A stretch of 64,000 nucleotides of DNA from Macrostomum lignano (taxonomy: Eukaryota): the NCBI GenBank assembly GCA_002269645.1, contig NIVC01001709.1, forward strand, positions 1 through 64,000. The letters run 5' to 3'. Below are positions 1 to 64,000 of this stretch, piece by piece. A model generated the notes under the pieces. That model made no database searches. It was not told where the DNA came from and worked only from the letters and a program-made list of their open reading frames with translations. Each line of letters starts with the position of its first letter. Position 1 is the stretch's first letter. Position numbers and translations under genes: made by a program.

Positions 1-104
1 GTGGCAGATAGATGCTAATTAGGTCGCAGCTGGATGCTATTTAGGTGGCAGCTGGATGCTAATTAGGTGGCAGCTAGATGCTAATTACACCTGAAGTGTT
101 CCAG

Positions 105-2341
<2,237 letters not shown>

Positions 2342-2369
2342 TGAGCAGACTAGGTTAACAGATGCGACC

Positions 2370-2645
2370 TTGGCTGACCCGGTTGCCACCCTGGTTTCTA
2401 GTTTCATGATGACCTTAGCTGACCCTTTATCAACTGGCTTGACCTTAGCTGACCCCTGTTTTAACTGGCTTGACCTTAGCTGACCCCTGTTTTAACTGGC
2501 TTGACCTTAGCTGACCCTTGTTTTAACTGGCTTGACCTTATCTGACCCCTGTTTTAACTGGCTTGATCTTATCTGACCCCTGTTTTAACTGGCTTGATCT
2601 TATCTGACCCCTGTTTTAACTGGCTTGACCTTAGCTGACCCCTGA
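2370..2645. repeat. ~30-bp minisatellite (GACCTTAGCTGACCCCTGTTTTAACTGGCTT)
   Basis: About 9 tandem copies visible. Confidence 0.9.
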
Positions 2646-3525
2646 TTAAACTCGCGTAAAATTTGGTGATCCTATTAAAACTGCCGTAACCTTGATTGAC
2701 CCCGCTTTTTTATTTGACCTTAAGAATCAGACCTGATCTACATGTATTCATTCCACAGTGCAACTGCAGCATTAGTACTCGTATATTGCGATTCAGCAAG
2801 TGCTAATCAGACTTGCTTAGAATAATCTTTCATTTGCGGAATTTCAGAGCTTCATGTTCGCGAAATAGAGAATTTTTGTGCCTTAAATTTGTTTAGCTAT
2901 CAATCACTGAGTTGTCATTATTTCTGTAAGTACATTCGTATTCATTTTCATTAACTCTTTCAGATCAGTAAAAGAGTAAGTATTAATAGACACTATTCAT
3001 AATTCTAGAAATTGTTTTCAGATTTAGATGCAAAATGCTTCTGACTGGGAGATATTAGCAAGCTTATTTGAGTCTTTATACCTTGAGCGGAATATTAAAT
3101 ACACCGTCATTTCTTTGTAACTCCCAGCGAGTTGCCCAGTTTTGACCATAGAGCATGTGCAGACCAGCAGTTCTTGTCCTTTATTCCTGATTCTAAAACC
3201 GTGATTCACTTCTCGGTCTTATTGGCACTCAAAATGATTGCATTGTGCGATTTGCGTGTGAGGTTGAGTTGTGCCTTGAGTCCGTGCCACTAAACTCTGC
3301 CGCTGACAGAGCGTTCTGGGCTGCCACCAATGTAAGAGCTGCGAATTTACGGTAACTCCTAAAGGTCAGAGGTTAAAGTGCACAGAGAGCACGTGATCAA
3401 ACAGGTGGAATACGATAGCAAATACAAGCTCAAAGGCGCAACTCAACCTGACATGAGAACCTCACAGCACTACTCGTGAGTAGGCACTCAAGCTTATGCA
3501 TAAACCGTCCCCGCAGCCGGCAGCC

Positions 3526-6221
3526 ATGCCCGACCCCGTCGCCGCCGACCAGCAGAGCGCCCTTTCCAGCTGGCTGAACTCCGTGGCCCCGGAGCGAATC
3601 TTCTGCGGTGTCCTTGGCTTCTTCTGGCTCACCTACCTGTGGGAGAACTACCTGGCCTGGCGGCAGTACAAACTCATGCGCGACTCGCCTCAGCTGCCCG
3701 AGGCCGCCCGGCAGCTTACGGACGACCAGACCTACGCCAAGGCCCGGGCCTACAGCATCGACAAGAGCCGGTACAGTGCTGTCCGCGGCCTCTGGTCGCA
3801 GCTCCTGTTCACCTTCATCCTGCTAGCCGAGCTCATGCCCCGCCTGTGGGCCGTGGCCGGCCGCCATCTGGACAGCCTGGCCGGCCTGATGCCAGCCGCG
3901 GCCAGCTGCCGCAGTCGATGGTGTTCCTGGTGTACGTCATGCTGCTGTCCTTCCTAATCGACCTGCCCTGGTCGGTGTACAAGAACTTCGTGCTGGAGGC
4001 CAGGCACGGCTTCAACAAGCAGACACCGGGTTTCTACGCCAAGGACCAGCTTAAGAGCCTGCTGCTGAGCATGGCCATCGGCCTGCCGATCGCCGCCGCC
4101 CTGCTCTGGCTGATCGAGCGTGGCGGGCCGTACTTCTACGTGTACGCCTGGCTTCTGGCCTCCGTTGTGATTTTCGTTCTCATGCTGGTGTACCCCAGCT
4201 TCATTGCGCCCCTGTTTGACACGTACGAGCCGCTGCGCGAGGGCCAGCTGAAGCAGCGCATTGAAGATCTGGCTAAGCGGCTGGAGTTCCCGCTGACCCA
4301 GCTGCTGGTGAGACGGTTGGGCGAATGCGGTTAACTGAGAACACTCAATTGCATGGAGTGGGGTTAGAGCTCGGGTGTGGGTGACAGGCGGGTGCGAGGC
4401 TTGGGTGGATGACATTGGCTTGAGGTAGGTGAGAGTAGCTTGGGGTGGGTGACAGTGGCTTGTGATGGGTGACAGCGGCTTGGGGTTGGTGACAGCGGCT
4501 TGGAGTGGGTGAGAGTGCCTTGGGGTGGGTGAGAGTAGCTTGGGGAGTGTGAGAGTGGCTTGGGTGGGTAAGAGTAGGTTGGGGTGGGTAAGAGTAGGTT
4601 GGGGAGGGTAAGAGTAGGTTGGGGTGGGTAAGAGTAGGTTGGGGAGGGTAAGAGTAGGTTGGGGTGGGTAAGAGTAGGTTGGGGTGGGTAAGAGTAGGTT
4701 GGGGTGGGTAAGAGTAGGTTGGGGTGGGTAAGAGTAGGTTGGGGTGGGTAAGAGTAGGTTGGGGTGGGTGAGAGTAGGTTGGGTGGGTAAGAGTAGGGTG
4801 GGGTGGGTGAGAGTGAATGAGAGCCGCCGGCTGGGTGAGAGGCCGTCAGCCGGCGAGGAGTTCACTCAGAATCGCCGGCACCTCCCCGCAGGTGATCGAG
4901 GGTTCGCGCCGCTCGGCCCATAGCAACGCCTACTTATTCGGGCTGTGGCGCAGCAAGCGCATTGTGCTGTTCGACACCCTAATCGAAGGCTACCAGATGC
5001 AGTCGGTGAAGGAAAAGGAGGAGAAGGAGCGGGAAAAACGGGAGAAGGAGAAGGCCGCCGAAGGCCAGGGTGAGAAAAGCGACGAGGCGAAAGCGGAACC
5101 GGATTCTGCAGCCGGCGAGGAAAAGGAAAAGGAGGCCAAGAAGGGCTGCAACGATGATGAGATTCTGGCCGTGCTGGGTCACGAGCTGGGCCACTGGTCT
5201 CTGGGCCACAACGTGTCCAACATTTTCATCAGCGAGGTCAACCTGTTCCTCATGTTCTTCGCCTTCGGCCAGCTCCTTAACTGCCACTCTGCGTTCGCCG
5301 CCTTCGGCTTCCAGCAGCCGGCGCCGCTGCTGCTCCGGCTGGCCTTCGTGCTGGAGTTCCTGCTGTCGCCATACAATGAGCTGCTCGGCTTCGCCATGAT
5401 CTGCCTCACCCGCCTGTTCGAGTTCCAGGTGCGCTCGCCGCTGCTCAACCTCTTGCTCTCTATCCCCATCCTCCCTCTCCCTCTCCCTCTCCTCCCTCTC
5501 CCTCTTCTCCCTCTCCCTCTCCTCCCTCTCCCTCTCCCTCTCCTCCCTCTCCCTCTTCTCCCTCTCTAGTCTCCCTCTCCCTCTTCTCCCTCTCCCTCTT
5601 CTCCCTCTCCCTCTTCTCCCTCTCCCCCTCCCTCTTCTCCCTCTCCAGTCTCCCTCTCCCTCTTCTCCCTCTCCCTCTTCTCCCTATCCCTCTTCTCCCT
5701 CTCCCCCTCCCTCTTCTCCCTCTCCAGTCTCCCTCTCCCTCTTCTCCCTCTCCCTCTTCTCCCTCTCCCTCTTCTCCCTCTCCCCCTCCCTCTTCTCCCT
5801 CTCCAGTCTCCCTCTCCCTCTTCTCCCTCTCCCTCTTCTCCCTCTCCCCCTCCCTCTTCTCCCTCTCCAGTCTCCCTCTCCCTCTTCTCCCTCTCCCCTC
5901 CCTTTTCTCCCTGTCTCTCTCCTCCCTCTCACCACTGTACCTCTTCTTCATCTCCTCAGCTTTTACTACTAGCAGTAGCCATTCATATAATTGCTTATAA
6001 AATTTCATTCTTTTTTTCAAACTTAGGCCGACCGATTCTCAGTGAGGCTGGGCTTTGGCCAGCAGCTGAAGACGGCGCTAATTAAACTGCACACGGACAA
6101 CCTGTCCTACCCGCTGTTTGACCCGCTGTACAGCGCTTTCAATCACTCGCACCCCACTGTGCTGCACCGGCTGGCCGCTATTGATCAGGCCGAGGCCGAG
6201 GACGAGGCCAAGACTAAATAG
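3526..6221 (+). CDS. ZMPSTE24: CAAX prenyl protease 1 (peptidase M48), 3 exons, one frameshift near 3890
   Basis: Exons 3526-4307, 4892-5428 and 6027-6221. Motifs HGFNKQT, LFDTYEPL, SRRSAHSNAY, KRIVLFDTL, zinc-binding HELGH, EFQ|AD and HSHPTVLHRL. Confidence 0.93.
4370..4815. repeat. G-rich 20-bp minisatellite (GGGGTGGGTAAGAGTAGGTT) in ZMPSTE24 intron 1
   Basis: Direct tandem copies. Confidence 0.92.
5460..5935. repeat. CT-rich polypyrimidine tandem repeat in intron 2 (second copy at 8434-9010)
   Basis: Direct. Confidence 0.92.
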
Positions 6222-7384
6222 GGGGAGTCTCAGTGCCGTTTCTTGGATTTCATTCCGTAGGGAGGCCGTCTGTAGCCATACTTTATATAGATTCTTTAAC
6301 TGCCCTCTGCCGACACTTATAGGTGTGCCTGAAACTGCTTAGCACAGGGATGGAGATTGGATGAAATCAGAGAGTGAAATAGATGAGTGGAAGTGAGATT
6401 AGAGAGTGGGATAGATAAGAGATGAGATTAGAGAGAGTTAGATAAGAGGAGATGAGATTAGAGGGCGAGATAGATAATAGGCGAGATATGAGACTGTGAT
6501 AGATAAGAGAAGGTGAGATTAGAGGGTGAGATAGATAATAGGCGAGAGATTAGAAACTGGATAGATAAGAGTAGGTAAGATTAGAGAAAGAGATAGATAG
6601 TGATTGTGTAATCAGAGTGTTTGCTGGGATTAAAGAGTTCGATGAGACATAAAATATGAGATTAGCGAAACTAGATAAGTGAAAAGAGAAGTGAGATCAC
6701 TTTTTAGACACTTCGTATATGTTGATAAGAAAATGGATTCAGCACAGCTCTATTTATATGATTGATATCAAAATATGTTCATTTCTGTCATGTATCCGCT
6801 GTCCTTTGTTAGCTCGATAATTGCTAAATTTGCTCCGAGTTTTTCGGATGTATTTTTTCATAGCCTGCTGTATGATTTTTCAAATATTTATTCTGAGTTA
6901 GGCAAGCAGTGAGGGCCAGGGACCGGAGCCCAGTGCATCCAAGCATTAATTTTGTTTAATTTCATTCGATAATACTTGATTACAGCGCTACTTCTAGTAG
7001 TGAATTAAAAACACAAAGTCTGCTTTATTAAGCTTTTATTTTATTTTCTGTCTTTAAGGCTAAAATAAATCAAATAATATTTGTAGCTGTCAACCCCGTG
7101 CGCTGCGATTCGCTCAAGTTCTTTGCAGTCTGCTAAAGGCAAAACAATATATACTTTACAGTTGTGTACTCCTGCGGCTGCGTGCCAAACTTTGGTTTGT
7201 CAGTCTGACATCATCTGGCTTGAACTAGTGTAGCTCTGATCAATATAATTCAATAAATTTATGCGGCCAAAGCTTCCGCTTCATTTGGTTAAGGGCGAGT
7301 TGGCCTGTGGGGCAAAAAATCGTGCTATTTTCATTCTGGCTTCATTTTTGATGAATAAAATGTCCATCAGAAATGGAGTCCAGC

Positions 7385-7890
7385 AAAGGAGGTTACAGAC
7401 AGTCCGGCACAGGATGTGACAAGCATTCCGGCACAGGTCACAGACATTCCAGTGCAGGAAGTCACCGACATTCCAGTGCAGGAAGTCACAGACAGTCCAG
7501 CGCAGGAGGTCACAGACAGTCCGGCGCAGGAGGTCACAGACATTCCGGCACAGGAGGTGACAGACAGTCCAGCGCAGGAGGTCACAGGCAGTCCGGCGCA
7601 GGAGGTCACAGACATTCCGGCACAGGAGGTGACAGACAGTCCAGCGCAGGAGGTCACAGGCAGTCCGGCGCAGGAGGTCACAGACATTCCGGCACAGGAG
7701 GTGACAGACAGTCCAGCGCAGGAGGTCACAGGCAGTCCGGCGCAGGAGGTCACAGACATTCCGGCACAGGAGGTGACAGACAGTCCAGCCCAGGTGACAG
7801 ACAGTCCAGGACAGGAGGCCGCAGACAGTCCAGCACGGGAGGTGACAGACAGTCTAGCACAGGAGGCCACAGACAGTCAAGCACAGCCCG
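7385..7890. repeat. 21-bp minisatellite (GCACAGGAGGTCACAGACAGT-type); related arrays at 10490-11000 and 12797-13625
   Basis: Direct; it gives the AQEVTDS pseudo-ORFs. Confidence 0.92.
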
Positions 7891-8337
7891 GTGTAAAATG
7901 GTTAGCATGGTTGTGACACTCGAGGACACTCGCTCTGTTACACCCTTCCAAAAATGACACTAAACGACACTTATCTCTACTGTCGCCGGCACGACACTGA
8001 CGTGCGACACTGCCCTAAGACATTGGCCTGGATTGTCGCCGGCACGACACTGACATGCGACACTGCCCTACGACACTGACATGCGACACTGCCCTACGAC
8101 ACTGGCCTGGACTGTCGCCGGCACGACACTGACATGCGACACTGCCCTAAGACATTGGCCTGGACTGTCGCCGGCACGACACTGACATGCGACACTGCCC
8201 TACAACACTGGCCTGGACTGTCGCCGGCACGACACTGACATGCGACACTGCCCTAAGACACTCATCTGACACTCATCCGACACTCATGTGACACTCATCC
8301 GACACTCATCTGACACTCATCCGACACTCATGTGACA

Positions 8338-11300
8338 CAGAGGTTAAAGTACACAGAGAGCACGTGACCAAACAGGTGGAATACGATAGCAAATACAAGC
8401 TCGAAGGCGCAACTCAACCTGATATGAGAACCTTCTCCCTCTCCAGTCTCCCTCTCCCCTCTTCTCCCTCTCCCTCTTCTCCCTCTCCCTCTTCTCCCTC
8501 TCCAGTCTCCGTCTCCCTCTTCTCCGTCTCCCTCTTCTCCGTCTCCCTCTTCTCCCTCTCCCCTCCCTCTTCTCCCTCTCCAGTCTCCCTCTCCCTCTTC
8601 TCCCTCTCCCCCTCCCTCTTCTCCGTCTCCCTCTTCTCCGTCTCCCTCTTCTCCCTCTCCCCTCCCTCTTCTCCCTCTCCAGTCTCCCTCTCCCTCTTCT
8701 ACCTCTCCCCCTCCCTCTTCTCCCTCTCCAGTCTCCCTCTCCCCTCTTCTCCCTCTCCCTCTTCTCCCTCTCCAGTCTCCCTCTCCCCTCTTCTCCCTCT
8801 CCCTCTTCTCCCTCTCCCCCTCCCTCTTCTCCTTCTCCAGTCTCCCTCTCCCCTCTTCTCCCTCTCCCTCTTCTCCCTCTCCCCCTCCCTCTTCTCCCTC
8901 TCCCCCTCCCTCTTCTCCCTCTCCCTTTTCTCCCTTCTCCACCTCCTTCCCTCTCTCCTTCTTTCCTCTCCTTCCCTCTCCCTTTTCTCCCTGTCTCTCT
9001 CCTCCCTCTCACCACTGTACCTCTTCTTCATCTCCTCAGCTTTTACTACTAGCAGTAGCGATTCATATAATTGCTTATAAAATTTCATTCTTTTTTTCAA
9101 ACTTAGGCCGACCGATTCTCAGTGAGGCTGGGCTTCGGCCAGCAGCTGAAGACGGCGCTAATTAAACTGCACACGGACAACCTGTCCTACCCGCTGTTTG
9201 ACCCGCTGTACAGTGCGTTCAATCACTCGCACCCCAGTGCTGCACCGGCTGGCCGCTATTGATCAGGCCGAGGCCGAGGACGAGGCCAAGACTAAATAGG
9301 CGGAGTCTCAGTGCCGTTTCTTGGATTTCATTCCGTAGGGAGGCCGTCTGTAGCCATACTTTATATAGATTCTTTAACTGCCCTCTGCCGACACTTATAG
9401 GTGTGCCTGAAATTGCTTAGCACAGGGATGGAGATTGGATGAAATTAAAGAGTGAAATAGATGAGTGGAAGTGAGATTAGAGAGTGGGATAGATAAGAGA
9501 TGAGATTAGAGAGAGTTAGATAAGAGGAGATGAGATTAGAGGGTGAGATAGATAAGAGGGGTGAGATTAGAGGGTGAGATAGATAAGAGGGGTGAGATAA
9601 GAGGGTAAGATAGATAAGAGGGGTGAGATTAAAGGGTGAGATAGATAATAGGCGATAGATTAGAAACTGGGATAGATAAGAGAAGGTAAGATTAGAGAAA
9701 GAGATAGATAGTGATTGTGTAATCAGAGTGTTTGCTGGGATTAAAGAGTTCGATGAGACATAAAATATGAGATTAGCGAAACTAGATAAGAGAAAAGAGA
9801 GGTGAGATCACTTTTTAGACACTTCGTATATATGGATAAGAAAATGGATTCAGCACAGCTCAATTTATATGATTGATATCAAAATATGTTCATTTCTGTC
9901 ATGTATCCGCTGTCCTTTGTTAGCTCGATAATTGCTAAATTTGCTCCGAGTTTTTCGGATGTAATTTTTCATAGCCTGCTGTATGACTTTTCAAATATTT
10001 ATTCTGAGTTAGGCAAGCAGTGAGGGCCAGGGACCGGAGCATCCAAGCATTAATTTTGTTTAATTTCATTCGATAATACTTGATTACAGCGCTACTTCTA
10101 GTAGTGCATTAAAAACACAAAGTCTGCTTTATTAAGCTTTTATTTTATTTTCTGTCTTTAAGTCTAAAATTAATCAAATAATATTTGTAGCTGTCAACCC
10201 CGTGCGCTGCGATTCGCTCAAGTTCTTTGCAGTCTGCTAAAGGCAAAACAATATTTACTTTACAGTTGTGTACTCATGCGGCTGCATGCCAAACTTTGGT
10301 TTGTCAGTCTGACATCATCTGGCTTGAACTAGTGTAGCTCTGATCAATATAATTCAATAAAGTTATGCGGCCAAAGCTTCCGCTTCATTTGGTTAAGGGC
10401 GAGTTGGCCTGTGGGGCAAAAAATCGTGCTAGTTTCATGCTGACTTGTCATTTTTTGATTAATAAAATGTCTATCAGAAATAGAGTCCAACACAGGAAGT
10501 CACAGAAAGTCCAGCACAGGAGGTCACAGACATTCCGGCACAGGAGGTGACAGACAGTCTAGCAAAGGAGGCCACAGACAGTCCAGCACAGGAGGTCACA
10601 GACAGTCCAGGACAGGAGGCCACAGACAGTCCAGCACAGGAGGTCACAGACAGTCCGGCACAGGAGGTGACAGACATTCCGGCACAGGAGGTGACAGACA
10701 GTCTAGCAAAGGAGGCCACAGACAGTCCAGCACAGGAGGTCACAGACAGTCCAGGACAGGAGGCCACAGACAGTCCAGCACAGGAGGTCACAGACAGTCC
10801 GGCACAGGAGGTGACAGACATTCCGGCACAGGAGGTGACAGACAGTCTAGCAAAGGAGGCCACAGACAGTCCAGCACAGGATGTGACAGACAGTCCAGGA
10901 CAGGAGGCCACAGACAGTCCAGCACAGGAGGTCACAGACAGTCCGGCACAGGATGTGACAGACAGTCCAGCACAGGAGGCCACAGACAGTCAAGCACAGC
11001 CCGGTATAAAATGGTTAGCATGGTTGTGACACTCGAGGACACTCGCACTGTCACACCCTTCCAAAAATGACACTAAACGACACTTATCTCTACTGTCGCC
11101 GGCACGACACTGACATGCGACACTGCCCTACGACACTGGCCTGGACTGTCGCCGGCACTACAATGACGTGCGACACTACCCTACGACACTGGCCTAAACT
11201 GTCGCCGGCACGACACTGACATGCGAAACTGCCCTACGACACTGGCCTGGACTGTCGCCGGCACGACACTGACGTGCGACACTGCCCTAAGACACTCATC

Positions 11301-11340
11301 TGACACTCATCCGACACTCATGTGACACTCATCCGACACT
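8338..11340 (+). pseudogene. Partial tandem duplicate of the ZMPSTE24 locus retaining only the last exon (9107-9299, 2-bp deletion)
   Basis: 8338-8433 matches 3367-3462 and is fused directly to the intron-2 CT repeat. 8434-11340 parallels 5460-8337. The exon copy reads CACCCCAGTGCTG versus CACCCCACTGTGCTG in the original. Confidence 0.85.
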
Positions 11341-11558
11341 TATCTGACACTCATCCGACACTGATCTGACACTGCCCGACACGTATCCGACACTGCCCGA
11401 CACTTATCCGACACTCATCCCACACTGCCCGACATTCATCCGACACTCATCCGACACTGCCCGACACGCATCCGACACTCATCCGATACTGCCCGACACT
11501 CATCCGACACTGCCCGACACTCATCCGACACTGCCCGACACTCATCCGACACTCATAG

Positions 11559-12796
11559 TCTTCGAAGGAAAAGTCAACAACTAAAAGAAAGAATAAATCG
11601 GCTGATAACGATAAGTTCAGCAGTGAAAACACCGCCTACTGGATTGTCCGTTTTCAAGATCCGAAACGGCAAGTGGCTTCAGTTAGCCAGACCCAATTTT
11701 CAAACAGTTCCGGCACCGAGGGTCAGCAGGAATACTCCGTGAGAGATGAAGTACGAGTTCGAGTAGCCAAAGGTGGTAACTCAAAGGCAGCCCTGCAAGA
11801 AGCCACAATTTTCAAGGGCTTGTACTCCACTAAGGGACAATCGGAAGTTGCCTTAAAGTGCTGCAGGCAACAGCCGCTGGTACCGACCATCAACTTGGCG
11901 AGTGGGTGCACTTGTTACCCCTCTCTGCAGCAAGACCTTTCGAGTTTGCGTGCCAAAATAGAGAAAAACATGCAGATGCGTGACGAAGAGCGTCTGACTG
12001 CAAGCTACAAAGCCGAGGCGGAGGAGAAGACTGCAGAGATCTTGCGGTTGCAAGAACAAGCTGAGAAGTTGCGCTCGTCGGCGGCCGCCGACAGACAAAG
12101 CGCAGAAAAGATACTAGACAAGTATAAACGGAGCGTCGAGATGCTCAAGACTGAGTGCCGCGTCCTAGAGGAGGCATTCACTGATGCCGCACTGGCTATG
12201 ACTCGAAATCTAAATGTTGTCAAGGATAGCAAAAAGTCATGGCTGCAATCTTCGTCACTCAGTCGCAGTCCGGAGATGACACCGCCAGACTGCATGAGGC
12301 TACGAAAGCGCTAGAGAGTGTAGCAGTCTGCAGCATCATCCCAAACAGCAATAGTGCTGCAAATGATGTGTCATTGCTACAGAGCAGTGGTCTGTTCGAA
12401 GTCGGCGAGGATGCTTCAATCGAGGCTCAGGTCAGTTACGCTAACCTGAATGCAGATGTCAAAATTCCGGCCAGTAGCCTTGCCACGGCAAAATGAGCTT
12501 TTCGTGAGCACTTAAAGGGTGCATCCGCCGGTTCTAACGAAGGCGACTCCCAGAAAACAAACAAGAACGGAAAGAAGGGCCGGCAGAAGTCCGATACCAC
12601 AGCATTGGACAGAGGTCTGCGAGTTCTCCTCCGGGCGTGTTTCACACCCGAGGAAATGGCCAAAACGTCTTACCAAGGAAGAGCCATCAAAGACGGCGCC
12701 AACAGACCGGCTGCCGATGAACGTCAAGGAACAGCCATAGAATCTTTTCTAGATGCAATGGGGCTGAAAAGCATCGGTCTGCGCAGAATTCGGTGA
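11559..12796 (+). pseudogene. BEND5-like protein (N-terminal YWIVRF domain, coiled coil, C-terminal BEN-like domain) with a frameshift and an in-frame TGA
   Basis: The frame is open from 11559 (YWIVRFQD...EATIFKG), followed by a coiled coil and a frameshift at ~12270. A second frame, 12239-12796, has one TGA at 12494 and ends RGLRVLLRACFTPEEMAKTSYQG...RPAAD, resembling the BEN motif LLxxxFxxEEL.xxS..G...RPxLD. Confidence 0.6.
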
Positions 12797-14284
12797 CAGG
12801 CAGTCAAGCACAGTAGGTCACAGATAGTCCAGCACAGGAGGCCACAGGCAGTCAAGCACAGTAGGTCACAGACAGTCCAGCACATGTGACAGGCAGTCAA
12901 GCACAGTAGGTCACAGACAGTCAAGCACAGGAGGCCACAGACAGTCAAGCACGATAGTTCACAGACAGTCCAGCACAGGTGACAGGCAGTCAAGCTCAGT
13001 AGGTCACAGACAGTCCAGCACAGGTGACAGGCAGTAAGTGACAGGCAGTCAAGCACAGTAAGTCACAGACAGTCTAGCACAAGTGACAGGCAGTCAAGCA
13101 CAGTAGGTCACAGACAGTCCAGCACAGGAGGCTACAGACAGTCCAGCACAGGAGGCCACAGACACTCCAGCACAGGAGGCCACAGACAGTCCAGCACAGG
13201 TGACAGGCAGTCAAGCACAGTAAGTCACAGACAGTCTAGCACATGTGACAGGCAGTCAAGCACAGTAGGTCACAGACAGTCAAGCACAGGAGGCCACAGA
13301 CAGTCAAGCACGATAGTTCACAGACAGTCCAGCACAGGTGACAGGCAGTCAAGCTCAGTAGGTCACAGACAGTCCAGCACAGGTGACAGGCAGTAAGTGA
13401 CAGGCAGTCAAGCACAGTAAGTCACAGACAGTCTAGCACAAGTGACAGGCAGTCAAGCACAGTAGGTCACAGACAGTCCAGCACAGGAGGCTACAGACAG
13501 TCCAGCACAGGAGGCCACAGACACTCCAGCACAGGAGGCCACAGACAGTCCAGCACAGGTGACAGGCAGTCAAGCACAGTAGGTCACAGACAGTCAAGCA
13601 CAGGAGATCACAGACAGTCCAGCACCACCGTGATTTTCTTGAGGCCCCACATCTTTTGAATCTGGAGTAAGCTCTACAATTATTGCGTCTTATTCTGCAA
13701 GGTAGAGGCGACCTAATTAATTATGCATAAAGTTTACAAAAGCATGCAAGCAAGTCCTATTGAATTTGCTATTGCCTGTTTGAGTGCAAACCCACGTGCC
13801 CTGCACACTAATATTTGCCCTGCATGCATAAGCTATGCTGTCGATAAATTCCCGGATTTAGAACATTTATTCGGCAATTTTAGTCTGCATCGTATAAATT
13901 TAAGTCCTGCCATTGATTCTGAAAGCAGGTGGTTTGTTGCCGCTGTGGTCAAGTGCGATGGCTTAGAACAGACATTGTTGCTTTGTATACTACTGCCTTT
14001 GGTGGCTGAAGTGACTGATCGGCTGTCACTCTTGGTATGCTAGAAATTTACGATGTCTGGAACCCTGCTGCCCTTTTAGTTCACTTTGGAAAGGTTAGAA
14101 ATCGTTTTACAATACGTTCAGTGACTAAAACAATTACGTAGGGAGGACGAGACAAATGGCTTCTTTTCTCGGAAAACTTCTGAAAGCTGAGGCTATGCGA
14201 AAAAGTATAAGTAGAAGAAAAGTAGTGAAAATTGTGACTTTCAACTAGTAGCTAGTGACTAGTGCAGCTAGTAATTTCTGTATT

Positions 14285-15080
14285 AAACAACTAGTAACCT
14301 CTTTAGTAAGCAACTAATAACCTCTTTAGTAAGCAATCAGTAACCTCTTTAGTAAGCAATTAGTAACCTCTTTAGTAAGCAATTAGTAACCACTCTAGTA
14401 AGCAAGCAACCAACCTCTTTAGTAAGCAACTAGTAACCTCTTTAGTAAGCAATTAGTAACCACTTTAGTAAGCAATTAGTAACCTCTTTAGAAAGAAATC
14501 AGTAACCTCTTTAGTAAGCAAGAAATTAGTAACCTCTTTAGAAAGAAATCAGTAACCTCTTTAGTAAGCAACTAGTAACCTCTTTAGTAAACAACTAGTA
14601 ACCTCTTTAGTAAGCAATTAGTAACCTCTTTAGTAAGCAATCAGTAACCTCTTTAGTAAGCAATTAGTAACCTCTTTAGTAAACAACTAGTATCCTCTTT
14701 AGTAAGCAACTAGACCTCTTTAGTAAACAACTAGTAACCTCTTTAGTAAGCAAGCAACCAGTAACCTCTTTAGTAAGCAACTAGTAACCTCTTTAGTAAG
14801 CAACTAGTAACCTCTTTAGTAAACAACTAGTAACCTCTTTAGTAAACAACTAGTATCCTCTTTAGTAAGCAACTAGTAACCTGTTTAGTAAGCAACTAGT
14901 AACCTCTTTAGTAAACAACTAGTAACCTCTTTAGTAAGCAATTAGTAACCTCTTTAGTAAGCAACTAGTAACCTCTTTAGTAAACAACTAGTAACCTCTT
15001 TAGTAAGCAATTAGTAACCTCTTTAGAAAGCAACTAGTATCCTCTTTAGCAAGCAATTAGTAACTTCTTTAGTAAGCAAC
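14285..15080. repeat. 21-bp minisatellite (TAGTAACCTCTTTAGTAAGCA-type)
   Basis: About 37 copies visible. Confidence 0.95.
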
Positions 15081-15448
15081 AGTCTCTATTATCGTTCTTC
15101 AAAGCGTCTAAACGAAGCTAAAAGAACCTTTTTGAAAAGTTGAATGTGATTTTTCTAGGCACCTGTTCCGTCCTCAGTCTTCTCTAGTGTTTGTTAATAA
15201 ATCACACACGCAGTGCATAGAACTGATGCAGCAGTTGCACTCGATCGATATCAGAGCGTTGCAAGCCACCTCCCTCCAGCATCCGGAACACGTATTTGCC
15301 ATTGGGGCTAGAAGGCCTGACCGGAATGGCACTGGCCAAGGCAAACTTGGTGGCCAAGTGGGTACCGCCGGGCGTTGCTGCCTCAGGCGTTCAGCCTGAG
15401 CTGAGCTCGATTGAGAATTTTCTAACCTCGCGAAACCAACTGTAGAAG

Positions 15449-18221
15449 ATGGAGTTTCTGCAGGACGGAAGCACCTGGGTAAAATTGTTGTTCTGTTAAT
15501 TCTGCATCTTGTCTATCAGTAAATAATTGAGACTGCCTTGCCATTTGCCTTGCTGTCGACGAATTTATGAATTTTAATTCGAATTTTTCAATTCAATTTC
15601 TGGCGGCGCTGCCGATAGCGCCCTCGCCAGTCCCCGGAGGCCGCCGCGCCAGCTGGCTGGGAGACCGGCAGCCCCAACGCCACTCTCGCGGCTGCGCAGC
15701 TCGCCACGGCCATCCAGTCGGCCATCTGCCGGTTTGCCTAACCGCCGCTAATCCTGCTTGGCGTCCTCTGCAACCTCGGCGCCCTGGCCGCCTTCCAGCA
15801 GCGCCGCCTGCGCCGCAGCCCCGTGTCGCTGGGCCTGTCGGCCCTGGCCGGCCTCGACACGTTCATGCTGCTGCTGAGCGCCGGCAGGTTCTGGAGCGGC
15901 CACCAGCTCGGCTTCAACTGGCAGCTGCGGAACCAGCCGGCCTGCCGGCTGAGCCTGTTCGCCGAGTACTGGGCTGCCGACTGCTCGGTGTGGACTCTGC
16001 TGCTCGTCACCGGCCAGCGCTGGGCCGCCACGCGGCTGCCGCTGCGCGCCGCCAAGCTGTGCAGCCGCAGGCGCACCGTGCAGCTCCTGGCCGCCGCCGC
16101 GCTCGCCTGCTCCGTCAAAAATGCGCCGCTGCTGGCCTGGGCACGAATCCGCGACCACCCGTTGTCAGGCCCGCGCTGCTTGATCGCCCACGACCGCCGG
16201 CTGTGGCTCGCCTTCGCGTGGACTGACGCCGCCTTTCGCTTCCTGCTGCCCTGGCCGCTGCTGGCGCTGCTCAACCTCAGCATCTGGCGCGGGGTGCGCG
16301 CCGCTGGGCGGTTTCGGCGCCAAGCTGGCGTCGATCAGTCTTTCAGATCGGCTGCCGGTGAGCCATCGATTTACGTATAGATAGACAGATACGCATATAT
16401 ATAGTAATTACCTACTTCAGAAGTAGAAACAATTCATTTTTTAGTATAGTGGACTAGCTATCTGCGCCCCCCCGTTAGGGAGGCAAGACAAAAAGAGAAA
16501 AATGATTGAAAAAACTACATGTAGCTTTTGAGCGTAAGAGAAATGATGTTTGAAGCAACAAACATCAGCCCTGAAAACCAGCCATCTAGTTTAAGATATC
16601 AGATGGAACCCTCATGAGCCACAGCATTTCAGCAAAACCCCAAAGAGTCTTGACATCTCAGAATTTTTTTAACATGAACATTGACAAATCAGCAATCCCC
16701 CATGATTTAAATGGGGTTTTAATGTTAGTTTTTAGTTAAAGGCAGGGGACTTCAAGCGACATTGTCGCACAACCGGCGAGAGGCATTACTGCCCATTCTG
16801 CCGACTCCCCTGAGCAGGCATACAAGCGCGCGGATACGTACGCAGTCATCCGCACAGGCACACACACAGGAGTGTACAGCGGCCCTAACTTTATTTATCG
16901 TTAGACATGTACACTTCACTGTGCTTTGGGGGTTGGCCCTTAAGGGCCTTAATTGCACGAGCAGAGCCAAGCCGAGATTCCAATTTAGCCCCAAATTAAT
17001 TTTACTGCAGTTGGAATCGAGCCTGGGCCGCTATCCCATCAGAGCACCGCACTGGACCGACGGGCTACGGCCCCTGAGTTTTACCATAGACAAACTGGGT
17101 CAAGAAAACCCGTCTTGAAAAGACGTCAGGCATCCACAGAAACTATTTCGCTTAGTATATTCATCATGTCAATTTTACTTGGCGCGTACATGCAAAGAAG
17201 CACCATTGCACCCGCTGACACCCGATATGGCACCCGCTGAAATCCGATATGACACTCACTGACACCCGATATGACACTCACTGACACCCGATATGACACT
17301 CACTGACACCCGATATGGCACTCACTGACACCCGATATGGCACTCACTGACACCCGATATGGCACTCACTGACACCCGATATGGCACTCACTGACACCCG
17401 ATATTGCACCCGCTGACAACAATTTTGACACCCGCTGACATTCTATTTGACACCCGCTGACATTCTATTTGACACCCGCTGACATTCTATTTGACACCCG
17501 CTGACATTCTATTTGACACCCGCTGACATTCTATTTGACACCCGCTGACATTCTATTTGACACCCGCTGACATTCTATTTGACACCCGCTGACATTCTAT
17601 TTGACACCCGCTGACGCCCTTTTGACACCCGCTGACATTCTATTTGACACCCGCTGACGCCCTTTTGACACCCGCTGACATTCTATTTGACACCCGCTGA
17701 CATTCTATTTGACACCCGCTGACGCCCTTTTGACACCCGCTGACATTCTATTTGACACCCGCTGACGCCCTTTTGATACCCGCTGACATTCTATTTGACA
17801 CCCGCTTACACCCGACACGACTCCAAACCCCAATCAAACTCGAAGGTTCAACGGCCACCGCCGCAGACCCGACGCTGCCACTGCAGAAGCGGCAGCCGCC
17901 GAACTCCTCGCCAAGTCGAGACGGCCGGCGGATGCTGACCCTGCTGGTTGGCGTCAACCTGCTGTTCCTCATCTGCCAGATCCCCTTCTGCGCCTTCTCC
18001 CTGGCCGACTCCGCTCTCGGCCTCTACAGCGGCCTGTCCGAGAGTCCCGATGCCCAGGCCTACATCGCCCTGGCCACCAGCTTCCAGCTGAGCCTCACCC
18101 TGGTGTACGTGTCACACGCCGCCAACTTCTTCCTGTACTTCCTGTCGGCCGCCTGTTTCGCCGAGCTCTACAGCGAATGCTTCGCCGGCGACGCGTGTGC
18201 CGATGCTGCTACTGTCAGTAG
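15449..18221 (+). CDS. Rhodopsin-family (class A) peptide-type GPCR with an in-frame TAA at 15739 and a probable 1-bp deletion near 18156
   Basis: Putative exons 15449-15478, 15631-16357 and ~17867-18221. Seven hydrophobic segments: GVLCN (TM1), LAGLD (TM2), Cys then DCSVWTLLLVTGQRW (TM3), FLLPW (TM5), LICQIP (TM6), AANFFLY (TM7). The first mini-exon is speculative. Confidence 0.8.
17205..17815. repeat. 20-21-bp minisatellite (GACACCCGCTGACATTCTATT) in the GPCR intron
   Basis: Direct. Confidence 0.93.
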
Positions 18222-18478
18222 CGAGATAGCGACTTGAGTTGAGAACGGCGTGTGCCGATGCTGCTACTGTCAGTAGCGAGATAGCGACTTGAGTTGAGAA
18301 CGGCGTGTGCCGATGCTGCTACTGTCAGTAGCGAGATAGCGACTTGAGTTGAGAATGGTGTGTGCTGATGCTGCTACTGTCAGTAGCGAGATAGCGACTT
18401 GAGTTGAGAATGGTGTGTGCTGATGCTGCTACTGTCAGTAGCGAGATAACGACCGCGACCTGAATTGAGAACGGCGTG
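18193..18478 (+). repeat. 55-bp unit x5 spanning the GPCR stop region
   Basis: Units start at 18193, 18248, 18303, 18358 and 18413. Confidence 0.92.
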
Positions 18479-19199
18479 CGCATGTCATCCTGATTGAAGT
18501 TTTCATGGAAGGCACGAATCTTCTCAAAGCTATAGATGCACAAAATATATGCAAAATCCTGCTAAAGTTGCATATTTACGAGTAACTTCAGGATGCTTCC
18601 TGACAATTTGTCATTATGCAAGCTTACTGAAATTACACTCGTGAAAAAAACTTTGAATCTTGCTAGCAATTGGGACAGAATTAAAATGCATTTCTATTCT
18701 ACGAGTAGCAATTGACAAGGATGAACAAATAATTCCTGGTACGACTTGAAGTTGATTTGACTAAATGGCTTCTCACGGGAGCAGAGCAATTCAGCGGCTA
18801 TCATGTCTGTGTGGGAAGCTGTTTGCAATTAGCTGGCGATTGCATGTTGCTAAATTGAAGAAAAACTTGAAAAAAATTTAATGGCTCGATTCGATGCTTT
18901 CAGCACTGGAAAAGAAAGCAGGTGGCTGCAGTTCCATGCGAAATAGAATCTTGTCTCTAAATTTTCGCGCAGTCGTCATGATTCTCAGGGTCCTCATTAG
19001 CAGGATCCCGCGCATCTTCCTAGTTGGCGCGAAAAACACAGCGTAAATTCATTGGCTCTTGTGGCCCTGATGGGCAGATGTGCAACCGCCAGCTCAGCCG
19101 CAGACAGACAAGCAGAGACAGGCAGACGGAGACAGACAGGCGGAGACATGCTTGAAAGTCAGCATGAGCCTCTTAACATCCGATCGAAAGTACATTTGA

Positions 19200-19455
19200 A
19201 ATTTTTTATAACAATAATAATAATAGTAATAATAATTATCCATTTTATAATTGATTACACCTGTCCTAATGGCCAGATGTGCAACCGCCAGCTCAGCTAT
19301 TGCGAGGCGCATCTGAAAGCTGCGTACGCCTGTTCAGTCCAAGGACTGGGGGTTGCCACACACTCTCCATTACCCCGGCTAATGATGGCACCCATTTTAC
19401 AGCTGAGTGAACTGAAGCAATGCAGAGTTAAGTGTCTTGCTCAAGGACACAAAGG
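19200..19455 (-). mobile_element. SINE body fragment (same family as 50600-50940 and 24751-24917)
   Basis: Shared sequence GATGTGCAACCG.CAGCTCAGC...CCCATTTTACAGC...AAGTGTCTTGCTCAAGGACACAA. Confidence 0.7.
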
Positions 19456-20244
19456 CCAGACTCTTACAGAATTCACCACGCCATTTTGTGTAGGACCTGG
19501 GGTCCTGGGGCCAACAGCCCCGATTCTTAACCCCAAAAATAGCTGGACCTCACCGGAAAAGTACCTAGTGACTTCGGACTTGCGCTCACCACTTGAAGAC
19601 TTAATGAGTATTAAACTCTCAATTCATAGGAAAATAACTGCAGGCCAAGCATTATACAAGCAACAAGGACAAAAGCCAGCCTTTCTTGATTTTGCTTCTT
19701 CTTTTAAGTGAAAAGCTTTCTTTGACTATACTTTTCACACTGGACAATTTTGTCAAACAGTTCCTCTTCTTTTTAAACCAAAACTGACGGTGCCACTAAA
19801 AGCCACTGCGATGGATTCAGCTGGTGAAATCGCAGCACTTTGCTCCCTTCGCCACTTGCACCTGTGGAAACAATAACAGATAGCATCCAACTGAGAAAGA
19901 AACTGCTCTCTCTTCACTGAGAAAAATTCTCTGGATTTCATAGAAATAGAATTCCATACTAGAAAAACAGTTTACGGTTTCTCCAAGACCGTGTCTAAAG
20001 AATTGAGTGCAAGCAGGCTTACGTTGTCCCTGGATACAGTGCAGCAACACTAAGAAATGCCTTCCTATTTGACCGGCCGAGTTCTCTGTTCTGTCTTCTG
20101 GAAAGGAAAAAAGAATTTCACACCATGATGGGGAGGACGCTAAGCATAAAACACCTACCGCTCCCATGCTCACGTAGAAAAAAGTGTTTGAAACTCCGGA
20201 TTGTAGGATACTGCAGCAGCAAGTATCCTGAATCTGCGCCAGAG

Positions 20245-21223
20245 ATGCAAATCCATGCTTTTCTGTGCCTGTTGCTGGGCATTTTCCCTGCAGTCGAAGG
20301 CGGAAACATTTCGCAGTGGATTCGAGTTCGAGACGACCTGCTCGGCGAGTACACCGAAATCGGAGCCGTGGCTGCCTCAAATGCCGTCGCGTGCTGCTCG
20401 AGCGGAATGACGGCTGCACACGCGGTGCAGTTCGATGAGGCTCAGAGACTGTGCCGACTGTTCGCGTGTCGCGGAGGCTGGCGCGGATGCAGGAAGTGCA
20501 GAAATGCTGCGAACTCCAGCCTGCCGTATGTCTGGGTGAGCTGATTAGTTCTAGTCTCCATGATTTTGTTGAAGCCGTCTCAGCTTCTACTGGATACGGG
20601 AACTGCTCACATTTCAGGTTCGAAAGCTGGGAGACGATCGCTCGTGCTGGCGGACATTCCAGCACCGAGTGGACGCCTCCGTCAATTTCAACGAAAGCTG
20701 GGCCAAATACGCGAGCGGCTTCGGACAGGGCGAGAACGCGAACTTCTGGATCGGACTGGACAATCTGCACCTGCTAACGAGAGACGCCGCTCTCCCTGTT
20801 CGATGGGAGTTTAGCGACTGGAACGGAACTCTGAACTGGATGGAGAACGCCTTCTTTCAAGTCGAAAGCGCGACTACAAAGTACAGAGTGAGCGTCGGAG
20901 AGCAGCTGATGGACAGGTCGACTGTGAAGCAGTGCTCCACCAGTAGCTACTCGGACATGAACGGCATGAAGTTCTCGACTTGGGATCAGGACAACGATGA
21001 CTATTCATCGGGAAGCTGCGCTACCAACTATGGTGGAGGCTGGTGGATGCAGGCCTGCTGCTGCTTGTTCCCGAACGGTCCGTACGTCGGCCCGCCTGCC
21101 GCGCTAAATCTCCCGAAATACTCTCGTGGAATCTGCGTGAAGAACAGAGACGCCAATTACCCGTGGAACAAAGAGTACTCGATGAAGACGTTTGAAAGCC
21201 TGCTGATGGTTGGCATGGACTGA
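20245..21223 (+). CDS. Secreted fibrinogen-related protein, copy A: signal peptide + Cys-rich PAN/apple-like domain + fibrinogen C-terminal domain
   Basis: Exon 1 20245-20535 (MQIHAFLCLLLGIFPAVEG...), 82-nt GT-AG intron, exon 2 20618-21223 (FQHRVDASVNFNESWAKYASGFG, FWIGLDNLHLLT, KFSTWDQDND, GGGWW). The frame is intact. Confidence 0.9.
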
Positions 21224-21496
21224 GAGCTGGAAAGGAATAAAAAGTTTGTATGTTAACAATAAAATCACAAGTGAAAGTCGGACTTCAGTAAGAACAGGAA
21301 GAAATCACCGATCGCATGCTCTAATTGTGATGCACTGCGCTGCTTTTCTCGAGTCTAAGGAAGACAACTAATTATGAAATATACTTATAAAAGTAAACTT
21401 GCATCCCTCTTGTGCGATGTGAGACAAGTTGTTAAGTTCTGGCATCAAAATAACTCGACTCAAACTTCAATATTTATTTATCGAAATTCTGTAATA

Positions 21497-22040
21497 TCGT
21501 TACCGAGACTTCGGTAACAGACACTTCGGTAACAGACACTTCGGTAACAGACACTTCGGTAACAGACACTTCGGTAACAGACACTTCGGTAACAGACACT
21601 TCGGTAACAGACACTTCGGTAACAGACACTTCGGTAACAGACACTTCGGTAACAGACACTTCGGTAACAGACACTTCGGTAACAGACACTTCGGTAACAG
21701 ACACTTCGGTAACAGACACTTCGGTAACAGACACTTCGGTAACAGACACTTCGGTAACAGACACTTCGGTAACAGACACTTCGGTAACAGACACTTCGGT
21801 AACAGACACTTCGGTAACAGACACTTCGGTAACAGACACTTCGGTAACAGACACTTCGGTAACAGACACTTCGGTAACAGACACTTCGGTAACAGACACT
21901 TCGGTAACAGACACTTCGGTAACAGACACTTCGGTAACAGACACTTCGGTAACAGACACTTCGGTAACAAACGTTTCGGTAACAGACACTTCAGTAACAG
22001 ACACTTTTGTAACAGACACTTCGGTAACAGACACTTCGGT
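21497..22040. repeat. Near-perfect 15-bp minisatellite (ACTTCGGTAACAGAC), ~36 copies
   Basis: Direct. Confidence 0.97.
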
Positions 22041-22746
22041 CAGCCTAAATAGTCATGGTGGCTTCGAGCACAGCAGCAATTTAATGAGACAGTTGGTTCG
22101 CAGCCAGCGAGGTGTCAAACGGCCATTCCGCCGAACCTGAGCACGCACGCAGACACACGCTCACGCAGGGTGTACAGCGGTCCCCGAAACTTTTTCATAG
22201 TCTGTCACATGCAGATGCGAAATATCTAATGACTATAATCGCAAACACCAGGGGCGAAATACCGCTCTAAAGTATTTTTAAAAGTAGCCGGTCGCAAATG
22301 CTCAAATTTTGAACTATTAGCTTGCTTTCAGTTGGTTTCGCATTAAGCACGGTTGAAATATGAATCATCTCCTCAGTTCCCTTTGCTCCGTCGGCCCCGC
22401 AGTTGGCCCCTTATAGCTCTCATTTCTACAGATGAACAACCAATGCACTCGTTCGTTGGAGGAGCCACGGAGCAAAAAAATAGAAAATAGTTGAGTCCTG
22501 ACTCCGACCAAATGATACTGATAAATAAATCTATTTTTAATCAGTGCTCAAGTGACTCAAGTGAACCAACTTGACACCCTCAGGCAAAATTATTTCTTGC
22601 AATGAGCTGATTAAGGACTTGATATGCATCCCTTTGGATGAAATACAGATGGATACTTCTGCACTGGGGCGTACAGTGCAGCATAAAAGCCTATTCTACA
22701 ATGCTTTTATATCACTGAATTTGCTATTTGCAATTTTGATAGCAAA

Positions 22747-22955
22747 ATGCAGCTCACTGTGATTCTAAGCCCGTCGCTGGGAATTTTCGCTGCAGTCGAA
22801 GGCGGAAACACTTCGCAGTGGATTCGGGTTCGAGACGACCTGCACGGCGAGTACACCGAAATCGGAGCCGTGGCTGCCGCAAATTCCATCGCGTGCTGCT
22901 CGAGCGGAATGACGGCTGCACACGCGGTGCAGTTCGATGAGGCTCAGAGACTGTG
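22747..22955 (+). pseudogene. Truncated FReD-paralog exon 1 (signal peptide + PAN-like part), cut off by a (TAA)n tract
   Basis: GIFAAVEGGNTSQWIRVRDDLHGEYTEIG...FDEAQRLC is nearly identical to copies A and B; no exon 2 follows. Confidence 0.85.
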
Positions 22956-24404
22956 CATTATAGTGAATTAATGATATTATTAATAATGACAATAATAATA
23001 ATAGTAATAATATTAATAATGATAAATGGAGTAGACTTCTGTGCACCCTGGCGCAACGCCTTCAGCGAGATCGTCCCACAACCAGCACTGATGCAATTCG
23101 GCCCTTTCCTGAGCACAGACAAGCGCGCCAATTCTCGACTACGACTTCAAAAAGTCGACTACGGCTTCGTATGACTTTTACTCTCACCGACTTGATGCAA
23201 GTGTTGAGTTATTAGTGCTACCTACAATTCATGTCATCGATTCGATGAGAAGTAGCCTAGATTGAACAGACTGAAATGCTAATGCAGAGACCTAGGTTCG
23301 AATTTTGAGGTTGTGTGACAATGTCGCTTGGAGTGCGCCAGGGTGCACAAGGATCTTCAGACTGGATCTTTAAAACTGTTTAGATATTATATTAGAGACA
23401 AAAGCAACTTTCTTGGTAGCTCAAATCAGCTTCATAGAGCATAGCTTTTTTAAATACAATACCCAGAAGGTACAGTTCATATTTTCTGCATTGAAAAACA
23501 TTTGAAAAGTTCGTGTATGTTAAATTATGCAAACTTAAATAAGCCTAAATATGAATATGATCAGTAGGAGCCTCGCATGCTGCAGTTGACACCCTTGCAG
23601 CTTTATCAACTGTAGAAAAAAATTGTGCAAATTACTGCCAGATTCATTTGTTCTCGGTCCAAACCCAGGTTAGGTTTCATTATTTAAACGAATTTTGTGA
23701 GGCTCGAATAATAAATCAACATGTAGATGTCACTTTATTCGCGAGAGCTTGCATCTGGCGTTGGGTTGATGCGAAATTCAAGCATTTAGCCTGGCAACTG
23801 CAAGCTTTGAAAATCGTTGAAATTAGTCTGGTAAATCGTTAACCCAATTCGGACAATTAATTATTCACTCGTCAGCCTTCAGTATGAGCGCTTGATATTC
23901 TGATAAGCTCTCCGATATTTCGTATATTCCTGCTGACTGAGTCGACGTCTTCACTAGTCACGCAGATTCGGTTGTCTGAATGGCACTCGAACCCTGCGAA
24001 ATTCTGTGGCTCATGGGGGGCTTTAGCACCGCGATTTCTCAGTCGATGACATATGACATATCTCATTGTCATAAGCCGACAAGTTCAAAGCCTACCGGGT
24101 CAGTTTGGCTGAAACCGTCGTTAGAAGATTTTTACTTGGATTCAGAATGTACTTTTAAGGCCCATTATCAGTCTGGAGAGTGAATTGATTAATTGATAAT
24201 TGAAAATTGATAATTGATTAGTCAAATGAGAAACACACATGCTCGATTTCGAATACACTTTCACTGACTGAGTATTCGATTTGCACTGCAACTTGACAGT
24301 AAGCAAAGGCTTAGACTGCTGGCGCCCCTGCGGGTTTGTGTTTTTACTTTACCTGTATGCTCAGGTCCGTGTTTGATATCCAGGTGTCACTCTCAATTTT
24401 TCAA

Positions 24405-24745
24405 CGCGAGATGGAGATGGAGATGAAGATAGATGATATGGAGATGGAGATGGAGATGGAGATGGAGATGGAGATGGAGATGGAGATGGAGATGGAGATG
24501 GAGATGGAGATGGAGATGGAGATGGAGATGGAGATGGAGATGGAGATGGAGATAGAGTGGATATGGAGATAAAGATGGAGATGAAGATAGAGTGGATATG
24601 GAGATGGAGATGGAGATGGAGATGGAGATGGAGATGGAGATAGAGTGGAGATGGAGATGGAGATGGAGATGGAGATGGAGATGGAGATGAAGATGGAGAT
24701 GGAGATGGAGATGGAGATGAAGATGGAGATGGAGATGGAGATGGA
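24405..24745. repeat. (GATGGA)n hexamer microsatellite
   Basis: Direct. Confidence 0.96.
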
Positions 24746-25044
24746 GAGCCCCAATGGCCCAGTTGTGCAACCGACAGCTCAGCCGCAGCTATTGCGCGGC
24801 GCATCTGAAGGCTGCGTACGGCTGTTCAGTCCACGGACTGGTAGGGGGGGTCGCCACACACAGCCTCAATTACCCCAGCTAATGCTGGCACCCATTTTAC
24901 AGCTGGGTGAACTGAGCGTCCTGGACATGTATATAACCGAATGGCCCGACTGGACCAGCACAGCAACCAGAGATCTCTCACTAGGATCTGCCCTAAGACA
25001 GACTGGGAGCAGACAAAACGGCTTGATGGATTTGAAGCAGCAAA

Positions 25045-25375
25045 CGCTTATCTACACTTTGCTTCATCGATCTTGACATTTGCAGTCCTCAGCTTCCAGA
25101 GCACCTGCGCTCTGATTTTCTGCCGCTCAGCCCGGGTCACTGCACCGATCAGCACATCACTCTGGGGTAGACTCTCACGCATGGGGTGATCTCCAATGAG
25201 CTTCTCCATCTCGCGTTGAAAAAATGAGGGTGACACGCGGATACCATAAGGCAGCCGATTGAACCGCTAGCAGCCAAACGGAGTGCTTATCGTTGTCACA
25301 GCCTTGAACTCTTCATTCAAAGGAATCCAGGTAGTACGCATCCGACAGGTCTAGCCGGCAGAATAGCTTTTTGTT
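25045..25375 (-). mobile_element. Degenerate Ty3/gypsy reverse transcriptase fragment
   Basis: Across frameshifts the minus strand reads KLFCRLDLSDAYY..IPLNEEFKAVTTISTPFG.RFNRLPYGIRVSPSFFQREME...DVLIG...VLWKLRTANVKIDEAKC. Confidence 0.75.
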
Positions 25376-25726
25376 AGCCAAAAACAGTAACACAAACCTG
25401 AGCATAAACTGAAAACTTAAACCCAACAGGGGCGCCAGCAGTCTAACTAAGCCTTTGCTTTCTTTCAAGTTGCAGTGCTAGTCGAATACTCAGTCAGTGA
25501 AAGTGTATTTGAGATCGAGTATGCGTGTTGCTCGGTTGGCTCAGCTAAACAGTTCTTGACAGTCACATGTACGTTGCTATAAAAGGAAATTTGCTATTTA
25601 AAACGAAATTTACTCGTATCTCCGCTGCGTACTGTGCTACTAACAGTAGAAGCTGATTTGAAGTGAATATCCCTTTCTTTGCTCTTTTTCTTGCTTTCGT
25701 TAAAGTATAGCAGCAAGCCGGTCCAC

Positions 25727-26987
25727 TTAGCCGCGGACAATGACCTCCTCATTGGTGGTTCCGGGCGCGGCTACCGAGAGCTCCGTTGATGCAATCAGAC
25801 GGCAGAGCTGCAGCTTTCGGGAGAATTTCATAGCCCGCCAGCTGACGGATGCCTGGCATTCGGTGGCGCACTCGACCAGGCTGCGAGCGATGGACGATCG
25901 CTCAGGTGAGATGGAGACGGCGGTGCGGCCAGCTGCCATCTCGAAGTACTGGCTTCCACCTGGGAACATCAGCAGTTGGCTTTTGTGTCAACGATGGCAT
26001 CATCAAAACAAAGATTGGCGTCACATGACACCACAGACTAGCTCATAGCGCCTCATCTGACACCCTAGATTGGCGCCTCATCTGACAGCCTCGATTGGCG
26101 CCCCCTCTGACAGTCTTGATTGGCGCCACATGACACCAGAATAGCTCATAGCGCCTCATCTGACACCCTAGATTGGCGCCTCATCTGACAGCCTTGATTG
26201 GCGCCCCCTCTGACAGCCTTGATTGGCGCCTCCTTTGACAGTCTTGATTGGCGCCTCATCTGACAGCCTCGATTGGCGCCCCCTCTGACAGCCTTGATTG
26301 GCGCCTCATCTGACAGCCTCGATTAGCGCCTCTCTGACAGCCTTGATTGGCGCCTCATTTGACAGCCTTGATTGGCGCCTCATTTGACAGCCTCGATTGG
26401 CGCCCCCTCTGACAGCCTTGATTGGCGCCCTATCTGACAGCCTCGATTAGCGCCTCTCTGACAGCCTTGATTGGCGCCCCCTCTGACAGCCTTGATTGGC
26501 GCCACATCTGACAGCCTTGATTGGCGCCCTATCTGACACCCACCTAAAACCCTGGCTCACAGACCCGCTTTTTGACACCCATGGTTCCGATTACTTGCCG
26601 TTATAGACCAGCCTGAAGACCGAGTTTCGGTAGCCTCCACCGCATTTCTGAACAAGCCGAGCCGCATTCAATCTCCTGTCTCCGGCCGAATCTGCCGTAG
26701 GAGTTGCTGCAGAAGCACTCGTTGCCAATTTGCAGTGCAAAGTACAGAAGGTCCAGCGCTGAGCAAATGTCACTGCAGAACTCGTGAGTCATGCTAGAGT
26801 TTAGTAGGAAAGAATTTTTCACCAAGTGCCCCTGGACGGAGCTCTGGCCAGCGACTCCCGCCAGGTCCCGGTCAGCGGTGTCGATGAAGTACCCGATGTA
26901 GCTGAAGCTGACCATTTTTTCTCCAATCGAGCTCTGCTGCCACAGAAGCAGAAGAAGCAACACGAAGCTGAGGCAATGTCTGGGCAT
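25727..26987 (-). CDS. Secreted WSC + PAN/apple-like protein, 2 exons joined by a predicted GC-AG intron, frameshift near 26650
   Basis: Exon 26987-26599: signal peptide MPRHCLSFVLLLLLLW, then WSC motifs MTHEFCSDIC, YFALQIGNECFCSNSYGRFG and CGGGYRNSVF. Donor G|GCAAGT, acceptor TTCCCAG|. Exon 25959-25727: SLVECATECQ...RAMKFS..LQLCRL. Confidence 0.7.
26020..26560. repeat. ~21-25-bp minisatellite (GATTGGCGCC...CTGACAGCCTT) in the WSC-PAN intron
   Basis: Direct. Confidence 0.9.
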
Positions 26988-29211
26988 TGGGATGTCGACT
27001 GAGGGCTCAGAATTGCTCAGAGAAAAATGAGGGAGTGTGGAAAATTTTGCACTTCTTAAATTCCCGAAAATATCTAACAAATGCTGTCAGGAAACTGGTA
27101 ATAAATGCTTTCTTAAATGCTGAGCGTCAATGGGAGATGCCATTACCTGATCGGAACTTTCTCTTCCGGATAAAATGGAAGCTGCATCCATTTCCTGTCC
27201 GACTGCTGCACGCGATTGCATGCGCTGCTGACTGATGCTCTGGTTGTCAGCACTTTGTGTCCATCGGAGTCGGTCTGAGTGTGTCTCAGTGTCTGTCTTA
27301 GTGTGTCTTAGTGTCTGTCTTAGTGTGTCTTAGTGTCTGTCTTAGTGTCTGTCCTAGTGTCTGTCTTAGTGTCTGTCCTAGTGTCTTTCTTAGTGTGTCT
27401 TAGTGCTTAGTGTCTGTCCTAGTGTCTGTCTTAGTGTCTGTCCTAGTGTCTGTCTTAGTGTCTGTCCTAGTGTCTGTCTTAGTGTCTGTCCTAGTGTCTG
27501 TCTTAGTGTCTGTTTTAGTGTCTGTCTTAGTGTGTCTTAGTGTCTGTCATAGTGTCTGTCTTAGTGTGTCTTAGTGTCTGTTTTAGTGTCTGTCCTAGTG
27601 TCTGTCTTAGTGTCCGTCTTAGTGTCTTTCTTAGTGTCTGTCTCAGTGTGTCTTAGTGTCTGTCCTAGTGTCTGTCTTAGTGTGTCTTAGTGTCTGTCCT
27701 AGTGTCTGTCTTAGTGTGTCTTAGTGTCTGTCTTAGTGTGTCTTAGTGTCTGTCTTAGTGTGTCTTAGTGCCTGTCTTAGAGTGTCTTAGTGTCTGTCTT
27801 AGTGTGTCTTAGTGTCTGTCTTAGTGTGTCTTAGTGTCTGTCTTAGTGTGTCTAAGTGTCTGTCTTAGTGTGTCTTAGTGTCTGTCTTAGTGTGTCTTAG
27901 TGTCTGTCCTAGTGTCTGTCTGAGTGTGTCTTAGTGTCTGTTTTAGTGTCTGTCCTAGTGTCTGTCTTAGTGTCTGTCCTAGTGTCTTTCTTAGTGTGTC
28001 TTAGTGTCTGTCTCAGTGTGTCTTAGTGTCTGTCCTAGTGTCTGTCTTAGTGTGTCTTAGTGTCTGTCTTAGAGTGTCTTAGTGTCTGTCTTAGTGTGTC
28101 TTAGTGTCTGTCCTAGTGTCTTTCTTAGTGTGTCTTAGTGTCTGTCTCAGTGTGTCTTAGTGTCTGTCTCAGTGTGTCTTAGTGTCTGTTTTAGTGTCTG
28201 TCTTAGTGTCTGTCTTAGTGTCTGTCCTAGTGTCTGTCTTAGTGTGTCTTAGTGTCTGTCCTAGTGTCTGTCTTAGTGTCTGTTTTAGTGTCTGTCTTAG
28301 TGTGTCTTAGTGTCTGTCATAGTGTCTGTCTTAGTGTGTCTTAGTGTCTGTTTTAGTGTCTGTCCTAGTGTCTGTCTTAGTGTCCGTCTTAGTGTCTTTC
28401 TTAGTGTCTGTCTCAGTGTGTCTTAGTGTCTGTCCTAGTGTCTGTCTTAGTGTGTCTTAGTGTCTGTCCTAGTGTCTTTCTTAGTGTGTCTTAGTGTCTG
28501 TCTCAGTGTGTCTTAGTGTCTGTCTCAGTGTGTCTTAGTGTCTGTTTTAGTGTCTGTCTTAGTGTCTGTCCTAGTGTCTGTCTTAGTGTCTGTCTCAGTG
28601 TGTCTTAGTGTCTGTCTTAGTGTCTGTCTTAGTGTCTGTCTCAGTGTGTCTTAGTGTCTGTCTTAGTGTCTGTCTCAGTGTGTCTTAGTGTCTGTCTTAG
28701 TGTCTTTCTTAGTGTGTCTTAGTGTCTGTCTCAGTGTGTCTTAGTGTCTGTCTTAGTGTCTGTCTCAGTGTGTCTTAGTGTCTGTCTTAGTGTCTTTCTT
28801 AGTGTGTCTTAGTGTCTGTCTCAGTGTGTCTTAGTGTCTGTCTCAGTGTGTCTTAGTGTCTGTCTTAGTGTGTCTTAGTGTCTGTCTTAGTGTGTCTTAG
28901 TGTCTGTCTTAGAGTGTCTTAGTGTCTGTCTTAGTGTGTCTTAGTGTCTGTCTTAGTGTGTCTTAGTGTCTGTCTTAGTGTGTCTTAGTGTCTGTCTTAG
29001 TGTGTCTTAGTGTCTGTCTTAGTGTGTCTAAGTGTCTGTCTTAGTGTGTCTTAGTGTCTGTCTTAGTGTGTCTTAGTGTCTGTCTTAGTGTGTCTTAGTG
29101 TCTGTCTTAGTGTGTCTTAGTGTCTGTCTTAGTGTGTCTAAGTGTCTGTCTTAGTGTTGCGGTAGAGAAGCACTCTTAACAGATAATAGCAAGACAAAAC
29201 TCAATATTATT

Positions 29212-29249
29212 TGCGACGCGTTTCGGCTAAAACTAGCCATCTTCAGGCA
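29212..29249 (-). ncRNA. Minimal hammerhead ribozyme in the 3' pseudo-LTR
   Basis: The minus strand reads TGC-CTGAAGA-TGGCTA-GTTT-TAGCC-GAAA-CGCG-TC-GCA: CUGANGA core, stem II, GAAA and palindromic stem III. Confidence 0.85.
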
Positions 29250-29387
29250 CTATCGAACAGAATTTATTTCAACCTATTAAATACTGTGTAGACGACAAAA
29301 TCAGGTATTGAAAAGATATAAAAGGACTAAAGGATCAATGTACAGTATAGCAATGTTCATAATATTTTGTGGAATGACAGGACAGAG

Positions 29388-29423
<36 letters not shown>

Positions 29424-31152
29424 GCGTATGCGCCCCAAATGTACTCTAGCTTAGAACACCAACAGCTGTTCACTCGCACCTCCTCCAGATAGTTGGACAT
29501 TGAGAGTGGGTTTGTGTAACTTAATGTGCAGAGCTTCAAGAATGTTAAGTTTATGCTCATTTTTGCTGTTGTCTATGACCTTGAAATGAGAGGTTATGTC
29601 TGGCTCATCACAACAACCATGGCATTGCAGCAAATGTTCATGAATCGGAGAGTTTCGTTGCCTATGTTCCTTGGCTCTCGTGAGAAGGTGTCGCTTGGTT
29701 TTTCCAATGTAGGTAATGCTCTGGTCAACAGAGCAACGAAAACGATAGATGACACCTGCCTTGAGAGCACATGGAACACGAGACTTTAAACTCCCAACAA
29801 ATTGACTGACTTTATGAGTACGGAACACTACATGAATCTTAGTCTTAAAGAATTTTTGGCAAGTTTTGCGAATTTGCCTCTTAAACACAATCGAAGAGTT
29901 GCCCAAAAAAGGAAGAGTCAAGATTGGTTCTCCTGGTTCTCTATCTGGCCGCTTAGGTTTAACCTTTTTTTCAATTTTTTCATCTAAGAAATTACCAATA
30001 ACCTTCATGATGTAGTTGATCGGGTATCCATTGGCAGTGAGAATATTGATAATGTTGGTAAACTCGTTGTGCAGCAACGACCAAGAGCAACATACTGTAT
30101 AGGCACGATGAAGCAGACAACGAATGACTCCCGTCTTCCATTCCCTGGGGCACAACGCCTGGAAATTAAGCATCAAGTTAGTGAATGTGGGCTTGCGATA
30201 CACTTCGGTCTCAATAGCGCAGTCCTTCAGATGGATCTCGATGTCAAGAAACGGTAGTTTCTTTCCACCATATTCCACGGTGAATTTAATGTTAGGATGG
30301 GTGGCGTTGATTGTGTTGAAAAATTGCAGAAAGTCTTCCTCGTTATCAAAAATAGCGCATGTGTCATCGACATACCGTTTGTAAAATTTCGGAGCACAGC
30401 TTTTTTCCATCCAGGTTTTCTCCCAATGTGACATGCAAACGTTAGCAAGAGTGGGGGCAAGAGGGCTGCCCATAGCGCAGCCGTCAATTTGCTGAAGTAC
30501 TTATCGCCGAATTGGAATATCCCAGATGTGGCAATAACCAACAATTTCTTAAACACTTTCTCCGGGATTGGTGGCGCTGGGTTGTCTTTGAAGACCAAAT
30601 TGGTAGCAATGTCGATCGCCAGATTCAGCGGAACATTGGTAAATAGAGAGGTGACATCGAAGCTATACAATTGATCTTCGCGAGATGGGGTGTAATTGCT
30701 GATGGCTGTTATGAATTCCCTATTGGACCGCAAACTAAAATCCTGAGGGATGCATGGCTTGATAAATGAGTCTAGAAATTTAGCCAGCTCATATTCAGCC
30801 GTGTTCAGCATAGACACAATGGGTCTCAATGGTTTGTCTTCCTTATGGACCTTGCACGAGCCATAGAGTTGGCCAGGTTGACTCCCACACGGCATAATCT
30901 TCTTGTACACATGGTCACTTATGTGCGGTCTGACATAGGTTCTAATATAGTTTTGGATAGAGCGTTCAGATTTAAGAACAGGGTGTGACACGGTAACCCT
31001 TTCATCGGCAGGTCCTAAGCATTTAAATTTGGTTTTGTCTTGAATAAACAAACATACTGTACATTGATCCTTTAGTCCTTTTATATCTTTTCAATACCTG
31101 ATTTTGTCGTCTACACAGTATTTAATAGGTTGAAATAAATTCTGTTCGATAG

Positions 31153-31190
31153 TGCCTGAAGATGGCTAGTTTTAGCCGAAACGCGTCGCA
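31153..31190 (+). ncRNA. Minimal hammerhead ribozyme in the inverted pseudo-LTR
   Basis: TGCCTGAAGATGGCTAGTTTTAGCCGAAACGCGTCGCA. Confidence 0.85.
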
Positions 31191-32636
31191 AATAATATTG
31201 AGTTCTGTCGTAGTGTGTCTTAGTGTCTGTCTTAGTGTGTCTTAGTGTCTGTCTTAGTGTGTCTAAGTGTCTGTCTTAGTGTGTCTTAGTGTCTGTCCTA
31301 GTGTCTGTCTTAGTGTGTCTTAGTGTCTGTTTTAGTGTCTGTCCTAGTGTCTGTCTTAGTGTCTGTCCTAGTGTCTTTCTTAGTGTGTCTTAGTGTCTGT
31401 CTCAGTGTGTCTTAGTGTCTGTCCTAGTGTCTGTCTTAGTGTGTCTTGGTGTCTGTCTTAGAGTGTCTTAGTGTCTGTCTTAGTGTGTCTTAGTGTCTGT
31501 CCTAGTGTCTTTCTTAGTGTGTCTTAGTGTCTGTCTCAGTGTGTCTTAGTGTCTGTCTCAGTGTGTCTTAGTGTCTGTTTTAGTGTCTGTCTTAGTGTCT
31601 GTCCTAGTGTCTGTCTTAGTGTCTGTCTCAGTGTGTCTTAGTGTCTGTCTTAGTGTCTGTCTTAGTGTCTGTCTCAGTGTGTCTTAGTGTCTGTCTTAGT
31701 GTCTGTCTTAGTGTCTGTCTCAGTGTGTCTTAGTGTCTGTCTTAGTGTCTGTCTCAGTGTGTCTTAGTGTCTGTCTTAGTGTCTGTCTTAGTGTGTCTTA
31801 GTGTCTGTCTCAGTGTGTCTTAGTGTCTGTCTCAGTGTGTCTTAGTGTCTGTCTTAGTGTGTCTTAGTGTCTGTCTTAGTGTGTCTTAGTGTCTGTCTTA
31901 GTGTGTCTTAGTGTCTGTCTTAGAGTGTCTTAGTGTCTGTCTTAGTGTGTCTTAGTGTCTGTCTTAGTGTGTCTTAGTGTCTGTCTTAGAGTGTCTTAGT
32001 GTCTGTCTTAGTGTGTCTAAGTGTCTGTCTTAGTGTGTCTTAGTGTCTGTCTTAGAGTGTCTTAGTGTCTGTCCTAGTGTCTGTCTTAGTGTGTCTTAGT
32101 GTCTGTTTTAGTGTCTGTCCTAGTGTCTGTCTTAGTGTCTGTCCTAGTGTCTGTCTCAGTGTGTCTTAGTGTCTGTTTTAGTGTCTGTCTTAGTGTGTCT
32201 TGGTGTCTGTCTTAGAGTGTCTTAGTGTCTGTCTTAGTGTCTGTTTTAGTGTCTGTCTTAGTGTGTCTTGGTGTCTGTCTTAGAGTGTCTTAGTGTCTGT
32301 CTTAGTGTGTCTTAGTGTCTGTCTTAGTGTGTCTTAGTGTCTGTCTTAGTGTGTCTTAGTGTCTGTCTTAGTGTGTCTTAGTGTCTGTCTTAGTGTGTCT
32401 TAGTGTCTGTCTTAGTGTGTCTTAGTGTCTGTCCTAGTTTCTGTCCTAGTGTCTGTCTTAGTGTGTCTTGGTGTCTGTCTTAGAGTGTCTTAGTGTCTGT
32501 CTTAGTGTGTCTTAGTGTCTGTCTTAGTGTGTCTTAGTGTCTGTCTTAGTGTGTCTAAGTGTCTGTCTTAGTGTGTCTTAGTGTCTGTCTTAGTGTGTCT
32601 TAGTGTGTCTTAGTGTCTGTTTTAGTGTCTGTCTTA

Positions 32637-33105
32637 GAAGTGCGGCATGCAACTCATCGGGCGAGCAGCTTGAGTGTATGAAGCTCAGCATCATGTCGAG
32701 AGACTCCTTTGAGGCAGAGTGGTGAGATTGTGGGACTCCCAGGCCTTAATTAAACTGAGACGTATGCAATTCTTTTCCAGCATTATGAAGAGCAGAGGCT
32801 CTGCATGGTAGGTCTTAAGTCCAGGTGTGTCCAGAGTGAGTGACAAGTGTTTCTTAAAGATGAACTTGATGAGTGTAAACAGCTGGCAATGGACTGTGCT
32901 CAGCTGTATCACGAAATTCACGATGTCTTCCTCTTGGAAGCTGAAGCTCACTTTGAGCTCGTTGGTCGAGCTCCCGGTCTTGTCGCCCAAATAAAGGTGA
33001 AATTTATCATTATTGTACAAGCTATGGAAGCAGTGTTCGAATTCTGTTTTCACAGAAACTGCTGCAGCATGGCACGTGTCGTGTGCAGGCCGCAGACCGC
33101 ACGCC
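32637..33105 (-). pseudogene. Mab-21/cGAS-like nucleotidyltransferase, C-terminal fragment
   Basis: FHL...ELKVSFSFQE...QLFTLIKFIFKKHL...PGLKTYHA..LLFIMLEK...AWESHNL...LDMML...CMPHF matches the Mab-21 pattern HLV..WRxSFSxxE, LLKxL, SYHLKTxxF, W...L, PHYF. There are frameshifts near the end. Confidence 0.6.
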
Positions 33106-34121
33106 GTGGCTTTCTCTGAGCTTTTCTAGTACACAATGTGCGTCAAAGCGTGGTTCGGAACGTGTCATTTTTTATTTAAAACATTAAATGCTCAAAAAAT
33201 TGTTAATAAAAATGTCAGAAGAGAAACTGAAAGTTATATTACTATTACTATTACTATTATTATAGTAAATATAAGATGCGGCTCAAGACTATGGTAGCTT
33301 AAAATCTTCAAAAAAACCTTTGAGTGGGTTGTATTGAATTGAGTAGGGAATAGGTAAATTAAATGATTCCAGAGCTGGTGGTCAGTAATTTTTTCGCGGT
33401 CAAAGCTGATGACATCGGCATCGGCTTAATTAATTGAGTTGCCAGGAATTTGACGTCTTGCATGGCATTTCCACCATTGGTCATTTAAAGAGGCATCAAA
33501 AACGCAAAACTTTCTAAGCAAGACCATACTCCACTGATCACCACATTAGATGGACTCGATTAAACTCGCAATTCGTGGAAAAATATCTCTGCAAGCCGGG
33601 GATGAAGCTGACTCGAGTCTCCAGACTTTTCCCCACAAATGGAACTTTGTTCTCCCACCAATGTAATGCAAACTTGAGAGCTTTTGAAAAATAAGTGTAA
33701 TGCACGCAATGGGTTAGTGAGCTACTGGAAGCCACTGTGACGGATTCGGCTAGTGAAATCGCAGAATTTGAGTCACTTTGCCTCTTACATCCGTGGGAAC
33801 CATAACAGATGGCATCCATCTGAAGCTGCTCTCTCTTCACTGCGGAACATTCTCTAGATTTCATAGAAATGGAATTCCAAATCAGATAAACAATTCACAA
33901 TTTCTCCGCGACTGTGTCTAAAGAATTGAGTGCAAGTAGGTGTACCGCTGCCACTGGATACAGTGGAGCAACACTAAGAATGCCTTCCCGTTTGACTTGC
34001 AAAAAGAGAATTTCACCCCAAAGGGGACGAAACTAAGCATAAAACTCCTCCCATTCTCATGCCACCGCAGGGGCAGATATCCCGAATCCGTGAATCTGCA
34101 TATCCTGCATCTGCGCCAGAG

Positions 34122-35101
34122 ATGCAAATCCATGCTTTTCTGTGCCTGTTGCTGGGAATTTTCGCTGCAGTCGAAGGCGCCAACACTTCGCAGTGGATTC
34201 GAGTTCGAGACGACCTGCTCGGCGAGTACACCGAAATCGGAGCCGTGGCTGCCTCAAATGCCGTCGCGTGCTGCTCGAGCGGAATGACGGCTGCACACGC
34301 GGTGCAGTTCGATGAGGCTCAGAGACTGTGCCGACTGTTCGCGTGTCGCGGAGGCTGGCGCGGATGCAGGAAGTGCAGAAATGCTGCGAACTCCAGCCTG
34401 CCGCATGTCTGGGTGAGCTGATTAGTTCTAGTCTCCATGATTTCGTTGAAGCCGTCTCAGCTTCTACTGGATGACGGGAACTGCTCACATTTCAGGTTCG
34501 AAAGCTGGGAGACGGTCGCTCGTGCTGGCGGACATTCCAGCACCGAGTGGACGCCTCCGTCAATTTCAACGAAAGCTGGGCCAAATACGCGAGCGGCTTC
34601 GGACAGGGCGAGAACGCGAACTTCTGGATCGGACTGGACAATCTGCACCTGCTCACGAGAGACGCCGCTCTCCCTGTTCGATGGGAGTTCAGCGACTGGA
34701 ACGGAACTCTGAACTGGATGGAGAACGCCTTCTTTCAAGTCGATAGCGCGACTACAAAGTACAGAGTGAGCGTCGGAGAGCAGCTGATGGACAGGTCGAC
34801 TGTGAAGCAGTGCTCTGACAACAGTACTTCGAGCATGAATGGTCAGCAGTTCTCGGCTCCGGATCAGGACAATGACGTTGCTACAGGCGGAAGCTGCGCT
34901 GCCTTCTACGGTGGAGGCTGGTGGATGCAGGCCTGCTGCTGCTTGTTCCCGAACGGTCCGTACGTCAGCCTGCCTGCCGCGCTGCACCTTATCACATACT
35001 CTCGTGGAATCTGCGTGAAGGACTCTGCTGGCATCTACCCGTTTAACAAGCGGTACTCGATGAAGACGTTTGAGTGCCTGCTGATGGTTGACATGGCCTG
35101 A
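34122..35101 (+). CDS. Secreted PAN-like + fibrinogen-related protein, copy B (intact)
   Basis: Exons 34122-34412 and 34496-35101; same structure as copy A. Confidence 0.9.
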
Positions 35102-35294
35102 GTGCCAAAGCTTTTTCCAACATTAAAATAACTCTGATTGTTTGACCCTTGGGTAATCATCACTCAGCTTTTGCTGCGTGAGAGCAGTCGAGTGCTTGTT
35201 TGCATGGAAGGCAAATAACTTGGGTTAAGTTTTATAAAGAATCATAAAGAATGGGCACTTGCTAAAGAAGCAAGTGCCTATTTTAAAGAAATGC

Positions 35295-35470
35295 TGTACC
35301 CAAGGAACATGAGGTTAATAACTCTGCTGTTCGGGACCACTTGCTACAGTGTGATAGCTGCTGTAATTAAGAGCCACCTCAACTATTTTAAGTCATTGAC
35401 TCTTGTAGACAAGATTATAAATTGACCATACTTGACGCCATGTACATTAAGGCTCTCAAACCAAACACGA
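35295..35470 (+). mobile_element. Decayed Penelope GIY-YIG 3' fragment, repeated in each unit (also ~37245-37420 and split by the mariner at 39286)
   Basis: KEHEVNNSAVRDHLLQCDSCC...VIDSCRQDYKLTILDAMYIKALKP resembles the C-terminus of the 29451 element (KEH..NSPIHEHLLQCHGCC..KVID..KLNILEALHIKLHKP). Confidence 0.7.
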
Positions 35471-36102
35471 ATCTTCCAGCCGATTTTCGTGCACAAGTCT
35501 GAAATGAATGTCACCGCGACTGGAATCGACTCAGGGGTCGTAGCGTTCACCACAGAGCTGCTCTTCACCCTAATCTTGAACAGTCCTTCAAACGTATCCG
35601 TCGATGGTGCCAGTAGTGAGCACACGAGCCACCTGGATGCGATAGATTTGTTTGCCTAAATCTTGCTCAAAATTAGCGAATATGCAATCTCACTGCTGAT
35701 TAATGGCAGTCGCCTATCAATAGGACTCAAAAATATTTCTACCTGCCTTAAGGATAAGTGTACGAGCAAAGTACCTGTCAAGTGTTCGAATGGCCAAAGG
35801 TTTTTAGAGAAGTTCGATGCCAGACAACATAATTGGTCTTTAAAACAGTTTCCGTGATACTGTGACGCTTCGGTGCCTGAATGCTCATTACAGTTATGAA
35901 TTATGCATGCGTGTGTACATGTAGAAACCATCAGCAGTGCTTATGAAAGATTACAGTAATCTTTAACGGAGTCGAACGGAGGAGATCTTCATCTACTCTT
36001 CATCTGGCCTATAAAGCCAGCCTCGCCGTGATAAGGTAATCTTCTAGACTGCATGTCGTTTGGAGGCATCAAAGTGCAGCTAAGCTCGTGAAGGCGGTAG
36101 CG

Positions 36103-37083
36103 ATGGACATCCCGTGTTTGCTGCTTACGCTAGCTGTAATACTTGGCAAGCCTGATGTCGAATGTCAGAGGGTATCCATTGCCGAATGGCGCCTGACAAG
36201 AGAAGACTTGAAAGGGGAATACGAGCTTATAGGTATGCAAGCATGAAGAGCGATGGCCTGCGCCATTGCTGGCATGAGCGCAGCGCATGCTGTGCAATCC
36301 GATGAAGCTCAGAGTCTGTGCTGACTGTACCTGTGCCTTGGAGGCTGAAATGGATGCAGAAAATGCAGGAACGCCCGAAATTCAAGCTTTCCGCATGTCT
36401 GGCAGAGTTGAACGCAGAAAAATCTTGAGTCTCTGAGTTTGTTTTTCCATTTATACAAAATCTGTACTAAAACTTCCATGTTCGAAAACTGAGACGTCAA
36501 TTTTTTCTGGCGGGCATTCCAGCACCGAGTGGACGCCTCCGTCAATTTCAACGAAAGCTGGGCCAAATACGCGAGCGGCTTCGGACAGGGCGAGAACGCG
36601 AACTTCTGGATCGGACTGGACAATCTGCACCTGCTCACGAGAGACGCCGCTCTCCCTGTTCGATGGGAGTTCAGCGACTGGAACGGAACTCTGAACTGGA
36701 TGGAGAACGCCTTCTTTCAAGTCGATAGCGCGACTACAAAGTACAGAGTGAGCGTCGGAGAGCAGCTGATGGACAGGTCGACTGTGAAGCAGTGCTCTGA
36801 CAACAGTACTTCGAGCATGAATGGTCAGCAGTTCTCGGCTCCGGATCAGGACAATGACGTTGCTACAGGCGGAAGCTGCGCTGCCTTCTACGGTGGAGGC
36901 TGGTGGATGCAGGCCTGCTGCTGCTTGTTCCCGAACGGTCCGTACGTCAGCCTGCCTGCCGCGCTGCACCTTATCACATACTCTCGTGGAATCTGTGTGA
37001 AGGACTCTGCTGGCATCTACCCGTTTAACAAGCGGTACTCGATGAAGACGTTTGAGTGCCTGCTGATGGTTGACATGGCCTGA
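36103..37083 (+). pseudogene. Chimeric FReD pseudogene, copy C (divergent exon 1 + B-type exon 2)
   Basis: Exon 1 MDIPCLLLTLAVILG... has three in-frame TGA codons. The donor is lost and the acceptor CAG has become CAT. Exon 2 encodes the same protein as copy B. Confidence 0.85.
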
Positions 37084-38052
37084 GTGCCAAAGCTTTTTCC
37101 AACATTAAAATAAGTCTGATTGTTTGACCCTTGGGTAATCATCACTCAGCTTTTGCTGTTTCAGAGCAGTCGAGTGCTTGTTTGCATGGAAGGCAAATAA
37201 CTTGGGTTAAGTTTTATAAAGAATCATTTATTTTAAAGAAATGCTGTACCCAAGGAACATGAGGTTAATAACTCTGCTGTTCGGGACCACTTGCTACAGT
37301 GTGATAGCTGCTGTAATTAAGAGCCACCTCAACTATTTTAAGTCATTGACTCTTGTAGACAAGATTATAAATTGACCATACTTGACGCCATGTACATTAA
37401 GGCTCTCAAACCAAACACGAATCTTCCAGCCGATTTTCGTGCACAAGTCTGAAATGAATGTCACCGCGACTGGAATCGACTCAGGGGTCGTAGCGTTCAC
37501 CACAGAGCTGCTCTTCACCCTAATCTTGAACAGTCCTTCAAACGTATCCGTCGATGGTGCCAGTAGTGAGCACACGAGCCACCTGGATGCGATAGATTTG
37601 TTTGCCTAAATCTTGCTCAAAATTAGCGAATATGCAATCTCACTGCTGATTAATGGCAGTCGCCTATCAATAGGACTCAAAAATATTTCTACCTGCCTTA
37701 AGGATAAGTGTACGAGCAAAGTACCTGTCAAGTGTTCGAATGGCCAAAGGTTTTTAGAGAAGTTCGATGCCAGACAACATAATTGGTCTTTAAAACAGTT
37801 TCCGTGATACTGTGACGCTTCGGTGCCTGAATGCTCATTACAGTTATGAATTATGCATGCGTGTGTACATGTAGAAACCATCAGCAGTGCTTATGAAAGA
37901 TTACAGTAATCTTTAACGGAGTCGAACGGAGGAGATCTTCATCTACTCTTCATCTGGCCTATAAAGCCAGCCTCGCCGTGATAAGGTAATCTTCTAGACT
38001 GCATGTCGTTTGGAGGCATCAAAGTGCAGCTAAGCTCGTGAAGGCGGTAGCG

Positions 38053-39033
38053 ATGGACATCCCGTGTTTGCTGCTTACGCTAGCTGTAATACTTGGCAAG
38101 CCTGATGTCGAATGTCAGAGGGTATCCATTGCCGAATGGCGCCTGACAAGAGAAGACTTGAAAGGGGAATACGAGCTTATGGGTATGCAAGCATGAAGAG
38201 CGATGGCCTGCGCCATTGCTGGCATGAGCGCAGCGCATGCTGTGCAATCCGATGAAGCTCAGAGTCTGTGCTGACTGTACCTGTGCCTTGGAGGCTGAAA
38301 TGGATGCAGAAAATGCAGGAACGCCCGAAATTCAAGCTTTCCGCATGTCTGGCAGAGTTGAACGCAGAAAAATCTTGAGTCTCTGAGTTTGTTTTTCCAT
38401 TTATACAAAATCTGTACTAAAACTTCCATGTTCGAAAACTGAGACGTCAATTTTTTCTGGCGGGCATTCCAGCACCGAGTGGACGCCTCCGTCAATTTCA
38501 ACGAAAGCTGGGCCAAATACGCGAGCGGCTTCGGACAGGGCGAGAACGCGAACTTCTGGATCGGACTGGACAATCTGCACCTGCTCACGAGAGACGCCGC
38601 TCTCCCTGTTCGATGGGAGTTCAGCGACTGGAACGGAACTCTGAACTGGATGGAGAACGCCTTCTTTCAAGTCGATAGCGCGACTACAAAGTACAGAGTG
38701 AGCGTCGGAGAGCAGCTGATGGACAGGTCGACTGTGAAGCAGTGCTCTGACAACAGTACTTCGAGCATGAATGGTCAGCAGTTCTCGGCTCCGGATCAGG
38801 ACAATGACGTTGCTACAGGCGGAAGCTGCGCTGCCTTCTACGGTGGAGGCTGGTGGATGCAGGCCTGCTGCTGCTTGTTCCCGAACGGTCCGTACGTCAG
38901 CCTGCCTGCCGCGCTGCACCTTATCACATACTCTCGTGGAATCTGTGTGAAGGACTCTGCTGGCATCTACCCGTTTAACAAGCGGTACTCGATGAAGACG
39001 TTTGAGTGCCTGCTGATGGTTGACATGGCCTGA
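38053..39033 (+). pseudogene. Chimeric FReD pseudogene, copy D
   Basis: Near-identical to copy C, offset by 1950 bp. Confidence 0.85.
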
Positions 39034-39285
39034 GTGCCAAAGCTTTTTCCAACATTAAAATAAGTCTGATTGTTTGACCCTTGGGTAATCATCACTCAGC
39101 TTTTGCTGTTTCAGAGCAGTCGAGTGCTTGTTTGCATGGAAGGCAAATAACTTGGGTTAAGTTTTATAAAGAATCATTTATTTTAAAGAAATGCTGTACC
39201 CAAGGAACATGAGGTTAATAACTCTGCTGTTCGGGACCACTTGCTACAGTGTGATAGCTGCTGTAATTAAGAGCCACCTCAACTA

Positions 39286-40580
39286 CGAGGGGCGTACTGA
39301 AAGTTTTGAGATACGCCGAAACCACAAATATCTGAACCAAAATTTCTGTCACAATTTTTCAAAGTAGTTGTCAACATCTTGCACGCATTTCCTTATCCGG
39401 TGAAACCACTGCGTTCAGGCTCCAGCCCACTGTTCTTCTGGCACTGCTGAAACCACCCACTCGAACTCGATTCTTGCTGCTTCAGGACTCTCAAACTGAG
39501 TCCCACGCAGTTGGTTCTTCTCCAAAGGGAAGAGAAAGAAGTGGCAGGGTGCCAGGGCAGGGAATATGTGGGATACGTCACCAACTAAGCTCCATTCTCG
39601 GCCAGAATTGCCAAAGATGCAGCAGGCGCGTGCGCACTGACGTTGTCGTGGTGCAGCAGCAGGCCACAAAGTCCGGTGCGCGGCCGGCGTCTGCGCCACG
39701 CATCGAACACGAGCGGCAGGCACTGGTTGGTATATCAGTCGGCATTGACTGGCCACCTGTTTTGGAACGCTACAGTCGCCAGGTGGCCGGCCTGGCTGAA
39801 GAAAGCCGCCACCATCTGCTTCCCGACGCTTGACCTTCGTTGGGGTGGCATCGTCCGGGAGGAGCCAAACTGCCGACTGCTGCTTGGTTTCCGGGTCGCA
39901 CTGGCAGACCCAGGTCTCATCGCCACTGATGATCTCCCAGCATCACTTCAAGGTCCCAGAATCGAATCTTTCGAGTAGGAACTCGCACCAACGCACCCTC
40001 TCCGCATTCTGGTCCTCCTCCAGGTTGTGGGGCACCCAGCGGGCACATCGCTTGGAGGCTCCCAGCTTGAGTGCAGGATGGTCGTAACCGCTGCCGATCC
40101 AATGCCGAGAGCCTCTCTCATCTTCTCACAGGTCACTCGCCGGTCCTCGTCAATCATTCTCCGGACAGCAGCGATTTTTTCGTCCGTGACAGCGGAAGCT
40201 GGACGTCCCGTCTGGGGTTCATCATCAAGGCGGCTTTGGCCCCACTTAAATTCGCTGTACCACCAAATAACTGTGGCACGTAAAGGGGCTTGGTCTCCAA
40301 AGGCAGCATGTAAACTTTCAACGCACTGCTCCTACGCAAGACCTTTTCACTGACTATAAACAATCATAGCATGAAAGTCGCGGTTTGCCAACTCCATTGG
40401 AGCAAATACAGTTTGGTAGGGGGTATTGACTTTAAAGAGAGATTGTGAAAAATTGACAAGACCGCAAAGGCTGAAAATTAATACTCAATCCTCTTAAAGG
40501 TGGTAGAGTATGCATGTAAAAATTCGTGCAGTTCTGACTTATGAGTCAGCCGTATCTCAAAACTTTCAGTACGCCCCTCG
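39286..40580 (-). mobile_element. Mariner DNA transposon, 1295 bp, defective transposase
   Basis: TIRs CGAGGGGCGTACTGAAAGTTTTGAGATACG at both ends and a TA target duplication (empty site CAACTATTTT in sister units). The minus strand from 40397 reads MELANRDF..*..DDEPQTGRP...IDEDRRVT...LGIG with stops and frameshifts. Confidence 0.95.
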
Positions 40581-41299
40581 TATTTTAAGTCATTGACTCT
40601 TGTAGACAAGATTATAAATTGACCATACTTGACGCCATGTACATTAAGGCTCTCAAACCAAACACGAATCTTCCAGCCGATTTTCGTGCACAAGTCTGAA
40701 ATGAATGTCACCGCGACTGGAATCGACTCAGGGGTCGTAGCGTTCACCACAGAGCTGCTCTTCACCCTAATCTTGAACAGTCCTTCAAACGTATCCGTCG
40801 ATGGTGCCAGTAGTGAGCACACGAGCCACCTGGATGCGATAGATTTGTTTGCCTAAATCTTGCTCAAAATTAGCGAATATGCAATCTCACTGCTGATTAA
40901 TGGCAGTCGCCTATCAATAGGACTCAAAAATATTTCTACCTGCCTTAAGGATAAGTGTACGAGCAAAGTACCTGTCAAGTGTTCGAATGGCCAAAGGTTT
41001 TTAGAGAAGTTCGATGCCAGACAACATAATTGGTCTTTAAAACAGTTTCCGTGATACTGTGACGCTTCGGTGCCTGAATGCTCATTACAGTTATGAATTA
41101 TGCATGCGTGTGTACATGTAGAAACCATCAGCAGTGCTTATGAAAGATTACAGTAATCTTTAACGGAGTCGAACGGAGGAGATCTTCATCTACTCTTCAT
41201 CTGGCCTATAAAGCCAGCCTCGCCGTGATAAGGTAATCTTCTAGACTGCATGTCGTTTGGAGGCATCAAAGTGCAGCTAAGCTCGTGAAGGCGGTAGCG

Positions 41300-42277
41300 A
41301 TGGACATCCCGTGTTTGCTGCTTACGCTAGCTGTAATACTTGGCAAGCCTGATGTCGAATGTCAGAGGGTATCCATTGCCGAATGGCGCCTGACAAGAGA
41401 AGACTTGAAAGGGGAATACGAGCTTATGGGTATGCAAGCATGAAGAGCGATGGCCTGCGCCATTGCTGGCATGAGCGCAGCGCATGCTGTGCAATCCGAT
41501 GAAGCTCAGAGTCTGTGCTGACTGTACCTGTGCCTTGGAGGCTGAAATGGATGCAGAAAATGCAGGAACGCCCGAAATTCAAGCTTTCCGCATGTCTGGC
41601 AGAGTTGAACGCAGAAAAATCTTGAGTCTCTGAGTTTGTTTTTCCATTTATACAAAATCTGTACTAAAACTTCCATGTTCGAAAACTGAGACGTCAATTT
41701 TTTCTGGCGGACATTCCAGCACCGAGTGGACGCCTCCGTCAATTTCAACGAAAGCTGGGCCAAATACGCGAGCGGCTTCGGACAGGGCGAGAACGCGAAC
41801 TTCTGGATCGGACTGGACAATCTGCACCTGCTCACGAGAGACGCCGCTCTCCCTGTTCGATGGGAGTTCAGCGACTGGAACGGAACTCTGAACTGGATGG
41901 AGAACGCCTTCTTTCAAGTCGAAAGCGCGACTACAAAGTACAGAGTGAGCGTCGGAGAGCAGCTGATGGACAGGTCGACTGTGAAGCAGTGCTCTGACAA
42001 CAGTACTTCGAGCATGAATGGTCAGCAGTTCTCGGCTCCGGATCAGGACAATGATCGTGATGAAGGCAGCTGTGCTGTCCGTCATAACGGAGGCTGGTGG
42101 ATGCAGGCCTGCTACTGCATGAACCCCAACGGTCCGTACGTCAGCCCGCCTGCCGCGCTGTACCTCACAGATTACGCGCAGGGAATATGTCCGAAAAATG
42201 ACGCCTTTGTATTTCCGTGGAACAATCGGTACTCCCTGAAGACGTTTGAGTGTCTGCTGATGGTTGATGGGAGCTAA
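41300..42277 (+). pseudogene. FReD pseudogene, copy E (same disabled exon 1, distinct exon-2 3' half)
   Basis: Exon 1 as in C and D. The C-terminus DRDEGSCAVRHNGGWWMQACYCMNPNG...VDGS differs from copies A and B. Confidence 0.85.
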
Positions 42278-43319
42278 AATTACGTGACGTATTTTAAACT
42301 ATCAATCACTTGATCGACTGGAGACAGCTCTATAATCATTCAATTGCTAACTTACACTCTCTGCAAATCAAAACGATGTTGATCAAATTTGTGATGTAAA
42401 GAATTGTGTGGGTTAATTATTTTTAATAACATCGAGTTTAATAAATCATTGAGCGGAACTGTTGCCGAGAATTTAAGTAATAACTTGGCTTAATTAAGCA
42501 GAGTTTCTTTGCAAGCCAAGCAAAAATCGCCTACAAAATATGCTTGGGGCGTCGAGTTGCGTTGGCTTCGTTCATTCCATCAGAATGCGTTTAGATTTTT
42601 CAACTATATTTCTGTCAATGTCCTGTTGTCTGCCAGCTTTTACTTCAAATCCTCATTTCACTCTCGCTATTTAGCAATTCATTACTTCTAGTGGGGCTTT
42701 TGTCTCTGCACCATTCCTTTCACTCGAGAGCATGTCTTGCCTCTCAGCTATTTTCTTTTAATGCGTAAAAACGTTTCTCTGAATACGAATAGCGTATGAT
42801 TGACGGGTCAGATCAAGACCTCTGCTCACCAATAGCATTTTTTGGCTCGAGTCAATTTTTAGGCATCGTCTGTGGAAAAAACATTTAGACTTTTCAGTAG
42901 TTTTAGCTGTTTTTATTTATTACGGTGAATTTGAAAATTGACTAAGTTGAGCATCAAATAACTAACACAAAATATAGATTTCAACTGGCACGTGACGAAC
43001 AGATAAGGAATGTACGCTCGTAGCTAGCACAAAGTTCATTCATTCTATTATGAAATACAAATTCTTTTACGTACATTAAATTTGATGATAACAAGCGCTC
43101 AATCGATGTACTCTGTACTGTGAAGAGCTTTACAGCCCCTCCAACCAATCACGGTTAAGATTCGCATTCTTCATGCGTACATTAGGGACAGAAAGTACAC
43201 GGCTAAATCAGTCTGATTGCCCTAAAATTCGTTGGCAGATCTGCGGGGCAAGGCGGTGCCAGGTGCCAGTGTTTTCTTTGCATCGTCAAGTCAGGCCTGG
43301 GACATTGGAATCTTCAACC

Positions 43320-45490
43320 ATGAGCTGCTGCTGCTGTTGTTACAGACGCCAAGTCAAAGAGATCAAAGTCAGGGCGGTGTCTACAGAGGCCACCCGCGGC
43401 AAGGTGGCTGATCACTGCATGAACATCTCTGCCGAGAAGCAGCAGGTCTTTAATTCAACTCTGCTGTCGCTGATCAACGCCAAACGCAAGGAATGTCACG
43501 TGCAGCCGTTAATCCTGTGCCCCACTCTGTGCAAGGTGGCCAAGACCGTGTGGAATGCCAGGGCCCAGGTGCCGCACGGCCTGTACGCCATTCCTAACAA
43601 CGGCTTCGAAGTGATTGTTGAAGTGAACAAGGTCGGGCAGCGGGAAAGCAAGACTCAGGCCTACTTTGTTGACTGCATGTCCTATACTGATAATGTTGTC
43701 CGGTCGAAGCGGGACCTGCCAGGGGCTGTGTTTCACTTCTGGACAAACGAAGGAAAGTAAGTCTAGTTTAGCAGTTTATTCAGGTAGATCTTGTTTGTTA
43801 GTTTATTTAGGTAAATCTAGTTTGGTAGTTTATTCAGGTAAATCTAGTTTGGTAGTTTATTCAGGTAAATCTAGTTTGTTAGTTTATTCAGGTAAATCTA
43901 GTTTGATAGTTTATTCAGGTAAATCTAGTTTGTTAGTTTATTTAGGTAAATCTAGTTTGGTAGTTTATTCAGGTAAATCTAGTTTGGTAGTTTATTCAGG
44001 TAAATCTAGTTTGGTAGTTTATTTAGGTAAATCTAGTTTGTTAGTTTATTCAGGTAAATCTAGTTTGTTAGTTTATTCAGGTAAATCTAGTTTGGTAGTT
44101 TATTCAGGTAAATCTAGTTTGGTAGTTTATTTAGGTAAATCTAGTTTGTTAGTTTATTCAGGTAAATCTAGTTTGTTAGTTTATTCAGGTAAATCTAGTT
44201 TCATAGTTTATTCAGGTAAATCTAGTTTGTTAGTTTATTCAGGTAAATCTAGTTTGTTAGTTTATTCAGGTAAATCTAGTTTGGTAGTTTATTCAGGTAA
44301 ATCTAGTTTGTTAGTTTATTCAGGTAAATCTAGTTTGTTAGTTTATTCAGGTAAATCTAGTTTGATAGTTTATTCAGGTAAATCTAGTTTCATAGTTTAT
44401 TCAGGTAAATCTAGTTTGTTAGTTTATTCAGGTAAATCTAGTTTGTTAGTTTATTCAGGTAAATCTAGTTTGTTAGTTTATTCAGGTAAATCTAGTTTGA
44501 TAGTTTATTCAGGTAAATCTAGTTTGTTAGTTTATTCAGGTAAATCTAGTTTGTTAGTTTATTCAGGTAAATCTAGTTTGTTAGTTTATTCAGGTAAATC
44601 TAGTTTGTTAGTTTATTCAGGTAAATCTAGTTTGTTAGTTTATTCAGGTAAATCTAGTTTCATAGTTTATTCAGGTAAATCTAGTTTGTTAGTTTATTCA
44701 GGTAAATCTAGTTTGTTAGTTTATTCAGGTAAATCTAGTTTGTTAGTTTATTCAGGTAAATCTAGTTTGTTAGTTTATTCAGGTAAATCTAGTTTGTTAG
44801 TTTATTCAGGTAAATCTAGTTTGGTAGTTTATTCAGGTAAATCTAGTTTGATAGTTTATTCAGGTAAATCTAGTTTGTTAGTTTATTCAGGTAAATCTAG
44901 TTTGTTAGTTTATTCAGGTAAATCTAGTTTGATAGTTTATTCAGGTAAATCTAGTTTGGTAGTTTATTCAGGTAAATCTAGTTTGTTAGTTTATTCAGGT
45001 AAATCTAGTTTGTTAGTTTATTCAGGTAAATCTAGTTTGATAGTTTATTCAGGTAAATCTAGTTTGATAGTTTATTCAGGTAAATCTAGTTTGTTAGTTT
45101 ATTCAGGTAAATCTAGTTTGTTAGTTTATTCAGGTAAATCTAGTTTGGTAGTTTATTCAGGTAAATCTACTTTGTTAGTTTATTTAAGACAGAGGTCAGT
45201 AACGCGGACATCTTCAAAGTCTCCATCCTCGCCGCCCCCTGCTCAGGTACACCACGAGCCAGCCCAGTAAGGGGCCGCTGTCCGAAAGCTACCCGGAACT
45301 CGACAAAGAAGCCCGCGCCAGCCTGGCAAAGTGCCGCGGCCAGTTCCTGCCGATGCTGCTGGGCCAGGGTGACTTCGCCAACCAGCGAATCGGCCTGCAT
45401 TTTGGCCGCTCCAACCGGAGGCTGAGGTCGGCCCGCGAGCCCTACAGCGTGGTGGCCGTGTTCGATCAGAAGGACCTGGCTGACTTCTGA
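43320..45490 (+). CDS. Unrecognised family, paralog 1 (divergent CAP/SCP-like; N-terminal MSCCCCC)
   Basis: Exons 43320-43756 and 45247-45490; phase-2 GT-AG intron; intact frame. Confidence 0.8.
43757..45185. repeat. 27-bp minisatellite (GGTAAATCTAGTTTGTTAGTTTATTCA), ~52 copies, filling the paralog-1 intron
   Basis: Direct; it gives the GKSSLLVYS pseudo-ORF. Confidence 0.97.
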
Positions 45491-45761
45491 GTTTCAACTG
45501 ACCCCTGCTCACAATGACTCATCTTTTATACACCTTCCTAGATTTTAATCCACAAGTACAGTTTGCTAGAATTTTGAGCTCCATCTGTCTTACTGAATTA
45601 CATCTTGTTAACTTGGCATGTTAAATAAAAATTGTGTGAATTTGTGTGGAAAAATAAATAAAACATTCGAAAAATTATGCCTTCTATTGTGTCAGATGCT
45701 GAGTATGCAAAAATCTCTTAATTATAACTCTTTTTGTAATCGGTAGAAAATTCATACTCAA

Positions 45762-46365
45762 GCTGCAGGATCATGGGGAGGGTAGCGGCTCCCGGTGCAG
45801 GATCATTGGGAGGGTAGCGGCTCCCGGTGCAGGATCATGGGGAGGGTAGCGGCTCCCGGTGCAGGATTATGGGGAGGGGAGCGGCTCCCGCTGCAGGATC
45901 ATGGGGAGGGTAGCGGCTCCCGGTGCAGGATCATGGGGAAGATTAGCGGCTCCCAGTGCAGGATCATGGGGAGGGTAGCGGCTCCCGGTGCAGGATCATG
46001 GGGAGGATTAGCGGCTCCCGGTGCAGGATCATGGGGAGGATTAGCGGCTCCCAGTGCAAGATCATGGGGAGGGTAGCGGCTCCCGGTGCAGGATCATGGG
46101 GAGGATTAGCGGCTCCCAGTGCAGGATCATGGGGAGGGTAGCGACTCCCGGTGCAGGATCATGGGGAGGGTAGCGGCTCCCGGTGCAGGATCATGGGGAA
46201 GATTAGCGGCTCCCAGTGCAGGATCATGGGGAGGGTAGCGGCTCCCGGTGCAGGATCATGGGGAGGATTAGCGGCTCCCGGTGCAGGATCATGGGGAGGA
46301 TTAGCGGCTCCCGGTGCAGGATCATGGGGAGGATTAGCGGCTCCCGGTGCAGGATCACAGGGGCG
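45762..46365. repeat. 32-bp minisatellite (GCAGGATCATGGGGAGGGTAGCGGCTCCCGGT)
   Basis: About 19 copies visible. Confidence 0.95.
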
Positions 46366-46876
46366 CCCGCTAATTAATGATGCGAGCTATAATTAATCAT
46401 ATATGAGTAAGGAATTATATATTTAACAAATTTGTGATTCATTTTTTCATAAGCAACCTCTCCTCTTGATGTTTCGAGAGCTAAAGGCACGCGCTGTCCT
46501 AAAATTTAGTCAGGCTTTAAATAAAATTGACTTCAACTAATGAGGTGTTGTTAGCAAACCCCTTTTTACACATTTACAAACCTCAATACAGATGAACTTC
46601 AGTGACTTTGGGCATTGGATTAAAGAGAGAGAGAAAGAGAGTTGTTATCATGTAGAGGGGTGGCGGCCTCGGACCGACCATCCACCCAACCCCAGCCAAT
46701 CAGCGTGCACTACCTCTTGTAAAATGAGTTTTGTACACCTGCTTGTACGCCGTTTGTCATTAAAATTCCAAAACCAAGAACGTGCAGTGCATTCTTTAAA
46801 ACCTCAAGCTGCGAGCTTCTGTCAGCTTCTTGGCAAACGAGAGACAATTCGACGGCTTGTGAAGGTCTTTGCAGCA

Positions 46877-47607
46877 ATGAGCTCTATGTACAAAAGGACT
46901 AAACCAGAAGTCCCGACGACTCAGGAACACGAAGAAGTCTTGAATGTTAATGTCTGTCGTCCCATTTCACAGAAGAAACGGGCCGCTTTCAACGAGGCCC
47001 TGGTGTCGCTAATCAACGCCAAGAGACGAGAGTTCCTGGGTCCGCTCGTGCAGCTCAATGAGCAGCTGTGCAAGATCGCCGAAAAAGCCTGGAACGTCTC
47101 GGCCAAGCAGCCGCACGGCCTGGTAGCCATGCCGTACAACCAGTTCTTGGCCCCTGACTACACAGATAAGGCCAATTCAGACTCCGGGGAAGGGAAGTTC
47201 TACGACTGCTTGTCCTACACGGACAATGTCATCCGGTCGAAGCGAGAGCTACCAGAGGCGGCCGTTCACTTCTGGACTACCTGTGGCAGGTAATGCGTCA
47301 TGATTAATGAGCTTAGCTAAGAACTTGAGTCATAGTAAAAATAAATTCGCTACTTGCTTACATGCAACCCTACCATTTTTCCTGCAGGTACACGTCCCGA
47401 CCGGGGAAGCGTGCTCTACCGCAGAGCTATCCACCGATCGATGAGACATTTCGCGCGGAGCTGGAGAAATGCCGGGGCTCCTTTTTTCTAATATTGGCAG
47501 GCCAGTGGAAATTCTCTGCCAACAGGCGAATCGGCGTGCACTTCGGCAAGCTGAGTCTGTGCTCATCCAGCAAAACGCCCTACAGTGTTGTTGTCGTGTT
47601 CGGCTAA
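46877..47607 (+). CDS. Unrecognised family, paralog 2 (CAP/SCP-like)
   Basis: Exons 46877-47289 and 47388-47607; same phase-2 intron position. Confidence 0.8.
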
Positions 47608-49020
47608 TAATTCTGAGGAAAGGGGAAGGCATGCGGCAACTTCAACTCTCGTACCTCATTTATATCATTCTGGGCCATGTTTTCTAAGAACTAATCTTAG
47701 AATCTTAGAAAAAAAAATTTAGACCAATTGTATTCAAACCATTTTACACGGCCATTTTAAATCCGTAACCAAATACACAGACTGCAGACTGCAGCTCTTG
47801 TTATCGCTTTCGCAAATGCTTCGATTATATAGATTTTATGTACTTATTTTCGGTTTTTTTCTTAGATTTACGAGTGACTCTGCCGACTTCGTTATCAACG
47901 GGAATGTTTTCATTTAACAATTTGGTTGCCAAGGCAAGACAAGGAGCAGCTGTGCAAGGGAACACTGACGATGGGCGGATTTGAAAGCATTTGGTGAAGA
48001 GACCATGAGCTGTTCAAATTAGTTGTTTGAAGAGATGCAGATTAAAACCTTCCAAGGGTTGAGTACTGCACAGTTTACGAGCTACCTTAAATTTCATTCA
48101 AAATCCAATTCACTTTAGACAAACGGAAGTTCAACTTCGACACTTCCAGCTCTGTACATGTAAATCTACATTCATTTTAGCCAAACTCCTTCTCAATATC
48201 GGCAGCAAGCGCAAATTTATATGTTCATTTTCTGTGCAAAAAGCTAACATTTAAGCGTCAACTGAGCATCAAATTGCAGCAGATGTAAGTTTCAGCAAGA
48301 CAACATGAGCTGGGACCCAAGCACAGCTGGAATAAAATACCTCCCCGCCGGCGGAGGGGTGGGCGCCCACCCAACCAAAACGAGACAGGGAGTACACATG
48401 CGGCGGGGGGCACACAGAAAGAGCGTGCTTGGGTACAATGTACATGTAAAATCGGTTTGCTCAGGTGCAAGCCCTCAAATGTCCAAATGTCCTACTGACT
48501 AAATTGAGTGTAGGCTGACGATTTTGGACGTAATTTGACGAAAGTGAATCAGAGTTTATAGAAGTTGCGTCAACAGACTGTCGATATGAACTGGAGTTTG
48601 ACGAAATGGTGTTGTGAATGGTGGCCCGATTACCGATTGAGGAGTGGAGTAAGCACGTTACACTGCACTACTTTGAGACCTATTATAATATGGTTTGATC
48701 GAGTCAGTAGTAACGTACGACCATGTCCATTGCAAATGTACACCAATCCCCAAGACCATTGTCGGTTGTACAGTCGTGTGGTTTGATGGCATTTGAAAAT
48801 GCCCCCCGTCATGCCTTTTTTACTTATATCATAGAAAACTCGCTAATCCAACAAGCCAACCTTGTAGCCACGCAGCCCCTCTCTGATTGGCTCACCCGCG
48901 GGTCCCATTTTTAATAAACAGCCGAGACTCCAATAAAAAAGCGCCCAGACCGGCTCTGCAGGCGTCAATCAATCAAACTACAGGCCCTCATCTATACGGC
49001 CAGATTTATCAAAGGTCAAA

Positions 49021-50041
49021 ATGAGACCGCCGCAACTTCAAAATTCCGAAATGCCGAAATTCAAGGAGAATAAAAGTCCCCATCAAAGACGCGACCAAAC
49101 GCCCAACCGCAGTCGGAGCCTGAATCACCGCAGAAGTTCTCGTGAAAATCGGGCTCCGAGCCGGAGTCCGACTCCCAATGGTTCTCCAACACAAAAACAC
49201 CACCCGCACGCGCGTTCCAGACGCAGCAGATCGCAGTCCATCTCGCAGTCTGGCACTGAAGAGATCAATGCCCGCGACAAGTCAGAGAGCGAGTACGATC
49301 CGGAGCTCAGCAATGCCACTAGGTTGAAGAATCAAAATGAATACAAACTGGAGTTCTTCGGCGGTCGGTACAGCGGCTTCTGGAAGAAACATTATGGCTC
49401 CATCTCTAAAGAGAAACGAAGGGTGTTCAACGAGTCGCTGGTTTCCTTGATAAACAGCTTGAGACGGCGCTATGGCCAGAGGCTTCGACCGTTGGTCCTG
49501 AGCCGCGACCTGTGCCGCGGTGCCAAAGCCGTGTGGTCTGAACGGGCCCAGACAACCGCTGGTCTGACATTCACCGCTGAGACCCGGTACGAACTCCGCT
49601 TCACAGTGAATCACAGCGGCGCTTCTTTCGACAGACTGGAGATTGTCGACTGCCTTCTGTTTACAGACGTCGCTGTTCGCGCAAAGAGCGACCTGCCTGA
49701 GGCAGTTTTTCACTATTGGGTCGAGGGCAGGTGAGTTTAAAAGTGTGATTTTTTCGTTGTGTTCCTGTTTTACCGGAACCTTTTTTATTTTTCACAGGCA
49801 CACCGACAAACCTGGCAAGCGGCCCCTGCCGCCCGGAACCAACAATTCCACAGTAGGCGGCACCGCCCGGAGCGAGTCTGAGAAGGCCTCCAAAGTGCGC
49901 GGCTACCGGCAGCTGCTGCTTATGTCGAAGTGCCGGTACATCGGCCTACACTTTGCCAAGTTTCGGAAGCATCACGCGGTGCACTCCAACGAGCCGTTCA
50001 GCGTTGTGGCCTTGCTGTCTGAGCAGGACTTGATGCGGTAG
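49021..50041 (+). CDS. Unrecognised family, paralog 3 (CAP/SCP-like, R/S-rich N-terminal extension)
   Basis: Exons 49021-49730 and 49798-50041. Confidence 0.8.
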
Positions 50042-50599
50042 CTGCATCTCCAGATTTATTGAACTCTTTTCGACGACAGCGCAACTTTTTTATTCCCTCG
50101 TTTTTGCATGGTTGCATTTTATGTCCTGCTACTCCAATAAAACAAATATATTCGACAGACTGACTTCTCATAACTCGTTTTACAGACCTTGCATGGTCAA
50201 ATTCTTTTTTTGACATCTCTGAGTTTGCAATTTAAAAACTACAAATAAACTTGTGAGCACCATTTGAATCGTTAATTATTTTAATCGCAATAAATCCATG
50301 TAAATTTGGTTGTCTGATTCCATGCTGACATTCTTTTGGGCTATCAAAACAAAGTTTCCCCGAAAATTAGAGCAGTACATTCATTTGAAGTGATAATGAA
50401 GACGCAGGAAAATTCTCATGACAGCCTAGTCAGACAAAGACCGGCCAACAAAAAGAGACAGATGGACAGAGACAGGTACAGACAGACAAGTAGAGACAGA
50501 CCGACAGAGACAGGTAGAGACAGACAAGCAGAGACAGACAAGCAGAGACAGACAGACAAAGTCAGCATGCGCCTCTTAAAAACCGATTTGAAAGTACAT

Positions 50600-50940
50600 T
50601 TGAAATTTTAATAACAATAATAATAATAGCAATAATAACTAATTATTTTATAATCGATCACACCAGCCCTAATGGGCAGATGTGCAACCGACAGCTCAGC
50701 CGCAGCTATTGCGCGGCGCATTGACGGCTGTGTACGGCTGTTCAATCCAAAGACTGGGGGTCGCCACACACACCCTCAATTACCCCAGCGAATGCTGTCA
50801 CCCATTTTTACAGCGGGGTGAACTGAAGCAATGCAGAGTATAGTGTCTTGCTCAAGGACACAATTATTCCAGTGGGATCGGGATTCGAACCCTGGACATT
50901 CAAGTCGTGAGTCAGACGCTCTAACCACTAGGCTACAAAC
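50600..50940 (-). mobile_element. tRNA-derived SINE
   Basis: The minus-strand head GTAGCCTAGTGGTTAGAGCGTCTGACTC...GGGTTCGAATCCC has Pol III A and B boxes. The body is shared with two other copies in the window, and there is an (ATT)n tail. Confidence 0.8.
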
Positions 50941-51261
50941 CCGTATGAAATAGGAAAATTACTCATTTATACTGCCATCAGATGTGAGCATTTACGCGTC
51001 TCACTAGACTGTAAATTCTCGTAAACCGGACTTTATGTTTTCATATGCCTAAATAATTTTTTAGCAAAAAAATGTGCAGCTTCTAAATTTAGAAAACATC
51101 ATCAAGGGGAGAGAGGTTAAGTGTACCGGCCCCTCTTCAATGCATGTACATGCTAATTTGAATGTACATTGAATTGTGTCATCAGGCCAATTTCAACCGC
51201 GTATAAAACTTGAACCATTGGACAGTGTTGAGCACAAGTCTTCAGACTCCTGTTTAGCAAA

Positions 51262-53091
51262 ATGAGCTCCATGTGCAGCTGTTTCAGGCGCAGAGCCTCC
51301 ACCGACTCGATCGAAATTCCCAGGACAGATGAAATCGACAGCTCCGACAGGCGAGAGGCGGCCTCTAAGGACTACCAGTTGGTGTTTCTGGACGGCCGAA
51401 ATGACCCCGGCCGAAGTAATTCCTACTCAATCGCGAAGGAGAAGCGGGCCGCATTCAATCAATCGCTGGTGTCGCTGATCAACCAGCGCAGGATCGGTCG
51501 CGGTATTCGGCCGCTAATTCTGTCGCCGAGCATGTGCCGCGGCGCCGAGGCCGTCTGGAATGACAGAGCAGAAGTTGTTAGCGGCCTGCACTACATTCCT
51601 GACAGCCGGTTCGACCTGCGGTACACCGTAGTGCCAGTCGATGGCCAGCCGCTGGACAAACAGATCAGGCTGGACTGTTTGGTCTATACGGACAATGCTG
51701 TGCGGTCCAAGGAGGAGCTGCCCGAGGCTGTGTTTCACTACTGGACCAATAAGGGAAGGTGAGACAATGCGTTGGCTTCCCTCTGCTTTTATAGAGATGA
51801 CCGAATCTTTATTGTAAAACTGTTTAAATTTAAATTCAATGCTTTATTTTTTGAATTGTTGAAATCTTGTCCGACAAACCACTCACTTCTCAAGGGCTAA
51901 ACTCTAGGAGTGCGGGCTAGGGAGTTGGGGCTTGGTATGAAGTTATTGCGCAATTACGAAAGGTGCGTGCACAATGCAGAACCAGCAAAAGTTACAATTT
52001 GTTCGTAAAGTTGCGGAAAGGAAGAAGGCAGTCCTTTTTGGTTCCTTTTCTATTTCCGTAACCAGGCAAAGAAAAGAAGAAACGTGGAAACGAATTGTTT
52101 CCGAATGCAAAGCTAAATGTGGCTTTGACCCTGCAACTGCCGGCAAGGACTGGCGATATGCACGGGCAAGATTTGGGACAACTTGAAATGCAACTCTTGG
52201 TTGCATTCTGAAAGAAAGAAAATTACGAGTACTCTTTCTGCGGCTGGTTAGAGAATCCCAGAAGTTGTCGTCCTCTTCATCAGAGTCAGAAAACATTAAT
52301 GCTATGCAAAATTTCGATTGACTAATGATAAACTAGGTACGTCTTTCCACTCTTAAGATCTTGAACAAGAGTGAGGAGTGTGGTCTAGGGGGATTCACGC
52401 ACCTAAATTTACTCCTAGACTCCTAAAAGTGTCTCCTAGCACTTTAAATTTTCTCTTGGGTTTATTGGACACATTTTCGATCAAGGATTCAAGATTTAGG
52501 AGACCCTTGAAGGCTTAGGAGTCAAGAGTGTCTTCTTATAGAACGGGCCCCTGGTCCCCCACCTGCTGCAAGGTGGCCAGGTGTGCTATCAAGTGTGCAG
52601 CCATTGCAGTTTATGCGGGGCATCCGATGGCTCTATACAGCGCTGGAAAACTTTACAGCACAGAACTATGTCATCGACCTGTAATTTCTCTTTCACAGCA
52701 GGGCTCAACTTAACTTGTCACTTTTTAATTTACCCGATTTAACTGCTTAATACTCAGCTAACACGGCATACGAGCGTATGCTCTCACCCGCTGTGCCATT
52801 CTTCCCACTTAACAGTTGCCAAAACTCCCCTCAATTGCACTCTCCAGCCACACCAACGCGCCTGGCAAGGGGCCGCTGCCGCTACCCCGAGTCAACGCTC
52901 TTCGCGAACGTTGCCAAGCCGAAAATCGAGTTCTCATCGCCAACAAAAGCCGGTTTCTGCCTCTCCTACTGCGCCCGTCGAGTACCCACATTGGACTGCA
53001 CTTCGGCAAGGTGAAATTGTCGCATGGCCTGCTGCCTAAGGACAAGCCTTATAGCGTTGTTGCAGTCCTGTCCAATTGTGATTTGAATTAG
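51262..53091 (+). CDS. Unrecognised family, paralog 4 (CAP/SCP-like; N-terminal MSSMCSCFRRR)
   Basis: Exons 51262-51758 and 52848-53091; a TATA-like TATAAAA lies at ~51202. Confidence 0.8.
51885..52530 (+). mobile_element. PIF/Harbinger-type remnant with a Myb/SANT-like DNA-binding fragment, in the paralog-4 intron
   Basis: 51974-52186 reads KLQFVRKVAERKKAVLFGSFSISVTRQRKEETWKRI...KDW, resembling Harbinger-associated Myb/SANT proteins. TTTAGGAG/CTCCTAAA motifs are repeated at 52400-52525. Confidence 0.55.
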
Positions 53092-55026
53092 AAAGTCAAC
53101 AGGTGTGACATTGAACTGTCTGATGCCTGATGCCTGGATTAAAACTATACTGTTTTAGAATGCCCAGTTCTTTCTGTAGCGGATCGGCACTTAATATTGT
53201 GACTGTTTCGTGAACGAATAATATACTGTATATCTTAAATCAGAAATAAATCTTTTTCGGACTTTTATTCTATTCCAACAATTCCAACATTTTTGTTATA
53301 TCTGTAGAGCCAGTCATTTTTCTGTTAATTGCAGTATGAATGTCAATAAATAGTTGAAAGTGTACGTGACTCGGCTAGATAAAAGCGCAAAATTTTCATT
53401 TTTTATTGCGCCAGAATCAACCAGCAGAAATCGAGAAGCAGGAAGCAGAAGTTCTCATACTGTTGTAAGCACTTGACTGTCCGACACCCGCAACCAGCAC
53501 TTGACTGGCCGGTAAAAGAAAGCGACGGGACTACTCCAAAGCATTCACAATCACACATCTTAGACATTAGAGAATGCAGGACCACACCCGGAGCCCAGTC
53601 CGTCTAGCAGCACTAGGTGAACACTTGAACACTCTCAGGTTCTAGTTCTAATGCCGACTTTGCGTGACTGTGGGAGAGTCTGCGGCTGCCAGAGGCAAAT
53701 ATAGGTGCAGACCCCAAACAGCCTTTAACCTGCAAAATAGCATCGAGACCGTGGTTCGTATGACTATTAGTCTGGCTCATACTTCACTTGGCAATGCTGA
53801 ACATGCCAATTTGACCAGGAAAACTGTCAAAACCATTCATCGAATGGTTAGAAAAAACTATGGATGAGTGCAGCGCCGGTTGAATCTGCTTTATTTGAAG
53901 GGCTGACACTCATTTTGGTGTAGCAGGTGGATGTCAGCACCCCAATGCCCCTGAAGGAAAGGAGCTAAATTCTGGGGAAGGATAAAAGTTGGAAAATCAC
54001 ATTGTGTGCCGCAAAGGATTTTGTTTTAATGAGCACGTGCCCCCGGTTCTGTAAGCATTAACTAGTTAATAGCCGGTACAAAACACGATAATTGTAATGT
54101 ATACCGGAAAATTAAGTATATTTGAATGTCATATAAACAAACGATGTTAGTAATTAATTTTTAGAGTTTAATGAGGATTTATTTATCTGCCCGAGCCGTT
54201 TTTGATCTTAAAGCTTGAATTCAAAGAAACTTTAAATATATAAACTTTCGGCAAATTCAGACTTGTAACCCAAAGTTTTCAGCGCGCGATAATGTCCATT
54301 TTAAGAAGTCGTAGTTAGTCGATCAGTTCAGCGACCATCAACAACAATTTTTAACGTACTGTTTGACGGTAAATATAAATTGTTAACTCCCTAAATATAC
54401 TAATCAGCAAAACAACAGCTACACCATCAGAACAAAGTCTCGACTCTGTGTTTTCATTTAAAGTTTTTGTATTCCTCGTTCTCACTGAAGACAAAGGGAA
54501 GATAAAAATTAGTTAAGAAGACAGGCAGTTGTTAAGTCTATTTAAGTAAGTCTATAATTAATTAAGACTAATTAAGTCTATAACATAAAGAATACAAAAT
54601 GCACATTTGCTTTAGTATTAGTGAAGGCAGATAATCTCAATTTTTGCAGTATACACCTTTTTTTCAAATTGATTGCTGATTAGTATTATTAAGACCCATA
54701 GCCATAGGCCCATAGACAATTAGCCATAGGCCTAAACATAAATCAATACTACTAGTCAGTAAGGACTCAAGAGGTGCATGGATTGGACAATGGTGGTCCA
54801 TGCATATTGGCTATAGCTTAAATTTTAGGACTACATTTGTAGTTAAAGTCTAAAAATAAAAAGAAATGAAAAAATTAATATATAATATTGGGCCCTATTA
54901 TCTAAATTGTTTGTTAAAGGCCTTCCTACTTATTGTTAGTCACTATATCATAATATCATTAGGGTATACTAGGCCTATATATACTAACTAAGTATTAAAC
55001 ATGATAATAGTTTGCAACTTTGTCCT

Positions 55027-55945
55027 ATTGCAATATTGGCATGGCAGTACTTATCCTCACGGTACTGTAGGAATAATTTCTGTCTTATTCCAATGATACC
55101 GTGGGAATAATTTTCTGCTTATCCGCATGGCACATTGACAAGATAGCTGCCCTATCTTCTACATATGCTGTGGGAATAATTTTCTGATTATCCGCATGGC
55201 ACACTGACAAAATAGCTGCCATATCTTCTACATATATGTGCTGAATGTAGCAAATCTCATCATTGAATTTCGTATGGATGCATTTTTGTTTAGTTGGGGG
55301 TTAGGATTGTTATTGTATATTATCGATAATGTATTTTGTTGTAATTTCCGAAAGTGCGCCCTAATTTAAAAAGCACTATCGCATCAGACCGGGACGTGTT
55401 CTGTTCGCATTAAGTGGAGTAGTGACTTGGCACCTCGAAATATAAAGTCAGAATTGCATTTGATTGATGTCTCAACAAAGTGCAAGTCTTACATATACAT
55501 GAATAGTTTATAGCTTTTTGAAAGGGAATTTGAATTGAGGATACTAAGAAGCTATTGATCTGGATCAACACCACGACCAGCATTTTTTTGTATAAAAAGG
55601 CCATTAAATCTTTACTTCTAATAAACAAATTGTCAAGCAAAGTTATGTTGTTATACTGCACTTAAACCGTAAGTACTAAACTAAATTATTCCCGCGGCAT
55701 ATGTAGAAGATGGGCCAGCTATCTCGTCAGTGTGCCATGCGGATAAGCAGAAAATTATTCCCATGGCATATGTAGAAGATGGGCCAGCTATCTCGTCAGT
55801 GTGCCATGCAAATAAGCAGAAAATTATTCCCACGGCATATATAGAAGATGAGCCAGCTATCTCATCAGTGTGCCATGCGGATAAGCAGAAAATTATTCCT
55901 ACGGTACCGTGGGGATAAGCACTGCCTATTGGCATTGCTATTTTT
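55027..55945. mobile_element. Foldback element with inverted termini and 69-bp subterminal tandem repeats
   Basis: Left GGCAGTACTTATCCTCACGGTACTGTAGGAATAATTT versus right AAATTATTCCTACGGTACCGTGGGGATAAGCACTGCC. Two repeats on the left and three on the right, in opposite orientation. Confidence 0.75.
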
Positions 55946-58421
55946 TTATAATATATATTTTAATATATCTTTTATCTTTCTATATTTTCATAGTCAAAGT
56001 TTGCTTTTTCTGCATAAAAATTGCATAGTTGCTTTGTTTAGGTATGTCTCTGCTTTAATTAAAAAACTTTAAACATTAACTAAATGCTTTATAAGCTTAG
56101 ATAGATATTCTTTAGCAAAAAATATTAAGACATTATAAATATATGAAATGCTAAATTATTATTATTAATTTTATTATTGCTAAGCCTAGGAGCTGTATTA
56201 TTATAATTTCTATTCTTTTTCTTATTAAAAACAAATAAAAAAACAAAAAAATGTTAAGTAGCCTTTAAAAGTAGTAGCTGCAATTTTACAAAAAATATTT
56301 TATTTGATTGCCATAAAAAGTAATAAAAGAATTCAGGCTTCACCTTATAGCCAATTTTGAAAAACTGATAATACACTGGTCATATTTTCCTATACCTCTA
56401 TAAATTCACATTAAAAAAATTCATTGAAAAATAGTTTTTAAACAACTATTACATGTTTACTAAGTCCCAGGACTGGAATTATCCCTTACTATATGTAAAA
56501 TGCATGGGTATTTTACATTAGCATTAATTTACCCATTCAATTTGCTTCCTTTGGCCAATAGGTTCCTCTAAGCCACATAACCTACAAGGGGGTTGCTTGG
56601 CTTTTTCTATGAAAGCAATCATAATATTCTTGTTGGCATACAGCATTTAATTTCTATGCTAGGCATATAGACAACAAAGTACACTTATTAAGCAATAAGT
56701 TATAGCCAAATAAATAGGTCAGCACTAGAAATCTTTAAATGCCCCCCTTTAGGGCGCTAAATAAGCAAAGGAGAAAAACAGTTTTCCAAATGCATGTTAT
56801 ATATTAAATATGTTGGGAAAAATGTTATATACAAATCTTTTCTATACTTACAAAAAGGTTATTTGGCTGCTATTAGCTCTTTTTGAGATTTTTATTAGAA
56901 TTATATAGCATAAATATTACATATTTCATGCCTATTTGTACAATGCAATGTAACATCCATAAGAATTTAATATTAATTATTTAAACAAAGATAAGTAGAC
57001 TTTTCACATAGAAACAAATTTTTATCTGCAAAAAAATAAATATGGTAAGTTAAGCCACTTTTTAAATAGTAATTTAGAGATTAGTCAATTTTTCACACAT
57101 TGGTTAATGACAACTTGCATTGAATTTAATTCACACCAAAAATTGTTGTTTTTATATTAATGTACCACCATACATACAGAATAAACTGTATGATGCGCAC
57201 TAAAATGAACAATATTTGTACTGCAGTGTTCCTTGAAACAGGTTTTATGTAAAATTATAATGGCAACAACAAATAGATATTGATTCTTGAATCTTGATTT
57301 ATTACATATACATAAAATGCTTCAGTTTCTTTCACTTTGTATCAAATCTCCATTTTAAGTCAAGTTAATAATGCATGAGCTTAGTAGCTAAATTCAGTGG
57401 TGACTACAACTCATACAAAAACTAATATCAGCAATCAAGGACTTAAAAAGGCCTAGATTATTTCCTACTGTTATCTTTTGTTGGTTTTATAATTTCAAAC
57501 ATGTGCAGCAGCAAAAGATCATTTGATAATTTAATAGTAATAATAATAGTAATAGTATTTAATAGTAATATTAAATTATTAATTGGTATATTTTTATGGG
57601 AATCTTAATCATTCAACAGCTCAATTTGACTTTTTTGAATACATACTCATATCAACTATGCTGCTTTACTAATAATGTGTTAATGTTTAATATTTAAACA
57701 AAAATGTAATAGTATACAAATGTAATTAAATGTAATTAATATACAAAAATGTTTAATATTAGTCCATTTTTCTTTGCCTTTATCTCATTGCTTAGTCTGC
57801 TTATAGGTTATACTCTCCATGAAAAATACATACACCAAAATTTAAATTTTTTTATTTATTTTTATTTATATTAAAACTTATATTTTTGCTAAGTGCACAT
57901 TTTTACTACACTTATAAACCTTTTTCCCTTATATGTTCTATCTGCTTAGAGAGAAAGATAAAAGGAGGTGAAGGAGCAGAGCTTGATAAAATTAGAAGAG
58001 GGCACATAAATTAAGTTAATATGCCTTGCAAATGTCAAACCTCTATTCTCATATGTACTCAATGCCAATTGCTTTCTACTGTCACTCTGATATATGGAAT
58101 CTAGGTAGTGCATTGTAAGATTGTTGAAGAACATAGCCAAACCCAAAAATAGCTTTTTGTATATATTGGAACTAGCATCTTCTTCACTATCTAATTTTTT
58201 TTAGAAAATTGAAGAAAACACATGGTTGCATAGCCAGGTCTGGCAGTTGTGTCAAAAATGTATTGGGCTAAGGGAGCTTGGAAAAGAGGACACTTTTTGC
58301 AGTGCAGGAGGGCACTTCAGGATTGTGTTTATTATGAAACAGTGCGTCTTTTTTCTTAGAATATAGAACTGTGTGTATGTTTATAAGCTATGATTCTTTT
58401 TTCTTAGAATATAGTAATATA

Positions 58422-59238
58422 CGAGGGGCGTCCAGAAAGTAGTGTTACTATTACTCGGTGTGGACATATGGAAAGTTGCACTTGCATAAGTTTGGTGTCA
58501 TTTGAAAGTGGCAAGTCTCTTCTTTAAAATGACACCAATTGCAAGAGATTTGAATATGTGCTTCAAGAGATATGGATAATTAAGTAGAGATAGGTCGGTC
58601 ATAAACTTACACAAGCTGTGTCTGCAGAAAACTTTTATTAATCACTTCAAGAAAATCCAAACAACACAACAAAAGTACAGTAAAAAAACAGGTGATAACA
58701 AGCAAAATTGTTATACAAGCAAACAACGTTAAAATCACTCATCGGTTGGCAGAGTTGTCTTCTCAACGTAGTCACCACCAGACATGATGCACTTCTCCCA
58801 TTGGTCTCGCATCTTGTCGATGGCGTCTGCGTACAGAGTTCTCAGAATCTGGTGCAGCAAGACCCTCCTAACCTCGCTCTCCATTTGATCGCGACTGTTA
58901 TGGACTCAGCACAGCAACTGCAGTCTTAGTTTTCTGAGGCAGCCCCTCTCAGTTACTGCATCGAATTTGGCCATAGACAGTTTATGCATGCGAGAAAAAT
59001 CGATAAAATTTCAAGCTGAATGCTATTTTTAGCTTAAATTTTAGCTTGTGTAAGTTTATGACCGACCTATCTCTACTTAATTATCCATATCTCTTGAAGC
59101 ACATATTCAAATCTCTTGCAATTGGTGTCATTTTAAAGAAGAGACTTGCCACTTTCAAATGACACCAAACTCATACAAGTGCAACTTTCCATATGTCCAC
59201 ACCGAGTAATAGTAACACTACTTTCCGGACGCCCCTTG
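58422..59238 (-). mobile_element. Non-autonomous mariner derivative, 817 bp, with ~196-bp TIRs
   Basis: TA|CGAGGGGCGTCC...GGACGCCCCTTG|TA. 58422-58617 is inverted at 59043-59238. The interior minus strand reads LYADAIDKMRDQWEKCIMSGGDYVEK, a mariner C-terminal motif. Confidence 0.9.
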
Positions 59239-59574
59239 TATTTGTTTACAAGTTATAATCAGACATGCTATTTAATCTTATTAACTACTTGGCTTGATGT
59301 GACTACTTGACTATCAAGTATTTGTAGCATTGTTGGCACTATTACTAATGCATAGACCCCTATTAAACTAAATTAATTTGTTCATTTGTTTCATATATTT
59401 AGAATTTAAAATGGAAAGGAAGTAAATTAGAGTAGAAAAATATTTTAAAGAATGATTCTATAGGTTAACCATTTAGGCTCTAAAACAAAAATCATATAAT
59501 ATCATAAAAAACTTTGCGAAAATTTCAATATTAAATATCAATTAGCCACTGTGAAACTCTCCAGAGCCAGCCAG

Positions 59575-61914
59575 ATGTTCCACCTGAAGAAGACGCACCG
59601 TCTGGTGCTGATGATCCTCATGGCAGTCGGCTATTTTGTAGTGGAATTGGTTGTCGGGCACTTGTGCGACTCCATGACTTTGGTAGCCGACTCTTTCCAC
59701 ATGCTGTCCGACGTGCTGGCGCTAACGGTGGCGCTTGGCGCCGTTCGCATGGCCAAGAAGCCGCGAGACCGGCGCCACACCTATGGCTTTCAGCGGGCAG
59801 AAATTCTTGGCACACTGGTTAATACCGTGATGCTGGTCACCCTGTGCTTCACCATCATTATGGAGGCGATTCACAAGCTGTTCGAGCCTAAGCCTGTCAC
59901 CCAGCCAAAGTTGATTATTGGGGTTGGTGCTGGCGGCTTGCTAATTAACCTGATTGGCATCCTGTTGTTCTGCGGACACAGCCACGGGCACAGCCACGGC
60001 GGCTCGGGTGGACCAGTTGTAAGTGCCTTAATTGTGCTTTTTAGATATAGCTGTTGTGTACTTTGGTACTGGTGCCGACTGAAGCTGTGTTAGACATCCT
60101 GTTATGCCACGTGTACTATTACAGATGCAGGTGTTAAACATCCTGTAATGTCACGTGTACTGTTACAGATGCAGCTGTTATACATCCTGTAATGTTACAG
60201 ATGCAGGTGTTAAACATCCTGTTATACCACGTGTACTGTTACAGATGCAGGTGTTATACATCCTGTAATGTCACGTGTACTGTTACAGATGCAGGTGTTA
60301 GACATCCTCTTATGCCCCGTGTACTGTTACAGATGCAGGTGTTATACATCCTGTTATGCCACGTGTACTGTTACAGATACAGGTGTTAGACATGCTGTAA
60401 TGTTATGTAAATATTTAATTGTCAAATCCATTCCGTCTGTAGAGTTGTCGTTTACAGACATCTTGTAGTCCATAAAACTGTAATTTTACCTCTATTAGGT
60501 TATTCTGTAGCCGTTAACAGTTAAAACATTCTGCCGTCTGACTGTTGAGCAGCTCTGTCTGAAGTGTTTCTGCATTTGCTACAGTAGTGCGCTGATTGGT
60601 GTTGGACAGCTTGAGTTAGTTCGGTACAGCGGCATGCGTTGGGGTTGCCATCCGATACAATCATAAAATCAGTCGTATTAGGCATGCATGCCTGTAGTAG
60701 CAAGTTTGTTAGTGACGTTTGCAGCTGAATTTCTGCAACTTTTCACCGTAGCTCGTATCCATTAGTTCCCAAAAAATATTAAATAACTACTCTGCGATTT
60801 AGGTGGATCTGTACAGTACAGCTGATGACTCATTTCTTGATTAAGTCATAAATCAGGTCAATCATGCAGGGCTAGTCAGTTAGTCTTTGAATCCTGCTAC
60901 CCTGCCTACGGCCCTGCTTCCCTCCCCACCCTCATTGGCCTCGTGTTACCCTCTTGCTACCCTTCCCACCATCCTGCTACCCTCCCTACCCTCCTGCTAC
61001 CCTCCCTCCTGCTACCCTCCCTACCATCCTGTTACCCTCCCTACCCTCCTGTTACCCTCCCTACCCTCCTGCTACCCTCCCTACCATACTGTTACCCTCC
61101 CTACCCTCCTGCTACCTCCCTACCATCCTGCTACCCTCCCTACCATCCTGCTACCCTCCCTACCATCCTGCTACCCTCCCTACCCTCCTGTTACCCTCCC
61201 TACCCTCCTGCTACCCTCCCTACCATACTGTTACCCTCCCTACCCTCCTGCTACCTCCCTACCATCCTGCTACCCTCCCTACCCTCCTGCTACCCTCCCT
61301 ACCATCCTGCTACCCTCCCTACCCTCCTGCTACCCTCCCTACCCTCCTGTTACCCTCCCTACCCTCCTGCTACCCTCCCTACCATCCTGTTACCTCCCTA
61401 CCCTCCTGCTACCCTACCCTCCTGCTACCCTCCCAACCATCCTGCTACCCTCCCTACCATCCTGTTACCTCCCTACCCTCCTGCTACCCTACCCTCCTGC
61501 TACCCTCCCAACCATCCTGCTACCCTCCCTACCATCCTGTTACCCTTCCTACCCTCCTGCTACCCTCCCTACCATCCTATTACCCTCCCTACCCTCCTGC
61601 TACCCTCCCTACCATCCTGCTACCCTCCCTACCCTCTTGCCACCATTCACTCTATCCAATAGCTTATCACTCTGCCCAAACCCAGGGTGACGTGGACAAG
61701 CTGCTCCAGTACAAGACCGTGATGGTCATGTCTTCAATGCCGGACGACAGTCAGCAGCCAGCTGAGACCAACGAGCCAGACGGCAATGGCGGAGCGGCTG
61801 CTGCTGCCTCCGCTGCCCCGACGGCAGCTGGCGGCGCAGCCGGAAAGGCCGGCAATTCTGCTGCCGCGGCTAACAACGAGGCGTCAGACAGCCGGAGCGG
61901 CGAGAACGGAGTTG
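59575..61914 (+). CDS. Zinc transporter ZnT1/SLC30A1-like (cation diffusion facilitator), 5' part; further exons expected downstream
   Basis: Exon 59575-60018: LVADSFHMLSD, TYGFQRAEILGTLVN, EAIHKLFEP, HSHGHSHG. Probable loop exon at 61686-61914. Confidence 0.88.
60085..60400. repeat. ~40-bp minisatellite (GTTACAGATGCAGGTGTTATACATCCTGT...)
   Basis: Direct. Confidence 0.85.
60890..61640. repeat. C-rich 20-bp minisatellite (CTACCCTCCTGCTACCCTCC)
   Basis: Direct. Confidence 0.93.
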
Positions 61915-62534
61915 GTAAGCGGCACCGGCTTGTTCCTTTAGCTATGATTTACAACCCTTGTGTAAAGTGTTTCCCTGCACTTTATTTTCGTTTGTAGCGG
62001 CCCCTTGTCCTTATCAGTCTGCGCGCATCGGCATTGCGACTTTCCCTGTTTTCGTAAACTTATTTACGTATTGCTCATGCTCTGTCATTCTCTGCTTGGA
62101 AGTCTCCTGTGACGCGCGGCTTTATCGCAGGTGCTAAGCTGCTGATTCCGACTGTGACCCCGTTTACCGCTGCGCTGTCCCAGAGATAACACGGCCTACT
62201 GCAGAGCCCCGAGCATTATTGTGGGACACGCGTTTTGATTTAATTTAAAAGCTTTACCACCTCGCTTCGATTGGGGTTCTTTGTATTCGGAATCTGCAGC
62301 CGCTCCGCCCTGGTCTGGCCTGCTCTTATCGTTGCTGCGGCAGGTTTCCAGTGGAGCCGCTGCCGTGCCAGCCAAGGCTGCCCCACCCCACCTCCTTAAT
62401 TTACAGTCAGCTGGCGTTATTTTGCCTGGCTAGAGAACTTAGCGAACGAACTGGGTACGAATTCCAGTGTTAGCCAGTGCGAACCCTGGGTTTCCTGCCG
62501 CTTTGCATGTCTTGTGGGGGCTGCGGCTCGATGG

Positions 62535-62544
62535 ATGATGGATG

Positions 62545-62589
<45 letters not shown>

Positions 62590-62596
62590 ATAGATG

Positions 62597-62693
<97 letters not shown>

Positions 62694-62700
62694 ATAGATG

Positions 62701-62781
<81 letters not shown>

Positions 62782-62796
62782 TTAGACAATTGATAG

Positions 62797-62866
<70 letters not shown>

Positions 62867-62878
62867 GGTTAGACAATT

Positions 62879-62951
<73 letters not shown>

Positions 62952-62966
62952 ATAGATGGATAGATG

Positions 62967-63037
<71 letters not shown>

Positions 63038-63049
63038 GGTTAGACAATT

Positions 63050-63114
<65 letters not shown>

Positions 63115-63153
63115 ATAGATGGATGGATAGATAGATAGATAGATAAATAGATG

Positions 63154-63198
<45 letters not shown>

Positions 63199-63205
63199 AT
63201 AGATG

Positions 63206-63290
<85 letters not shown>

Positions 63291-63297
63291 ATAGATG

Positions 63298-63366
<69 letters not shown>

Positions 63367-63381
63367 TTAGACAATTGATAG

Positions 63382-63437
<56 letters not shown>

Positions 63438-63447
63438 TTAGACAATT

Positions 63448-63488
<41 letters not shown>

Positions 63489-63492
63489 ATAA

Positions 63493-63568
<76 letters not shown>

Positions 63569-63575
63569 ATAGATG

Positions 63576-63644
<69 letters not shown>

Positions 63645-63855
63645 ATAGATGGATAGATAGATAGATAATAGATAGACAATTGATAGATGGATAGTTAGTT
63701 AAATACATAGATAAATACATACATAAATACATACATAAATACATACATAAATACATACATAAATACATACATAAATACATACATAAATACATACATAAAT
63801 ACATACATAAATACATACATAAATACATACATAAATACATACATAAATACATACG
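62535..63855. repeat. (GATA)n microsatellite of ~1.17 kb followed by (AAATACATACAT)n
   Basis: Direct. Confidence 0.97.
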
Positions 63856-64000
63856 CTCGTACATGCGCAGATGCATAGACACATTTGGATATTAATTAGT
63901 GAAATATAGTGTCGCATCACTATATTTTTTTATATATATATATACATCACTATAGTGCGCAAATATTTTTTCAGCAATTTAGAAGGGTTCGGTAATTTAA

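What the first reader, a model, noticed from the sequence alone, without database searches (positions are those of the whole stretch)
43320..53091. Four tandem intact paralogs of an unrecognised, apparently cytosolic, CAP/SCP-like family with variable targeting N-termini
Seen: four two-exon genes share an intron position (W-x3-G-R/K, phase 2) and the motifs I[SA]xxKxxxFNxxLxSLINxxR..PLxLxxxLCxxAxx[VA]W, DCxx[YF]TDxxVR[SA]KxxLPxAVxH[FY]W, [YH]TxxP[GS]KxxL, IG[LV]HF[GA][KR] and P[YF]SVV. They are intact despite strong divergence, so probably old and under selection. Inferred: LINxxR..PL...L..A, AV..W and a terminal IG strand plus YxV strand match the CAP/SCP fold, closest to the bacterial-type LINxxR variant (paralog 4 LLLRPSSTHIG versus the typical NILNPxxTxIG). 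The conserved CAP His/Glu residues seem absent, and there is no signal peptide. N-termini differ: Cys clusters in paralogs 1 and 4 (possible palmitoylation, recalling membrane-anchored GAPR-1) and an R/S-rich tail in paralog 3. This is the best candidate for an undescribed system in the window.
Basis: partly seen in the sequence, partly recalled or inferred. Interest (0 to 1): 0.8.

Follow-up and report, generated by a model that had tools for sequence, protein, structure and literature searches.

The report
Flatworm-only tandem family, possibly CAP-like
Four neighbouring, intact, transcribed genes of the flatworm Macrostomum lignano encode a small intracellular protein family found nowhere else in public data. 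It may be a very divergent relative of the CAP/SCP domain, which makes it a modest curiosity rather than a new kind of system.

Summary
Window 43320-53091 (+) carries four tandem two-exon genes with GT..AG introns in phase 2 at the same alignment position. They are 37-51% identical. The window is M. lignano contig NIVC01001709.1. GenBank already lists all four as hypothetical proteins, from RNA-seq-guided models whose sequences equal my spliced translations.

Two further genome copies (97-99% identical DNA) keep all eight genes intact. Variable sites split 11 synonymous to 8 non-synonymous (omega about 0.22, p=0.0013). Two profile searches of 5.8 billion proteins found only M. lignano proteins and no Pfam domain.

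The CAP/SCP reading is only partly supported.
- HMM-versus-sequence tests fail: at most 8.6 bits against my CAP HMMs, and no CAP hit in the PDB at E<=10.
- Profile-profile comparison gives Prob 77-88% (P about 1e-5) for the alpha1-alpha2 block (FNxxLxxLINxxR..PLxL..LC..A).
- A weaker, colinear AV.H[FY]W block matches bacterial CAPs (P about 5e-3).
- The beta-sheet half has no support, and the His/Glu tetrad is absent.
- A rival match to phosphopantetheinyl transferases scored only P=0.024.

None of the four has a signal peptide or transmembrane segment. Paralogs 1 and 4 start MSCCCCCYRR and MSSMCSCFRRR, which look like palmitoylation sites. Interest is modest.

The parts
43320..43756 (+). Paralog 1 (BOX15_Mlig015975) exon 1. 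Starts at MSCCCCCYRR and ends with 2 bases of a split codon before GTAAGT.
   Evidence: Equals P0011/P0013. The upstream ORF is broken in the other genome copies.
43757..45246 (+). Paralog 1 intron (1490 bp). Positions 43757-45184 are 52.9 copies of a 27-bp tandem repeat.
45247..45490 (+). Paralog 1 exon 2 (..YTTSQPSKGPL..IGLHFGR..PYSVVAVF..), including the stop codon.
46877..47289 (+). Paralog 2 (BOX15_Mlig032734/Mlig014056) exon 1, starting at MSSMYKR.
   Evidence: Equals P0015/P0016.
47388..47607 (+). Paralog 2 exon 2, including the stop codon. The intron 47290-47387 is 98 bp.
49021..49730 (+). Paralog 3 (BOX15_Mlig003961) exon 1, with an Arg/Ser-rich N-terminal extension of about 120 aa.
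   Evidence: The translation is identical to P0002.
49798..50041 (+). Paralog 3 exon 2, including the stop codon. The intron 49731-49797 is 67 bp.
51262..51758 (+). Paralog 4 (BOX15_Mlig008249) exon 1, starting at MSSMCSCFRRR.
   Evidence: Equals P0006.
52848..53091 (+). Paralog 4 exon 2, including the stop codon. The intron 51759-52847 is 1089 bp.

Best explanation
This is a tandem array of four ancient paralogs of a protein family so far seen only in Macrostomum lignano.

Shown:
- The genes are transcribed and spliced as predicted.
- They are kept intact in all three genome copies and evolve under purifying selection.
- The products are basic (pI 9.3-10.5) and soluble, with no signal peptide and no transmembrane segment, so they are most likely intracellular.

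Inferred:
- The conserved core of about 190 aa is most likely a very divergent CAP/SCP-superfamily-like domain.
- It has the alpha1-alpha2 helix pair FNxxLxSLINxxR..PLxL..LCxxA.
- It has a TDN where CAP4 has GEN, and an alpha3-like LPxAVxH[FY]W.
- A lineage-specific insert of about 40 residues follows, and then two or three C-terminal strands (RGxF.LLL, IGLHFG, PYSVV).
- The His/Glu tetrad is lost, so the domain would act as a non-catalytic binding module (lipid, sterol or protein partner), not as an enzyme.
- The Cys clusters followed by basic residues at the N-termini of p1 (MSCCCCCYRR) and p4 (MSSMCSCFRRR) would be S-palmitoylated. That would tether these two proteins to the cytosolic face of membranes, as in GAP-43 (MLCCMRR). 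It is functionally analogous to the myristoyl anchor of GAPR-1.
- p2 has lost the cysteines.
- p3 carries an RS-rich extension that suggests a different, possibly nuclear, address.
- The duplication would therefore have sub-localised one binding module to several compartments.
For: Gene structure and transcription:
- Structure.
- The GenBank models come from a genome-guided RNA-seq assembly (PMC5730564) and equal my translations.

Selection:
- All 12 gene copies on three contigs are intact.
- Variable sites split 11 synonymous to 8 non-synonymous, omega 0.22, binomial p=0.0013. Paralog dN/dS is 0.29-0.54.

Restricted distribution:
- Only M. lignano hits at E<=10 in 5.8 billion proteins.
- That database does hold eukaryotic Logan-derived proteins.

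CAP similarity:
- hhalign of family versus CAP profiles gives P=9e-6 to 2e-5, Prob 77-83%. For the N segment alone P=3.4e-6, Prob 88%.
- 0 of 300 column shuffles reached the score, and the reversed family profile scores like noise.
- An independent colinear second block matches bacterial CAPs at P=5e-3, 0 of 200 shuffles.
- The family HMM scores CAP sequences above reversed CAP and PPTase decoys. It also shows a third weak colinear block, family 134-170 against CAP 74-110.
- The rival PPTase profile reaches only P=0.024.

Localisation:
- No hydrophobic segment; basic pI.
- The N-terminal Cys/basic motif is read directly from the sequence.
Against: - No sequence-level CAP signal. My CAP HMMs give 0-8.6 bits. 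NCBIfam gives nothing. There are no precomputed Pfam hits.
- PDB searches with the full profile, with single paralogs and with the N-segment profile find no CAP protein at E<=10. They do return equally weak unrelated matches.
- The part after the helix pair shows nothing against eukaryotic CAPs, and global alignment is no better than shuffles.
- True distant CAP pairs score far better: bacterial versus eukaryotic CAP gives P=5e-12.
- The query profile is thin (4 sequences, Neff 1.9).
- The CAP hypothesis was suggested by the same motif that drives the score.
- Palmitoylation, localisation and any ligand are pure inference. I found no expression data for these gene IDs in the main-text search or in the held supplementary files of four M. 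lignano papers; a fifth paper had no files held.
Confidence: 0.5

Rival explanations
1. This is an orphan family with no real relationship to CAP. It would be a taxonomically restricted family, either diverged beyond recognition from some other ancestor or arisen de novo, and the CAP-like helix-pair motif would be a chance or convergent resemblance. The fold and function would be unknown. The N-terminal palmitoylation inference would still apply.
For: - All sequence-level searches are negative.
- The unbiased PDB search with the N-segment profile ranks a 20-residue coincidence (7w5z_U5, E=0.27) first and finds no CAP.
- The beta-sheet half and the global alignment are not significant.
- P about 1e-5 spread over roughly 2x10^4 known families corresponds to E about 0.2-0.4 for the main block alone.
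Against: - Two to three independent blocks fall in CAP order. Fisher combination of the first two gives about 1e-6.
- HH probability is 77-88%.
- Shuffled, reversed and PPTase controls all score far lower.
Confidence: 0.35
2. This is a degenerate 4'-phosphopantetheinyl-transferase (Sfp-type) pseudoenzyme. The motifs IS.EKR...F and FH.W.n.G....GKGpLpLP would correspond to the Sfp N-terminal motif and the W..KE..K..GxG signature.
For: - The only PDB hit of p4 at E<=10 is Sfp (1qr0): E=1.8, p4 86-140 against Sfp 126-178.
- By eye, ISKEKR..F resembles ISPEKREKCRRF of Sfp.
- Sfp itself scores 6.6 bits with the family HMM.
Against: - hhalign against a diverse 77-sequence PPTase profile (Neff 7.4) gives only P=0.024, Prob 2%, over 25 columns.
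- The catalytic KE, the Mg-binding (V/I)G(I/V)D(I/V)E and the FN(I/L)SHS motifs are absent (read).
- PPTase sequences as a group score below CAP sequences with the family HMM.
Confidence: 0.03
3. These are not functional genes. They would be decaying duplicates, transposon-borne ORFs or annotation artefacts.
For: - Repeat-rich surroundings: a 27-bp array fills the p1 intron and a 32/65-bp array lies between p1 and p2.
- Several 'partial' or mis-spliced database models exist (P0004, P0005, P0008, P0014).
Against: - All 12 copies are intact with conserved splice sites.
- There is an excess of synonymous change.
- The models are RNA-seq-based.
- Only the three allelic or homeologous loci exist, so the family is not dispersed like a transposon.
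Confidence: 0.03

Closest known systems
Bacterial YkwD-type CAP/SCP domains (PF00188; e.g. PDB 4IFA, 4H0A, BB0689 4D53)
   Same: - Colinear N-terminal block L..L.N..R...l.PL.l...L...A.
- An xDN/GEN position.
- AV..W.N..G(H).
- A weak LL......IG.G block.
This is the best profile-profile score obtained.
   Different: - No significant HMM-to-sequence match.
- The bacterial proteins are secreted or extracellular. The flatworm proteins have no signal peptide.
- There is an insert of about 40 residues before the last strands.
- The GH of WmNSxGH is not conserved.
- The flatworm genes have introns.
GAPR-1/GLIPR2 and platyhelminth group 2 VALs (intracellular CAP proteins)
   Same: - No signal peptide, and the six disulphide cysteines are absent.
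- Predicted lipid-anchored association with the cytosolic face of membranes.
- The family occurs in flatworms, including M. lignano (PMC3435950).
- The N-terminal helix pair aligns (query 9-49 against GAPR-1 7-47).
   Different: - GAPR-1 is an unambiguous PF00188 member. It has the His/Glu tetrad and an N-myristoyl glycine (MGKSASK).
- The flatworm family has MS.., Cys clusters instead of Gly2, and no tetrad.
- It shows no significant similarity beyond alpha1-alpha2 to eukaryotic CAPs.
GAP-43-type N-terminal dual palmitoylation motif (MLCCMRR)
   Same: A Cys cluster within the first 7 residues, directly followed by Arg/Lys (p1 MSCCCCCYRRQVKE, p4 MSSMCSCFRRR). The GAP-43 motif is recalled from established knowledge, not tested here.
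   Different: Only the first ~10 residues resemble GAP-43, and the rest of the protein is unrelated. Lipidation has not been tested. p2 and p3 lack the cysteines.
Sfp-type 4'-phosphopantetheinyl transferases (PF01648)
   Same: Local resemblance at FH.W...(K/E)....GKG.L.LP.
   Different: The catalytic and Mg-binding motifs are absent, and hhalign gives P=0.024.

Membership tests
CAP/SCP/TAPS superfamily (PF00188) | Significant match to a CAP-domain sequence profile | tested here: not met
   - My CAP HMMs (bacterial: 83 sequences; mixed: 86) give 0-8.6 bits.
- Precomputed Pfam is '-' for all family proteins.
- NCBIfam finds nothing.
- No CAP protein in the PDB at E<=10.
CAP/SCP/TAPS superfamily (PF00188) | Profile-profile (HMM-HMM) homology at high confidence | tested here: inconclusive
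   - Prob 77-88%, P=3e-6 to 2e-5, but only for 36-41 columns (alpha1-alpha2).
- The second block scores P=5e-3 against bacterial CAPs only.
- The control pair, bacterial versus eukaryotic CAP, gives Prob 97.5%, P=5e-12.
CAP/SCP/TAPS superfamily (PF00188) | Signature motifs CAP3 (HNxxR), CAP4 (G[EQ]N[ILV]), CAP1 (GH[FY]TQ..W), CAP2 ([FY].C.Y) | tested here: inconclusive
   From alignment A1/A3:
- INxxR is invariant. It is the bacterial-like form of CAP3.
- TDN[VA] is present in 3 of 4 paralogs (p3 has TDVA) where CAP4 would lie.
- CAP1 and CAP2 are not recognisable. Only RGxF..LLL and PYSVV lie at the corresponding places.
The motif definitions are recalled from the CAP literature.
CAP/SCP/TAPS superfamily (PF00188) | Conserved His/Glu/Glu/His tetrad in the central cavity | tested here: not met
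   No invariant His or Glu sits at the aligned positions. Asp replaces the CAP4 Glu, the W..E Glu is present only in p1, and the GH His is absent or not conserved.
CAP/SCP/TAPS superfamily (PF00188) | Alpha-beta-alpha sandwich fold | not testable with these tools
   No structure prediction or fold comparison was available.
GAPR-1 / group 2 VAL (intracellular CAP) | No signal peptide and no conserved disulphide cysteines | tested here: met
   Maximum KD19 hydropathy is <=1.06 with no N-terminal hydrophobic core. Only two invariant Cys occur in the core. The criteria come from PMC3435950.
GAPR-1 / group 2 VAL (intracellular CAP) | N-terminal Met-Gly myristoylation site | tested here: not met
   p1, p2 and p4 start with Met-Ser and p3 starts with Met-Arg. 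GAPR-1 starts MGKSASK.
Sfp-type PPTase (PF01648) | W..KE(A/S)..K catalytic motif, (V/I)G(I/V)D(I/V)E Mg site, and a profile match | tested here: not met
   hhalign gives P=0.024, Prob 2%. The KE and GIDIE motifs are absent from the family alignment.
N-terminally S-palmitoylated peripheral membrane proteins (GAP-43-like) | Cys cluster next to a basic patch at the extreme N-terminus; the acyl modification itself | tested here: inconclusive
   The sequence motif is present in p1 and p4, and absent in p2 and p3. It is conserved in all three genome copies. Acylation cannot be tested computationally here.

The most novel reading that the evidence does not exclude
The family is a previously unrecognised, tetrad-less, intracellular branch of the CAP superfamily that is closer to bacterial YkwD-type domains than to animal CAPs. 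One possible origin is an ancient bacterial gene acquired by the Macrostomum lineage, which then gained an intron, duplicated four-fold and was re-addressed by palmitoylation and RS-rich N-termini. Alternatively, it is a wholly new fold. Either way it would be a lineage-specific, membrane-tethered binding module with no described counterpart.
Probability: 0.12. Interest if true: 0.55.

Novelty: new variant of a known kind. Interest (0 to 1): 0.3.

Why it matters
If the CAP link is real, the known sequence space of the CAP superfamily would reach a cytosolic form that lacks the tetrad and is probably palmitoylated. It would also give a tractable case of sub-localisation after tandem duplication, because M. 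lignano has transgenesis and RNAi.

If the link is not real, this is one more conserved orphan family among the many in flatworm genomes. In that case it mainly serves as a caution that motif resemblance alone is weak evidence.

No medical or ecological significance is apparent.

Tried and rejected
- **PDB searches.** I searched with the full family profile, with single paralogs and with the N-segment profile. No CAP protein came up. The only weak hits were unrelated: Sfp E=1.8, 7w5z_U5 E=0.27 and an acetyltransferase E=1.6.
- **NCBIfam at E<=10.** Nothing relevant.
- **Second protein search.** I repeated the 5.8-billion-protein search with the trimmed core at E<=10 to catch sub-threshold relatives. 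It found none outside M. lignano.
- **PPTase hypothesis.** I built a 77-sequence profile and rejected the idea (P=0.024).
- **Global hhalign of the post-helix part.** No better than shuffles.
- **Expression data.** I searched the main text of the paper library and the held supplementary files of four M. lignano papers for the five gene IDs. There were no occurrences. A fifth paper had no supplementary files held.
- **UniRef names.** The names for older gene models of these proteins are mutually inconsistent: 'SCP domain-containing', 'CAP10 domain-containing', 'C2 tensin-type', 'Alpha-type protein kinase', 'Coproporphyrinogen oxidase'. I did not use the 'SCP' name as evidence.
- **Fifth paralog or pseudogene in the window.** None found.


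Full report
**What is there.** The window is eukaryotic and matches Macrostomum lignano contig NIVC01001709.1, positions 1-64000. Window 39021-60000 is 100% identical to locus L082 from that contig.

Between 43320 and 53091 on the + strand lie four genes of identical architecture. Each has two exons and one GT..AG intron in phase 2, just after the conserved H[FY]W..G motif.
- p1: 43320-43756 + 45247-45490
- p2: 46877-47289 + 47388-47607
- p3: 49021-49730 + 49798-50041
- p4: 51262-51758 + 52848-53091

The proteins have 226, 210, 317 and 246 aa. They are 37-48% identical over their full length and 40-51% over the core of about 190 aa. Fifty-odd columns are invariant. tblastn finds no fifth copy in the window.

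**Are they real genes?** GenBank already carries them as hypothetical proteins:
- BOX15_Mlig015975 (p1)
- Mlig032734 / Mlig014056 (p2)
- Mlig003961 (p3)
- Mlig008249 (p4)

The same four-gene cluster is present on three contigs of the Mlig_3_7 assembly. That annotation comes from a genome-guided RNA-seq transcriptome (StringTie/TACO/TBONE plus TransDecoder; PMC5730564). The deposited proteins equal my spliced translations, so the introns have transcript support.

The other two genomic copies (L081, L083) are 97-99% identical in DNA, and all eight genes there are intact. Across the three copies there are 11 synonymous and 8 non-synonymous variable sites, against 705 synonymous and 2292 non-synonymous positions. 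That gives omega about 0.22, one-sided binomial p=0.0013. Between paralogs dS is saturated (1.1-2.0), dN is 0.5-0.7 and dN/dS is 0.29-0.54. The duplications are therefore old and the genes are under purifying selection.

The ORF that extends upstream of MSCCCCC in p1 is untranslated leader. It has a 1-bp indel in L081 and a TGG->TGA change in L083.

**Distribution.** Two profile searches of the 5.8-billion-protein collection returned only M. lignano proteins. One used the full alignment at E<=1e-3 and one used the trimmed core at E<=10. None of the hits has a Pfam domain. The collection does contain eukaryotic proteins from Logan assemblies. On present data the family is restricted to Macrostomum.

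**Is it CAP/SCP-like?** I built CAP profiles from real sequences:
- 80 Firmicutes YkwD-type domains
- three bacterial PDB chains
- GAPR-1, Pry1 and P14a
- 16 further eukaryotic CAP domains

At the HMM-versus-sequence level there is essentially nothing. Scores are 0-8.6 bits. NCBIfam is negative. No CAP protein appears in any PDB search at E<=10.

Profile-profile comparison is more favourable.
- The family against the mixed CAP profile gives P=9e-6 to 2e-5, Prob 77-83%.
- The N-terminal segment alone gives P=3.4e-6, Prob 88%.
- FNxxLxSLINxxR..PLxLxxxLCxxA aligns to helices alpha1-alpha2 of both bacterial and eukaryotic CAPs in the same register.
- None of 300 column-shuffled family profiles reached the observed score: null mean 12, maximum 25, observed 32-39. 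The reversed profile scores like noise.

I then tested the rest of the protein against only the C-terminal part of the CAP profiles.
- It gives a second, colinear local match, LPEAVFH[FY]W.N.G against AV..WmNSxGH, to bacterial CAPs. P=5e-3, 0 of 200 shuffles.
- It gives nothing against eukaryotic CAPs, and nothing in global mode.
- The family HMM also produces a third very weak colinear block, RG.F.LLL....IGLHFG against GHR.NLLN..FT.IGVG. It scores CAP sequences above reversed-CAP and PPTase decoys.

For scale, bacterial versus eukaryotic CAP profiles give P=5e-12, Prob 97.5%.

The His/Glu tetrad is not conserved, and CAP1 and CAP2 are not recognisable. My reading is that a divergent CAP-like domain is the single best hypothesis, at roughly 55-60%, but it is not established.

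**A rival found on the way.** The only PDB hit of p4 at E<=10 is the W..KE..K..GKG signature of Sfp phosphopantetheinyl transferase (E=1.8). By eye, ISKEKR..F also resembles the Sfp N-terminal motif. I built a diverse 77-sequence PPTase profile. It gives only P=0.024, Prob 2%, and the catalytic and Mg-binding motifs are absent. This rival is rejected. It also calibrates how little a motif that looks plausible by eye is worth.

**Localisation and mechanism (inferred).**
- None of the four proteins has a hydrophobic N-terminal core or a transmembrane-like segment (maximum KD19 1.06). All are basic, pI 9.3-10.5.
- p1 begins MSCCCCCYRRQVKE and p4 begins MSSMCSCFRRR. A Cys cluster followed by basic residues is the pattern of the dually palmitoylated N-terminus of GAP-43 (established knowledge). 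It predicts anchoring to the cytosolic leaflet.
- p2 begins MSSMYKR. It is homologous to the p1 and p4 N-termini but has lost the cysteines.
- p3 has an Arg/Ser-rich extension of about 120 residues.
- The most likely picture is one non-catalytic binding domain sent to different intracellular addresses after tandem duplication. This is functionally comparable to the intracellular CAP proteins GAPR-1 and the group 2 VALs (PMC3435950). It is not demonstrably a member of that group.

**Novelty and score.** Intracellular CAP proteins are known in flatworms. Orphan tandem families are common in this genome, and these genes are already annotated as hypothetical. What would be new is a tetrad-less, Cys-anchored, extremely divergent CAP-like subfamily. 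I rate it a new variant of a known kind, with interest 0.3.

Noticed in passing
window 43757-45184 (p1 intron); L081 4887-6017; L083 5666-6445: The p1 intron is almost entirely a 27-bp tandem repeat (52.9 copies, 96% matches). Its unit starts with a donor-like GTAAAT and ends with an acceptor-like TTATTCAG, and it is open in one frame (SGKSSLLVY...). Copy number differs between the three genome copies: about 53, about 42 and about 29.
   Followed up: partly
window 45764-46357: A GC-rich 32/65-bp tandem repeat (about 18 or 9 copies) fills much of the p1-p2 intergenic spacer. It produces spurious ORFs (GSGSRCRIMGR...).
   Followed up: no
window 41726-42277 (+): This ORF encodes a fibrinogen-related (FReD) domain (fibrinogen gamma and ficolins, E=1e-22 in the PDB). 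It lies just upstream of the cluster. No gene is called there in the record's gene list for L082.
   Followed up: partly
L083 12722-20259 (the p4 intron in the third genome copy): The p4 intron is about 7.5 kb here, against 1089 bp in the window. This is an insertion of about 6.4 kb with no ORF of >=150 aa.
   Followed up: partly
proteins P0016, P0008, P0009, P0003, P0004 (UniRef entries for older M. lignano models): The UniRef names for these homologous short proteins are mutually inconsistent. One p2 model (A0A1I8JK78) is called 'SCP domain-containing protein'. The others are called CAP10, C2 tensin-type, alpha-kinase and coproporphyrinogen oxidase. The names look mis-assigned. The SCP label may be a coincidence or a real SMART hit. 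It should be checked at UniProt.
   Followed up: no
L083 7784-8683 (P0005, the p2 copy): One deposited p2 model ends ...ANRRIGVRQLQLSYLIYIILGHVF instead of ...IGVHFGK..PYSVVVVFG. That implies an extra splice inside exon 2, so it is either an alternative isoform or an assembly artefact. It removes the conserved C-terminal strands.
   Followed up: no
window from about 59566 onwards (+) (L082 20546-21021): The next annotated gene downstream encodes a cation-efflux / ZnT-type transporter (PF01545).
   Followed up: no
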